From Candidatus Saccharimonadota bacterium (GTDB taxonomy: Bacteria > Patescibacteriota > Saccharimonadia > CAILAD01 > BJGX01), in NCBI GenBank assembly GCA_009691435.1, contig SICO01000003.1, positions 1-37,302 on the forward strand: a stretch of 37,302 bases of DNA, in the 5' to 3' direction. Both the position numbers and the translations under genes were made by a program. The notes beneath the pieces are model-generated. The model saw only the letters and a list, made by a program, of their open reading frames with translations. It made no database searches and was not told the origin of the DNA. Positions within the stretch are counted from its first letter, which is position 1. Every line of letters begins with the position of its first letter. This document shows positions 1 through 37,302 of this stretch, piece after piece.

Positions 1-175
1 TTACGGTATAAAGTGCAAGAGCAAATAGTAGATTTACTAGCCCCTGATTAGAATGATATCTTACAAATTTACTCTTACCTCCGGCAAACAAAGGTACTAG
101 TACCAAAATTCCTAAATAAGCCAATATTCCCATGATTTTGTCGTTTTCACTATTTGATTTTTTTTCTTCTGGCAT
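1..175 (-). CDS. DUF4870/Tic20-like small membrane protein, 5' part (runs off the window)
   Basis: Not in the ORF track. Manual translation from ATG at 175: MPEEKKSNSENDKIMGILAYLGILVLVPLFAGGKSKFVRYHSNQGLVNLLFALALYTV. The 'LAYLG...F.R.H..QG' pattern is typical of DUF4870. GGAGGG SD just upstream. Confidence 0.75.
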   Translation of the reverse strand, partial: MPEEKKSNSENDKIMGILAYLGILVLVPLFAGGKSKFVRYHSNQGLVNLLFALALYTV

Positions 176-225
176 AGACCCTCCATATGATTTATGTTAT
201 TTAATTAATATTAAAACTAATATTT

Positions 226-254
226 ATTATAACCCTAGCCGCTCCTCAAGACAA
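226..254 (-). promoter_or_regulatory. Putative sigma70 promoter for the DUF4870-like gene
   Basis: TTGTCT (254-249), 17-nt spacer, TATAAT (231-226). Confidence 0.5.
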
Positions 255-293
255 GGTCGGGTTGGGCTCATTTTTGATTAAACTAGGAGGTAA

Positions 294-614
294 TTACATC
301 TTGATTTCGATATTGACACCATTTGGCAAACTAAGATTAGTTAGGCTATCAATGGTTTTAGGGGTATGGTCATAAATTTCAATAAGGCGCTTGTGCGTAC
401 GCATTTCAAACTGCTCACGGGCATCCTTGTAGACGTGGGGGCTAGTTAGTACCGTGTATTTATCCTTTTTGGTGGGTAGTGGGATGGGCCCAGCGACATG
501 AGCACCAGTACGAATAGCCGTATCAATAATCTGCTTAGCTGATTGATCAATAATTTTATTGTCATAAGCCTTTAGCTTGATGCGAATTCGTTGCTTTTCT
601 TGTTTTTCTGGCAT
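294..614 (-). CDS. rpsJ: 30S ribosomal protein S10
   Basis: [38 protein letters not shown] motifs. Confidence 0.98.
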
Positions 615-649
615 TTTAGATAAGGTGCTTTCTTTTACTCTTTTATAAC

Positions 650-1834
650 TTACTTGATAATCTTAGTTACTACTCCTGCTCCAACGGTCTTACCACCCTC
701 TCGAATAGCGAAACGTAGACCCTCGTCCATAGCAATTGGTGCAAGTAACTTAACCTTAACGCTAATATTATCTCCAGGCATAACCATCTCTGTACCTTCT
801 GGTAATTCAACCTCACCCGTGACATCAGTAGTTCGGAAGTAGAACTGTGGTTTATAACCCTTAAAAAATGGAGTGTGACGGCCACCTTCATCTTTTTTCA
901 AAACATAAACTTCACAATCAAACTCGGTATGTGGGGTAATTGAACCTGGCTTAGCAAGAACTTGCCCGCGTTCAATATCGTCTCGTTCAACACCACGCAA
1001 TAAAACACCGACATTATCGCCAGCTTGACCTTCGTCGAGTAGTTTTTTGAACATTTCAACGCCTGTTACAACAGTTTTAGTGGTTTTCTTGATGCCGATG
1101 ATTTCAACTTCTTCATTGATATTTACTTTACCCTGCTCAATACGTCCAGTAGCCACGGTACCGCGCCCTTTAATAGAAAAAACATCTTCAATTGGCATTA
1201 AAAATGGCTTATCTAATTCTCGTACAGGCTCAGGTATAAATTCGTCCATTGCCTTCACAAGCTCCATAATGGCATCTTGACTTGCGGCATCACCCTCTAG
1301 GGCTTTTAATGCCGACCCCTTGATAATTGGGGCATCTTTGTCATATTCATACTTTTCTAATAGCTCACGAATTTCGAGTTCTACCAAGGCGGCTAGTTCT
1401 GGGTCGGCCATATCCATCTTGTTCATAAAGACTAAAATTTTAGGTACCCCAACCTGACGAGCCAAAAGAACATGTTCGCGGGTTTGAGGCATAGGACCGT
1501 CGGCAGCCGAAACTACTAAAATAGCTCCATCAATCTGAGCCGCACCAGTAATCATATTCTTAATGTAATCAGCGTGACCTGGCATATCTACATGGGCATA
1601 ATGCCGTTTTTCACTTTCATACTCTTGGTGTGAAGTAGCAATGGTAATACCACGCTCTTTTTCCTCTGGTGCATTATCAATTTGATCATAAGCAACAGGC
1701 TTGTTAATGTCACTAGGTAGTTTGCTAGCTAGTACTGATGTAATAGCAGCTGTTAGGGTAGTTTTACCATGATCAACGTGCCCCATGGTTCCAACATTTA
1801 CGTGTGGCTTATCTCGCTTAAATTTATCTGACAT
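650..1834 (-). CDS. tuf: Elongation factor Tu
   Basis: [36 protein letters not shown]; AAGGAG SD. Confidence 0.99.
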
Positions 1835-1923
1835 CGATTCTCCTTTATAATATACTTAAAATTAATTGCATTAGATTTGATTTTTTAGACAATAATAAAA
1901 TTGCCATATTATTAGACCTCCTA

Positions 1924-1952
1924 ATTATAAGGAGTATTTACTGATTTGTAAA
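1924..1952 (-). promoter_or_regulatory. Putative internal sigma70 promoter for tuf-rpsJ
   Basis: TTTACA (1952-1947), 17-nt spacer, TATAAT (1929-1924). Confidence 0.65.
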
Positions 1953-1972
1953 GAGGTAAATTATAAATTACG

Positions 1973-4087
1973 TTAGCGTTTTTCGCCAGCTTCGCGGGAG
2001 GCAGTATACTTACCCTTCAGATCGTCAGCAACATGGCTCGGCACCTCGGCATAATGGTCAAATTGCATGGCATAAGAAGCCCTACCTTGAGTCATGCTCC
2101 TAAGGCTAGTGGCATAGCCAAACATTTCGGCAAGCGGAACATAGGCTTTGATAATTTTAGCACCGCTACGGTCCTCCATAGTATCAACTCGGCCTCTTTT
2201 GGCATTAATATCGCCGATTACATCCCCCATGAACTCCTCAGGCGTAGTAACCTCTACTTCCATCGTTGGCTCCATAATAACAGGGGTGGCTTTTTTAACA
2301 CCTTCCTGGAGTGCCATTGAAGCGGCAATTTTAAAAGCTATTTCAGAAGAATCTACATCATGGTAACTCCCATCGTATAGCTTGCAATGCAAGTCTACTA
2401 CTGGATAGCCAGCAATCACACCATTACGCATGGCTTCCTTAACACCAGCCTCAACAGGTGCAATATATTCTCTTGGTATTGCACCACCGACAATAGCGTT
2501 CTCAAATTCAAATGTGATAGTTTTATCACTATCTTCAGTATGAATAAGCGGGCTAAGTTCTAGATAGACATGCCCATATTGTCCACGACCGCCTGATTGG
2601 CGAACAAATTTATGCTCAATCTGAGTGGTACCCTTAATTGTTTCACGAAAGGCTACCTGTGGTCGGCCTACATTTGCTTCTACCTTAAATTCTCGCTTCA
2701 TTCGGTCTACTAATACTTCCAGATGAAGCTCCCCCATACCAGCAATAATCGTCTGCCCTGACTCTTCGTCGGTACTAACGCGGAAAGTTGGGTCTTCTTC
2801 GGCCAGCCTGCCCAGTGCAATACCCATTTTTTCTTGGTCGGCCTTGGTCTTTGGTTCAATTGCAATATTAATAACAGGCTCTGGGAACTCGATAGATTCT
2901 AAAAGTACTTGGTTAGATTCATCGCAAAGAGTATTGCCAGTAACGGTATTCTTAAGCCCTACAGCAGCGGCAATATCCCCGGCATTAACTTCAGTTACTT
3001 CTACGCGGTTATTGGCATGCATGCGCACAATTCGGCCAATTCGTTCCTTCTCGCCGGTGCTAACATTATAAACATAACTACCCGATTTAAGCGTGCCGGC
3101 ATAAACTCTAAAAAAACATAGTTTACCCACAAACGGATCGGTTGCAATCTTAAAGGCTAAGCCCGCAAAGGGAGCCTCATCACTAATCTCAAGCAATTTA
3201 TCTTCGCCGGTTTTATTATCTGTTGCCAAGGGTGGGGTAACATCTAGGGGGCTTGGTAGATAATCAACAATTAAATCTAAAAGTTTCTCTACAATGACGC
3301 CGCGCCCATCACCACCAGCGACTAAGAAAAAATCACCTCTTAGGACAGATCTACGGATAGCTGATTTAATTTCAGCCTCGGTCAGTTCTACGCCATCAAG
3401 ATATCTTTCCATAATAGCATCATCAGCCTCAATAGCAGCCTCAATAAGATGAGTCCTGTACTTCTCGGCTTTTTCAAGCATATCCTCTGGTATTTTAATT
3501 TCTTTTAGCTCTTTATCGGTGTAATCATTATATTGGTAGGCCTTCATCTCAATAACATCAACGATCCCGTTGATTTGCTGTTCAAAGCCAATTGGCAGAT
3601 GCACTGGATAGGCATGCTTGCTTAATCGTTCGTGGATAGAAGCAAGGCTCTTATAAAAATCGCCGCCTGTTTGATTGATTTTATTGATAAAACAAATTCG
3701 GGGAACTCCATATTTGTCAGCTTGTCGCCAAACAGTCTCAGATTGTGGCTCAACCCCCATCTTGCCATCAAACATTACGCAAGCTCCGTCGAGTACCCTC
3801 AAAGAACGCTCAACCTCAACTGTAAAGTCAATATGCCCTGGGGTGTCGATAATGTTAATAAGCTTACCTTTCCAAAAGCAAGTTGTAGCAGCAGAAGTAA
3901 TAGTTATGCCACGCTCCCGCTCCTGCTCCATCCAGTCCATGGTGGCTTCGCCTTGGTGGACTTCACCTATTTTATGTACCACGCCCGTTCGGTACAGGAT
4001 ACCTTCTGTAACAGTGGTTTTGCCAGCATCAATATGGGCAATGGTCCCCACGTTGCGGATATTCTCTAATGTATATTCACGAGCCAT
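1973..4087 (-). CDS. fusA: Elongation factor G (atypical G4/G5 motifs)
   Basis: [36 protein letters not shown]; str-cluster position. Confidence 0.98.
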
Positions 4088-4156
4088 AAAAGTAAGATTA
4101 ATCCCTTTCGCTATTATAAATAAATAATGCCGAAATTTCGGCTTAAGTCGGATACT

Positions 4157-4185
4157 ATTCTACCTTATTTTGACTGTCTTAACAA
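4157..4185 (-). promoter_or_regulatory. Putative sigma70 promoter for fusA
   Basis: TTGTTA (4185-4180), 17-nt spacer, TAGAAT (4162-4157); leader hairpin GCCGA-AATT-TCGGC at 4129-4142. Confidence 0.55.
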
Positions 4186-4267
4186 GTAGTATAAGGTAAT
4201 TTACAAAACTCATTCCGCCACACGCTTGCTTGCAATAAAATCAGGCTTTATAGTAAATAATAATAGT

Positions 4268-4301
4268 AAAAAAAGTGAGTCAGGAGGGTAACTCATTTTT
4301 T
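4268..4301 (-). terminator. Intrinsic, possibly bidirectional, terminator after rpsG
   Basis: Minus strand TGAGTTA-CCCTCC-TGACTCA followed by C and T7; T-run also present on the plus strand. Confidence 0.65.
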
Positions 4302-4350
4302 AGAATGTCTCTAGAGAAATACTAGATTACTTTTTTTGTGGTCAGCTTTA

Positions 4351-4827
4351 TTAGTACCTTGCAAAATGTGCGAAGGCTTTGTTGGCTTCGGCCATTTGGT
4401 GAGTGTCTTGCTTTTTCCTAATTGCATCACCTTCATTATTATAGGCTGCAACTAATTCGTGAGCGAGTTTTTGATCAAAGCTTTTGCCCTTTTTCTTGCG
4501 CGCCGATTCTAATATCCAAACCATTGCGTAATGCACCCTACGATCACCTTTTACTTCAATTGGGACCTGATAATTAGCTCCGCCAATACGCTTAGATTTT
4601 ACTTGTACCTGTGGGCTAACGTTTTTAATAGCGCCTTCAAAAACTTCCAAAGGTTCTTTTTTAGTTTTCTCAGAGGCTTGCTGCAAGGCACCATAAACTA
4701 AGTTCTCTGCTAAACGTTTTTTACCATCTAGCATGACCTTGTTAATCATTTTAGTCACCAAAACACTATCATATAACCTATCGGCTAAATGAACTCGTTT
4801 CAGGGATTTAGTAACTTTTCTAGGCAT
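4351..4827 (-). CDS. rpsG: 30S ribosomal protein S7
   Basis: MLDGKK, RIGGANYQVP, MAEANKAFAHF. Confidence 0.98.
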   Translation of the reverse strand: MPRKVTKSLKRVHLADRLYDSVLVTKMINKVMLDGKKRLAENLVYGALQQASEKTKKEPLEVFEGAIKNVSPQVQVKSKRIGGANYQVPIEVKGDRRVHYAMVWILESARKKKGKSFDQKLAHELVAAYNNEGDAIRKKQDTHQMAEANKAFAHFARY

Positions 4828-4830
4828 AGC

Positions 4831-5256
4831 TTACTCTTTTTTGCTCCCACTAGATTTTTTAACACCATACTTGCTTCTACCCTGCTTGCGATTGCTAACA
4901 CCGCCAGTATCAAGGTGTCCTCTCACGATGTGATAACGAACACCGCCAAGATCCTTAACGCGACCGCCACGGACCAAAACAACTGAATGTTCCTGCAAAT
5001 TATGGCCTTCGCCGGGGATGTAGGCAGTAACTTCCATACCATTAGTTAGTCTAACGCGGGCCACTTTACGAAGGGCCGAATTAGGCTTACGAGGGGTCTG
5101 GGTATAAACCTTGATGCAAACTCCGCGCTTAAAAGGGGCAACGCGCTGGGTAGATTGGTTTTTAAGAGAATTAAAAGTCCTGCCTAAAGCCGGTGATTTG
5201 GTTTTGGTTGTCTTGCGCGTACGCGGTTTTCTAATAAGTTGATTAATAGTTGGCAT
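4831..5256 (-). CDS. rpsL: 30S ribosomal protein S12 (start reassigned to ATG at 5256, MPTINQL)
   Basis: [37 protein letters not shown]. Confidence 0.98.
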
Positions 5257-5272
5257 AATTTGTAATTTCAAT

Positions 5273-5301
5273 ACTCTAACAGATAAGACTCATCTGGTCA
5301 A
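5273..5301 (-). promoter_or_regulatory. Putative promoter for rpsL-rpsG overlapping the rpoC stop
   Basis: TTGACC, 17-nt spacer ending TGT, TAGAGT. Confidence 0.5.
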
Positions 5302-8300
5302 GCATTCCCTCCACTGTCATCTCTAAAGCCAGTACCGACTGGTATTAATCGGCCAATTATAACATTTTCCTTAAGGCCTCGTAAATTATCAGACTTCCCA
5401 CGAATTGCAGCGCCAATTAATACCCGAGTAGTTTCCTGGAATGATGCAGCCGATAACCAGCTGTCAGCTCCTGTAGAAATTTTCGTAATTGGCATTAAGA
5501 GCAATTCATAAGTAGCTGGTTTTTTACCCTTACTGAGAGCTTTGTCGTTAGCTATGGTCAATGAAGGCTTGGAAACTATGTCACCAGAAATAAACTCTGT
5601 ATCGCCAGGCTCTTCAATCTGGACTCTGCTAAACATCTGCTTAATAATCACTTCGATATGCTTAGCAGCAATAGTCTGGCCTTGGCTTAAATAAATTGCC
5701 TGGACTTCATCGATAACATAACGTTGCACTGCCTCTTCGCTACGAAGTTTTAGCATATCTTGAAGATTAATTGGTCCTTCTGTCAAACGCTGACCTATCT
5801 CTACTCTGTCGCCAGATTTAACCTCAACTGTAACATATTCACCAATAGTGTATTCACGTAACCCGGCACCTAAGTGAGTTAATGATATTTTATCTTTTGT
5901 AACCTTAACTTCACCTGACCCACCGGCCTTGATAGTCCGCTTGCCATCCTTGCTCTGGGCTAATATTTGGCTACGTTCTACTGTTGCCCCTGATTTTACT
6001 TTAGCCTGCATGGTCCCTAATTTATAATCTGTGACTTTTTGATTATCAGGAATAATTATAAGGTTTTGCTTGTTCCCAGCCTTGCGAATTTGAATTGTTC
6101 CTTCCATATCCGCTAGTATGGCATGCCCCTTAGGATTACGAACTTCAAATATTTCTTCAACTCTTGGAAGCCCCTGGGTGATATCTTCAGTAGCAACACC
6201 ACCAGCATGCATGGTACGCATGGTCAATTGAGTCCCTGGTTCGCCAATACTCTGAGCGGCGATTATACCAACCGCCTCACCCTGCCTAACGGGCTTGCCA
6301 GTACCTAGATCTAAGCCATAGCATCTCTCGCAGATTCCCCATAAGCTTTTACACTTCAAAATTGAACGAATCCTAACCTCTTCAATGTCTGTTTCGTCGA
6401 TTGCTTTTGCTTCATCATCTAAGATTAATCCGTTTTTCTTAATAATAACTTGCTTAGTTTTAGGATTAATAATTTTTTCATTAGCGACTCTACCTACTAA
6501 CCAAGCGCCTATTCCGTCTTCACCAGCTGCTTGAGCTTCAGCTCTACTGATAATATAGCCTTCCTTGTCGCCACAATTTTCTTCTGAGATTACAATGTCC
6601 TGGCTAACATCAACCAACCTACGAGTTAAGTAGCCTGACTCGGCAGTTCTTAGGGCGGTATCTGTTAAACCTTTACGGGCACCATGAGTACTAATAAAGT
6701 ATTCAAGAATCGAGAGCCCATCTTTATAATTAGATCGAATTGGTAACTCAATAGTTCTGCCAGATGGATTAAGCATCAACCCAAGCATTCCAGCCATCTG
6801 GTTAACCTGTGCCATAGTAGCACGGGCTCCAGAGTCTATATCTAATGTTAATGTCGATTCACTTTTACCGAGTGTCTCAACTAGTGATTTTTCAACTGCC
6901 TCACCGACATCCTTCCAGGCGGTAATAGTCTTATGGTAACGCTCATCGTCCGTAATCAAGCCCTGGTCATACTGGCTGGCGAAACTAACAACTTTCTCTT
7001 CCCCCTGCGCAATAATATTAGCGCGGTCCGGAGGGACAACTAGGTCATCCATCCCAATTGAAATACCCGACAATGTTGCATACTCAAAACCTAAATCTTT
7101 CACTGCGTCTGAAAGTTTTGCTGTTTCGTCTGGCCCAAAATTAACGAATACTTCAGCCATGACTTTCTTTAGCTTAGATTTAGTCATCATATCATTCTGG
7201 AATGCCATTCCTGTCGGCAAGACCTCATTGAATAATAGCCTTCCGGTAGATGTCTCAACTAACTGATTGTTAACGCGAACGCTAATTTTGGCTCGTAAAT
7301 CAACGGCGCCGCCTTGATGCGCCATAATGGCGATGTCAGAATTTTCAAATATTTTACCTTCACCTTTAGAGCCAGGCTTGATAGATGTCATAAAATAGCA
7401 ACCAAGTACAATGTCTTTGCTAGGATTAACGACTGGCTCGCCAGATGATGGCTTCAGTAGGTTATGCCTGGAAAGCATGATATCCTTCGCTTCTGCCTGT
7501 GCGGCCTTACCAAGCGGAACATGAACGGCCATTTGGTCACCATCGAAATCAGCATTAAAAGCTGCACAAACCATTGGGTGCAACTGGATGGCTTTACCTT
7601 CAATTAAGATTGGCTTAAAGGCTTGTATGCCTAGGCGATGCAGGGTAGGCGCTCTATTTAAAAGCACGTACTTATCGGCGATTACTTCATCTAGTGTATC
7701 CCAGACTTCCGACTTAGATCTCTCGATCATGCGCGATGCACTCTTAACATTATGGGCATAACCTGCGTCAATTAGACGGCCAATTACAAAAGGTTTGAAT
7801 AGTTCTAAGGCCATCATCTTTGGAATACCACACTGGTCTAGCTTAAGATGGGGACCAATTACTATTACTGAACGACCTGAATAATCAACACGCTTACCGA
7901 GTAAGTTTTGACGGAATCGGCCTTGCTTACCTTTCAGTAAATCTGTCAGACTCTTAAGTTTCTTGCGGCTCCCAGTAGCTGAAACAGCTCTATCTCGCCG
8001 AGCATTATTATCAATTAGGGCATCAACTGCCTCCTGCAACATACGCTTTTCATTGCGGCATATTACTTCTGGCGCTTGCAAACGATAAAGCTTTTTGAGC
8101 CTATTATTACGATTAATAACCCGACGATACAAGTCATTTAAATCAGAGGCAGCAAACCGACCTCCGTCTAATTGCACCATTGGCCGGAGATCTGGTGGGA
8201 TTACTGGTAGTTCTGTAGTAATCAACCACTCTGGTCGTAGCTCTGCCTGTAGCATGCCCTCTACGAGCTTTAGCCTTTTTAGGGCTTTCTTCTTTTTCTG

Positions 8301-9092
8301 ACCAATACTTGATATTGATTCTTCCCTTAATTTTTTGATAAGTTTCTTAAGGTCTATCTCGGAGAGTAGTTGCAAGATAGCTTCAGCCCCAATAGTAGCC
8401 TTAAAGATATGCCCAAACTTTTGGTTAAGTTCGCGGTAACGACTCTCTGGTAATAGCTCATATTTAGCAAAATTTGTAAGGTCTGATTTAGCAGCTGTAT
8501 AGGTGTTATCTAGCTCGGCCAGCACGCTAATTGCCTCATCACTCAAAACTTCTTTTTCTGGTTTTTTAATTTTATACTTAGCTAAAATATCCTTACGGCG
8601 AGTTTTAAAATCTACTTCAAGTTCTTTAAGAGCTTCAACTTTAGCTTTTTCATCGACTTCTGTAACAATAAAATTAGCAAAATAAACTACTCTTTCTAGG
8701 TCGCGTACCCCGAGATTAAGTAATAAACTAATTGGGCTAGGTGTACCTCTTAAAAACCAAATATGGGTAACTGGCACGGCTAGCGTAATATGGCCCATTC
8801 GCTCGCGCCTAATAATACTGCGTGTAATTAATACACCGCATTTATCACAGCTAATTCCCTTATAACGAATTCCCTTATACTTTCCGCAATAGCATTGCCA
8901 ATCTTTAGATGGACCAAAGATTTTTTCACAAAATAGACCATCTTTTTCAGGCTTTTGAGTTCGATAGTTAATAGTTTCTGGCTTAGTTATCTCGCCATGC
9001 GACCAACCTAAGATTGTTTCTGATGAAGCCACCGAAAGGCGAATAGCATCAAAGTCAAGGATCATCGTTTGTTCATTTAAGTTTTTATTCAT
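5298..9092 (-). CDS. rpoC: RNA polymerase beta' subunit
   Basis: NADFDGD catalytic motif, CYCGKYK...CDKC zinc site, GKRVDYSGRSVI, GEPGTQLTMRT. Confidence 0.99.
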   Translation of the reverse strand: MNKNLNEQTMILDFDAIRLSVASSETILGWSHGEITKPETINYRTQKPEKDGLFCEKIFGPSKDWQCYCGKYKGIRYKGISCDKCGVLITRSIIRRERMGHITLAVPVTHIWFLRGTPSPISLLLNLGVRDLERVVYFANFIVTEVDEKAKVEALKELEVDFKTRRKDILAKYKIKKPEKEVLSDEAISVLAELDNTYTAAKSDLTNFAKYELLPESRYRELNQKFGHIFKATIGAEAILQLLSEIDLKKLIKKLREESISSIGQKKKKALKRLKLVEGMLQAELRPEWLITTELPVIPPDLRPMVQLDGGRFAASDLNDLYRRVINRNNRLKKLYRLQAPEVICRNEKRMLQEAVDALIDNNARRDRAVSATGSRKKLKSLTDLLKGKQGRFRQNLLGKRVDYSGRSVIVIGPHLKLDQCGIPKMMALELFKPFVIGRLIDAGYAHNVKSASRMIERSKSEVWDTLDEVIADKYVLLNRAPTLHRLGIQAFKPILIEGKAIQLHPMVCAAFNADFDGDQMAVHVPLGKAAQAEAKDIMLSRHNLLKPSSGEPVVNPSKDIVLGCYFMTSIKPGSKGEGKIFENSDIAIMAHQGGAVDLRAKISVRVNNQLVETSTGRLLFNEVLPTGMAFQNDMMTKSKLKKVMAEVFVNFGPDETAKLSDAVKDLGFEYATLSGISIGMDDLVVPPDRANIIAQGEEKVVSFASQYDQGLITDDERYHKTITAWKDVGEAVEKSLVETLGKSESTLTLDIDSGARATMAQVNQMAGMLGLMLNPSGRTIELPIRSNYKDGLSILEYFISTHGARKGLTDTALRTAESGYLTRRLVDVSQDIVISEENCGDKEGYIISRAEAQAAGEDGIGAWLVGRVANEKIINPKTKQVIIKKNGLILDDEAKAIDETDIEEVRIRSILKCKSLWGICERCYGLDLGTGKPVRQGEAVGIIAAQSIGEPGTQLTMRTMHAGGVATEDITQGLPRVEEIFEVRNPKGHAILADMEGTIQIRKAGNKQNLIIIPDNQKVTDYKLGTMQAKVKSGATVERSQILAQSKDGKRTIKAGGSGEVKVTKDKISLTHLGAGLREYTIGEYVTVEVKSGDRVEIGQRLTEGPINLQDMLKLRSEEAVQRYVIDEVQAIYLSQGQTIAAKHIEVIIKQMFSRVQIEEPGDTEFISGDIVSKPSLTIANDKALSKGKKPATYELLLMPITKISTGADSWLSAASFQETTRVLIGAAIRGKSDNLRGLKENVIIGRLIPVGTGFRDDSGGNA

Positions 9093-9096
9093 TGGA

Positions 9097-12000
9097 TTAT
9101 CCTTCCTTATCTGTTAACTTAGTGGCTTTTTTTCCTACGGGTGGTGTAAAATCATCCTCGGCACCATCAGAACCAAGATTTACAATTGCCTCGCCCCCGG
9201 CTGCTCGCTCACCCTCTAGCAAAACACCCGTGCCAAGCTCATCAGCTTCGGTCTCTAGATTTTTTTCTAGCAAATCTTCGGCATCAATAACTTGAGAAGT
9301 CTTTGGTTTTTCTAACTCAACTGCCAGGCCTAAACTCTGCAACTCTTTAACTAAAACATTAAATGATTCCGGGATGCGAGGGCCGAGTATTTCTTCATTT
9401 TTAATAATAGACTCATAGGCTTTACTACGCCCTATGACATCATCTGATTTAATAGTTAGGATTTCTTGCAAGATATTGGCGGCACCATAAGCTTCTAGTG
9501 CCCATACTTCCATTTCTCCAAATCTTTGGCCTCCCATCAGGGCTTTACCACCTAGTGGCTGCTGAGTAACCATAGCGTATGGCCCTGTTGAGCGAGCATG
9601 AATCTTATCGTCAACCATGTGCGTCAGCTTAAGCATATACTTATAGCCAATGGTAGTGCGTTCTGCAAATGGTTCGCCAGTATACCCATGATAGAGTTGA
9701 ATTTTACCATCTTCTGGCAACCCAGCTTTTTTTAATTCAGCCTTAATCTGATCGAGCTTAACGCCGTCAAAAACTGGCGAGGCGACCTTATAGCCCAAGG
9801 CTTGAGCAGCCCAACCAAGATGGGTTTCTAAGATCTGCCCAAGATTCATACGAGCCCCCACGCCTAGTGGATTTAAAATAATATCAATAGGAGTCCCGTC
9901 CTCTAGGTATGGCATATCTTCGATTGGCATAATTTTACTAATTACACCTTTGTTACCATGCCGACCGGCCATTTTATCTCCAACTGAGATTTTTCTAAGC
10001 TGGGCTATGGCTACATATATCTGGCTAATTACACCAGCTGGCAAATCATCACCTGCTTCACGGCTTAATATCTTAACTTCAACGACCTTACCGGATGTGC
10101 CATTGGGCAATCTTAAGCTAGTATCCTTTACATCACGGGCTTTCTCGCCAAAAATAGCTCGCAACAGCCGTTCCTCGCTCGATAAATCAGTCTCACCTTT
10201 AGGAGTAATTTTACCGACTAAAATATCGCCGGCTTCAACTTCAGCTCCAATTCGTACCACCCCTCCCTCGTCCAAATCCTTCAAGCTATCCTCTGAAACA
10301 TTAGGGATATCGCATGTAACCACTTCTGAACCTAGCTTAGTATCGCGTACATCAATTTGATGGTTCTCGATGTGAATCGAGGTATAACGATCATCCTGCA
10401 CGAGTCTTTGGGAGACTATAATAGCATCTTCAAAGTTCAGGCCATCGAAAGGCATAAAAGCAACTAGTACGTTTTGGCCTAATGCTAACTCACCATCCTT
10501 TGTGCTCATACCGTCAGCTAAAATATCGCCTTTTTTGATTTTTTGACCAGCAAAGACAAGAGTCTTCTGATGGATTGAGGAGCCTTGGTTAGATTTAACA
10601 AAATTAATTAGCTTATACGACTTTTTGCCGGCTTTTTTGTATTTAATGACTATTTCGTGAGCGTCAGCCGAGATTATTACGCCGTCTTCCTGGGCGATTA
10701 TAACCTGCCCTGAGTCTTCTGCTACGCGAGCCTCAACACCAGTACCAACAATTGGGGCTTCAGGCCGAACTAACGCTACAGCTTGACGTTGCATATTAGC
10801 GCCCATCAAAGCTCGCTTAGCGTTATCATGCTCTAAGAAAGGTATCAGGGCAGCAGATACTCCGACCACTTGGTTAGAACTGATATCCATATAATCAACA
10901 TTATTAGCATCTTCTTCGTCAGCTTCACCACCAATACCACGGACTGGAACCCTAGGTTGTATAAAGTACCCATTACCATCAACTGGCGTTTGTGCCTGGG
11001 CAATTACCGCTCTTTCCTCATCAAAAGCATCTAAATAAACTATTTCTGAAGTAGCACGGGCTTTAACGCGAATGTTAGCTAAACCAATTTTTGCGACTGT
11101 CTTCGCCATTGTGGCTGTAATCCTACTGCCAGCTCTGAGTACTACTTTGCCATCTTTGCTTTGAACTGTTTTAGCAGCTATCTCGCCGGTTGCCTTAAGT
11201 GTAGTAACTTCATTGATAACCTTAAAATAAGGGGTCTCGATGAAACCATATTCATTAACCTGGGCATAGGTTGCCAGGTAACCTACAAGCCCAATATTAG
11301 GGCCTTCGGGAGTCTCAACTGGGCAAATGCGTCCATAGTGAGTACGATGTACATCTCGTACTTCAAACCCAGCCCGCTCTCGGCTCAAGCCTCCAGGGCC
11401 CATAGCATTAAGTCGTCTTTTATGGACAATCTCAGCTAGTGGATTGACCTGCTCCATAAATTGACTTAATTGATGGCTCGCAAAGAACTCTTTAACGCTA
11501 GCCACAATTGGCCTAACATTAATTAGGTGGCCAGGGATAACTGCATCAGGCTCAGCAATGCTCATGCGATCTTTAACGATTCGTTCCATTCTAAGTAAAC
11601 CAACCCTAAAACGGTTTTGCATAAGCTCACCAACCATATTGAGGCGGCGGTTACCCAAGTGATCAATATCTTCAGATGGCATATTGCTATTACTGAGCTT
11701 AATAACCTCAGATATAATAGCAATTAAATCTTCTTTTCTCAGTACTCGGCCAGCTTGATCATTCTTAACATTAGTACCTAATCGCTTATTGAGCTTATAA
11801 CGACCGACCTTGCTTAAATCGTACCTTTTAAAATCAAAGAACATACTATCTAAAAGAGATTTTGAGTTCTCAACGGTTGCCATGTCGCCAGGACGAATAC
11901 GGCGATAAACTTCCATTAATGCTTCTGCTGTGGTGCTAGTTGGGTCTTTAGCTAATGTTTCGTCAATCAGCTTAACTTCGCCAGTATCAACATTTTTATA

Positions 12001-12606
12001 TAATTCCTTTATTTCGGTGTCTGTACCAAACCCAAAAGCTCTAAGCAAAGTAGTAACTGGCAGTTTGCGCTTACGATCAATCTTGACGCTCATCACGCCG
12101 TTTTGAGCAGTCTCGATTTCTAGCCATGCTCCTCGACTCGGTATAATTTTTGCTGAAAAATAATCACTAGAACTATCCCTGGTAAAAAAGACGCCCGGGG
12201 TTCTTTTAAGCTGACTAACGACAACCCGTTCCACGCCATTTATAATAAAAGTGCCGCGTTCAGTCATAATTGGGTAGTCACCCAAAAATATTTCCTGGAC
12301 TTTAATTTCCCCAGTTTCTTTTATTAAAAGCTCAATGGTAGCCTTAAGGGACGCCTCATAGCTAAGATTCTTTTCTTTAGCCATTGCTTCAGAAAGTTTT
12401 TCTTTATCAAATTTATAGCTCTTAAAGCTAAGTTCATATTTCTTAGCGGTAAAATCCTCAATAGGTGAAATTTCATCAAATAACTCATTAAGCCCCTCTG
12501 TAAAGAACCAATTATAAGAATCCAGCTGGATCTTTATTAGGTCTGGTAGCTGTAATGGTATGTTTTGGTTATTAAAGTACTTCCGGTCGGCAGCGGATTT
12601 GGCCAT
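9097..12606 (-). CDS. rpoB: RNA polymerase beta subunit
   Basis: FIINGVERV, GDKMAGRHGNKG, GGQRFGEME; acidic C-terminal tail. Confidence 0.99.
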   Translation of the reverse strand: MAKSAADRKYFNNQNIPLQLPDLIKIQLDSYNWFFTEGLNELFDEISPIEDFTAKKYELSFKSYKFDKEKLSEAMAKEKNLSYEASLKATIELLIKETGEIKVQEIFLGDYPIMTERGTFIINGVERVVVSQLKRTPGVFFTRDSSSDYFSAKIIPSRGAWLEIETAQNGVMSVKIDRKRKLPVTTLLRAFGFGTDTEIKELYKNVDTGEVKLIDETLAKDPTSTTAEALMEVYRRIRPGDMATVENSKSLLDSMFFDFKRYDLSKVGRYKLNKRLGTNVKNDQAGRVLRKEDLIAIISEVIKLSNSNMPSEDIDHLGNRRLNMVGELMQNRFRVGLLRMERIVKDRMSIAEPDAVIPGHLINVRPIVASVKEFFASHQLSQFMEQVNPLAEIVHKRRLNAMGPGGLSRERAGFEVRDVHRTHYGRICPVETPEGPNIGLVGYLATYAQVNEYGFIETPYFKVINEVTTLKATGEIAAKTVQSKDGKVVLRAGSRITATMAKTVAKIGLANIRVKARATSEIVYLDAFDEERAVIAQAQTPVDGNGYFIQPRVPVRGIGGEADEEDANNVDYMDISSNQVVGVSAALIPFLEHDNAKRALMGANMQRQAVALVRPEAPIVGTGVEARVAEDSGQVIIAQEDGVIISADAHEIVIKYKKAGKKSYKLINFVKSNQGSSIHQKTLVFAGQKIKKGDILADGMSTKDGELALGQNVLVAFMPFDGLNFEDAIIVSQRLVQDDRYTSIHIENHQIDVRDTKLGSEVVTCDIPNVSEDSLKDLDEGGVVRIGAEVEAGDILVGKITPKGETDLSSEERLLRAIFGEKARDVKDTSLRLPNGTSGKVVEVKILSREAGDDLPAGVISQIYVAIAQLRKISVGDKMAGRHGNKGVISKIMPIEDMPYLEDGTPIDIILNPLGVGARMNLGQILETHLGWAAQALGYKVASPVFDGVKLDQIKAELKKAGLPEDGKIQLYHGYTGEPFAERTTIGYKYMLKLTHMVDDKIHARSTGPYAMVTQQPLGGKALMGGQRFGEMEVWALEAYGAANILQEILTIKSDDVIGRSKAYESIIKNEEILGPRIPESFNVLVKELQSLGLAVELEKPKTSQVIDAEDLLEKNLETEADELGTGVLLEGERAAGGEAIVNLGSDGAEDDFTPPVGKKATKLTDKEG

Positions 12607-12677
12607 ATATTATAGTAGCTCCTCTTGCATTACTTAAGTTGTTTAATAAGATGAAGAAGAGGTTTTTCTAAACCGAT

Positions 12678-12717
12678 AAAAAACCAGATAGCTCCAGATC
12701 CCACTGGAATTACCAGG
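12678..12717 (-). terminator. Terminator/attenuator-like hairpin in the rpoB leader
   Basis: TCCAG-TGGGAT-CTGGA core with extended imperfect stem, followed by T6. Confidence 0.45.
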
Positions 12718-12748
12718 TATAAAAGTTTAATCATCCTCTATGAATTAG

Positions 12749-12777
12749 ATACTAGCCTAAAAAAAAGCATCAGTCAA
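12749..12777 (-). promoter_or_regulatory. Putative sigma70 promoter for rpoBC
   Basis: TTGACT (12777-12772), 17-nt spacer, TAGTAT (12754-12749). Confidence 0.55.
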
Positions 12778-12797
12778 TAGTTTTTTAGGAGTAAATA

Positions 12798-13388
12798 TTA
12801 CTTTTTTTCAACTACTTTATCCACAATGCCATAATTTTTTGCCTCTAGCGCATCCATCCAATAGTCGCGGTCGCTATCAGAGCTAACTTTGGCTACCTTC
12901 TGCCCAGATTTTTCGGCTAATATTAAATTAAGTCTTTCTCTGATTTTAATTATCTCTTTAGCTGTTATCTCTATATCGGCAGCTGTACCGTGGAAGCCAC
13001 CTGACGGTTGGTGTATCATAACTCGTGAATTTGGTAAGGCAAATCTCTTGCCCTTTTCCCCGCAAGCCAGCAAGAAGGCCCCCATACTGGCGGCCATGCC
13101 AACACAAATTGTACTGACATGGGGCTTAATGAGCTCCATCGTATCAAAGATTGCTAAGCCAGAAGTCACGCTACCGCCTGGTGAGTTAATGTAAAGCTTA
13201 ATATCGGCATGCTTATCTTCACTCTCTAGAAATAATAACTGTGCAACTACTAGATTCGCAACCGTGTCATCGACTTCTGTACCTAAAAAAATAATTCTCT
13301 CTTTTAAGAGTCTAGAGTAAATATCATAGGCCCTTTCTCCTAGGCTAGTTTTCTCTATGACTGTTGGGATAAGTATCTGATTTTTCAT
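12798..13388 (-). CDS. clpP: ATP-dependent Clp protease proteolytic subunit
   Basis: [27 protein letters not shown] (Ser), MIHQP (His). Confidence 0.98.
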
Positions 13389-13406
13389 TAATACTATTTT
13401 ACCATG

Positions 13407-14684
13407 TTATGCACTAGCAAACTGCGTTAACTTAGCAATTGCTTTTTGGGTTAGCAAATGGTTGGTAAGGTCTGCTCTAAAATGGTCATGAGTAAGCTCT
13501 GCTTGGATTTTAGGGTCGCTCTTATACTGCTCGGCCATCTTGGCAAGCTCTTGATCTAGCTCTAAGGCCGATACTACTAATTGGTATTTCTCAATAACAT
13601 CTTTTAGAATTAGGGCTGCTCGAACTCGCTTGTCTGCCTCGGTGGTTATTTCTTGCTTTAGATCGCCTTCAGAAAGTTTCTGTAATCCCAAGTACTTTTG
13701 CTTGTCCATACCAGAATTATGAAGATTCTTCTCCATTTCCTCCTCCAGCTTAGCAGTCTGCTGGGAAACTAACTGCTCTGGAACTTCAAACTTAGCTTTT
13801 TTCAAAAGCTCATCTAAAATCTTATTCTCGTAAGCCTTAGATTTTTGGGCTTCTTCTTGTTCGGTCAAAACCTTTTTGATATCATCACGCAACTCTTTGA
13901 TATTAGCTTTATTGCCAACTGTTTTTGCGAATTCATCATCAATTTTAGGCTTATTGACAGTAAAAACCTCATTAACTTTTACGCTAAAATCGACCTTAGC
14001 CCCCTTTAGGTCCTGAGCCTGATAGTCTTTAGGAAAAGTCACCTCAAAGGTTTTTTCTTCAGTAGCCTTAAGGCCAATTAGGTTTTCTTCGAAGCCAGGT
14101 ATAAATGTACCCTCCCCGACTATTAAGGTATGGTTCTTGGCGCTAGCACCCTCAACTGGCTGACCTGCCCGTTTGCCATCAAAATCAAACCGCACTTCAT
14201 CGCCTTGCTGAATTGGTTGCTTAGAGCTCACCCTGCTAGCCATCTGGGATCGTAATACTTCAATTGCTTCATCTATTTTTGATGGTTCAATTGTAATAAG
14301 GGCTTTCTTGATTTTTAGCTTTGAATAATCAAAGTCGATGGCTGGGGCAATCGGAAACTCTGCCTTAAATTCGAGCTCGGTATAGGGAACGAATTTCACC
14401 AGCTCAATACTTGGTGAACCAAGGCTCTCGATTTTGTGCTCGCGCATCTGGTTGTTGAAAGCGTGGTCAATAACTTCTTCTAGTACTTCGGCCTGCACTC
14501 GAGCTTCGCCGAGCTCACGAACCACAATATTATCAGGTGCGTGGCCGGGCCTGAAGCCATCGACCTTAAGGTCTTTTTTGAGCTTTTTTAGGGTTGAGAT
14601 TTTATATGGCTCAATAAACTGGGCGTCGACCGAAATGGTCAATGTCATTGTGCTGCCGCTCTTTTTATTGGTAGATTTGATCAT
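13407..14684 (-). CDS. tig: Trigger factor
   Basis: GFRPG ribosome-binding motif, FKBP-type FIPGFEENLIG/FPKDY; tig-clpP synteny. Confidence 0.95.
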   Translation of the reverse strand: MIKSTNKKSGSTMTLTISVDAQFIEPYKISTLKKLKKDLKVDGFRPGHAPDNIVVRELGEARVQAEVLEEVIDHAFNNQMREHKIESLGSPSIELVKFVPYTELEFKAEFPIAPAIDFDYSKLKIKKALITIEPSKIDEAIEVLRSQMASRVSSKQPIQQGDEVRFDFDGKRAGQPVEGASAKNHTLIVGEGTFIPGFEENLIGLKATEEKTFEVTFPKDYQAQDLKGAKVDFSVKVNEVFTVNKPKIDDEFAKTVGNKANIKELRDDIKKVLTEQEEAQKSKAYENKILDELLKKAKFEVPEQLVSQQTAKLEEEMEKNLHNSGMDKQKYLGLQKLSEGDLKQEITTEADKRVRAALILKDVIEKYQLVVSALELDQELAKMAEQYKSDPKIQAELTHDHFRADLTNHLLTQKAIAKLTQFASA

Positions 14685-14780
14685 AACGCGACTAAGTATA
14701 TCAGATTAACTTTGATATTTCCAGAGCAGATTAGAGTCCGCGATTCTTCAGGGTTTTTATTTTTGTGGTGAAGTATTATA

Positions 14781-16004
14781 TTATTCCGTGGGCTCCAAAG
14801 GTACAATTTCTTCTTCGTCAATTCTGGGTGTTCTAGCTTCTAGTAGTTGTTGATTAATTTCTCTAATCACGTGACCAATCTTTTTTTGCAAACTAATGGC
14901 GCCCGCAGTGTCATATTTATAATTTTTATCTTTCCCTGTCGACTTATCACTAACTAAACGTCGCCTCATTGTTTCTACAAGTTTTTGCACTTGATAGGCA
15001 GCGGGTACCTGCCTGCCTTTGGCCATCCCATCTGCTGCTTCATTTAAAACCCTGCCTTGAGTAGGCATTATTTTATTATACCGGAAATCAACCTTAATAC
15101 TAAATGGTAACTTATCCAGAATAGGTTGCACATCCGCATACCAGCTCTCTATTAGCTCGCAGTTTGCTATAAATGCTTCTTTTCTAGACCGAGAGGCTAG
15201 CTTGTCACGTTCTGCCAAAACTGAATAGGTATTACTATCTGCTATAAATTGATAAACAGCTGTAAGGTCATAGACATTTGTAGGATTGGGGTCTTTTATG
15301 CGAATGAGATAATCTGCCCTCTCTTCGCTTCTTGTCATTCTTTCTCTAATAACTTCTGAAGCAAGGCTAGCAAACTTTACTAAGTTTGCCCACTGCATGC
15401 CGCGCCTACGTGGATTGTCTTCTTGGGATTTACTTGCAAATCTCTTGATATCGGTCGGCACAGTGCCCCCAAAGCTCGACATTTTGCGAATAATAATATC
15501 GATTATCTCATACTCTAATTGGTCAAAGTCGGGACGATTCTTAGCAGAAAAAGACTCTAGCCTGGTAACAAGCATATGAAGTTCCGTAGGGCTATAAACA
15601 AATTCATACAGTCCGCTTTTCGTATAACTTTTCATCACATCCCTGTCATGAAGGAGCTGACTTTGCTCAGAACTCATTGAGTCTAGGTCCATACCTGCTA
15701 GCTTATTAACTTCATCCCGTATGGTGATTCCATCGTCATATTTATGCCGGTGAATACTCTCTATTCTTTCTAATTGGCTTAAGATATCAGGTATGGGGGG
15801 TGGTAATTCCCTAGCAGCTTGACTTTCAGAGCCTACTGAAGGGTATGAGGCATCAGGATATTCTATTGTTTCCACACTGTCGGAATCGTCTGAACTTTCT
15901 GTTTTTCCCAGTTCCGCATCCGAATCTGGTTCTGCTGCAGCATAAGGATTGTCTCGGATTGGCGCGGGACTAAGAGGGTCATAGGGCTGTGGCGTGTTTT
16001 CCAT
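14781..16004 (-). CDS. Hypothetical protein, 407 aa, with acidic/Pro-rich disordered N-terminus and helical-looking core
   Basis: Long ORF; TATAAT 7 nt upstream of the ATG; no motif recognised. Confidence 0.8.
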   Translation of the reverse strand: MENTPQPYDPLSPAPIRDNPYAAAEPDSDAELGKTESSDDSDSVETIEYPDASYPSVGSESQAARELPPPIPDILSQLERIESIHRHKYDDGITIRDEVNKLAGMDLDSMSSEQSQLLHDRDVMKSYTKSGLYEFVYSPTELHMLVTRLESFSAKNRPDFDQLEYEIIDIIIRKMSSFGGTVPTDIKRFASKSQEDNPRRRGMQWANLVKFASLASEVIRERMTRSEERADYLIRIKDPNPTNVYDLTAVYQFIADSNTYSVLAERDKLASRSRKEAFIANCELIESWYADVQPILDKLPFSIKVDFRYNKIMPTQGRVLNEAADGMAKGRQVPAAYQVQKLVETMRRRLVSDKSTGKDKNYKYDTAGAISLQKKIGHVIREINQQLLEARTPRIDEEEIVPLEPTE

Positions 16005-16041
16005 AATTTTAATTATAACTGATTAATTTATAAAACCAAAA

Positions 16042-18087
16042 TTAAGTCTGTGAAAAATATTCTGATAGTGCGATATTGATTGAATCTACCATTTGTTGGC
16101 TAGCCTCGTACATTTTAATAACCCCGTAATGCCGATATTCGGCACTTTCTGTATGCCGTTCGAAACGTACCGGCACCCAATCAAGGACTTCAGACAGTGT
16201 TAAGGTGATTACATCAATTATTGTTTCTGATACCTCAGGATAACTCTTGCTAAATAATTTAGCAATGCCCTCGGTACTCACCCATTTGGTATCTTCGGGG
16301 TCAATATAATAACGGCTGGGATCTATGAGTGGTAATGATGAGATTAATCTTTGTATTTCCTTGATATTATATACATTTCTGGCACTGTTACCTTGCCTGG
16401 CCAATTTTTTATTAATGTACTCTCCACTCAGCTCTTCAGCCCTGTCTATAATTTCTTCGGTTATACCTGTGTAATTCCGATAGGCAACTGATGAGGTAGC
16501 ATATTCACTCTTTCCAAAACGATCTAGCAATACCCCCTTGATAGTTTTTGGCAATTCTGATAATAGTTGCTGATAACTTCCATAATCACTTGTTAAGACT
16601 TCGAGGACTTGAGTATTTTGTTTAAGCAAATCAAAAACATTTATCTCATTTTTGGACCCTACAAGCCCAGCAATAGTACCAAATGCCACATTTCCATCAT
16701 TGAGCACATCTGCGACATTAATAATAGGATTTTCAGCGTCGTATTCATCACATATGTCTATCGCATAAGCAATGTTTCCAGGGCGTGTGATGCGCCCAAG
16801 TCTCTGTTTTGCAACTATTAGTGAGCGTGTTGGCCTCGCATTTATTAACCCCTTGGCTCTCGGACTATCCCATCCTTCTCCTAGTACTCTGATAAAAGTT
16901 ATAACATCGATAGTTCCCTCACTAAATTCCTGATATATTTTTTGTCTTTCCTTCGCAGATATGCCACTATGTACTGCTACCGCGTTAGTTCCATCTTCCT
17001 GTAGTAGTTGCGCTAGATACCTAGCATGCCAAGCGTGATCTCCGGCGATACAGGAAATAATTGTCCCTACCCCCTCTCCTGCCAATATCTTAGCAGCTTT
17101 AACTATGATTGCATTCCTGCCAGGATCCTGAGCCAAATAACTTATCCTATCATCAATAAAATCACCTGATTCATTGTAAATATTTGAGCCTTGGATTCTC
17201 ATGCCGCTCTTAATACCTACAGGTGCTAGGGGAGCCAAAAGTCCCATTGATATTGCTTCGTTTAGTTCAAGTTCGTGAATTTTGTATGGTAATTGATTGT
17301 GCAGCTGCCTCTCCTCATCCGCATCTGGCGTAGCAGTAAATCCCAATACCAATTTTTCTTCTGGCAGCGCTTGCACCAGATTGCCCGCAGTTGCCCCTAA
17401 AGCATGGTGCGCCTCATCTAGTACAAAAATATCAAACGCACCAAGCAAAGTTTCATTGGTAGGCATATACTTTGCGTTCTTAAAAGTTTCTAGAGCAAGC
17501 TCATATCCCAACTTTCTTGCTAAGTTTTTGAATGCACTGCTTCCAAGTACATCCCTTTCGAAATCTACTACGGGTGCCATTTTAAACCTACTGCTCATTA
17601 TCTCAAAAGAACGATAAGTGGTAACAACGACATCATAATCAGCTATGTTAGCTCTTGTTTTTTCCTCAACAGATGTGTCACTAAAATACGACCCGACACT
17701 TAGGTCGGGTGCGAAGCGCCCGAAGCCCTTTTCACCTGTACGGCCTAAAGTTTGATGAACCAAATCCTTTGTGGGCACTACAACGAGTATTTTAGGTTTT
17801 TCACTATCGGCTGATTGCGATTCACGCAAAGCCTTAATCATTTCAACAAAAAGTACTGTCTTCCCAGTACCGGTTGGTAAATTTATGTAGCCTCTGGTGC
17901 CACCATCTTCAAAAAATTTTTTTAAATCATAAAATACATCGAGCTGATGGGGCCTTAGCACATCCCGTTTTGCAGTTTCATCAATATATTGGCTTATGCC
18001 TTCTGCATAATTAGTAAAGGGGTTGTTTTCAGAAGGTACCGGTATATCAGCATTAGTTTTTTTTATTTCTGGAGGCATTTCATTCAT
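16042..18087 (-). CDS. SF2 DEAD/DEAH-box (ResIII/SSL2-like) helicase with uncharacterised C-terminal region
   Basis: LRPHQ, LPTGTGKT, VPTKDLVHQ, DEAHH, TATP, LGEGWD, QRLGRITR. ATG at 18087 preferred over GTG at 18090 from promoter spacing. Confidence 0.9.
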   Translation of the reverse strand: MNEMPPEIKKTNADIPVPSENNPFTNYAEGISQYIDETAKRDVLRPHQLDVFYDLKKFFEDGGTRGYINLPTGTGKTVLFVEMIKALRESQSADSEKPKILVVVPTKDLVHQTLGRTGEKGFGRFAPDLSVGSYFSDTSVEEKTRANIADYDVVVTTYRSFEIMSSRFKMAPVVDFERDVLGSSAFKNLARKLGYELALETFKNAKYMPTNETLLGAFDIFVLDEAHHALGATAGNLVQALPEEKLVLGFTATPDADEERQLHNQLPYKIHELELNEAISMGLLAPLAPVGIKSGMRIQGSNIYNESGDFIDDRISYLAQDPGRNAIIVKAAKILAGEGVGTIISCIAGDHAWHARYLAQLLQEDGTNAVAVHSGISAKERQKIYQEFSEGTIDVITFIRVLGEGWDSPRAKGLINARPTRSLIVAKQRLGRITRPGNIAYAIDICDEYDAENPIINVADVLNDGNVAFGTIAGLVGSKNEINVFDLLKQNTQVLEVLTSDYGSYQQLLSELPKTIKGVLLDRFGKSEYATSSVAYRNYTGITEEIIDRAEELSGEYINKKLARQGNSARNVYNIKEIQRLISSLPLIDPSRYYIDPEDTKWVSTEGIAKLFSKSYPEVSETIIDVITLTLSEVLDWVPVRFERHTESAEYRHYGVIKMYEASQQMVDSINIALSEYFSQT

Positions 18088-18093
18088 CACATT

Positions 18094-18122
18094 ATTATAA
18101 GTTAATAGTTATGCACTATCAA
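18094..18122 (-). promoter_or_regulatory. Near-consensus sigma70 promoter, leaderless type, for the helicase
   Basis: TTGATA (18122-18117), 17-nt spacer, TATAAT (18099-18094), 6 nt, ATG. Confidence 0.7.
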
Positions 18123-18172
18123 TGAGTACTTAGTGAATAGCGCCACAATTTTTTGTATAGCTATTAATTTGC

Positions 18173-18208
18173 CAAAACTAAAATGACCCTTTTGGGGTCA
18201 ACTTAGTT
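18173..18208 (-). terminator. Intrinsic terminator after the tRNA-like fragment
   Basis: TGACCC-CAAAA-GGGTCA followed by TTTTAGTTTT; outer AACTAA/TTAGTT pairing. Confidence 0.65.
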
Positions 18209-18320
18209 TGGTACTTAAGAAGAGGATAGCGTCCGCCGCGGCGGACTTTTCCCTGCGGTGCTCGGGAAGTATTGAAATAAATTTCATACTTGCCCTGCGC
18301 TCCTCGTGCACCGAACCCTA
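18209..18320 (-). repeat. Degenerate copy of the tRNA-Leu 3' end with an 84-nt structured insert in the T-loop
   Basis: GGGTTCG[insert]ATCCTCTTCttaaGTACCA versus tRNA GAGGTTCGAGTCCTCTTCccgGTACCA; insert contains the perfect palindrome GTCCGCCGCGGCGGAC (18231-18246). Confidence 0.55.
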
Positions 18321-18355
18321 AAGTTACTCTTCTCTACTCTAGTCATACTGGTCAT

Positions 18356-18390
18356 AAAAAAAAGACTCCAGACAAGCTGGAGTATTTTTT
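18356..18390 (-). terminator. Intrinsic terminator directly after tRNA-Leu
   Basis: ACTCCAG / CTGGAGT stem, 5-nt loop, flanked by A8 and T6. Confidence 0.8.
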
Positions 18391-18391
18391 A

Positions 18392-18478
18392 TGGTACCGG
18401 GAAGAGGACTCGAACCTCCACGGGTGTTACCCCACCAGTTCCTAAGACTGGCGTGTCTACCAATTCCACCATCCCGGC
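18392..18478 (-). tRNA. tRNA-Leu (anticodon UAG), CCA encoded
   Basis: Cloverleaf: acceptor GCCGGGA/TCCCGGT, D-arm GTGGAATTGGTAGACAC, anticodon arm CCAGT-CTTAGGA-ACTGG, long variable arm, GGAGG-TTCGAGT-CCTCT, ACCA. Confidence 0.97.
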
Positions 18479-18544
18479 AGATTTTATTAGCCAATGGTAT
18501 CTTCCATTCGCTACATAGCGAACCACTACCAAAGGCACATCTAT

Positions 18545-19078
18545 TTATATTTTCTGAAGGTACGCAATTTTGGTGTCGCCGTAATCTTTTTGATGCAATA
18601 CTTTAAATTCCTGCGGAATTCTTAAATTAAACCTTTTTGAACAACTAATAACCAAAATTCCGCCTAATTGTACCAGATTAGAGGCACGTTTGACTAGGTC
18701 ATTACTAAATTCCTCGTAAGGTGGGTCCAAAAAAACAATATCGTAGCTGGTATTGTTTTTTAAAATAAACCTCATAACATCGTCTTTTATAATCTGAACC
18801 GAGCTTAACGCAGCTAGGTTGGTTGCGTTTTGTCGGATAGCCTTAATGGCAGCACTCGAGATATCTACAAATATAACGGCTTTGGCACCATGGCTCAGCG
18901 CCTCGAACCCAAGAGTTCCCCCGCCAGCAAAAAGGTCCACAACTACCTTGCGGTCAACCTCAAGCTTATTAAATATTGCCAATCTAACCTTAGACGACAC
19001 GGCACGAGTGATTGTCTGTGGTGGTAATAAAAGTACTCGGCCCCCATATAAACCCGAGCTAATTTTAGTAGAAATCAT
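18545..19078 (-). CDS. rsmD: 16S rRNA m2G966 methyltransferase (start reassigned to ATG at 19078)
   Basis: ISSGLYGGR, DLFAGGG.LGFEALS.GA, FLDPPY, YGDT; ATGA overlap with the upstream stop; recG neighbourhood. Confidence 0.9.
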   Translation of the reverse strand: MISTKISSGLYGGRVLLLPPQTITRAVSSKVRLAIFNKLEVDRKVVVDLFAGGGTLGFEALSHGAKAVIFVDISSAAIKAIRQNATNLAALSSVQIIKDDVMRFILKNNTSYDIVFLDPPYEEFSNDLVKRASNLVQLGGILVISCSKRFNLRIPQEFKVLHQKDYGDTKIAYLQKI

Positions 19079-19824
19079 TTTTTGGCTGGCTGGTAAGCTT
19101 CCTCGTAGGCACTGAACCAAGCAGCAGCAATAAGCTGTGGTATTCTTTTGACAGTTGTGGCCTTAATAGTTTTAGCAAGCTTAGTACTCCAGCCTCTATC
19201 TAAAAATTTTTCATACATCTGGTGTTTTGAAATTGCTAGGCTCTCGCTTAAGACAACCTCTCTAATGCCATCCTTTTTTATTGCCAAGAGCAGGTTGTTA
19301 TCAAATTTTACTTTGATACTTGTAAATAATATGGCACTGCTAATGCCAGCTTCGAAAGCTACGTGGCTACTTAGCAAGCCTTTACGGCCATAAATCTTCC
19401 ATCGCCTACGGTATTTTTTACCTTCATACTCTTCAAGAATAAATTTGTGGCTCAAATGATGAGCGGGGGTTAAGCTATCGGTCAAAAAGTGAGCCATAAA
19501 ACCTGCTTCAAAAGCCGCCTTGGCCTCATCCCCGGCCCGCAGGGCCTTAACTAGGTTTTTATAGTGGACTTCTATCCAGTGCGGTAAATGACCAATTTTA
19601 TTAACGGGGTCCCATAGGTGATCTGTCGAATAGTTGCCCTTAAATTTCAACCCATCTGGGCCGCCTGAACCTTCAAATTTAAGTACCATTGAACGTGGCG
19701 GAAACTTACCTTTAGTAACTCTAGTTTTTAGTAAATCGTAAGCTGACCGATCGAATTTTTGGTGAGTTCCTATCGAGTTTAATAATCTACCTTTGGTTAA
19801 GTGGCTAACAAGTCCTGAATTCAT
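19075..19824 (-). CDS. Putative zinc-dependent phospholipase C / S1-P1 nuclease-fold protein
   Basis: Ordered candidate metal ligands GTHQ, GPD, DHLWD, AHFLTDSLTPAHH, HVAFE. Confidence 0.6.
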   Translation of the reverse strand: MNSGLVSHLTKGRLLNSIGTHQKFDRSAYDLLKTRVTKGKFPPRSMVLKFEGSGGPDGLKFKGNYSTDHLWDPVNKIGHLPHWIEVHYKNLVKALRAGDEAKAAFEAGFMAHFLTDSLTPAHHLSHKFILEEYEGKKYRRRWKIYGRKGLLSSHVAFEAGISSAILFTSIKVKFDNNLLLAIKKDGIREVVLSESLAISKHQMYEKFLDRGWSTKLAKTIKATTVKRIPQLIAAAWFSAYEEAYQPAKK

Positions 19825-19834
19825 AATGTTATAA

Positions 19835-21868
19835 CTAGTCGAGTGAAGTTATATTTCTTAAACCATCAACTTTCTCGGCGAGTTGGCTGTATTCTAACAG
19901 ATTATGCTTATTAATAAAAGCCTCCGCTGCCTGTTTTACTTCAGACACCAGCTCGTGGTCAAAGATATTTGCTAGCCTTAAGTTTAATAAGCCATGTTGT
20001 GTGGTGCCATATATTTCTCCCGGACCGCGTGTTTCTAAATCTATTTGAGCGAGCTTAAAGCCATCATTAGTTTTTTCGAGAGCTTCAAGGCGAGTTAACG
20101 AATCGAAATTATCACTTGCTGTAAACAAATAGCAATGCGACTGCTGGCTACCACGGCCGACCCTACCTCGTAATTGGTGCAAGGCTGCTAACCCAAACCG
20201 ATCAGCACCTTCAATTAATATAATGGTCGCATTAGGAACATCAACGCCGACCTCTACAATCGAGGTGGCAACAAGCATATCGATTTTGCCATTTTTAAAA
20301 TTCTCCATAATTTCTGACTTTTCATCTGGCTTTAATTTGCCGTGTATTAAGCCAATCCGGCGATGTTTAAAAACAGTTTTTTGGAGTATTCTAAATTCTC
20401 CCTCTACGCTCTTGGCACCTAATTTATCAGAGTCAGATATTAATGGGCAGACCACATAGGCTTGCTGGCCTTGGTCAATCAAGGTATCAATGTGCTTATA
20501 AACATGGATGCGATCGATATCCTTGACTAACTTGGTAATAATTGGCTTTCTACCTGGCGGCAACTCATTAATTATCGAAACATCTAAATCGCCATAAACT
20601 ACTAAGGCCAGGCTGCGGGGGATTGGGGTAGCGGTCATGGTCAGGACATGAGGCATTGTTTTCGCTTTCCCCTTTAGACTCGAACGCTGGTTAACTCCAA
20701 AACGGTGCTGCTCATCGACCACAACTAAGCCTAAATTATGGTATTGGACATTACTGCCAATAAGCGCGTGGGTGCCTATTATACAATCAACCTCCCCAGA
20801 GCTGATAAGCTTAAGGGCTGTTTCCTTCTCGGCTTTTTTCATATTTGCTATTAGCAGAACTGTTTTGACCCCCATAGCCTGTAAAAGTTTTTGAGAACTC
20901 ATAAAATGCTGGCGGGCTAAAATCTCGGTTGGCACCATGATTGCCGACTGGTAGCTAGCTTGCTTGGTCATGACGCAGGCTAGTAGCGCCACTAATGTTT
21001 TGCCGCTACCGACATCACCTTCAAGCAAGCGGTTCATGGGTACATCCTTGCTGATATCTTGTAGAATTGTATGGGCTACCTTTTTTTGAGAGTTAGTCAG
21101 CCCAAAGCCAAGCAAGGCGACAAACCTCCTGGCAACCTCTGCTTGATATCTTATTAAAACAGCCTTTGAGGTTTTAATGTTCTTTTTTATAACTAGGCCT
21201 GTTAGTACTAACTCAAAAATTTCCTCAAAAGCAATACTGCGCTTTGCGCTAATGAGTTGATTGTGAGTTTTAGCAGTATGTAATAAACAAATTGCAGTTG
21301 ATTTGGGCAAGAGCTTATGAGCTTTAATAATTGCGTGCGGTAAAATATCCTCGAGCTGGTCGCTAACATCAATGCACTGGCTGATTAACTTTCTAATAAT
21401 AGACGAGGATAGATGCTTAGTTTCAGGATAAATCGGGATTATCTCTTGCGCCACTGGCGTAGTAGAAAGTCTTTCAAATGTTGGCGCCTGCAAGCTAACG
21501 TAGCCATTTTTATACTCGTAGTTCCCTCTAAATCGGTACGAATTATTGGCAATCAGAGTCTGCGCCAAATAAGGCTGGTTAAACCATATTGCTTTAACGG
21601 AACCAGTGCTATCGCTTAGGATAGCCTCGGTAATCGTAAGCCGGCGATTACGGTGGCTAATGCGCATTGATACCCTCTCAATTTTAGCTTCAAAGCTCAC
21701 CAGCCCAGGCTGGATACCTTGGATTCTTTTGATAGCTAAATAGGTATCCCACTTGCGGGGATAATAATCTAGTAAATCGCCAATCGTAAAAATACCAGCA
21801 CCAGCTAGCGCTTTTTCTAAGACAGGGCCAACTCCCTTCAGCCTAGAGAGTGAACTTTTAATAGTCAT
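19835..21868 (-). CDS. recG: ATP-dependent DNA helicase RecG
   Basis: GDVGSGKT, DEQHRFGV, MTATPIPRSL, HQLRGRVGRG, RGPGE. Confidence 0.97.
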   Translation of the reverse strand: MTIKSSLSRLKGVGPVLEKALAGAGIFTIGDLLDYYPRKWDTYLAIKRIQGIQPGLVSFEAKIERVSMRISHRNRRLTITEAILSDSTGSVKAIWFNQPYLAQTLIANNSYRFRGNYEYKNGYVSLQAPTFERLSTTPVAQEIIPIYPETKHLSSSIIRKLISQCIDVSDQLEDILPHAIIKAHKLLPKSTAICLLHTAKTHNQLISAKRSIAFEEIFELVLTGLVIKKNIKTSKAVLIRYQAEVARRFVALLGFGLTNSQKKVAHTILQDISKDVPMNRLLEGDVGSGKTLVALLACVMTKQASYQSAIMVPTEILARQHFMSSQKLLQAMGVKTVLLIANMKKAEKETALKLISSGEVDCIIGTHALIGSNVQYHNLGLVVVDEQHRFGVNQRSSLKGKAKTMPHVLTMTATPIPRSLALVVYGDLDVSIINELPPGRKPIITKLVKDIDRIHVYKHIDTLIDQGQQAYVVCPLISDSDKLGAKSVEGEFRILQKTVFKHRRIGLIHGKLKPDEKSEIMENFKNGKIDMLVATSIVEVGVDVPNATIILIEGADRFGLAALHQLRGRVGRGSQQSHCYLFTASDNFDSLTRLEALEKTNDGFKLAQIDLETRGPGEIYGTTQHGLLNLRLANIFDHELVSEVKQAAEAFINKHNLLEYSQLAEKVDGLRNITSLD

Positions 21869-21902
21869 AGCTATATTCTAACACGAACAAAAAACGATAA
21901 TT

Positions 21903-23078
21903 TTAGCTAACCTGAATATTCTTATAGCGCCTTTTGCCCAGCTGTATTAAACAGTTTTTAGTTATCTTATGCTCGACGTCCTTTAATACCTCATCATCAA
22001 TTTTAATTCCGCCTTGAGCTAATAGTCGGCGGGCTTCAGATTTACTTAGATCAAAAGCAAGAGCAACAATACCGACAGCCAAACCTTTTTTAGTTTTAAA
22101 ATTTTCAATATCAGATGGCTTCTCGCCGGCCCTAAACTGATTTTCCCAAGCTTTTTCGGCCTTTAGGGCTGTTCTACTATCGTAGTAGCGAGCAACTACC
22201 GCGCGGGCGAGGCTGGCCTTGGTGTCACGTGGGTTATCGCCGAGCGACATAGTTTTTTCAATCTCGGCAATCAAATCCATCGGCATATCAGTTGCCATCT
22301 TATAGTACGCCGGTATCAGCTCGTCGTGGATGGTCATTACTTTGCCGTACATCTCAAGAGGTTTGTCATCAATGAAAATACAATTCCCCCAAGAAGTGCT
22401 CATTTTGCGCCCATCAGTGCCCTCTAGGATATGAAAAGTCATAATGTTTTGGGGTTCTTGCCCATAGGCTTTTTGCACGGTTCGGCCCGCTAACATATTA
22501 AATAGCTGGTCAGTACCTCCGACTTCTAGGTCAGTTTTCATCTGCACACTATCATAGCCTTGCAGCAAGGCATAGAGTGTTTCGTGTAAACCAACCGGCT
22601 TATTAGCCTCTATCCGCTTGGCGTAATTCTCGCGCTCAATCATTTGCTGAATCGTAAATAAGCTAGTGAGCTTAAAAAACTCATCTAGGCGCATCTTTTC
22701 AAACCAATCACCATTATGAAACATTTCTACCTTGTCCATATCAAGAATCTTTGAAAGCTGGACATGATAACTCTTGAAGTCCTCGGCCACTTCTTCTTTG
22801 GATAGCATCTTGCGCTCCGAGAGCTTATCGGATGAATCGCCAATCTGTGCCGTAAAAGTACCAGCCACGAATGTTACCTGATGGCCTAAATCCTGAAACT
22901 GACGGAGCTTCCAGAGGACTCCGGCGTGCCCGATGTGCAACCTGGCGCCAGTTGGATCAATACCGAGCTTAATGCGTAATTTCTTACCACTTTTTAGTTT
23001 TTTCTCTAGTTCACTGCGCACAATTAAGTCTTCTACATTGCGCGTCAACAAATCGTTTAGTATATCTTTAGATTTCAT
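21903..23078 (-). CDS. tyrS: Tyrosine--tRNA ligase
   Basis: KLGIDPT, HIGH, LQGYD, GGTDQLFN, KMSTS, C-terminal S4-like domain. Confidence 0.97.
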   Translation of the reverse strand: MKSKDILNDLLTRNVEDLIVRSELEKKLKSGKKLRIKLGIDPTGARLHIGHAGVLWKLRQFQDLGHQVTFVAGTFTAQIGDSSDKLSERKMLSKEEVAEDFKSYHVQLSKILDMDKVEMFHNGDWFEKMRLDEFFKLTSLFTIQQMIERENYAKRIEANKPVGLHETLYALLQGYDSVQMKTDLEVGGTDQLFNMLAGRTVQKAYGQEPQNIMTFHILEGTDGRKMSTSWGNCIFIDDKPLEMYGKVMTIHDELIPAYYKMATDMPMDLIAEIEKTMSLGDNPRDTKASLARAVVARYYDSRTALKAEKAWENQFRAGEKPSDIENFKTKKGLAVGIVALAFDLSKSEARRLLAQGGIKIDDEVLKDVEHKITKNCLIQLGKRRYKNIQVS

Positions 23079-23131
23079 ATTTTCCTCTAATAGTTAGTTA
23101 ATAAACAAATAATTTGCGGCTGAAGCAAGAA

Positions 23132-23188
23132 TCAGCCTTTAGGATACCGGCAATAGTAGTTCAATTTATTTGTTATTAATAAAGTCAT
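23132..23188 (-). CDS. Putative tyrS leader peptide, 18 aa, MTLLITNKLNYYCRYPKG
   Basis: Manual translation; three Tyr codons (TAC TAT, TAT); starts 9 nt after TGC-TATAAT; stop codon lies in the 5' arm of hairpin GGCTGA-8nt-TCAGCC. Confidence 0.55.
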   Translation of the reverse strand: MTLLITNKLNYYCRYPKG

Positions 23189-23197
23189 ATCTGTCAC

Positions 23198-23206
23198 ATT
23201 ATAGCA
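23198..23206 (-). promoter_or_regulatory. Extended -10 promoter for the tyrS leader
   Basis: TGC-TATAAT. Confidence 0.6.
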
Positions 23207-23258
23207 ATAATAGCGTTATATTGTAATCATACTTATGAATAATTTATTAACCAAGTCG

Positions 23259-23267
23259 TGATATAAT
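23259..23267 (+). promoter_or_regulatory. Extended -10 promoter for the PBP gene (divergent from tyrS)
   Basis: TGA-TATAAT 16 nt upstream of ATG 23284. Confidence 0.55.
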
Positions 23268-23283
23268 TTAATTTAATAAAGTC

Positions 23284-26121
23284 ATGGCAAAAAAACGCAC
23301 TAAGAAGTCAGCCAATTCGGCCCGTAGAATAGTCCGACATTCTACATCGGCTAGAAAGCGCAAATCATCTCCAGTAACCCCTCGAGCAAGAGGGCTTGCT
23401 AGGTTTCATTATAAAAATATCATTAGGGTCCTAACTACAAAAAAAGCCCTAAAAATTTATGGTGTCAGCATGGCAATTGGTGTACTGCTAGTAGCTGCGT
23501 TATTTTTATGGTTTGCTAAAGATTTACCAAGCCCTAATAAAATCAATTCTAGAGTAAGCGCACAAACTACCAAGATATACGATAGAACCGGCGAGAACCT
23601 ACTAATCGAAGTTTATGGGGATAAAAATAGAAGTATTATTGAATTTAACCAAATGCCACAATGCATCAAGGATGCCACGGTTGCCCTAGAAGATAAAAAT
23701 TTTTATAAGCAGGGAGCCTTTAGCCCAGCTGGTATTGCTAGAGCCTTCTCGGGAGTAATTTTTAAGGATCCCAGCAAAGGCGGCGGCTCAACTATTACCC
23801 AGCAATATGTCAAAAATGCCCTACTCACAAATGAAAGAACATTCACTAGAAAAATTAAGGAACTAATTTTATCAATCCAAATGGAACAACTGTATAAAAA
23901 GGATGATATTTTAAAACTATACCTTAATGAGATACCCTACGGGTCAACCGCCTATGGTATTCAGGCTGCATCTAAACAATACTTTGGTGTTGATGCAAAG
24001 GATTTAAGCTTAGCCCAGTGTGTTACGCTGGCCAGCCTTCCACAGGCCCCCACCTATTACTCTCCGTACGGGCAAAATAAACAGGTTCTACTAGATAAAA
24101 AGGATCATGTACTAGACTTGATGGTTGAACAGGGCTATCTCAAGAAAGAGGCAGCCGAAGAGGCCAAAACGGTCGATGTACTTGCTCAACTAAAGCCATA
24201 CAATCCCTATGCCAATATACAAGCTCCTCACTTTGTCCAATATGTTAGGGAGAAATTGGAAGAAAAATATGGCATTAAAAGAGTTAATGAAGGTGGGTTT
24301 AAAGTAATTTCAACTATTGACTTGCCAAAACAAAAGCTCGCCGAGGAAATCGTTGCAAAAAACATTAATTCTGTTAGAAACTATGGCGGTAGCAATGCAG
24401 CATTAGTCTCAGCCGATCCTAATAATGGTCAAATAATATCAATGGTTGGTAGCTATGACGCCAATGACCCTGATTTTGGTAGCTTTAATGTAGCGGTCGC
24501 CTTAAGGCAACCAGGGTCATCCATTAAGCCAATTGTTTATGCCAACTTATTCAAAAAAAATTGGGGGGCTGGTAGTACGCTATATGATGTCAAAACTGAT
24601 TTTGGAGGTATACCAGCCTATGTGCCTAGGAATTATACCAATCAATTCTATGGGGTTCAGTCGGTCAGAACTGCACTAGCTAGCTCCCTTAATATCCCCG
24701 CTGTTAAGGCCTTATACCTAGGTGGAATCCCAGAATTTATCGGTACCGCCAAGGATATGGGGATAACAACTTACAATAACCCCATAGATGAATATGGCTT
24801 GAGTATGGCGCTAGGGGCTGGCGAAGTCAAAATGGTGGATATGGCAAATGCTTTTTCGGCTTTCCCAACCAATGGCCAGCACCACGACCAAGTCTACTGG
24901 CTAAAAATTACCGATGGCTCTGGGAAGGTGATAGATGACAACACCAAAACAGATGATAAGAAACCTAAACAGGTCTTAGACCCCCAGATAGCCTATCAGA
25001 TAAATAGCATTATGTCTGATAACTCGGCACGCTGTAGCCTAGGCGTATTCGGCTGTAATAATCCCCTCACACTACCTGGTAAAACTGTAGCCTCTAAAAC
25101 TGGTACATCTGAAGAATATCGTGATGCCTGGACTATTGGGTTCACCAAGCGAGTTATTACTGTTGTCTGGGCTGGCAATAATGATAATGCGCCGATGGCT
25201 CAAGCTGCTAGTATTGTTTCTGCCCCAATTTGGAACCAGTATATGCGGGAGGTAACTAAAGATGACCCTAACGAGCAATGGGATAAGCCAAATGGCATTA
25301 AACAAGAGACTATTGACGCTAATACTGGTAAATCGCTGATTGAAGGCTCTAGACCCAGAACTGATATCTTCTCTAGCTGGTACCGCGTAGAGCCAGCTAA
25401 AAATTCACAGAAAGCCACCATTGATATAGTGTCGGGTAAGCTTGCAACTGATTGTACCCCCGCTGGTGCTAGAAAGGAGATTACTGGCTCACTTATAACT
25501 GCCGAGGTACTCCCGACTGATCCCTCCTACCCTAGGTGGAACCCTCCTGTTCAGTCTCTTGCTAGGACATTAGGATATGCGCAGGGCGGGAGTATCCCAT
25601 CTGAAAAAGATGATGTGCATCAGTGTGGAGACCCTCAGCCAGTAGTTTCAATTAGCACCTCTCCGACAACTGGCAGTACTTTTACTATTACTGCCTCTAC
25701 CACCCAAGGCAAATTCCCAATTAGCAATGTCGTGTTTTATATGGATGGTAGTGTGCTAACTACTAAATACGGCGCTGGGCCAACCTTTACAGCTACGGCT
25801 ACGCCATCGGCAGGTAATCATAGTTTTAGTGCCGTAGCAACAGACTCGGGCTACTATACCGGGACTAGCAATACAGCCTCGGTTACCGCGACAGGGGCCG
25901 GTGGGGCAAATTTAAGCTGCTTGGGAAGTACTTGTGACTTTACTTACACACTAGGCGCATTTAGCGTCCAACTACACGTGGGTGGTTCGCCGTTTGGCCT
26001 GGCCCAAGAGGTCTCCCCAGCTAATTGGACCAGTACCGGCTGGAATGGAGTTTCTGGTAGTAGTTCCAATCTTTATGCCAGGCTCAATACTGGTGGTGGC
26101 CCACAAACGATTTACCCTTAG
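23284..26121 (+). CDS. Class A penicillin-binding protein (transglycosylase-transpeptidase) with C-terminal Ig-like region
   Basis: Basic N-tail plus TM helix; EDKNFY, GGSTITQQYVKN, RKIKE; SSIK (SxxK), SLN (SxN), KTG; Thr/Ser/Gly-rich beta tail. Confidence 0.95.
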   Translation: MAKKRTKKSANSARRIVRHSTSARKRKSSPVTPRARGLARFHYKNIIRVLTTKKALKIYGVSMAIGVLLVAALFLWFAKDLPSPNKINSRVSAQTTKIYDRTGENLLIEVYGDKNRSIIEFNQMPQCIKDATVALEDKNFYKQGAFSPAGIARAFSGVIFKDPSKGGGSTITQQYVKNALLTNERTFTRKIKELILSIQMEQLYKKDDILKLYLNEIPYGSTAYGIQAASKQYFGVDAKDLSLAQCVTLASLPQAPTYYSPYGQNKQVLLDKKDHVLDLMVEQGYLKKEAAEEAKTVDVLAQLKPYNPYANIQAPHFVQYVREKLEEKYGIKRVNEGGFKVISTIDLPKQKLAEEIVAKNINSVRNYGGSNAALVSADPNNGQIISMVGSYDANDPDFGSFNVAVALRQPGSSIKPIVYANLFKKNWGAGSTLYDVKTDFGGIPAYVPRNYTNQFYGVQSVRTALASSLNIPAVKALYLGGIPEFIGTAKDMGITTYNNPIDEYGLSMALGAGEVKMVDMANAFSAFPTNGQHHDQVYWLKITDGSGKVIDDNTKTDDKKPKQVLDPQIAYQINSIMSDNSARCSLGVFGCNNPLTLPGKTVASKTGTSEEYRDAWTIGFTKRVITVVWAGNNDNAPMAQAASIVSAPIWNQYMREVTKDDPNEQWDKPNGIKQETIDANTGKSLIEGSRPRTDIFSSWYRVEPAKNSQKATIDIVSGKLATDCTPAGARKEITGSLITAEVLPTDPSYPRWNPPVQSLARTLGYAQGGSIPSEKDDVHQCGDPQPVVSISTSPTTGSTFTITASTTQGKFPISNVVFYMDGSVLTTKYGAGPTFTATATPSAGNHSFSAVATDSGYYTGTSNTASVTATGAGGANLSCLGSTCDFTYTLGAFSVQLHVGGSPFGLAQEVSPANWTSTGWNGVSGSSSNLYARLNTGGGPQTIYP

Positions 26122-26144
26122 CGTTGCTAAATACTATTGACTGG

Positions 26145-27128
26145 CTATGTTTTTTTCTGATGTCTATTATAGCTATGTGGTTTTTTAGCTTTTGCTATCT
26201 TAGGTTTGCTATTTTTAGGAGTAGCAAAAATCATCTTGCCAGCCACTGTTTGAAATATCCTAGTAACTTCACACTCTACATCTTTACCAATTAACTTATC
26301 ACCACCGTCTACTACAATCATTGTACCGTCTGGTAAATAGCCTACTCCTTGGCCTTTCTCTTTGCCAGACTGCACAACATTAACACTCATAATCTCGCCC
26401 GGCAATACTACTGCTCTAATAGCATTAGCAAGCTCATTAATATTGAGTATTTTAACTCCTTCAATTGTAGCAACTCGGTTCAGATTATAATCTGTAGTGA
26501 GGATACTGGCACGGTGTTTTTTAGCTAAATAAACTAACTTATGATCAACTTCTTTAACAGCTACTGGGTCATCTTCAATAATCTCTAACTCCAGGCCATC
26601 ATTAAGCCTTAGCTCATTTAAAATTTCTAAACCTCTACGCCCTCGCCCTCTACGCAAGGGGTCCTCGCTATCGGCAATATTTTGCAGTTCTGCCAAGACA
26701 AATCTTGGCACTATTAATGTTCCAGGGATAAACCCGCTAGCTACAATATCACCAATTCTACCATCAATAATTGCAGAAGTATCAACTAATATTCTAGAAT
26801 CATTTTTATTAATTTTAAGGGGTTTTAGCTTGTCATGCTTTGGATTTTTAACACTTTTTTTAGGTATCAGATTATCCAAAAAATCATGTTTAGAATAAAA
26901 AACCACTGCCAATGCTACTGACAAGACAACTGTTATAGTAATCGGCAAATACTGCTTGTACGGTTCAGATAGAGCAGACAATGGTATTGCCAATAAAGAA
27001 CCAATTAAACTGCCAAGTAGTGCCCCTATGACTACTAGAATTAACTTTTGTGCACTTAATTGTGCCAGGCGGTAGGCTAAAATAGACACAACCAATGCAA
27101 CTACCAGAATAATTTCTACAACTAACAT
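26145..27128 (-). CDS. Membrane PIN/TRAM domain protein (YacL-like)
   Basis: N-terminal TM segments; VDTSAIIDGRI, RGRRGL, TTDYNLN, GVGYLPDGTMIVV; follows radA. Confidence 0.93.
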   Translation of the reverse strand: MLVVEIILVVALVVSILAYRLAQLSAQKLILVVIGALLGSLIGSLLAIPLSALSEPYKQYLPITITVVLSVALAVVFYSKHDFLDNLIPKKSVKNPKHDKLKPLKINKNDSRILVDTSAIIDGRIGDIVASGFIPGTLIVPRFVLAELQNIADSEDPLRRGRGRRGLEILNELRLNDGLELEIIEDDPVAVKEVDHKLVYLAKKHRASILTTDYNLNRVATIEGVKILNINELANAIRAVVLPGEIMSVNVVQSGKEKGQGVGYLPDGTMIVVDGGDKLIGKDVECEVTRIFQTVAGKMIFATPKNSKPKIAKAKKPHSYNRHQKKT

Positions 27129-27139
27129 AAATATTTCCT

Positions 27140-28468
27140 CTACTTTAATAATGTAATTGCTTCGGTGATTGTTGCCACAGCCAAATAATTTTTACCTTTG
27201 ATGCTGGATGGCACTATGGCATTTAAAAAGCCTAGTTTGCTAGCTTCACGAAGCCTTAGGTTGGGCATATTAACAGACCGAACTTCACCACTTAAACCCA
27301 CTTCTCCAAATACAACCGTATTTGGTTTGATAATTTTACCGCTCGAGGCGGAGGCGATTGCCAAAATAATTGCTAGGTCAATTGCTGGTTCGGAAAGTTT
27401 AATCCCGCCCACTATATTAACATATACATCTTGGCTACTCAAGCTTAACCCACCGCGCTTTTGCATCACAGCACACAATAAACCTAGTCTATTAATATCA
27501 AATCCATCGGCCACCCTCTTGGGATAACCAAAGACACTAGGGCTGACCAGAGCCTGTACTTCTACCAAAATAGGTCGAGTCCCTTCCATGCCTACAAAAA
27601 CTATACTGCCGGGCAGTTCCTGACGTTCTTGCAATAAAGCTTCCGATGGATTACTAACAGCACTCAAGCCCCCTTCAGTCATTTCTAGCATACCTACTTC
27701 GTTGGTAGCGCCAAAGCGATTCTTAACACTTCTCAATAATTTTATTAAACCATAGCGCTCACCTTCTAAATAAAGTACGGCATCCACTAAATGCTCCATG
27801 AGCCTAGGGCCAGCAACATTACCTTCCTTCGTAACATGCCCGATAACAATAAAGGCTGTATTGGTGCGCTTAGCTAACTGCACCAGACTATTGGTATTAT
27901 TAGTTACCTGGCTAATGGTGCCAGCCGAACCGCTTAAATGTTGGCTAGCCATCGTCTGGATAGAATCAACCACCACAAGCTGGTATCTGCCTGTCTGGGC
28001 ATGCGCAATTACTTCATCGACATCGGTAGAAGATAAAAACTCAAATTCGGTATTAAGACCCTTCAGCCTAGCACCCCTAAGTTTGACCTGCGCGGCTGAT
28101 TCCTCACCACTCACGTAGAGAACTTTATGCTTTCGTGCTACCTCGGCAGCTACCTGCAAGACAAGCGTTGATTTACCAATACCTGGGTCGCCAGCTAATA
28201 ATATTAAACTCCCCGGGACTATCCCACCTCCTAGTACCGAATCAACTTCAAGGTTGCCAGTACTCATACGGCTCGCACAAGAAGACTCTATTTCATGAAA
28301 TTTATCAGGTTTTGTTGTCGGACCAGATAGTCTAGTCTGCTTTGTGAAGCCGATCGTAACAGCCTCTAGCAGACTATCCCAGGCGCCACATTGCATGCAT
28401 TTACCACTCCACTTAGTGGTATTGGCGTTACAATTTTGGCAACTAAATTTAACATTTGATTTAGGCAT
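27140..28468 (-). CDS. radA: DNA repair protein RadA/Sms
   Basis: C4 zinc finger, GDPGIGKST, KNRFG, Lon-like C-terminus (GEVGLSGE). Confidence 0.98.
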   Translation of the reverse strand: MPKSNVKFSCQNCNANTTKWSGKCMQCGAWDSLLEAVTIGFTKQTRLSGPTTKPDKFHEIESSCASRMSTGNLEVDSVLGGGIVPGSLILLAGDPGIGKSTLVLQVAAEVARKHKVLYVSGEESAAQVKLRGARLKGLNTEFEFLSSTDVDEVIAHAQTGRYQLVVVDSIQTMASQHLSGSAGTISQVTNNTNSLVQLAKRTNTAFIVIGHVTKEGNVAGPRLMEHLVDAVLYLEGERYGLIKLLRSVKNRFGATNEVGMLEMTEGGLSAVSNPSEALLQERQELPGSIVFVGMEGTRPILVEVQALVSPSVFGYPKRVADGFDINRLGLLCAVMQKRGGLSLSSQDVYVNIVGGIKLSEPAIDLAIILAIASASSGKIIKPNTVVFGEVGLSGEVRSVNMPNLRLREASKLGFLNAIVPSSIKGKNYLAVATITEAITLLK

Positions 28469-28535
28469 ACCATAAATTATACACTCTAAATGTTATACGA
28501 ACAAATAGCGAATAACATTATGGCAATTTTAGTAA

Positions 28536-28564
28536 TTGACGTAGCAATTAATTTATTGTACAAT
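28536..28564 (+). promoter_or_regulatory. Near-consensus sigma70 promoter for the 48-aa ORF
   Basis: TTGACG, 17-nt spacer, TACAAT. Confidence 0.7.
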
Positions 28565-28594
28565 AAGCAATCGAGTGTACCTAGGGAGGCACAA

Positions 28595-28741
28595 ATGAGC
28601 ATACCAGGGAAAAAAGCAGAGCTAATCGTTGTAGTTGAAGGCTCTAAGGGTGAGATACTAGAAATGGCCACTGACATAGTGGAGTTTCTACGGAAATACC
28701 TACCTACCACTATTTCAGTCAACTACAAAGTTACCAACTAG
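28595..28741 (+). CDS. Hypothetical microprotein, 48 aa (start reassigned to ATG at 28595)
   Basis: GGGAGG SD at 28584-28589, own promoter and terminator; amphipathic beta-alpha-beta pattern. Confidence 0.7.
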   Translation: MSIPGKKAELIVVVEGSKGEILEMATDIVEFLRKYLPTTISVNYKVTN

Positions 28742-28757
28742 AATATTTCTAGAAACC

Positions 28758-28791
28758 ACCCCGCTTGATCAAGGCGGGGTTTTTATTTTTT
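28758..28791 (+). terminator. Intrinsic terminator between the convergent microprotein gene and clpC
   Basis: ACCCCGC-TTGATCAAG-GCGGGGT followed by TTTTATTTTTT. Confidence 0.85.
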
Positions 28792-28795
28792 ATGA

Positions 28796-31276
28796 TTATT
28801 TAATGCTGGCGCCGACCTTAATAGCCAAATTTATCTCGTCGTTCTTAACACCAATCTCAACACTATCACCAGGCTTAATCATTTCAGCAACAATTTCAGT
28901 AGCTAACTTATCTTCGATTAACCTTTGTACGGCGCGCCTCATGGGACGAGCGCCATTATTCATATCATAGCCCTTTTCAACTAACAAAGCCTTAACATTT
29001 GGTTTAAATTTAAGAACAATTTCTTTCGCATCTAGCCTACTGGCTAAATCTTTAAGCTGTAATTCTGCTATTTTAGCAATATCAATTCTAGATAAGGCCT
29101 TAAACACCACAATATGGTCAACGCGATTTAAAAACTCAGGTCGGAATTGTTTTTTTAGCTCAGACATTACTTTCTCCGTCATTTGCAAATGAAGCTCATT
29201 GAGCTTAGATTGCTCTTTGGGTGTACCTGTAGCAAAACCAATTTCTGCTTCCTTAGCCAAAACATTAGCCCCGACATTGCTTGTCATGATAATAATTGTA
29301 TTACTAAAATCAACTTTCTTGCCTTTAGCATCAGTCAGTACACCATCTTCTAAAATCTGGAGTAAAATGTTGAATATATCTGGGTGGGCTTTTTCGATTT
29401 CATCAAATAAAATCAAGCTATAGGGCTTACGGCGTACTTTTTCAGTAAGTTCTCCAGCATCCTCGTAGCCAACATACCCGGCCGGCGCACCAACTAACCT
29501 TGATAAGGTGTGTTTTTCCATAAATTCGCTCATATCAACTTTAATAATGGAGTCTTTATTGTTAAATAGCTCCTCGGCCAGAACTCTAGCTAACTCAGTT
29601 TTGCCAACGCCAGTTGGCCCTAAAAACATAAAAGAACCTATCGGCTTTTTAGGGTCGGCTATACCAGTACGGCTTCTACGGATAGACTTTGCGACTACAT
29701 CGACAGCATTATCTTGGCCAATGATTTTAGCTCTAATTGTTGCCTCTAATTTCTTGAGGCTTTCTATCTCGAATTCAGCAAGCTTTTCGACCGGGATACC
29801 AGTCGATTGAGCAACTACCTTTGTAATATCGCTAATTGTAACTTTAATTTTAATACTATCTTTATTTTTAGCTGTTAAGACATTAAGTTTCTGCTCGATG
29901 ATACTTGCTTCTGACTTCATCCTAGCGGCTAACTCAAAATCTTGGTTATAAACAGCGTCGTCTATTTGGGCCAGCTTAGCTTCGAGCTGCTTGGATAATC
30001 CTTTACCCTTAACGTCGCTACTAGCATGGAGAATTCTAGCTTGAGCTGAAGCTTCATCGATTAGGTCAATGGCCTTATCGGGCATAAATCTATCAGTAAT
30101 ATACCGCTTGGCAAGCTTAGCAGCCTCCTCAATTGCCTCATCGGTAATCTTAACGCTATGAAATTTCTCATACCTCGGCCTCAGGCCCCTCAAAACTTCA
30201 ATGGTTTCCTCAACTGTAGCTTCAGGTACAATAATTGGCTGGAAGCGACGCTCCAGGGCGGCATCCTTTTCGATATATTTTCTGTACTCATCTAGGGTAG
30301 TGGCACCTATTGTCTGAACCTCGCCGCGAGATAAAGCGGGTTTTAGGATATTAGCAGCATCAATTGCACCTTCAGCACTACCAGCACCGACTACATTATG
30401 TAATTCATCTATAAACAATATAATATTAGGCGAGGCAATCGCTTCATCAATAATTTTTTTGAGTCTTTCCTCAAATTCGCCTCTAAATTTAGTACCTGCG
30501 ATAACTGATGCCATATCAAGCATCATAAGCCTTTTGCCCTGCAACATCTCTGGTACCTTTTCGTCAACAATACGTTTAGCTAAACCCTCTACAATGGCTG
30601 TCTTGCCAACACCTGGCTCGCCAATTAAGACAGGGTTATTCTTGCTACGTCTATTAAGGATCTGGATCATTCTATCAATTTGGGTTTCTCGGCCAACCAC
30701 TGGGTCTAGTAAGTCTTTTAGTGCCTTGGCTGTCAGATCGATACCAAAGTGGTCGAGAGCAGGGGTTTTGGTGTGCTTTGAACTAGCTTTGTTCGATGCT
30801 CCGACAGGAACCTCGACCTGAAATGGTTGTGAATCCAAATATTTTTCGAGTTCACCCCTAACTGCTATAGGGTCAATACCCATATCCTTCATAATCGAAA
30901 TGGCCCTAGAGTTCTTTTGGCTTAAGATTGCAAAAAGCAAATGCTCGGTGCCAGCATAGGGTTGGCCATGCTGCTGGGCGATACGCAGGGCAGAGGTAAT
31001 GGTCTGCTTGGCTGTTTCAGAAAACTCAATAACACCTGACGGAGTAGAAGTTTGGATATTATGATTACCATATACTGGTACATTATCAATCCTTACTCCC
31101 ATATCAGATAAAAGGCGGGCTCCAATTGACCCCTGAGCTTTAAGCATTCCAAGCAATAAATGTTCGGTACCAATATAATTCGAGCCCATATTAATTGCCA
31201 TTAGCCCAGCATTCTCTAAGCTTTTCTTAGCATTTTGTGTAAATCTATCGAAATGTTTTAAAAAATCTTCTTGCAT
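28796..31276 (-). CDS. clpC: ATP-dependent Clp protease ATP-binding subunit ClpC
   Basis: Two Clp-N repeats (TEHLL), GEPGVGKT, UVR-like middle domain, GPTGVGKT, GYVGY. Confidence 0.95.
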   Translation of the reverse strand: MQEDFLKHFDRFTQNAKKSLENAGLMAINMGSNYIGTEHLLLGMLKAQGSIGARLLSDMGVRIDNVPVYGNHNIQTSTPSGVIEFSETAKQTITSALRIAQQHGQPYAGTEHLLFAILSQKNSRAISIMKDMGIDPIAVRGELEKYLDSQPFQVEVPVGASNKASSKHTKTPALDHFGIDLTAKALKDLLDPVVGRETQIDRMIQILNRRSKNNPVLIGEPGVGKTAIVEGLAKRIVDEKVPEMLQGKRLMMLDMASVIAGTKFRGEFEERLKKIIDEAIASPNIILFIDELHNVVGAGSAEGAIDAANILKPALSRGEVQTIGATTLDEYRKYIEKDAALERRFQPIIVPEATVEETIEVLRGLRPRYEKFHSVKITDEAIEEAAKLAKRYITDRFMPDKAIDLIDEASAQARILHASSDVKGKGLSKQLEAKLAQIDDAVYNQDFELAARMKSEASIIEQKLNVLTAKNKDSIKIKVTISDITKVVAQSTGIPVEKLAEFEIESLKKLEATIRAKIIGQDNAVDVVAKSIRRSRTGIADPKKPIGSFMFLGPTGVGKTELARVLAEELFNNKDSIIKVDMSEFMEKHTLSRLVGAPAGYVGYEDAGELTEKVRRKPYSLILFDEIEKAHPDIFNILLQILEDGVLTDAKGKKVDFSNTIIIMTSNVGANVLAKEAEIGFATGTPKEQSKLNELHLQMTEKVMSELKKQFRPEFLNRVDHIVVFKALSRIDIAKIAELQLKDLASRLDAKEIVLKFKPNVKALLVEKGYDMNNGARPMRRAVQRLIEDKLATEIVAEMIKPGDSVEIGVKNDEINLAIKVGASIK

Positions 31277-31328
31277 AATTCTTACCCTTCTCTAATTCTA
31301 GCAAATTTTATTTTTTATGTCTGTTTAT

Positions 31329-32531
31329 TTATTTTTTGGTAGCTTTTGAATCCTTTGCTTTTTTAGGTACTGCAGGAACATCTACTTGTTCTGGAGCAAT
31401 ACCATTCTGGTTAGATGCTGCAATAATGGCATCTTCTATATCGGAGGTTCTTTTGGGCTTAGGGGTTGTTTCTACTTCCTTTGCAGTCGATTCGATACCA
31501 GCATCATCGGTGCCATCAATATCAACATTCCATCCTGTTAGTTTGGCGGCTAGCCGAACATTTTGTCCTGACTTACCAATAGCCAAACTTAGTTGGTCTT
31601 CAGGGACCTTAACCAGTGCTTTTTTGGTATCATCATCTAATTTAACGCTGATGACCTTAGTTGGTGACAAGGCATTAGTAATATACACCTTAGGGTCTTC
31701 GCTATAAGCAATAATATCAATTTTTTCTTCACCCAATTCGCTCATAACAGCCTGGACTCTTGTTCCCCTACCGCCAACAAATGTACCTACTGGGTCGACG
31801 CCCTCGACATTTGACTTAACAGCAACTTTAGTTCGAGCCCCTGCTTCGCGGGCTATACCAGCTATTTCAACGCTGCCGTTGGCAATTTCAGGAACCTCTA
31901 ACTCAAAGAGGCGCCTAACCATATCTGGATGCGTTCTACTCACCACAATCTGTGGTCCCCTGTTAGTTTGCTCTACTCTTACCACGAAAACCTTAATCCG
32001 CTGGGCGGGATAATATTTTTCATTTGGTATCTGATCGCTTGGGAACATGACCCCAGTAGCCTTGCCTAGGTCTATAAAGGCATTGCCATTTTCAAACCTT
32101 TGAACATTGGCATTGATAATCAAACCTTCTTTATCACTGAATTCACTAAAGATAACTTCGCGTTCGGCTTCACGAATACGCTGAACAATAACCTGCTTGG
32201 CTGTTTGGGCGGCCACTCTACCGAACTCTTTGTTATTTTCTTTGATTTCAATAGTATCCCCAAGAACTACGTTTTTCTTTAACTTCTTAGCGTCAGCTAG
32301 TAATAATTGCGTCATTGGATCTTCAATGCTCTGCACGACTTCCTTAGTAATAAAAATGCGAGCCTCACCGCTGTCAGGATTTAATTCGGCTCGTACTGCC
32401 TGCTCTTTATCGCCGAAGTCTTTCTTGTAGGCTGCGACTATCGCGGCCTCAATAGCCTCTAATACCATATCTTTAGATATGCCTTTTTCTTCGCATATTT
32501 GCTCTATTGCTGATAAAAATTGATTTTGCAT
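31329..32531 (-). CDS. nusA: Transcription termination/antitermination factor NusA
   Basis: [36 protein letters not shown]; GGAG SD. Confidence 0.97.
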
Positions 32532-32574
32532 AATTCTCCTATTAAATTGTTATTAAATTGTATGAGCCTTGAAT

Positions 32575-32603
32575 AAAAAAGCCGGCAGATCATTGCAACC
32601 GAC
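32575..32603 (-). terminator. Attenuator-like terminator in the nusA leader
   Basis: GTCGG...CCGGC hairpin followed by T6, between the promoter and nusA. Confidence 0.55.
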
Positions 32604-32632
32604 AGTTTCATTCATTTCAGACTATACTAGAT

Positions 32633-32662
32633 ATTGTAATGCTTCTAGCACTCTTATGTCAA
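32633..32662 (-). promoter_or_regulatory. Sigma70 promoter for nusA
   Basis: TTGACA, 18-nt spacer, TACAAT. Confidence 0.7.
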
Positions 32663-32667
32663 GACTG

Positions 32668-33024
32668 CTAGTGCTGTTCAATGGCATTTTCTATAAAGGT
32701 TATTTGTTGATTGCCACTGATTGAAATTATATCAAGGCGTGGCTGTAATTTTAGATATTCTGGATTTTGATGGAGCCAATATTCAAAGGCTCTAGAGATT
32801 CTTCTTTTTTTATCCTCAGAAACTGCCCCCAACCCACCACCATAGCTATTATTACTACGGAACTTTACTTCTACGCTACATATATACTCTGTATTTCTTG
32901 AGATAATATCTATTTCACAAAAGCGGTTTTTAAAGTTACGTTGTAATATTTCGTAACCTAAATTCTCTAAATATTGACAGGCCTGTTGTTCGGCTCTTAG
33001 GCCTACTGCCGTTGTATTTTTCAT
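32668..33024 (-). CDS. yraN: YraN family (UPF0102) putative endonuclease
   Basis: G..AE..A..YL...GY.IL.RN, EIDII, VEVKFR, RLDII. Confidence 0.92.
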   Translation of the reverse strand: MKNTTAVGLRAEQQACQYLENLGYEILQRNFKNRFCEIDIISRNTEYICSVEVKFRSNNSYGGGLGAVSEDKKRRISRAFEYWLHQNPEYLKLQPRLDIISISGNQQITFIENAIEQH

Positions 33025-33099
33025 AGATAATTTTTTACTAAACTGTTGTGCCGCTCTGGAGCTTAGGTTAGATCGTAGCAGGATAAATAAAAATTATAT

Positions 33100-33747
33100 T
33101 TATTTCTCGGCTTTATCTGCGCCGGCCTGGAACTCTTCAGCTGGGAGTTGGGCCTCATCTTCACCGTCGGTGTTTATTTGTTCATCGGCAGTTTTGTCTT
33201 TGGGTGCCTCATCGCCGGTGGCATCGTCTTTGCTAGCTCGCTTGTTTTCTTGCTTGGCTAGCGTATCGGTACTTTCATCGACTTGGTTGAGCTCATCCTC
33301 ATTAGCTACAGGCTTAGCCTCGGAGTCTACTTGGGCCTGCTCCTCCTTGGCAAGCTGCGCAGTTGTACGCTCATCGGATTCATTGGCGATATTTTTATCA
33401 AAGCCTTGCTCTGTCATTCGAGCTGATTTGCCAGATCTTGAGCGCATATAACCCAGTACGGCCTGGCGCACTTTGCTCCTCTTGGTAATTTGAATCTTTT
33501 CAACGCTAGGGCTATGGACGAACCAACTCTTTTCAACACCAATGCCAGAGGCTACTTTTCTAACTGTGATAATTGCTCCAATACCTCCCGACCGACGGTA
33601 GCTGATTACAAGCCCTTCAAAAATTTGAACGCGCTCTTTCTTACCTTCTTTGATTCTTTGGTGTACGCGAACAGTGTCGCCGACACGAATATCAGAAATC
33701 TTTTTCTTAAGAGAGCCTTTTTCTATTGCGCTTAGTGCTTCTTGCAT
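33100..33747 (-). CDS. rplS: 50S ribosomal protein L19 with long acidic C-terminal extension
   Basis: GDTVRVH, EGKKERVQIFEG, VRKVASGIGVEK, KVRQA. Confidence 0.95.
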   Translation of the reverse strand: MQEALSAIEKGSLKKKISDIRVGDTVRVHQRIKEGKKERVQIFEGLVISYRRSGGIGAIITVRKVASGIGVEKSWFVHSPSVEKIQITKRSKVRQAVLGYMRSRSGKSARMTEQGFDKNIANESDERTTAQLAKEEQAQVDSEAKPVANEDELNQVDESTDTLAKQENKRASKDDATGDEAPKDKTADEQINTDGEDEAQLPAEEFQAGADKAEK

Positions 33748-33756
33748 AACGAAACA

Positions 33757-33785
33757 ATTCTATCACATCTCACTACATCTGGCAA
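33757..33785 (-). promoter_or_regulatory. Sigma70 promoter for rplS
   Basis: TTGCCA, 17-nt spacer ending TGA, TAGAAT, 9 nt, ATG. Confidence 0.7.
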
Positions 33786-33819
33786 TACTACAATAGTGGC
33801 ATGATTTAAGTCATTCAGG

Positions 33820-36800
33820 CTAAGCTTTTATGATAGTTTTGACTACAATATTAGTATTACCAGCAATAGCTTTTAGGGCGGCAATAAGTCCGTCCGAGAT
33901 AGCTACGCCACCAGGTAATTTTAGTTTCTGATTAGTTTTTGCGAAATCTAGCGTAACCTCGCTATCACCCGGATGCCCATCTAGCAAAGCCTTGATTTTA
34001 ATAAGCTCATCGGTGTCTGTAATGGATGCTAGCTTAATTGTTAAATTTGACTGTTCTAGGGTAGCTTTAGGTTCAGGCGGAGCTAGCCACTTACGCATCA
34101 CCTCGGCATCTAATATTTTAACTTTATCGGCAATAACTTTTAATTCATTAGTTGGGTTCCCGTCTCGATCCTTGGCATTGATCTTGCCCTCTATGACCAC
34201 GACATTATCTACAATTAAAGCCTGCTCAAATTTATTAAAGGTCTTGGGAAATACAATAACTTCAAGGTCTCCATTTAATGTTTCAACGACAACAAAAGCC
34301 ATTGGGTCGTTTTTGCGCGTGTATATTTTACGCATCGAAGTAATAATCCCACCCACAACAATCTGCTTGCCATCATCAGACTTCGTATAGTTTTTCATTT
34401 CTTTAGTCTTGTTTTTAAGATAGTTTTTAAAATCATCAAGTGGATGATTGCTAATATATAAGCCCAGTAGTTCCTTTTCCCATACTAGGTTTTGCCTTGG
34501 GTCCATCCTGTTGGTGGGGTTATCCATACTAATTGGTGGGACCTCCTGATCTGCACTTAAAGATCCAAAAATATCAATTTGCCCTGACAGGGCATTTTTC
34601 TGGACCCTGCTGGCATAGGAAGTAATTTTATCAACATTAAATAGTAGCCTTTGGCGCTCACCTAGATTATCAAATGCCCCGCATTTTATTAGACTTTCCA
34701 TAACCTTCTTATTGACAACAGATGCATCGACTCGCTTCGCAAAATCTTCAACTGACTTAAATGGCCCATCTTCTCTAGCACCTATAATCCTTTCAATCGG
34801 ACCTTGCCCAACATTTTTAACAGCCCCTAGCCCGAAACGTATATTACCAGACTCTGGGACGACTGCAAATTCTCTGTACGATTCATTAATATCTGGGGGC
34901 AAAACTTCTATCTGCATCTTACGACATTCTGCAACTTCAATGCCTATTCTATCTAAATTCTCATGGTCGCTGGTCAATAAGGCTGCCATAAAAGCCGAGG
35001 GGTAATGACTCTTTAAGTACGCCGTCTGGATAGCCACTAAAGCATAGCAAGCAGCGTGTGATTTATTAAAACTATAAGCTGCGAAATCCTCTAAACTCTT
35101 CCATAAATCCTCGATAAATTTCTTTTCTACTTGAGAGTTTTTAATTGCACCATCAATAAATTGCTTTTTCATCTTGGCCAAAACCTCTGGATTTTTTTTA
35201 CCAATACCCTTACGAAGAATGTCGGCCTGGCCGCCAGTAAAACCACTCAAATCTTGAGCTATTTTCATGACCTGTTCTTGATAAACAATAATGCCATAAG
35301 TCTCCATCAGGGCTTCCTTCATTTTGGGGTGCCCATAGGTTACAAGCTCTGGCTTGTATTTACGATTAATAAAATCCTCAATCCACTGCATTGGGCCTGG
35401 GCGATAAAGCGCGCCCATGGCGATAATATCCTCGAATTTATCTGGCTTAAGCTCTTTTAAATACCTCTTCATACCAGCTGACTCCAATTGGAATACTCCA
35501 GTGGTATCGCCTCGGCTTAATAGTTCAAAAGTTTTTTTATCATCTATCGGGATATCATTAATTTTAAGGTCCTTCTTATAGACTTTCTTAACAATTCTTA
35601 GTGTGTTTTTTATGACAGTCAAATTAGACAATCCTAAAAAATCAAATTTTAATAATCCTAAATCCTCAAGAGGGTTCATAGAATATTGAGTTGCTATACC
35701 GCCTTTGCTGGCTCTAGTGAGTGGGGTATATTCTACGAGCGCTTCTGGTGCTATTACCACGCCAGCGGCATGTGTGCCGGCATTTCTAATGGTACCTTCT
35801 AGTTGCATAGCAATGTCAATAATTTCCTTAGCCGTTGGGTTGCCCATATATATTGCTCGCAGTTCTGCGTTTTGAGCTATGGAAACACCGAGCGGAATAT
35901 GCCGGCCTTGCACTGGTGGGGGGATATTTTTCGCTATAGCATCGACTTCTGAATATGGTACCCCCAGTACCCGCCCGGTATCCCTAACGGCATTGCGAGC
36001 AGCCATTACCCCAAAGGTAATTATCTGCGCAACTCTGTCTTGACCGTATTTCTCGGTGGCATAAGCCATGACCTCTTCACGACGATCGTCGGCATAGTCC
36101 ATATCAATATCTGGCATACTAGTTCTATCTATATTCAAAAACCGCTCAAACAACAGGCCATATTTGATAGGGTCAATTTCTGTGATATTAGTACAATAAG
36201 CAATGATACTGCCGGCTACGCTCCCTCGACCGGGACCACAGACTATACCGCGATTTTTACTCCAGTTAATTAAGTCCGCCACGATTAGCATGTAGCCTTC
36301 ATATCCCATCTTGCCAATAACCTTAAGCTCGGACTCAATCCTATCTAAGACGATCTTGCTTAATTTACTCCTTATCTTTGTTTCGGTAATTTTATCTAAA
36401 TCTTCCTTGGGAATATCGGTGTAGCGGTTAGCTGCACCCAAATAAACTAGGCTTCGAAGGTAACTCTTTTCGGTTGCTCCTTTCGGCACACTAGGAAAAC
36501 GTGGAATAAGTATTTTACCAAACTCGATTTCTAAATTACACATCTCGGCAATTTTAACAGTATTAGCGATAGCCTCTGGGGTATCCTTAAACCTGTCCAT
36601 AAAGAACCTACCGGGCTGTACCGAGAGGTCCATGTCTAGCCTCATCCTATTGGTGTCTTTTACATTGGACCCTGTCTGAACACACAAGAGAATATCGTGT
36701 GGATAATGGTCGGCTTCGGTCGCATAATGGCAATCGCCAGTGGCCACTAGGCCAATATCTAATTTTTTAGATATTTCCTTCAATGCTGCATTAAGTTTTT

Positions 36801-37302
36801 TTTGTGGCTCCCAGTCAGTATGCGGTTGCATTTCTAGATAATAATTTTCTTTTCCAAAAACTTTCTTATGCCACTTAGCAAGCTCCATAGCTTGCTCAAT
36901 TTGACCGCTACTAATGAGCGTCGCTAACTCCCCACCCAAGCAACCAGACAAAGCGATAAGCCCATCGTGGTATTGCTCTAATAGCTCATGATCAATACGA
37001 GGTTTATAATAAAACCCCTCTAGGCTAGCGATGGTGCTAAGCTTCAAAAGATTCTGATACCCACGCTTGTTTTTGGCAAGCAAAGTCAAATGGTAAGGGT
37101 TGCGGTCTTCGGCAGAATTCTTGTCGGTATGCTTACGGGGTGCAACGTAAGTTTCAATGCCAATAATTGGCTTTACCCCTCTTGCTTTACAATCCTTATA
37201 GAACTCTATACTCCCGCTTAGAGTTCCGTGGTCGGTGATTGCAACCGCTGCCTGCCCTAACTCTTGAACCCTATCTAATAATTGCGGAATTTTCTGCAAT
37301 CC
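33820..37302 (-). CDS. dnaE: DNA polymerase III alpha subunit, 5'-truncated by the window edge
   Basis: AITDHG PHP motif, GRGS, PDIDMD, KFDFLGL, GVFQLES, FNKSH; the frame stays open to the window end and the usual N-terminal HxH...SLLD is missing. Confidence 0.97.
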   Translation of the reverse strand, partial: GLQKIPQLLDRVQELGQAAVAITDHGTLSGSIEFYKDCKARGVKPIIGIETYVAPRKHTDKNSAEDRNPYHLTLLAKNKRGYQNLLKLSTIASLEGFYYKPRIDHELLEQYHDGLIALSGCLGGELATLISSGQIEQAMELAKWHKKVFGKENYYLEMQPHTDWEPQKKLNAALKEISKKLDIGLVATGDCHYATEADHYPHDILLCVQTGSNVKDTNRMRLDMDLSVQPGRFFMDRFKDTPEAIANTVKIAEMCNLEIEFGKILIPRFPSVPKGATEKSYLRSLVYLGAANRYTDIPKEDLDKITETKIRSKLSKIVLDRIESELKVIGKMGYEGYMLIVADLINWSKNRGIVCGPGRGSVAGSIIAYCTNITEIDPIKYGLLFERFLNIDRTSMPDIDMDYADDRREEVMAYATEKYGQDRVAQIITFGVMAARNAVRDTGRVLGVPYSEVDAIAKNIPPPVQGRHIPLGVSIAQNAELRAIYMGNPTAKEIIDIAMQLEGTIRNAGTHAAGVVIAPEALVEYTPLTRASKGGIATQYSMNPLEDLGLLKFDFLGLSNLTVIKNTLRIVKKVYKKDLKINDIPIDDKKTFELLSRGDTTGVFQLESAGMKRYLKELKPDKFEDIIAMGALYRPGPMQWIEDFINRKYKPELVTYGHPKMKEALMETYGIIVYQEQVMKIAQDLSGFTGGQADILRKGIGKKNPEVLAKMKKQFIDGAIKNSQVEKKFIEDLWKSLEDFAAYSFNKSHAACYALVAIQTAYLKSHYPSAFMAALLTSDHENLDRIGIEVAECRKMQIEVLPPDINESYREFAVVPESGNIRFGLGAVKNVGQGPIERIIGAREDGPFKSVEDFAKRVDASVVNKKVMESLIKCGAFDNLGERQRLLFNVDKITSYASRVQKNALSGQIDIFGSLSADQEVPPISMDNPTNRMDPRQNLVWEKELLGLYISNHPLDDFKNYLKNKTKEMKNYTKSDDGKQIVVGGIITSMRKIYTRKNDPMAFVVVETLNGDLEVIVFPKTFNKFEQALIVDNVVVIEGKINAKDRDGNPTNELKVIADKVKILDAEVMRKWLAPPEPKATLEQSNLTIKLASITDTDELIKIKALLDGHPGDSEVTLDFAKTNQKLKLPGGVAISDGLIAALKAIAGNTNIVVKTIIKA

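Follow-up and report, generated by a model that had tools for sequence, protein, structure and literature searches.

The window, that is the whole stretch of 37,302 nucleotides that was analysed, comes from a Candidatus Saccharimonadota bacterium and carries fusA in the context of a str operon (rpsL-rpsG-fusA-tuf), with neighbours that score as ribosomal protein S12, ribosomal protein S7, EF-Tu and ribosomal protein S10.

4831..5271, minus strand: rpsL, ribosomal protein S12 (TIGR00981, 210 bits), str operon
4351..4827, minus strand: rpsG, ribosomal protein S7 (TIGR01029, 191 bits), str operon, upstream of fusA
1973..4087, minus strand: fusA, elongation factor G (EF-G), 704 amino acids; open reading frame with a TIGR00484 match over the cut-off; sole full EF-G found in the genome
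650..1834, minus strand: tuf, EF-Tu (TIGR00485, 706.8 bits), with canonical NKMD and GSAL
294..614, minus strand: rpsJ, ribosomal protein S10 (NF001861, 158 bits), downstream of tuf

The fusA product matches the EF-G profile TIGR00484 at 1077.7 bits (cut-off 659.4) over profile positions 1-686 of 691 and hence is an EF-G at equivalog level, whereas its score against the EF-G2 profile NF009377 (512 bits) is below the cut-off of 890. All five domains of the EF-G layout are intact, and the HMMER alignment to Staphylococcus aureus EF-G (3zz0/2xex) has an E-value of 4e-281. The genome is a metagenome-type assembly of 560 kb in 38 contigs, 93.85% complete, and contains a single EF-G match above the TIGR00484 cut-off.

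Guanine-specificity motifs of EF-G

The G motifs of this EF-G were read from the fusA translation.

4016..4039, minus strand: G1/P-loop AHIDAGKT, residues 17-24; canonical, identical to S. aureus EF-G in the alignment
3899..3913, minus strand: G2/switch I RGITI, residues 59-63; canonical, identical to S. aureus EF-G
3833..3847, minus strand: G3/switch II DTPGH with the catalytic His, residues 81-85; canonical, identical to S. aureus EF-G
3758..3760, minus strand: codon of Met110; Met in 69/69 variant-type EF-Gs, and Ala, Gln or Asn in 21/21 canonical Patescibacteria EF-Gs
3674..3685, minus strand: variant G4 NKIN, residues 135-138; Asn138 in place of the guanine-reading Asp
3299..3316, minus strand: variant G5 GGDGRG, residues 258-263; Asp260 on the G5 Ser/Thr and Arg262 on the following Lys, in a loop one residue short relative to canonical

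An earlier note on this DNA had claimed that both guanine-specificity motifs of EF-G are replaced, alongside intact G1-G3 and a neighbouring EF-Tu with the usual NKMD and GSAL. All of this is confirmed. The translation has the reported 12-residue string where EF-G normally reads FVNKMDR, with NKIN at G4, and the reported 10-residue string where it normally reads CGSA(F/L)KN, with GGDGRG at G5; positions 3299-3685 span exactly G5 to G4. The motifs AHIDAGKT, RGITI and DTPGH are the same as in S. aureus EF-G, and EF-Tu reads FMNKMDM and KGSALKA.

In the S. aureus alignment the NKIN segment lies over a stretch of 14 residues, and the G5 segment lies over CGTAFKNKGV, being one residue shorter. Both HMMER and MAFFT align the new Asp260 to the G5 Ser/Thr, so that the G5 changes are Ser/Thr to Asp, Ala to Gly and the deletion of one residue. 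Thus neither the classical (N/T)KxD of G4, which is NKIN with Asn138 in 69/69 variant sequences, nor the classical (T/G)(C/S)A of G5 is present. Lys136 of G4 is kept in every sequence read, and several positions of the G' subdomain are class-specific besides Met110. An AlphaFold2 model of the G domain, built from a 25-sequence alignment (mean pLDDT 62.7), is unreliable at all nucleotide loops, with pLDDT below 50 at G1, G2, G3, residues 108-115, G4 and G5; it does predict the canonical G-domain arrangement, in which G4 immediately follows one strand (129-135) and G5 another (254-258).

The other GTPases examined in the same genome, namely EF-Tu, IF2, Der (both domains), MnmE and Obg, have an acidic G4 residue and an SA-type G5, and EF-G is the only one that is changed. 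It is like canonical EF-G (TIGR00484; S. aureus 2XEX/3ZZ0, Thermus thermophilus 1DAR/2BM0) in being a full-length homologue with five domains, G1-G3 and the catalytic His, encoded in a str operon as a sole copy, but differs in having NKIN instead of NKxD at G4 and the one-residue-shorter GGDGRG instead of G(S/T)A(L/F)KN at G5. To our knowledge, EF-G is universal, and the Asp of its NKxD counts as a fixed hallmark of the translational GTPases. A survey from 2011 describes NKxD at G4 and gSAx at G5 as conserved even in the divergent EFG II subfamily (PMC3150367). Second EF-G paralogues, such as EF-G2 of Thermus and Mycobacterium or the split-function EF-Gs of Borrelia, are likewise diverged bacterial EF-Gs, but according to the same survey they occur alongside a canonical EF-G and retain NKxD and SA, whereas the variant is a sole EF-G. 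We found no prior account of this form of EF-G in the full-text literature outside subscription journals, and a literature match to 'NKXN' (PMC13343842) yielded no relevant passage.

Conservation, coupling and spread of the variant

Both changes are present in 120/120 of the closest database homologues, at 74-92% identity. The 69 variant sequences show little or no variation at Asn138, Asp260 and Arg262, whereas a canonical set (n=21) has Asp, Ser/Thr/Ala and Lys/Ala/Leu/Gly, respectively, at the same positions; these three are the most strictly invariant of the discriminating positions. Among 182 variant fusA genes, 109 encode the Asn by AAC and 73 by AAT; 142 of them extend to G5, where the Asp is encoded by GAT in 90 and by GAC in 52, and the Arg by six different codons. 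Although Asn is one transition away from Asp, the residues remain constant while their codons drift, and hence the motif changes exceed what is expected by chance.

The earlier note had proposed aligning EF-Gs of Patescibacteria for co-variation of G4 and G5, and the two proved to be coupled without exception in all sequences read. This applies to 74/74 variant genes read from the phylum sample and to 70/70 pattern-scan loci that reach G5, while sequences with a canonical G4 have G(S/T/A)AL at G5 in 21/21 cases. No intermediate with just one of the two motifs changed was seen in any sequence read.

A specific DNA pattern for the variant G4 was matched, once per genome, by at least 130 of the 401 Patescibacteria genomes in the sample. 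This pattern gave one match in the control and undercounts, since five out of five missed genomes of family f27 proved to be variant, with GGSF replacing GG(D/N)F. A pattern scan of contigs returned at least 119 loci, and 11 of the 119 listed are chance matches outside EF-G. Hence about a third of the sampled candidate-phyla-radiation bacteria carry the variant EF-G, and the suggestion that it may be a lineage-wide trait is borne out on a wider scale than had been guessed. A DNA pattern for GGDGRG only (163/401 genomes) was rejected as a count, having numerous matches in the reversed control. A search of a representative library was also rejected as a map of the spread, as EF-Gs collapse there to few clusters at 50% identity; its matches (n=150) were mostly fragments with canonical NKxD, and they supplied outgroups for rooting.

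A single G-domain match was found in 387 of the 391 genomes having a match, and a family search returned one EF-G each in G037, G150, G202, G181 and G243. The second, canonical fusA for which the earlier note had proposed to look was found neither in the 93.85%-complete genome itself nor in five other genomes, and a variant and a canonical EF-G were never seen together in the genomes checked. That each genome has a sole EF-G of one type or the other would be consistent with functional equivalence of the two, as would the near-identical EF-G C-terminal halves and the shared bL12 C-terminal domain of a variant and a canonical genome of genus g57 (see below). Collectively, a large part of a bacterial radiation runs on a sole EF-G without the NKxD Asp.

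The possibility that we are dealing with decay or artefact, i.e. neutral or degenerative changes, a non-catalytic relative of EF-G, or an error of assembly or binning, is scarcely credible. Nothing speaks positively for it apart from the metagenome-type origin of the 38 contigs. The gene encodes the sole EF-G of the genome with G1-G3 and five domains intact, the same state recurs in hundreds of independent assemblies, including the complete genome record L123, and the invariance of the residues despite synonymous codon turnover already contradicts it.

A cassette with its own history within fusA

The earlier note had considered the two motifs only, and a cassette with a separate history is new here. 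Its approximate extent was derived from identity profiles, partition trees and AU tests.

3188..3700, minus strand: approximate G4-G'-G5 cassette, residues about 130-300 (~170 residues), with boundaries inferred from relatives rather than from this genome, and divergence that may reach about residue 400

The clearest contrast is in genus g57, where the EF-Gs of G037 (variant) and G202 (canonical) are 95-100% identical in their C-terminal halves but 31-50% identical in the cassette. Partition trees give the cassette a history that differs from that of the rest of the gene, and AU tests reject a single history for fusA. The identity contrast and the AU rejection together argue for a swap of the cassette, which therefore appears to have been exchanged by recombination within fusA. 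One consequence is that fusA, a core 'marker' gene, combines two histories in Patescibacteria, and phylogenies based on it are affected. In our model this EF-G would belong to a distinct, old class present in a large part of the Patescibacteria, in which G4 through the G' subdomain to G5 would form a module that differs from the canonical one, is interchangeable with it and has probably been passed among lineages by homologous recombination inside fusA.

Once the motif columns are taken out, the G' stretch alone (residues 141-256) is, with 2 changes, nearly as good at telling the two types apart as the motifs themselves. This would fit a reading in which the cassette serves the G' subdomain, for instance by fitting a different L7/L12 stalk, and the changes in G4 and G5 merely hitch-hike. 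Contacts of G' with L7/L12 are described in PMC3150367. We regard this reading as unlikely. G037 and G202 differ in EF-G type but share a bL12 C-terminal domain that is identical at 74/74 positions, and for genus g57 co-adaptation with L7/L12 was rejected on these grounds; the acidic G' helices look retained in our reading of the S. aureus alignment. Furthermore, hitch-hikers would not be expected to be the strictest discriminators, as Asn138, Asp260 and Arg262 are.

Nucleotide specificity of the variant EF-G

With the sequence state, conservation, spread, sole-copy status and mosaic history established, the question is which nucleotide the variant uses. EF-G would be the cell's single essential elongation factor of its kind, a ribosome-dependent NTPase that drives translocation and, with RRF, also recycling; continued function as translocase is suggested by its being the sole EF-G in a 93.85%-complete genome. 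The earlier note had offered two alternatives, a relaxed or switched NTP specificity or a structural compensation by the new G5 Asp, and we infer that the latter is the more likely. The most likely explanation, held with modest confidence, is that this EF-G is still driven by GTP, its base-reading carboxylate now being supplied by G5 rather than by G4.

The G4 Asp hydrogen-bonds N1 and N2 of guanine, and in Ras-like GTPases the G5 Ser adjoins this Asp, on the N1/N2 edge of the base. Going by the Ras geometry, a buried carboxylate of Asp260 at the position of the G5 Ser would suit guanine better than adenine. Asn138, Asp260 and Arg262 would then jointly still select guanine in a pocket of presumed geometry, possibly with altered affinity or exchange kinetics. 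A survey of 298 guanine-nucleotide complexes gives a precedent, in that 20.5% are without NKxD and have N1/N2 read by an Asp or Glu from elsewhere (PMC11594714). The other GTPases examined in this genome are unchanged at G4 and G5 and Ndk is present, and thus GTP is needed and made in this cell anyway. Against retention of GTP, PMC7952092 states that Ras and related GTPases lose their guanine specificity through Asp-to-Asn alone, and that in SpoIVA and Era an acidic G5 residue combined with a missing G4 Asp suffices to shift the preference from GTP to ATP. By analogy, the state of the variant EF-G resembles this double change.

A serious though less probable alternative is that the variant cassette is switched or relaxed in base specificity and that ATP, or ATP and GTP alike, drives translocation. 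In such a pocket adenine N1 would receive a hydrogen bond from Asn138, and the N6 amino group would give one to Asp260 of the reshaped, Gly-rich G5 loop. In favour of this, the G4 Asp as the main determinant for guanine is lost and an acidic residue is gained in G5, EF-G alone is altered among the GTPases of the genome, and GTP binding by EF-G is weak compared with EF-Tu. In addition, the G5 Ala, whose backbone NH reads O6 (PMC11594714), has become Gly in a loop that has lost one residue. A precedent is SpoIVA, an ATPase that descends from Era-like TRAFAC GTPases; it too is without the G4 Asp and has an acid in its G5 loop. This pair of changes was found to determine whether ATP or GTP is preferred, and Era carrying it prefers ATP (PMC7952092). 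However, SpoIVA is a cytoskeletal protein that has also lost the G4 Lys (NSxR) and has its acid at the third G5 position (SxE), whereas the variant EF-G retains the Asn and Lys136 of NKxD and its acid aligns with the first position (Ser), which would place it near the N1/N2 edge. At this edge adenine offers a carboxylate nothing. An ATP-using EF-G would also bring no obvious saving, given that the cell has Ndk and that GTP is required in any case by EF-Tu and IF2. YchF/Ola1 proteins are Obg-family ATPases with NxxE replacing NKxD; they too are natural TRAFAC GTPase-fold proteins that act on the ribosome with an altered G4, but they represent another G4 solution in another family and are not translocases.

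The distribution of guanylate kinase (gmk) bears on the same alternative. A profile search (PF00625) did not find it in the 93.85%-complete genome, and it is rarer in variant genomes (40/135) than in others (123/256). Family f20 shows perfect co-variation, with gmk in 0/6 variant and 4/4 canonical genomes. The association is weak, however: gmk is present in 40 variant genomes and missing from 133 non-variant ones, and over 4 independent contrasts of gmk against cassette type the sign test is not significant overall (p about 0.5). The pattern may reflect a link to guanine-nucleotide supply, and for the connection with nucleotide scavenging drawn in the earlier note it is a weak, non-significant hint. 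In its widest form, which we put forward as a tentative proposal, roughly one third of the candidate phyla radiation, with cultivated human-associated Saccharibacteria among them, would translocate with ATP or with ATP and GTP indifferently by means of a recombining Asn/Asp/Arg cassette, the spread of which may track the loss of gmk.

A pocket that prefers XTP or ITP, as in engineered Asp-to-Asn EF-Tu and Ras, is highly improbable. EF-Tu D138N, like Ras D119N, has the identical substitution at the guanine-reading Asp and is xanthine-preferring. Cells are not known to keep a substantial pool of XTP or ITP, both of which are actively removed, and so the sole essential translocase could not depend on them. 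The turn of Ras to xanthine nucleotides upon Asp-to-Asn is described in PMC7952092, as is the xanthine specificity of these mutants, which are laboratory constructs with G5 unchanged; the substitution in the variant EF-G, in contrast, occurs in nature, has become fixed across a large clade and comes with a new Asp-x-Arg at G5 in every case. The G5 carboxylate beside the Asn would be expected to repel the O2 carbonyl of xanthine.

If GTP is retained, the variant EF-G would be a natural case of a specificity determinant moved between loops, and as such of value both for explaining nucleotide selectivity and for engineering it. Should it use or tolerate ATP, it would be a natural exception to GTP-specific elongation factors in organisms with minimal nucleotide metabolism and, with translocation on ATP or on ATP and GTP, the first known translocase that is not GTP-specific. 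Because the cassette is also present in records named for Saccharibacteria that have cultured relatives, the question is within reach of ordinary biochemistry.

The fusA gene and the other GTPases of the genome

The 704-aa protein encoded between rpsG and tuf is, from its sequence, EF-G beyond doubt. Its gene has S12, S7, EF-Tu and S10 as neighbours (NCBIfam), and the closest solved structure is Staphylococcus aureus EF-G (3zz0/2xex, E ~4e-281, aligned over residues 1-692).

Positions in the window of the str-operon genes and the EF-G motifs
294-9092, minus strand: rpoC, rpsL, rpsG, the 704-aa open reading frame, tuf and rpsJ (ORF listing)
1973-4087, minus strand: EF-G (fusA), 704 aa; end-to-end match to TIGR00484, 1077.7 bits against a cut-off of 659.4
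3674-3685, minus strand: EF-G G4, NKIN, residues 135-138; NKMD in S. aureus EF-G
3299-3316, minus strand: EF-G G5, GGDGRG, residues 258-263; counterpart stretch CGTAFKNKGV in S. aureus EF-G

The G1 (AHIDAGKT), G2 (RGITI) and G3 (DTPGH) motifs are all intact. The G5 stretch ([10 protein letters not shown]) is one residue shorter than that of S. aureus. Two hallmarks by which classical guanine-specific GTPases are defined, the Asp of G4 and the (S/T)A of G5, are absent from the protein. The adjoining EF-Tu has NKMD at G4 and GSAL at G5. The replacement of both EF-G motifs claimed in the earlier note is therefore correct to the base, as is its description of G1 to G3 and of EF-Tu as canonical.

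A promoter-like site (1924-1952, minus strand; TTTACA, 17-nt spacer, TATAAT; 11 of 12 consensus positions) lies within the 138-base gap from the fusA stop to the tuf start and could, by consensus match, be an internal tuf promoter. In the rpsG-fusA gap (263 bases), a short GC hairpin followed by a T-rich tail (4129-4142, minus strand) stands directly upstream of the fusA start and is terminator-like by pattern only. Three antisense frames of 95-150 aa inside fusA (2033-2320, 3632-4069 and 3675-4127, all plus strand) were taken as mechanical ORFs of a highly conserved gene rather than genes.

The genome itself (560 kb, 38 contigs, 93.85% complete, not closed) was searched throughout with the EF-G family model. 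This gave three matches, of which only fusA exceeded the cut-off, the other two being G domains, one in EF-Tu and one in IF2 (600 aa; TIGR00487, 631.9 bits); no second canonical fusA, which the earlier note had advised looking for, was found by this family search. EF-G, EF-Tu and IF2 were thus the only translational-GTPase G domains to answer the EF-G model, with LepA, BipA and RF3 not among the matches. The other GTPases named by NCBIfam all keep an acidic last G4 residue and an SA-type G5, and on these readings EF-G is the only altered GTPase among those read.

G4 and G5 motifs of other GTPases in the genome
IF2: G4 NKMD, G5 SAK
Der, domain 1: G4 NKLD, G5 SA
Der, domain 2: G4 TKWD, G5 SA
MnmE: G4 TKSD, G5 SAL
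Obg: G4 SKIE, G5 SA

The Obg frame (423 aa, contig C35, outside the window; NF008955, 461.9 bits) has Glu at the base-reading Asp position and Ser at the Asn position, where the usual Obg motif is NKxD; its G5 is still SA. Ndk (PF00334) is present on contig C9. Neither guanylate kinase (PF00625) nor a RelA_SpoT synthetase domain (PF04607) turned up in the genome, an absence not proven at this completeness.

Spread and coupling of the variant motifs

We refer to EF-Gs with NKxN at G4 and Asp-x-Arg in G5 as variant, and to those with NKxD and G(S/T/A)A as canonical. All of the closest 120 proteins in a 5.8-billion-protein collection (74-92% identity), several of them named Saccharibacteria by their sources, carried NKIN and GGDGRG. 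We sampled the phylum evenly (401 genomes). With a threshold of E <= 1e-40 the EF-G G domain was matched in 391 of them, and in 387 of these the match was single. The other four (G090, G158, G204 and G225) gave two matches each with unusually weak best scores, e.g. 4.6e-59, and may carry a split or frameshifted fusA, or two copies.

We then read 90 EF-G genes (our own and others, 30 + 60 loci), a set biased to those most like the query. The variant accounted for 69, with NK(I/L)N and G(G/T/A)D-x-R, and the canonical form for 21, with NK(L/M)D and G(S/T/A)AL; no intermediate occurred among the 90, which answers the question of G4/G5 co-variation raised in the earlier note. A DNA pattern for NK(I/L/M)N-x-x-GG(D/N)F, whose reversed control gave one hit in all, had a single match in 130 of the sample's 401 genomes. 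That number is a minimum, since genomes of family f27 missed by the pattern were also variant (5/5, NKINLIGGSF with GGDSRT), and it takes in G154, a genome flagged unpublished that also enters the EF-G-match and guanylate kinase tallies. The trait is hence lineage-wide, as the earlier note had guessed.

A scan of one genome per species gave at least 119 loci. Among the matches listed, 108 were EF-G genes, and all 70 EF-G loci reaching G5 had Asp-x-Arg; record titles were Saccharibacteria/Saccharimonadia (80), 'Patescibacteria group' (7), Dojkabacteria, Nomurabacteria and Nanosyncoccus (2 each), and WWE3, Berkelbacteria, Doudnabacteria, Minimicrobia (a complete genome, L123) and Microsaccharimonas (1 each). 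Three variant fusA loci (L109, L159 and L163) sat on 3-20 kb contigs in bins titled Bordetella, Methylococcaceae and Gammaproteobacteria; the sequences look like Saccharimonadia-type EF-G, and these are probably mis-binned contigs.

The Asn codon was AAC in 109 and AAT in 73 of 182 variant genes, the G5 Asp codon GAT in 90 and GAC in 52 of the 142 reaching G5, and Arg was written in six codons. The residues thus stay fixed through selection while their codons vary, although Asn is one transition from Asp. The two types differ, with at most slight overlap, at the following positions, given here with the variant residue: Met110, Ile137, Asn138, Gln139, Phe168, Gln170, Ile172, Thr190, Gly258, Asp260, Gly261, Arg262, Gly263 and Ile265. 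Sub-forms comprised NKINLVGG with GGDGRK (L034-L039 and L045; families f75, f101 and f57), GGD(F/Y)RG with two inserted residues ahead of G5 (L040, L041, L049, L052 and L053; f12) and NKINLIGGSF with GGDSRT (L217-L221; f27), and Asn, Asp and Arg were constant across all of them.

According to a 2011 survey of EF-G families (PMC3150367), conservation of NKxD and gSAx extends to the divergent subfamily EFG II; the variant has neither. No description of an EF-G without the G4 Asp, from Patescibacteria or elsewhere, was found in the full-text literature searched, subscription journals lying outside it.

History of the cassette within fusA

Two changes accounted for the variant state on a tree built from 88 full-length EF-Gs. 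When this tree was rooted with 44 full-length EF-Gs from a representative library, the variants fell into a single clade (support 98) lying inside the canonical EF-Gs of Patescibacteria; one canonical pair, from family f54, was placed within the variant clade. Partitioning the protein resolves this conflict.

Changes between variant and canonical state on trees of EF-G partitions
Residues 1-109: 4
Residues 1-285: 1; a single branch, support 99, divides the types
Residues 141-256 (G' only): 2; built without the motif columns and the most discriminating columns
Residues 270-400: 9
Residues 300-690: 8; grouping by taxonomic family
Residues 401-690: 8

Both types occur within each of families f20, f54, f57 and f22. 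The clearest case is genus g57, where G202 is canonical and G037 variant, each with a single EF-G at the same position beside tuf. Identity between the two EF-Gs is 83-95% up to about residue 130, 31-50% at about 130-300, 70-85% from about 300 to about 400 and 95-100% thereafter. For bL12 of the same two genomes it is 96.5% overall, with 74/74 residues shared in the C-terminal domain. In AU tests with groups named after the first trees were seen, holding the variants together over residues 401-690 cost 313 log-likelihood units (p ~1e-13), and the five f20 sequences there formed a clade (support 99.9); over residues 130-300, a partition that includes the trait's own columns, holding f20 together was rejected (p 3e-4) and the variants formed a clade (support 100). 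The simplest reading is that homologous recombination inside fusA swaps the G4-G'-G5 module (the cassette, residues ~130-300) between lineages. On this reading the universal translocase has a naturally occurring second form of its nucleotide-base module, spread across a clade and exchanged by recombination.

The base pocket and competing explanations

The variant EF-G is likely to be a working translocase, given that the P-loop, switch I, switch II with its catalytic His and all five domains are intact, that it is a strictly conserved sole copy, and that its cassette exchanges freely with the canonical one in a near-identical ribosomal background. Decay or artefact is scarcely credible as an explanation.

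Both aligners matched Asp260 to the G5 Ser/Thr and Arg262 to the Lys after SAL. In Ras and EF-Tu structures the G5 Ser adjoins the G4 Asp at the N1/N2 edge of guanine, and O6 is read by the backbone NH of the residue that follows. On this alignment the carboxylate has moved by one loop, but probably only a short way in space. In a study of 298 guanine-nucleotide complexes, the Ala146 NH contacts O6, Asp contacts N1/N2 bidentately, and N1/N2 are read by an Asp or Glu outside NKxD in 20.5% (PMC11594714). The Arg262 position holds Lys, Ala, Leu or Gly in canonical EF-Gs and always Arg in the variant, so this residue has gained a role; it might pair with Asp260 or, standing in for the deleted Leu, stack on the base. 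The alignment, the precedent for acids outside NKxD and the fixed Arg lead us to favour, by a little, a pocket that is rewired yet still guanine-reading.

ATP use or relaxed specificity is a serious possibility, although a doubtful one, when a weak guanylate kinase (gmk) pattern is set beside published results. Asp-to-Asn by itself destroys guanine specificity in Ras-type proteins, and in SpoIVA and Era loss of the G4 Asp with gain of a G5 acid moves preference to ATP (PMC7952092). In our sample gmk is rarer in variant genomes (40/135 against 123/256 of the others), and in family f20 it is present in all four canonical genomes (G009, G168, G202 and G217) and in none of six variant ones (G037, G062, G130, G150, G290 and G304), so that cassette type tracks it even within g57; no homologue of the G202 gene was found in G037, G150 or G062. 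However, f54 and f57 are without gmk whichever cassette they carry and f22 has it with both; the independent contrasts number only four (sign test p ~0.5). Of the interpretation in the earlier note, the lineage-wide spread (120/120 homologues, at least 130/401 genomes) and the lack of a backup fusA in the own-genome search have stood, while altered specificity is kept at this lower standing. A preference for XTP or ITP is very unlikely, as we know of no such pools in cells. An explanation centred on G', in which the cassette is adapted to the ribosomal stalk, is improbable, the more so because G037 and G202 do not differ in the C-terminal domain of bL12.

An AlphaFold2 model of residues 1-300 built on 25 aligned sequences had a mean pLDDT of 62.7, with values below 50 at 17-50, 59-65, 83-98, 108-115, 137-146 and 261-264, i.e. 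in every nucleotide loop, and is therefore unfit to judge the pocket. In this model G4 and G5 come after strands 129-135 and 254-258, an arrangement shared with canonical G domains.

Follow-up and report, generated by a model that had tools for sequence, protein, structure and literature searches.

A conserved open reading frame with tyrosine codons in the tyrS leader of a freshwater Saccharimonadia family as a possible ribosome-mediated tyrosine sensor

In the Saccharimonadota genome considered here, the tyrosyl-tRNA synthetase gene tyrS is preceded by a leader carrying a short upstream open reading frame (uORF) with three tyrosine codons, and comparison with related genomes supports the view that this uORF has been conserved and kept in frame in the tyrS leaders of the family, with its Tyr codons preserved. 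By analogy with the leaderless poly-Cys ORFs of mycobacteria, the leader may act as a ribosome-mediated Tyr sensor with translational output, a reading to which we assign a probability of about 45%. Put in evolutionary terms, and with somewhat less confidence, a freshwater family of the Saccharimonadia might have turned an ancestral leaderless tyrS start into a Tyr-sensing leader ORF, with the sensing codon followed, at one ribosome-entrance distance (8-9 nt), by a hairpin that contains the stop codon and would survive only as long as a ribosome awaits Tyr-tRNA.

The tyrS locus and the uORF of the window

The window, i.e. the whole stretch of 37,302 nucleotides that was analysed, is contig C20 of a genome of 560 kb in 38 contigs (hereafter the source genome), and its tyrS is the sole match for a TyrRS gene in that genome. 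From position 23284 a gene for a PBP1A-like transglycosylase diverges on the plus strand, and the leader element lies within the 205-nt divergent spacer between these two genes. No further copy of the tyrS leader was found in the source genome, and since the leader is single-copy, its origin as a repeat or mobile element could be ruled out. The features of the locus are, in the direction of transcription:

23198..23227, minus strand: tyrS promoter with a -35-like ATTACA (23227..23222), an 18-nt spacer and a TG-extended -10 TATAAT (23203..23198), scored by a promoter scan at 10 of 12 matches, with TG
23189..23197, minus strand: GTGACAGAT, between the -10 and the ATG, expected to hold the putative transcription start and to leave a 5' UTR of 0-4 nt
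23132..23188, minus strand: uORF MTLLITNKLNYYCRYPKG, 18 codons plus stop, with a leaderless-type start, read from the sequence; a homologous open frame is present in 17/17 distinct long leaders with an ATG
23162..23184, minus strand: 5' strand (uORF codons 2-9) of the closing helix P1, predicted in the minimum free energy (MFE) fold
23153..23158, minus strand: Tyr-Tyr codons TAC TAT (codons 11-12), 21 and 18 nt 5' of the hairpin, read from the sequence
23144..23146, minus strand: Tyr codon TAT (codon 15), 9 nt 5' of the first paired hairpin base, the best-conserved codon of the uORF
23118..23137, minus strand: predicted hairpin P2, GGCTGA (23137..23132), an 8-nt loop and TCAGCC (23123..23118), with the uORF stop in the 5' arm
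23106..23117, minus strand: GCAAATTATTTG, conserved, adjoining the 3' side of the hairpin and part of the P1 3' strand; (C)GCAA.T.ATTTG recurs at this place in most genera
23083..23088, minus strand: Shine-Dalgarno (SD) sequence AGAGGA of tyrS, predicted by the MFE fold to pair through its first bases with the uORF sequence CUUUA
21903..23078, minus strand: tyrS, 391 aa (Pfam tRNA-synt_1b, 1.2e-68, and an S4 domain), first gene of a minus-strand run and followed by recG

An initial annotation, made from the letters of the sequence, had started from TGC-TATAAT followed after 9 nt by an ATG, and this arrangement is indeed present on the minus strand, with the ATG at 23188, as are all other sequence features it listed, at the positions given. 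The -10 of tyrS and its flanks are near-invariant across the family, the promoter TTGSTATAATGTGAC... being almost invariant, and TATAATGTGAC, which is present once in the 560-kb source genome, is kept in the relatives, including those in which the tyrS ATG directly adjoins it.

With respect to the start position, the -10 ends 5-10 nt 5' of the first ATG in 89 of the 419 ORFs of at least 150 aa in the source genome, and the distance has a sharp peak at 6-7 nt (32, 31, 12, 6 and 6 cases at 6, 7, 8, 9 and 10 nt, respectively, over a background of 2-8 per bin). Judged from these distances, leaderless translation appears to be normal in this organism, and because the 9 nt between the -10 and the uORF ATG fall within the genome-wide range, the latter is placed like a genuine start codon. 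By eye, the same -10/ATG layout is found at several other synthetase genes of the source genome. In two relatives, G015 and G042, 22-23 nt separate the uORF ATG from the -10, and no clear SD is seen.

The stop codon of the uORF (TGA, 23134..23132) lies 53 nt 5' of tyrS, and the three Tyr codons that had been reported near its end are found at 23158-23156, 23155-23153 and 23146-23144. Since at least three Tyr codons also occur in 6.0% of 613 intergenic ORFs of 12-28 codons from the source genome (p ~0.06 for the window uORF), the sequence of the window alone is only suggestive, and significance therefore rests on the relatives.

Conservation, origin and loss of the uORF in the family

The family consists of 32 species genomes, of which 30 have tyrS, and the tyrS 5' region was obtained for all of these 30; the leader set additionally took in two metagenome contigs (L065 and L132) and one further genome record (L212). 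A metagenome scan with the promoter pattern yielded at least 118 loci, and among the matches listed these two contigs are the ones in which the pattern precedes tyrS, the rest being chance matches. Whether relatives share a Tyr-codon uORF upstream of tyrS had been named by the initial annotation as the first point to check, and the answer is positive: a leader of 110-142 nt with a uORF is present in 16 of the 30 family genomes and in 9 of 11 genera, corresponding to 17 distinct uORFs when the two metagenome contigs are included and to 18 when L212 is added.

The anatomy of this leader is conserved. In 17/17 distinct leaders, no stop codon interrupts frame 0 between the ATG and a point 6 nt short of the hairpin, whereas the +1 and +2 frames are open in 6/17 and 5/17, respectively (together 11/34, 32%), with one long leader, that of G002, being left out of the count as it has no ATG. 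In the lineages sharing the leaderless ATG, the distance from the ATG to the last Tyr codon before the hairpin amounts to 36, 39 or 42 nt, so that the frame is kept, and large indels are found only 3' of the hairpin, where the distance between the hairpin and the tyrS ATG varies from 25 to 63 nt and is mostly 36-42 nt.

In the 17 uORFs Tyr is the commonest residue, accounting for 38 of 293 codons (13%), while TAY triplets make up 7.2% (20/276) and 4.3% (12/276) in the two other frames; as null values, the source genome has 4.1% Tyr in its 613 intergenic short ORFs and 3.2% over its whole proteome. At least one Tyr codon is present in all 17 uORFs as compared to 46% in the intergenic null, and the number per uORF ranges from 1 to 5; Asn, Ser and Phe are also somewhat raised. 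The initial annotation had reckoned with the outcome that relatives have no Tyr-enriched uORF, TAT and TAC being common in AT-rich DNA, and the roughly 3-fold excess of Tyr over the intergenic null is the opposite of that outcome.

Also the position of the Tyr codons is constrained. In 13 of 17 leaders the uORF has a Tyr codon 8-9 nt upstream of the first base pair of the hairpin, and 16 of 17 have one within the wider range of 5-11 nt. For these values the limits of the hairpin were set by hand in 4 of the 17 leaders, automatic limits giving -10 for L002 and other stems for L004, L010 and L016. The exception is G021, with Phe (TTT) at the -8 position and its sole Tyr codon in the hairpin loop. 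Save for the Met and the Tyr before the hairpin, the uORF peptides are not alignable between genera. Between lineages synonymous swaps are found, with TAC TAT in G000 versus TAT TAC in G006 and TAT TAC in L132 versus TAC TAC in L212, and the codons adjoining the swapped ones change non-synonymously. In G003 and G001, CAC CAC (His-His) takes the place of Tyr-Tyr, and in G012 one Tyr is replaced by His.

These observations bear on a rather unlikely, though by no means negligible, alternative, according to which the leader is a structured one whose uORF is translated without sensing Tyr: translation would unzip the leader or, by coupling or re-initiation, bring ribosomes to the tyrS start, or else the hairpin would stabilise the mRNA, and the Tyr codons would be a by-product of AT-rich sequence and shared descent. 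What is conserved could then be described as architecture (open frame, covarying hairpin and closing helix, see below), and the varying number of Tyr codons, the change of Tyr-Tyr to His-His in two species and the raised Asn, Ser and Phe content would all be in line with this, as would the prevailing distance between the end of the hairpin and the tyrS ATG, which fits a hand-over of ribosomes. However, Tyr is the most enriched single residue, its place in front of the hairpin is fixed in most leaders while all other codons drift, the synonymous TAT/TAC changes point to a constraint at the codon level, and the controlled gene is the Tyr-specific synthetase itself.

As to the origin of the leader, the tyrS ATG of the other 12 family genomes lies 7-37 nt 3' of the -10, which amounts to a short leader or none. 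In five other families of the order, the tyrS ATG follows the -10 after 6-10 nt in 6 of 9 genomes, and in the remaining 3 a -10-like hexamer that the pattern search had missed was seen by eye 6 nt upstream of tyrS. The comparison indicates that tyrS was ancestrally leaderless and transcribed from a conserved promoter, and since the remoter relatives have a leaderless tyrS at the same promoter, the uORF ATG occupies the ancestral start position of tyrS.

Two congeners have lost the element. G005 has kept the promoter and the SD on a 64-nt leader without uORF or hairpin. G002 has ATA in place of the uORF ATG, and its hairpin as well as a small second hairpin contain mismatches, so that the ATG and the hairpins appear to decay jointly. 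Because it has been lost many times, as seen from the 12 of 30 family genomes with a short leader or none, the leader element is evidently dispensable. It should also be noted that all statistics given here treat related lineages as independent, and that the leader counts therefore overstate independence.

A quite improbable explanation of the uORF would be that it is a neutral relic, in which an insertion split the ancestral leaderless start from tyrS, the ATG was kept as part of the promoter or of the initially transcribed region, and the frame as well as the Tyr codons are due to chance. The coincidence of its ATG with the leaderless tyrS start of remoter relatives, the lack of significance for the window alone and the repeated loss of the element are compatible with such a relic, but a frame that is open in every distinct leader as against 32% of the off-frames, indels that preserve this frame, the enrichment and fixed spacing of Tyr, and the common decay of ATG and hairpins in G002 all argue against it.

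Hairpin, predicted folding and level of control

The uORF stop had been placed by the initial annotation inside the 5' arm of a GGCTGA/TCAGCC hairpin, and this is where it lies in the window. Among the 12 core leaders, double changes are found in the 6-bp stem of P2 at pairs 2 (GC/AT), 3 (CG/GC), 5 (GC/TA/CG) and 6 (AT/TA/CG), as opposed to one A-C mismatch and one stem with a bulge, the pairs having been tabulated by script from the stem base and not from a MAFFT alignment. Changes of this kind indicate that the hairpin stem covaries across relatives. Longer and different stems are found at the same place in g2, g4 and g10, those of g2 and g4 being GC-rich and 10-12 bp long. In the 12 core relatives the loops measure 4-8 nt and differ in sequence, and inspection by eye revealed no shared or anticodon-like loop motif. 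The stop codon is located between 2 nt before the hairpin and its 3' arm in 16 of 17 leaders, and in the loop of a second hairpin in G014.

What follows the hairpin is the motif (C)GCA(A/C)AT.ATTTG and not a T tract. In the window, the 6-bp stem is followed by GCAAATTA with 2 T in the first 8 nt, in agreement with the earlier remark that a clean U-tract is missing; in several lineages a U-rich stretch starts 6-9 nt past the stem. No intrinsic terminator was called by a terminator scan of the minus strand between 22800 and 23600. Terminator-like hairpins 3' of long ORFs in the source genome often combine stems of at least 10 bp with an immediate T run, and an intrinsic terminator at the leader was ruled out, given a 6-bp stem without T tract that is unlike these. 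Since the leader hairpin does not resemble the real terminators of its own genome, transcription attenuation is unlikely.

We consider it improbable that a Tyr sensor of the proposed kind has a transcriptional or RNA-decay output, with the hairpin acting as a pause site, as a NusA- or Rho-assisted terminator, or as a site of RNase entry or protection. Such an output could draw on the U-rich stretches beyond the stem in several lineages, on the long GC-rich stems of g2 and g4, and on a Tyr codon so placed that, by general ribosome geometry, a waiting ribosome spares the hairpin and a ribosome at the stop codon melts it. Apart from the differences in stem length and T tract and the negative terminator scan, however, it would entail that stalling favours the hairpin and thus yields less tyrS in Tyr shortage, whereas known synthetase control runs the other way.

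The leaders fold better than shuffled sequences, with a mean z of -2.04 in the 17 leaders (16/17 negative, 9/17 below -1.64), and the recurrent fold is a closing helix between the uORF and the post-hairpin or ribosome-binding site (RBS) stretch, with the hairpin on top. For the window leader, the MFE is -20.9 kcal/mol (z -1.95, with 9 of 200 shuffles reaching it; z -2.2 in a repeat), and in this fold uORF codons 2-9 form a helix with the stretch that follows the hairpin, as far as the first SD bases, so that the hairpin is enclosed; the 3' strand of the closing helix P1 is predicted to span 23116..23085. The pairing of the 5' half of the uORF with the AU-rich stretch ahead of the SD, which had been suggested earlier, is thus part of the MFE fold, but the P1 duplex as such (-11.5 kcal/mol, z -1.44) has p = 0.10 against shuffles when the whole post-hairpin stretch is considered, and the uORF-RBS duplex of the window is no better than shuffles (p = 0.85). 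A second suggested pairing, TTGCCGG with CCGCAA in competition with the hairpin, does exist in the window but is absent already in its closest relative, L002, and was ruled out as a conserved feature on account of its absence in relatives.

Across the 17 leaders, complementarity between uORF and RBS is significant against dinucleotide shuffles (p < 0.05) in five, i.e. in g7, g2 (two leaders), g10 and g4, and the uORF is complementary to the whole post-hairpin/RBS stretch with p < 0.05 in 7/17. The Tyr codons lie inside the paired segment in g7, g10 and g4, and also in g11 (p = 0.09). In a fold model in which a ribosome masks part of the leader, the RBS of the window stays about 63% unpaired whatever codon the ribosome occupies, and likewise without a ribosome; in the 17 leaders, the same model gives no consistent direction for the change in RBS accessibility. 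For the leader of the window itself, this modelling lends no support to an RBS-masking step.

With regard to trans-acting tRNA or protein, searches against Rfam agree with the initial annotation, which had seen no T-box at tyrS: positions 22900..23450 matched no family at E <= 10, T-box included, and in the whole window the only match at the gathering threshold was a tRNA at 18395-18478, with none at the leader. A search of the whole source genome with RF00230 returned a single locus on contig C13, where a T-box-like leader matching the full length of the model precedes a class Ia synthetase gene (972 aa), with a score of 37.9 bits that is below the gathering score of 93 and an E-value of 1.6e-7. 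In view of this leader, the lineage seems to know T-boxes but to use none at tyrS.

Under a further and similarly improbable explanation, the leader RNA would be bound by a trans-acting factor (TyrRS, another protein, or tRNA-Tyr directly), and UAU/UAC would be single-stranded recognition elements and not codons. The Tyr triplets of the window are predicted to be unpaired, in the segment that joins the closing helix to the hairpin, the (C)GCAAAT motif after the stem is conserved, and TyrRS has an S4-like RNA-binding domain, all of which a bound factor might exploit. A non-coding element, however, would require neither that the triplets always stand in the frame of the ATG nor that this frame be kept open; moreover, there is neither a T-box nor another Rfam match, and the hairpin loops are unconserved and, by eye, free of an anticodon-like motif.

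Among 13 synthetase ORFs of the source genome, taken irrespective of their amino-acid specificity, no cognate-type uORF was seen by eye at the other synthetase genes. A genome-wide scan for leaderless short ORFs before genes gave 23 candidates, and the sole strongly biased one (6/13 Phe) was rejected because of its antisense location within an ORF on the minus strand at the end of a contig. Within the 23 candidates and the 13 synthetase ORFs, a similar cognate-codon uORF was thus not seen at any other gene of the source genome.

Returning to the reading as a Tyr sensor with translational output, the conserved anatomy is what has been shown, and we infer the translation of the uORF, the stalling of ribosomes at its Tyr codons, and both the direction and the translational level of the output. 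Transcription would start a few bases 5' of the ATG at 23188, so that 70S ribosomes would translate the uORF as a leaderless message. With charged tRNA-Tyr in plentiful supply, a ribosome would pass the three Tyr codons and melt the hairpin in order to reach the stop codon within; once it has gone, the leader would refold, with the uORF pairing with the stretch between hairpin and RBS and the hairpin on top. With charged tRNA-Tyr being scarce, the ribosome would wait at the Tyr codons and, at the last of them, the hairpin at the mRNA entrance would stay folded. The waiting ribosome would bar the uORF strand from the closing helix, leaving the AU-rich standby region and the tyrS SD open, and more TyrRS would be made. 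Ribosomes unwind duplexes about 11 nt after the first base of the P site. Consequently, a ribosome whose A site is occupied by the last Tyr codon would abut the intact hairpin, whereas a ribosome that has come as far as the stop codon would have had to melt it.

The proposal that the uORF senses charged tRNA-Tyr has fared unevenly. It gains from the conserved frame, the Tyr codons, the leaderless-type start distance and the lack of a T-box, while it is weakened by a competing pairing that is not conserved, by the lack of a modelled change at the RBS and by the His-His of two congeners.

Significance and relation to known systems

Unable to make most amino acids, Patescibacteria depend on the supply from their hosts, and very little is known about their regulation. 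In the literature searched, neither a Tyr leader peptide for tyrS nor a study of leaderless translation in Patescibacteria was found. If the sensor reading is true, no leader-peptide sensor would have been described before it for tyrS, and no cis-acting amino-acid sensor in the candidate phyla radiation; its read-out geometry would also be unlike that of classical attenuators and of the mycobacterial Cys ORFs. It would further imply that the reduced genomes of Patescibacteria keep a homeostatic control of tRNA charging, that this control was built from prevalent leaderless translation and not from a T-box, and that an insertion of about 110 nt downstream of a leaderless start codon already in place can be enough to give rise to such a sensor. 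With its fixed spacing between codon and hairpin, the leader offers a compact and testable design for stall-dependent RNA switching, and the natural losses (deletion, ATG to ATA, and His-for-Tyr swaps) provide a ready-made series of mutants.

In Firmicutes, tyrS is usually controlled by a T-box riboswitch. The element described here shares with it the position in the tyrS 5' leader and presumably the signal, the charging of tRNA-Tyr, but T-box sequence and structure are both missing from it, its length is only about 110 nt, and it would be read by a ribosome. From the thrS-type operator, a tRNA mimic with a conserved anticodon-like loop that the synthetase recognises, it differs in that no such loop was seen by eye in the 12 core relatives. 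In the translational attenuation of erm and cat genes, a ribosome stalled on a leader peptide rearranges the downstream RNA such that the RBS of the regulated gene becomes free; in the tyrS leader, the stall would result from a lack of charged tRNA and not from a drug together with the nascent peptide, and the peptide is unconserved.

The pheM-pheST system of E. coli is a transcription attenuator in which a leader peptide controls a synthetase gene. For trpS2 and leuS of Streptomyces, leader-peptide attenuators have been predicted (PMC1262725). These systems have in common with the tyrS leader a short leader ORF with cognate codons before the matching synthetase gene, for which homeostatic logic is to be expected. 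In contrast to them, the tyrS leader has neither a terminator/antiterminator pair nor a U tract after the hairpin, and its start would be leaderless where theirs is SD-led.

The closest parallel is provided by the leaderless poly-Cys ORFs of mycobacteria, for which it has been proposed that stalled ribosomes block RBS-sequestering structures (bioRxiv 10.1101/834739). In both systems the first cistron is a short ORF that is leaderless, putatively so in the case of tyrS, with cognate codons close to its end; neither has a terminator, and in both a stalled ribosome is proposed to block a duplex masking the RBS of the next gene. The mycobacterial ORFs, which are Cys-responsive translational attenuators of biosynthetic and uptake operons, possess a tract of one repeated codon, whereas here the amino acid is Tyr, the controlled gene is that of the cognate tRNA synthetase, the Tyr codons are scattered and number 1 to 5, and a single such locus was found in the source genome. 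Statistical support for RBS masking extends to only 5-7 of 17 relatives and does not include the window. Finally, unlike the mycobacterial Cys ORFs, the tyrS leader has a covarying hairpin at a fixed 8-9 nt past the last sensing codon, with the uORF stop codon inside it.

Divergent spacer and start region of tyrS

The following elements were noted in the window:

23189-23197 (-), GTGAC stretch directly 3' of the tyrS -10, also present in relatives (loci L017-L019 and L037)
23176-23188 (-), 13-nt string ATGACTTTATTAA opening the Tyr-codon leader ORF (uORF)
23273-23285 (-), second exact copy of ATGACTTTATTAA, 97 nt upstream of the uORF copy
23262-23276 (-), AAATTATA(T/C)CACG in the spacer, conserved in relatives
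18395-18478 (-), tRNA gene (Rfam RF00005, 55.1 bits), lying 3' of the tyrS-recG run

On the plus strand, AAATTATA(T/C)CACG reads as a TATAAT -10 located 16 nt 5' of the ATG (23284) of the divergent PBP1A-like transglycosylase gene. The spacer therefore carries two divergent promoters back to back, both of them conserved. The GTGAC adjoining the tyrS -10 is conserved family-wide and unique within the genome of GCA_009691435.1, and in genus g8 the sequence ATGTGACACAT, which takes in the final two bases of the -10 and ends just 5' of the ATG, forms a perfect 11-nt palindrome. Such a stretch may function as an operator or as a start-site element. The upstream copy of ATGACTTTATTAA overlaps, on the opposite strand, the start codon of the PBP1A-like gene, and the exact repeat was seen only in G000 and G004, being absent from other congeners.

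Probable leaderless starts in the genome

With respect to the 419 long ORFs of the genome, the distance from the -10 to the first ATG peaks sharply at 6-7 nt, and in 89 of them a -10 hexamer ends 5-10 nt 5' of that ATG. An SD-like motif occurs in 123, and only four combine such a motif with a close -10 hexamer. From these sequence patterns, leaderless gene starts look common in this genome. Within the window, the tyrS promoter (-10 hexamer at 23198-23203) is an example of the leaderless-type layout.

Codon content of the uORFs beyond Tyr

Asn codons (26 of the 293 codons pooled from 17 distinct uORFs, L001-L132) are raised in comparison to the 4.8% seen in 613 intergenic ORFs of 12-28 codons, and every observed loss of a uORF Tyr codon was a change to His. 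Queuosine-type tRNAs read NAY codons, i.e., those for Tyr, His, Asn and Asp; the fit of both patterns to NAY codons may be a coincidence of AT-rich sequence.

Other synthetase genes and their leaders

Elsewhere in the genome, the following synthetase loci were noted:

C36:~11653 (+) and C18 (-), class IIa synthetase ORFs of 430 and 429 aa, respectively
C16:29718-29930 (-), locus L159, ~190-nt leader of a class IIa synthetase gene
C13:20314-20527 (-), equal to L158:1501-1714, T-box-like leader matching RF00230

The C36 and C18 ORFs are almost identical at their N-termini and resemble each other in their upstream genes; they could represent a true duplication or two strains in one bin. In the C16 leader, for which an Rfam search (E<=1) returned no match, a long GC-rich stem precedes a TTTTTG just 5' of the SD, and the gene 3' of this leader is ThrRS-sized (607 aa). 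The T-box-like leader precedes a class Ia aminoacyl-tRNA synthetase gene (972 aa) and was the sole match to RF00230 in a genome-wide search; the match spans the whole length of the model and scores 37.9 bits (E 1.6e-7), below the gathering score of 93.
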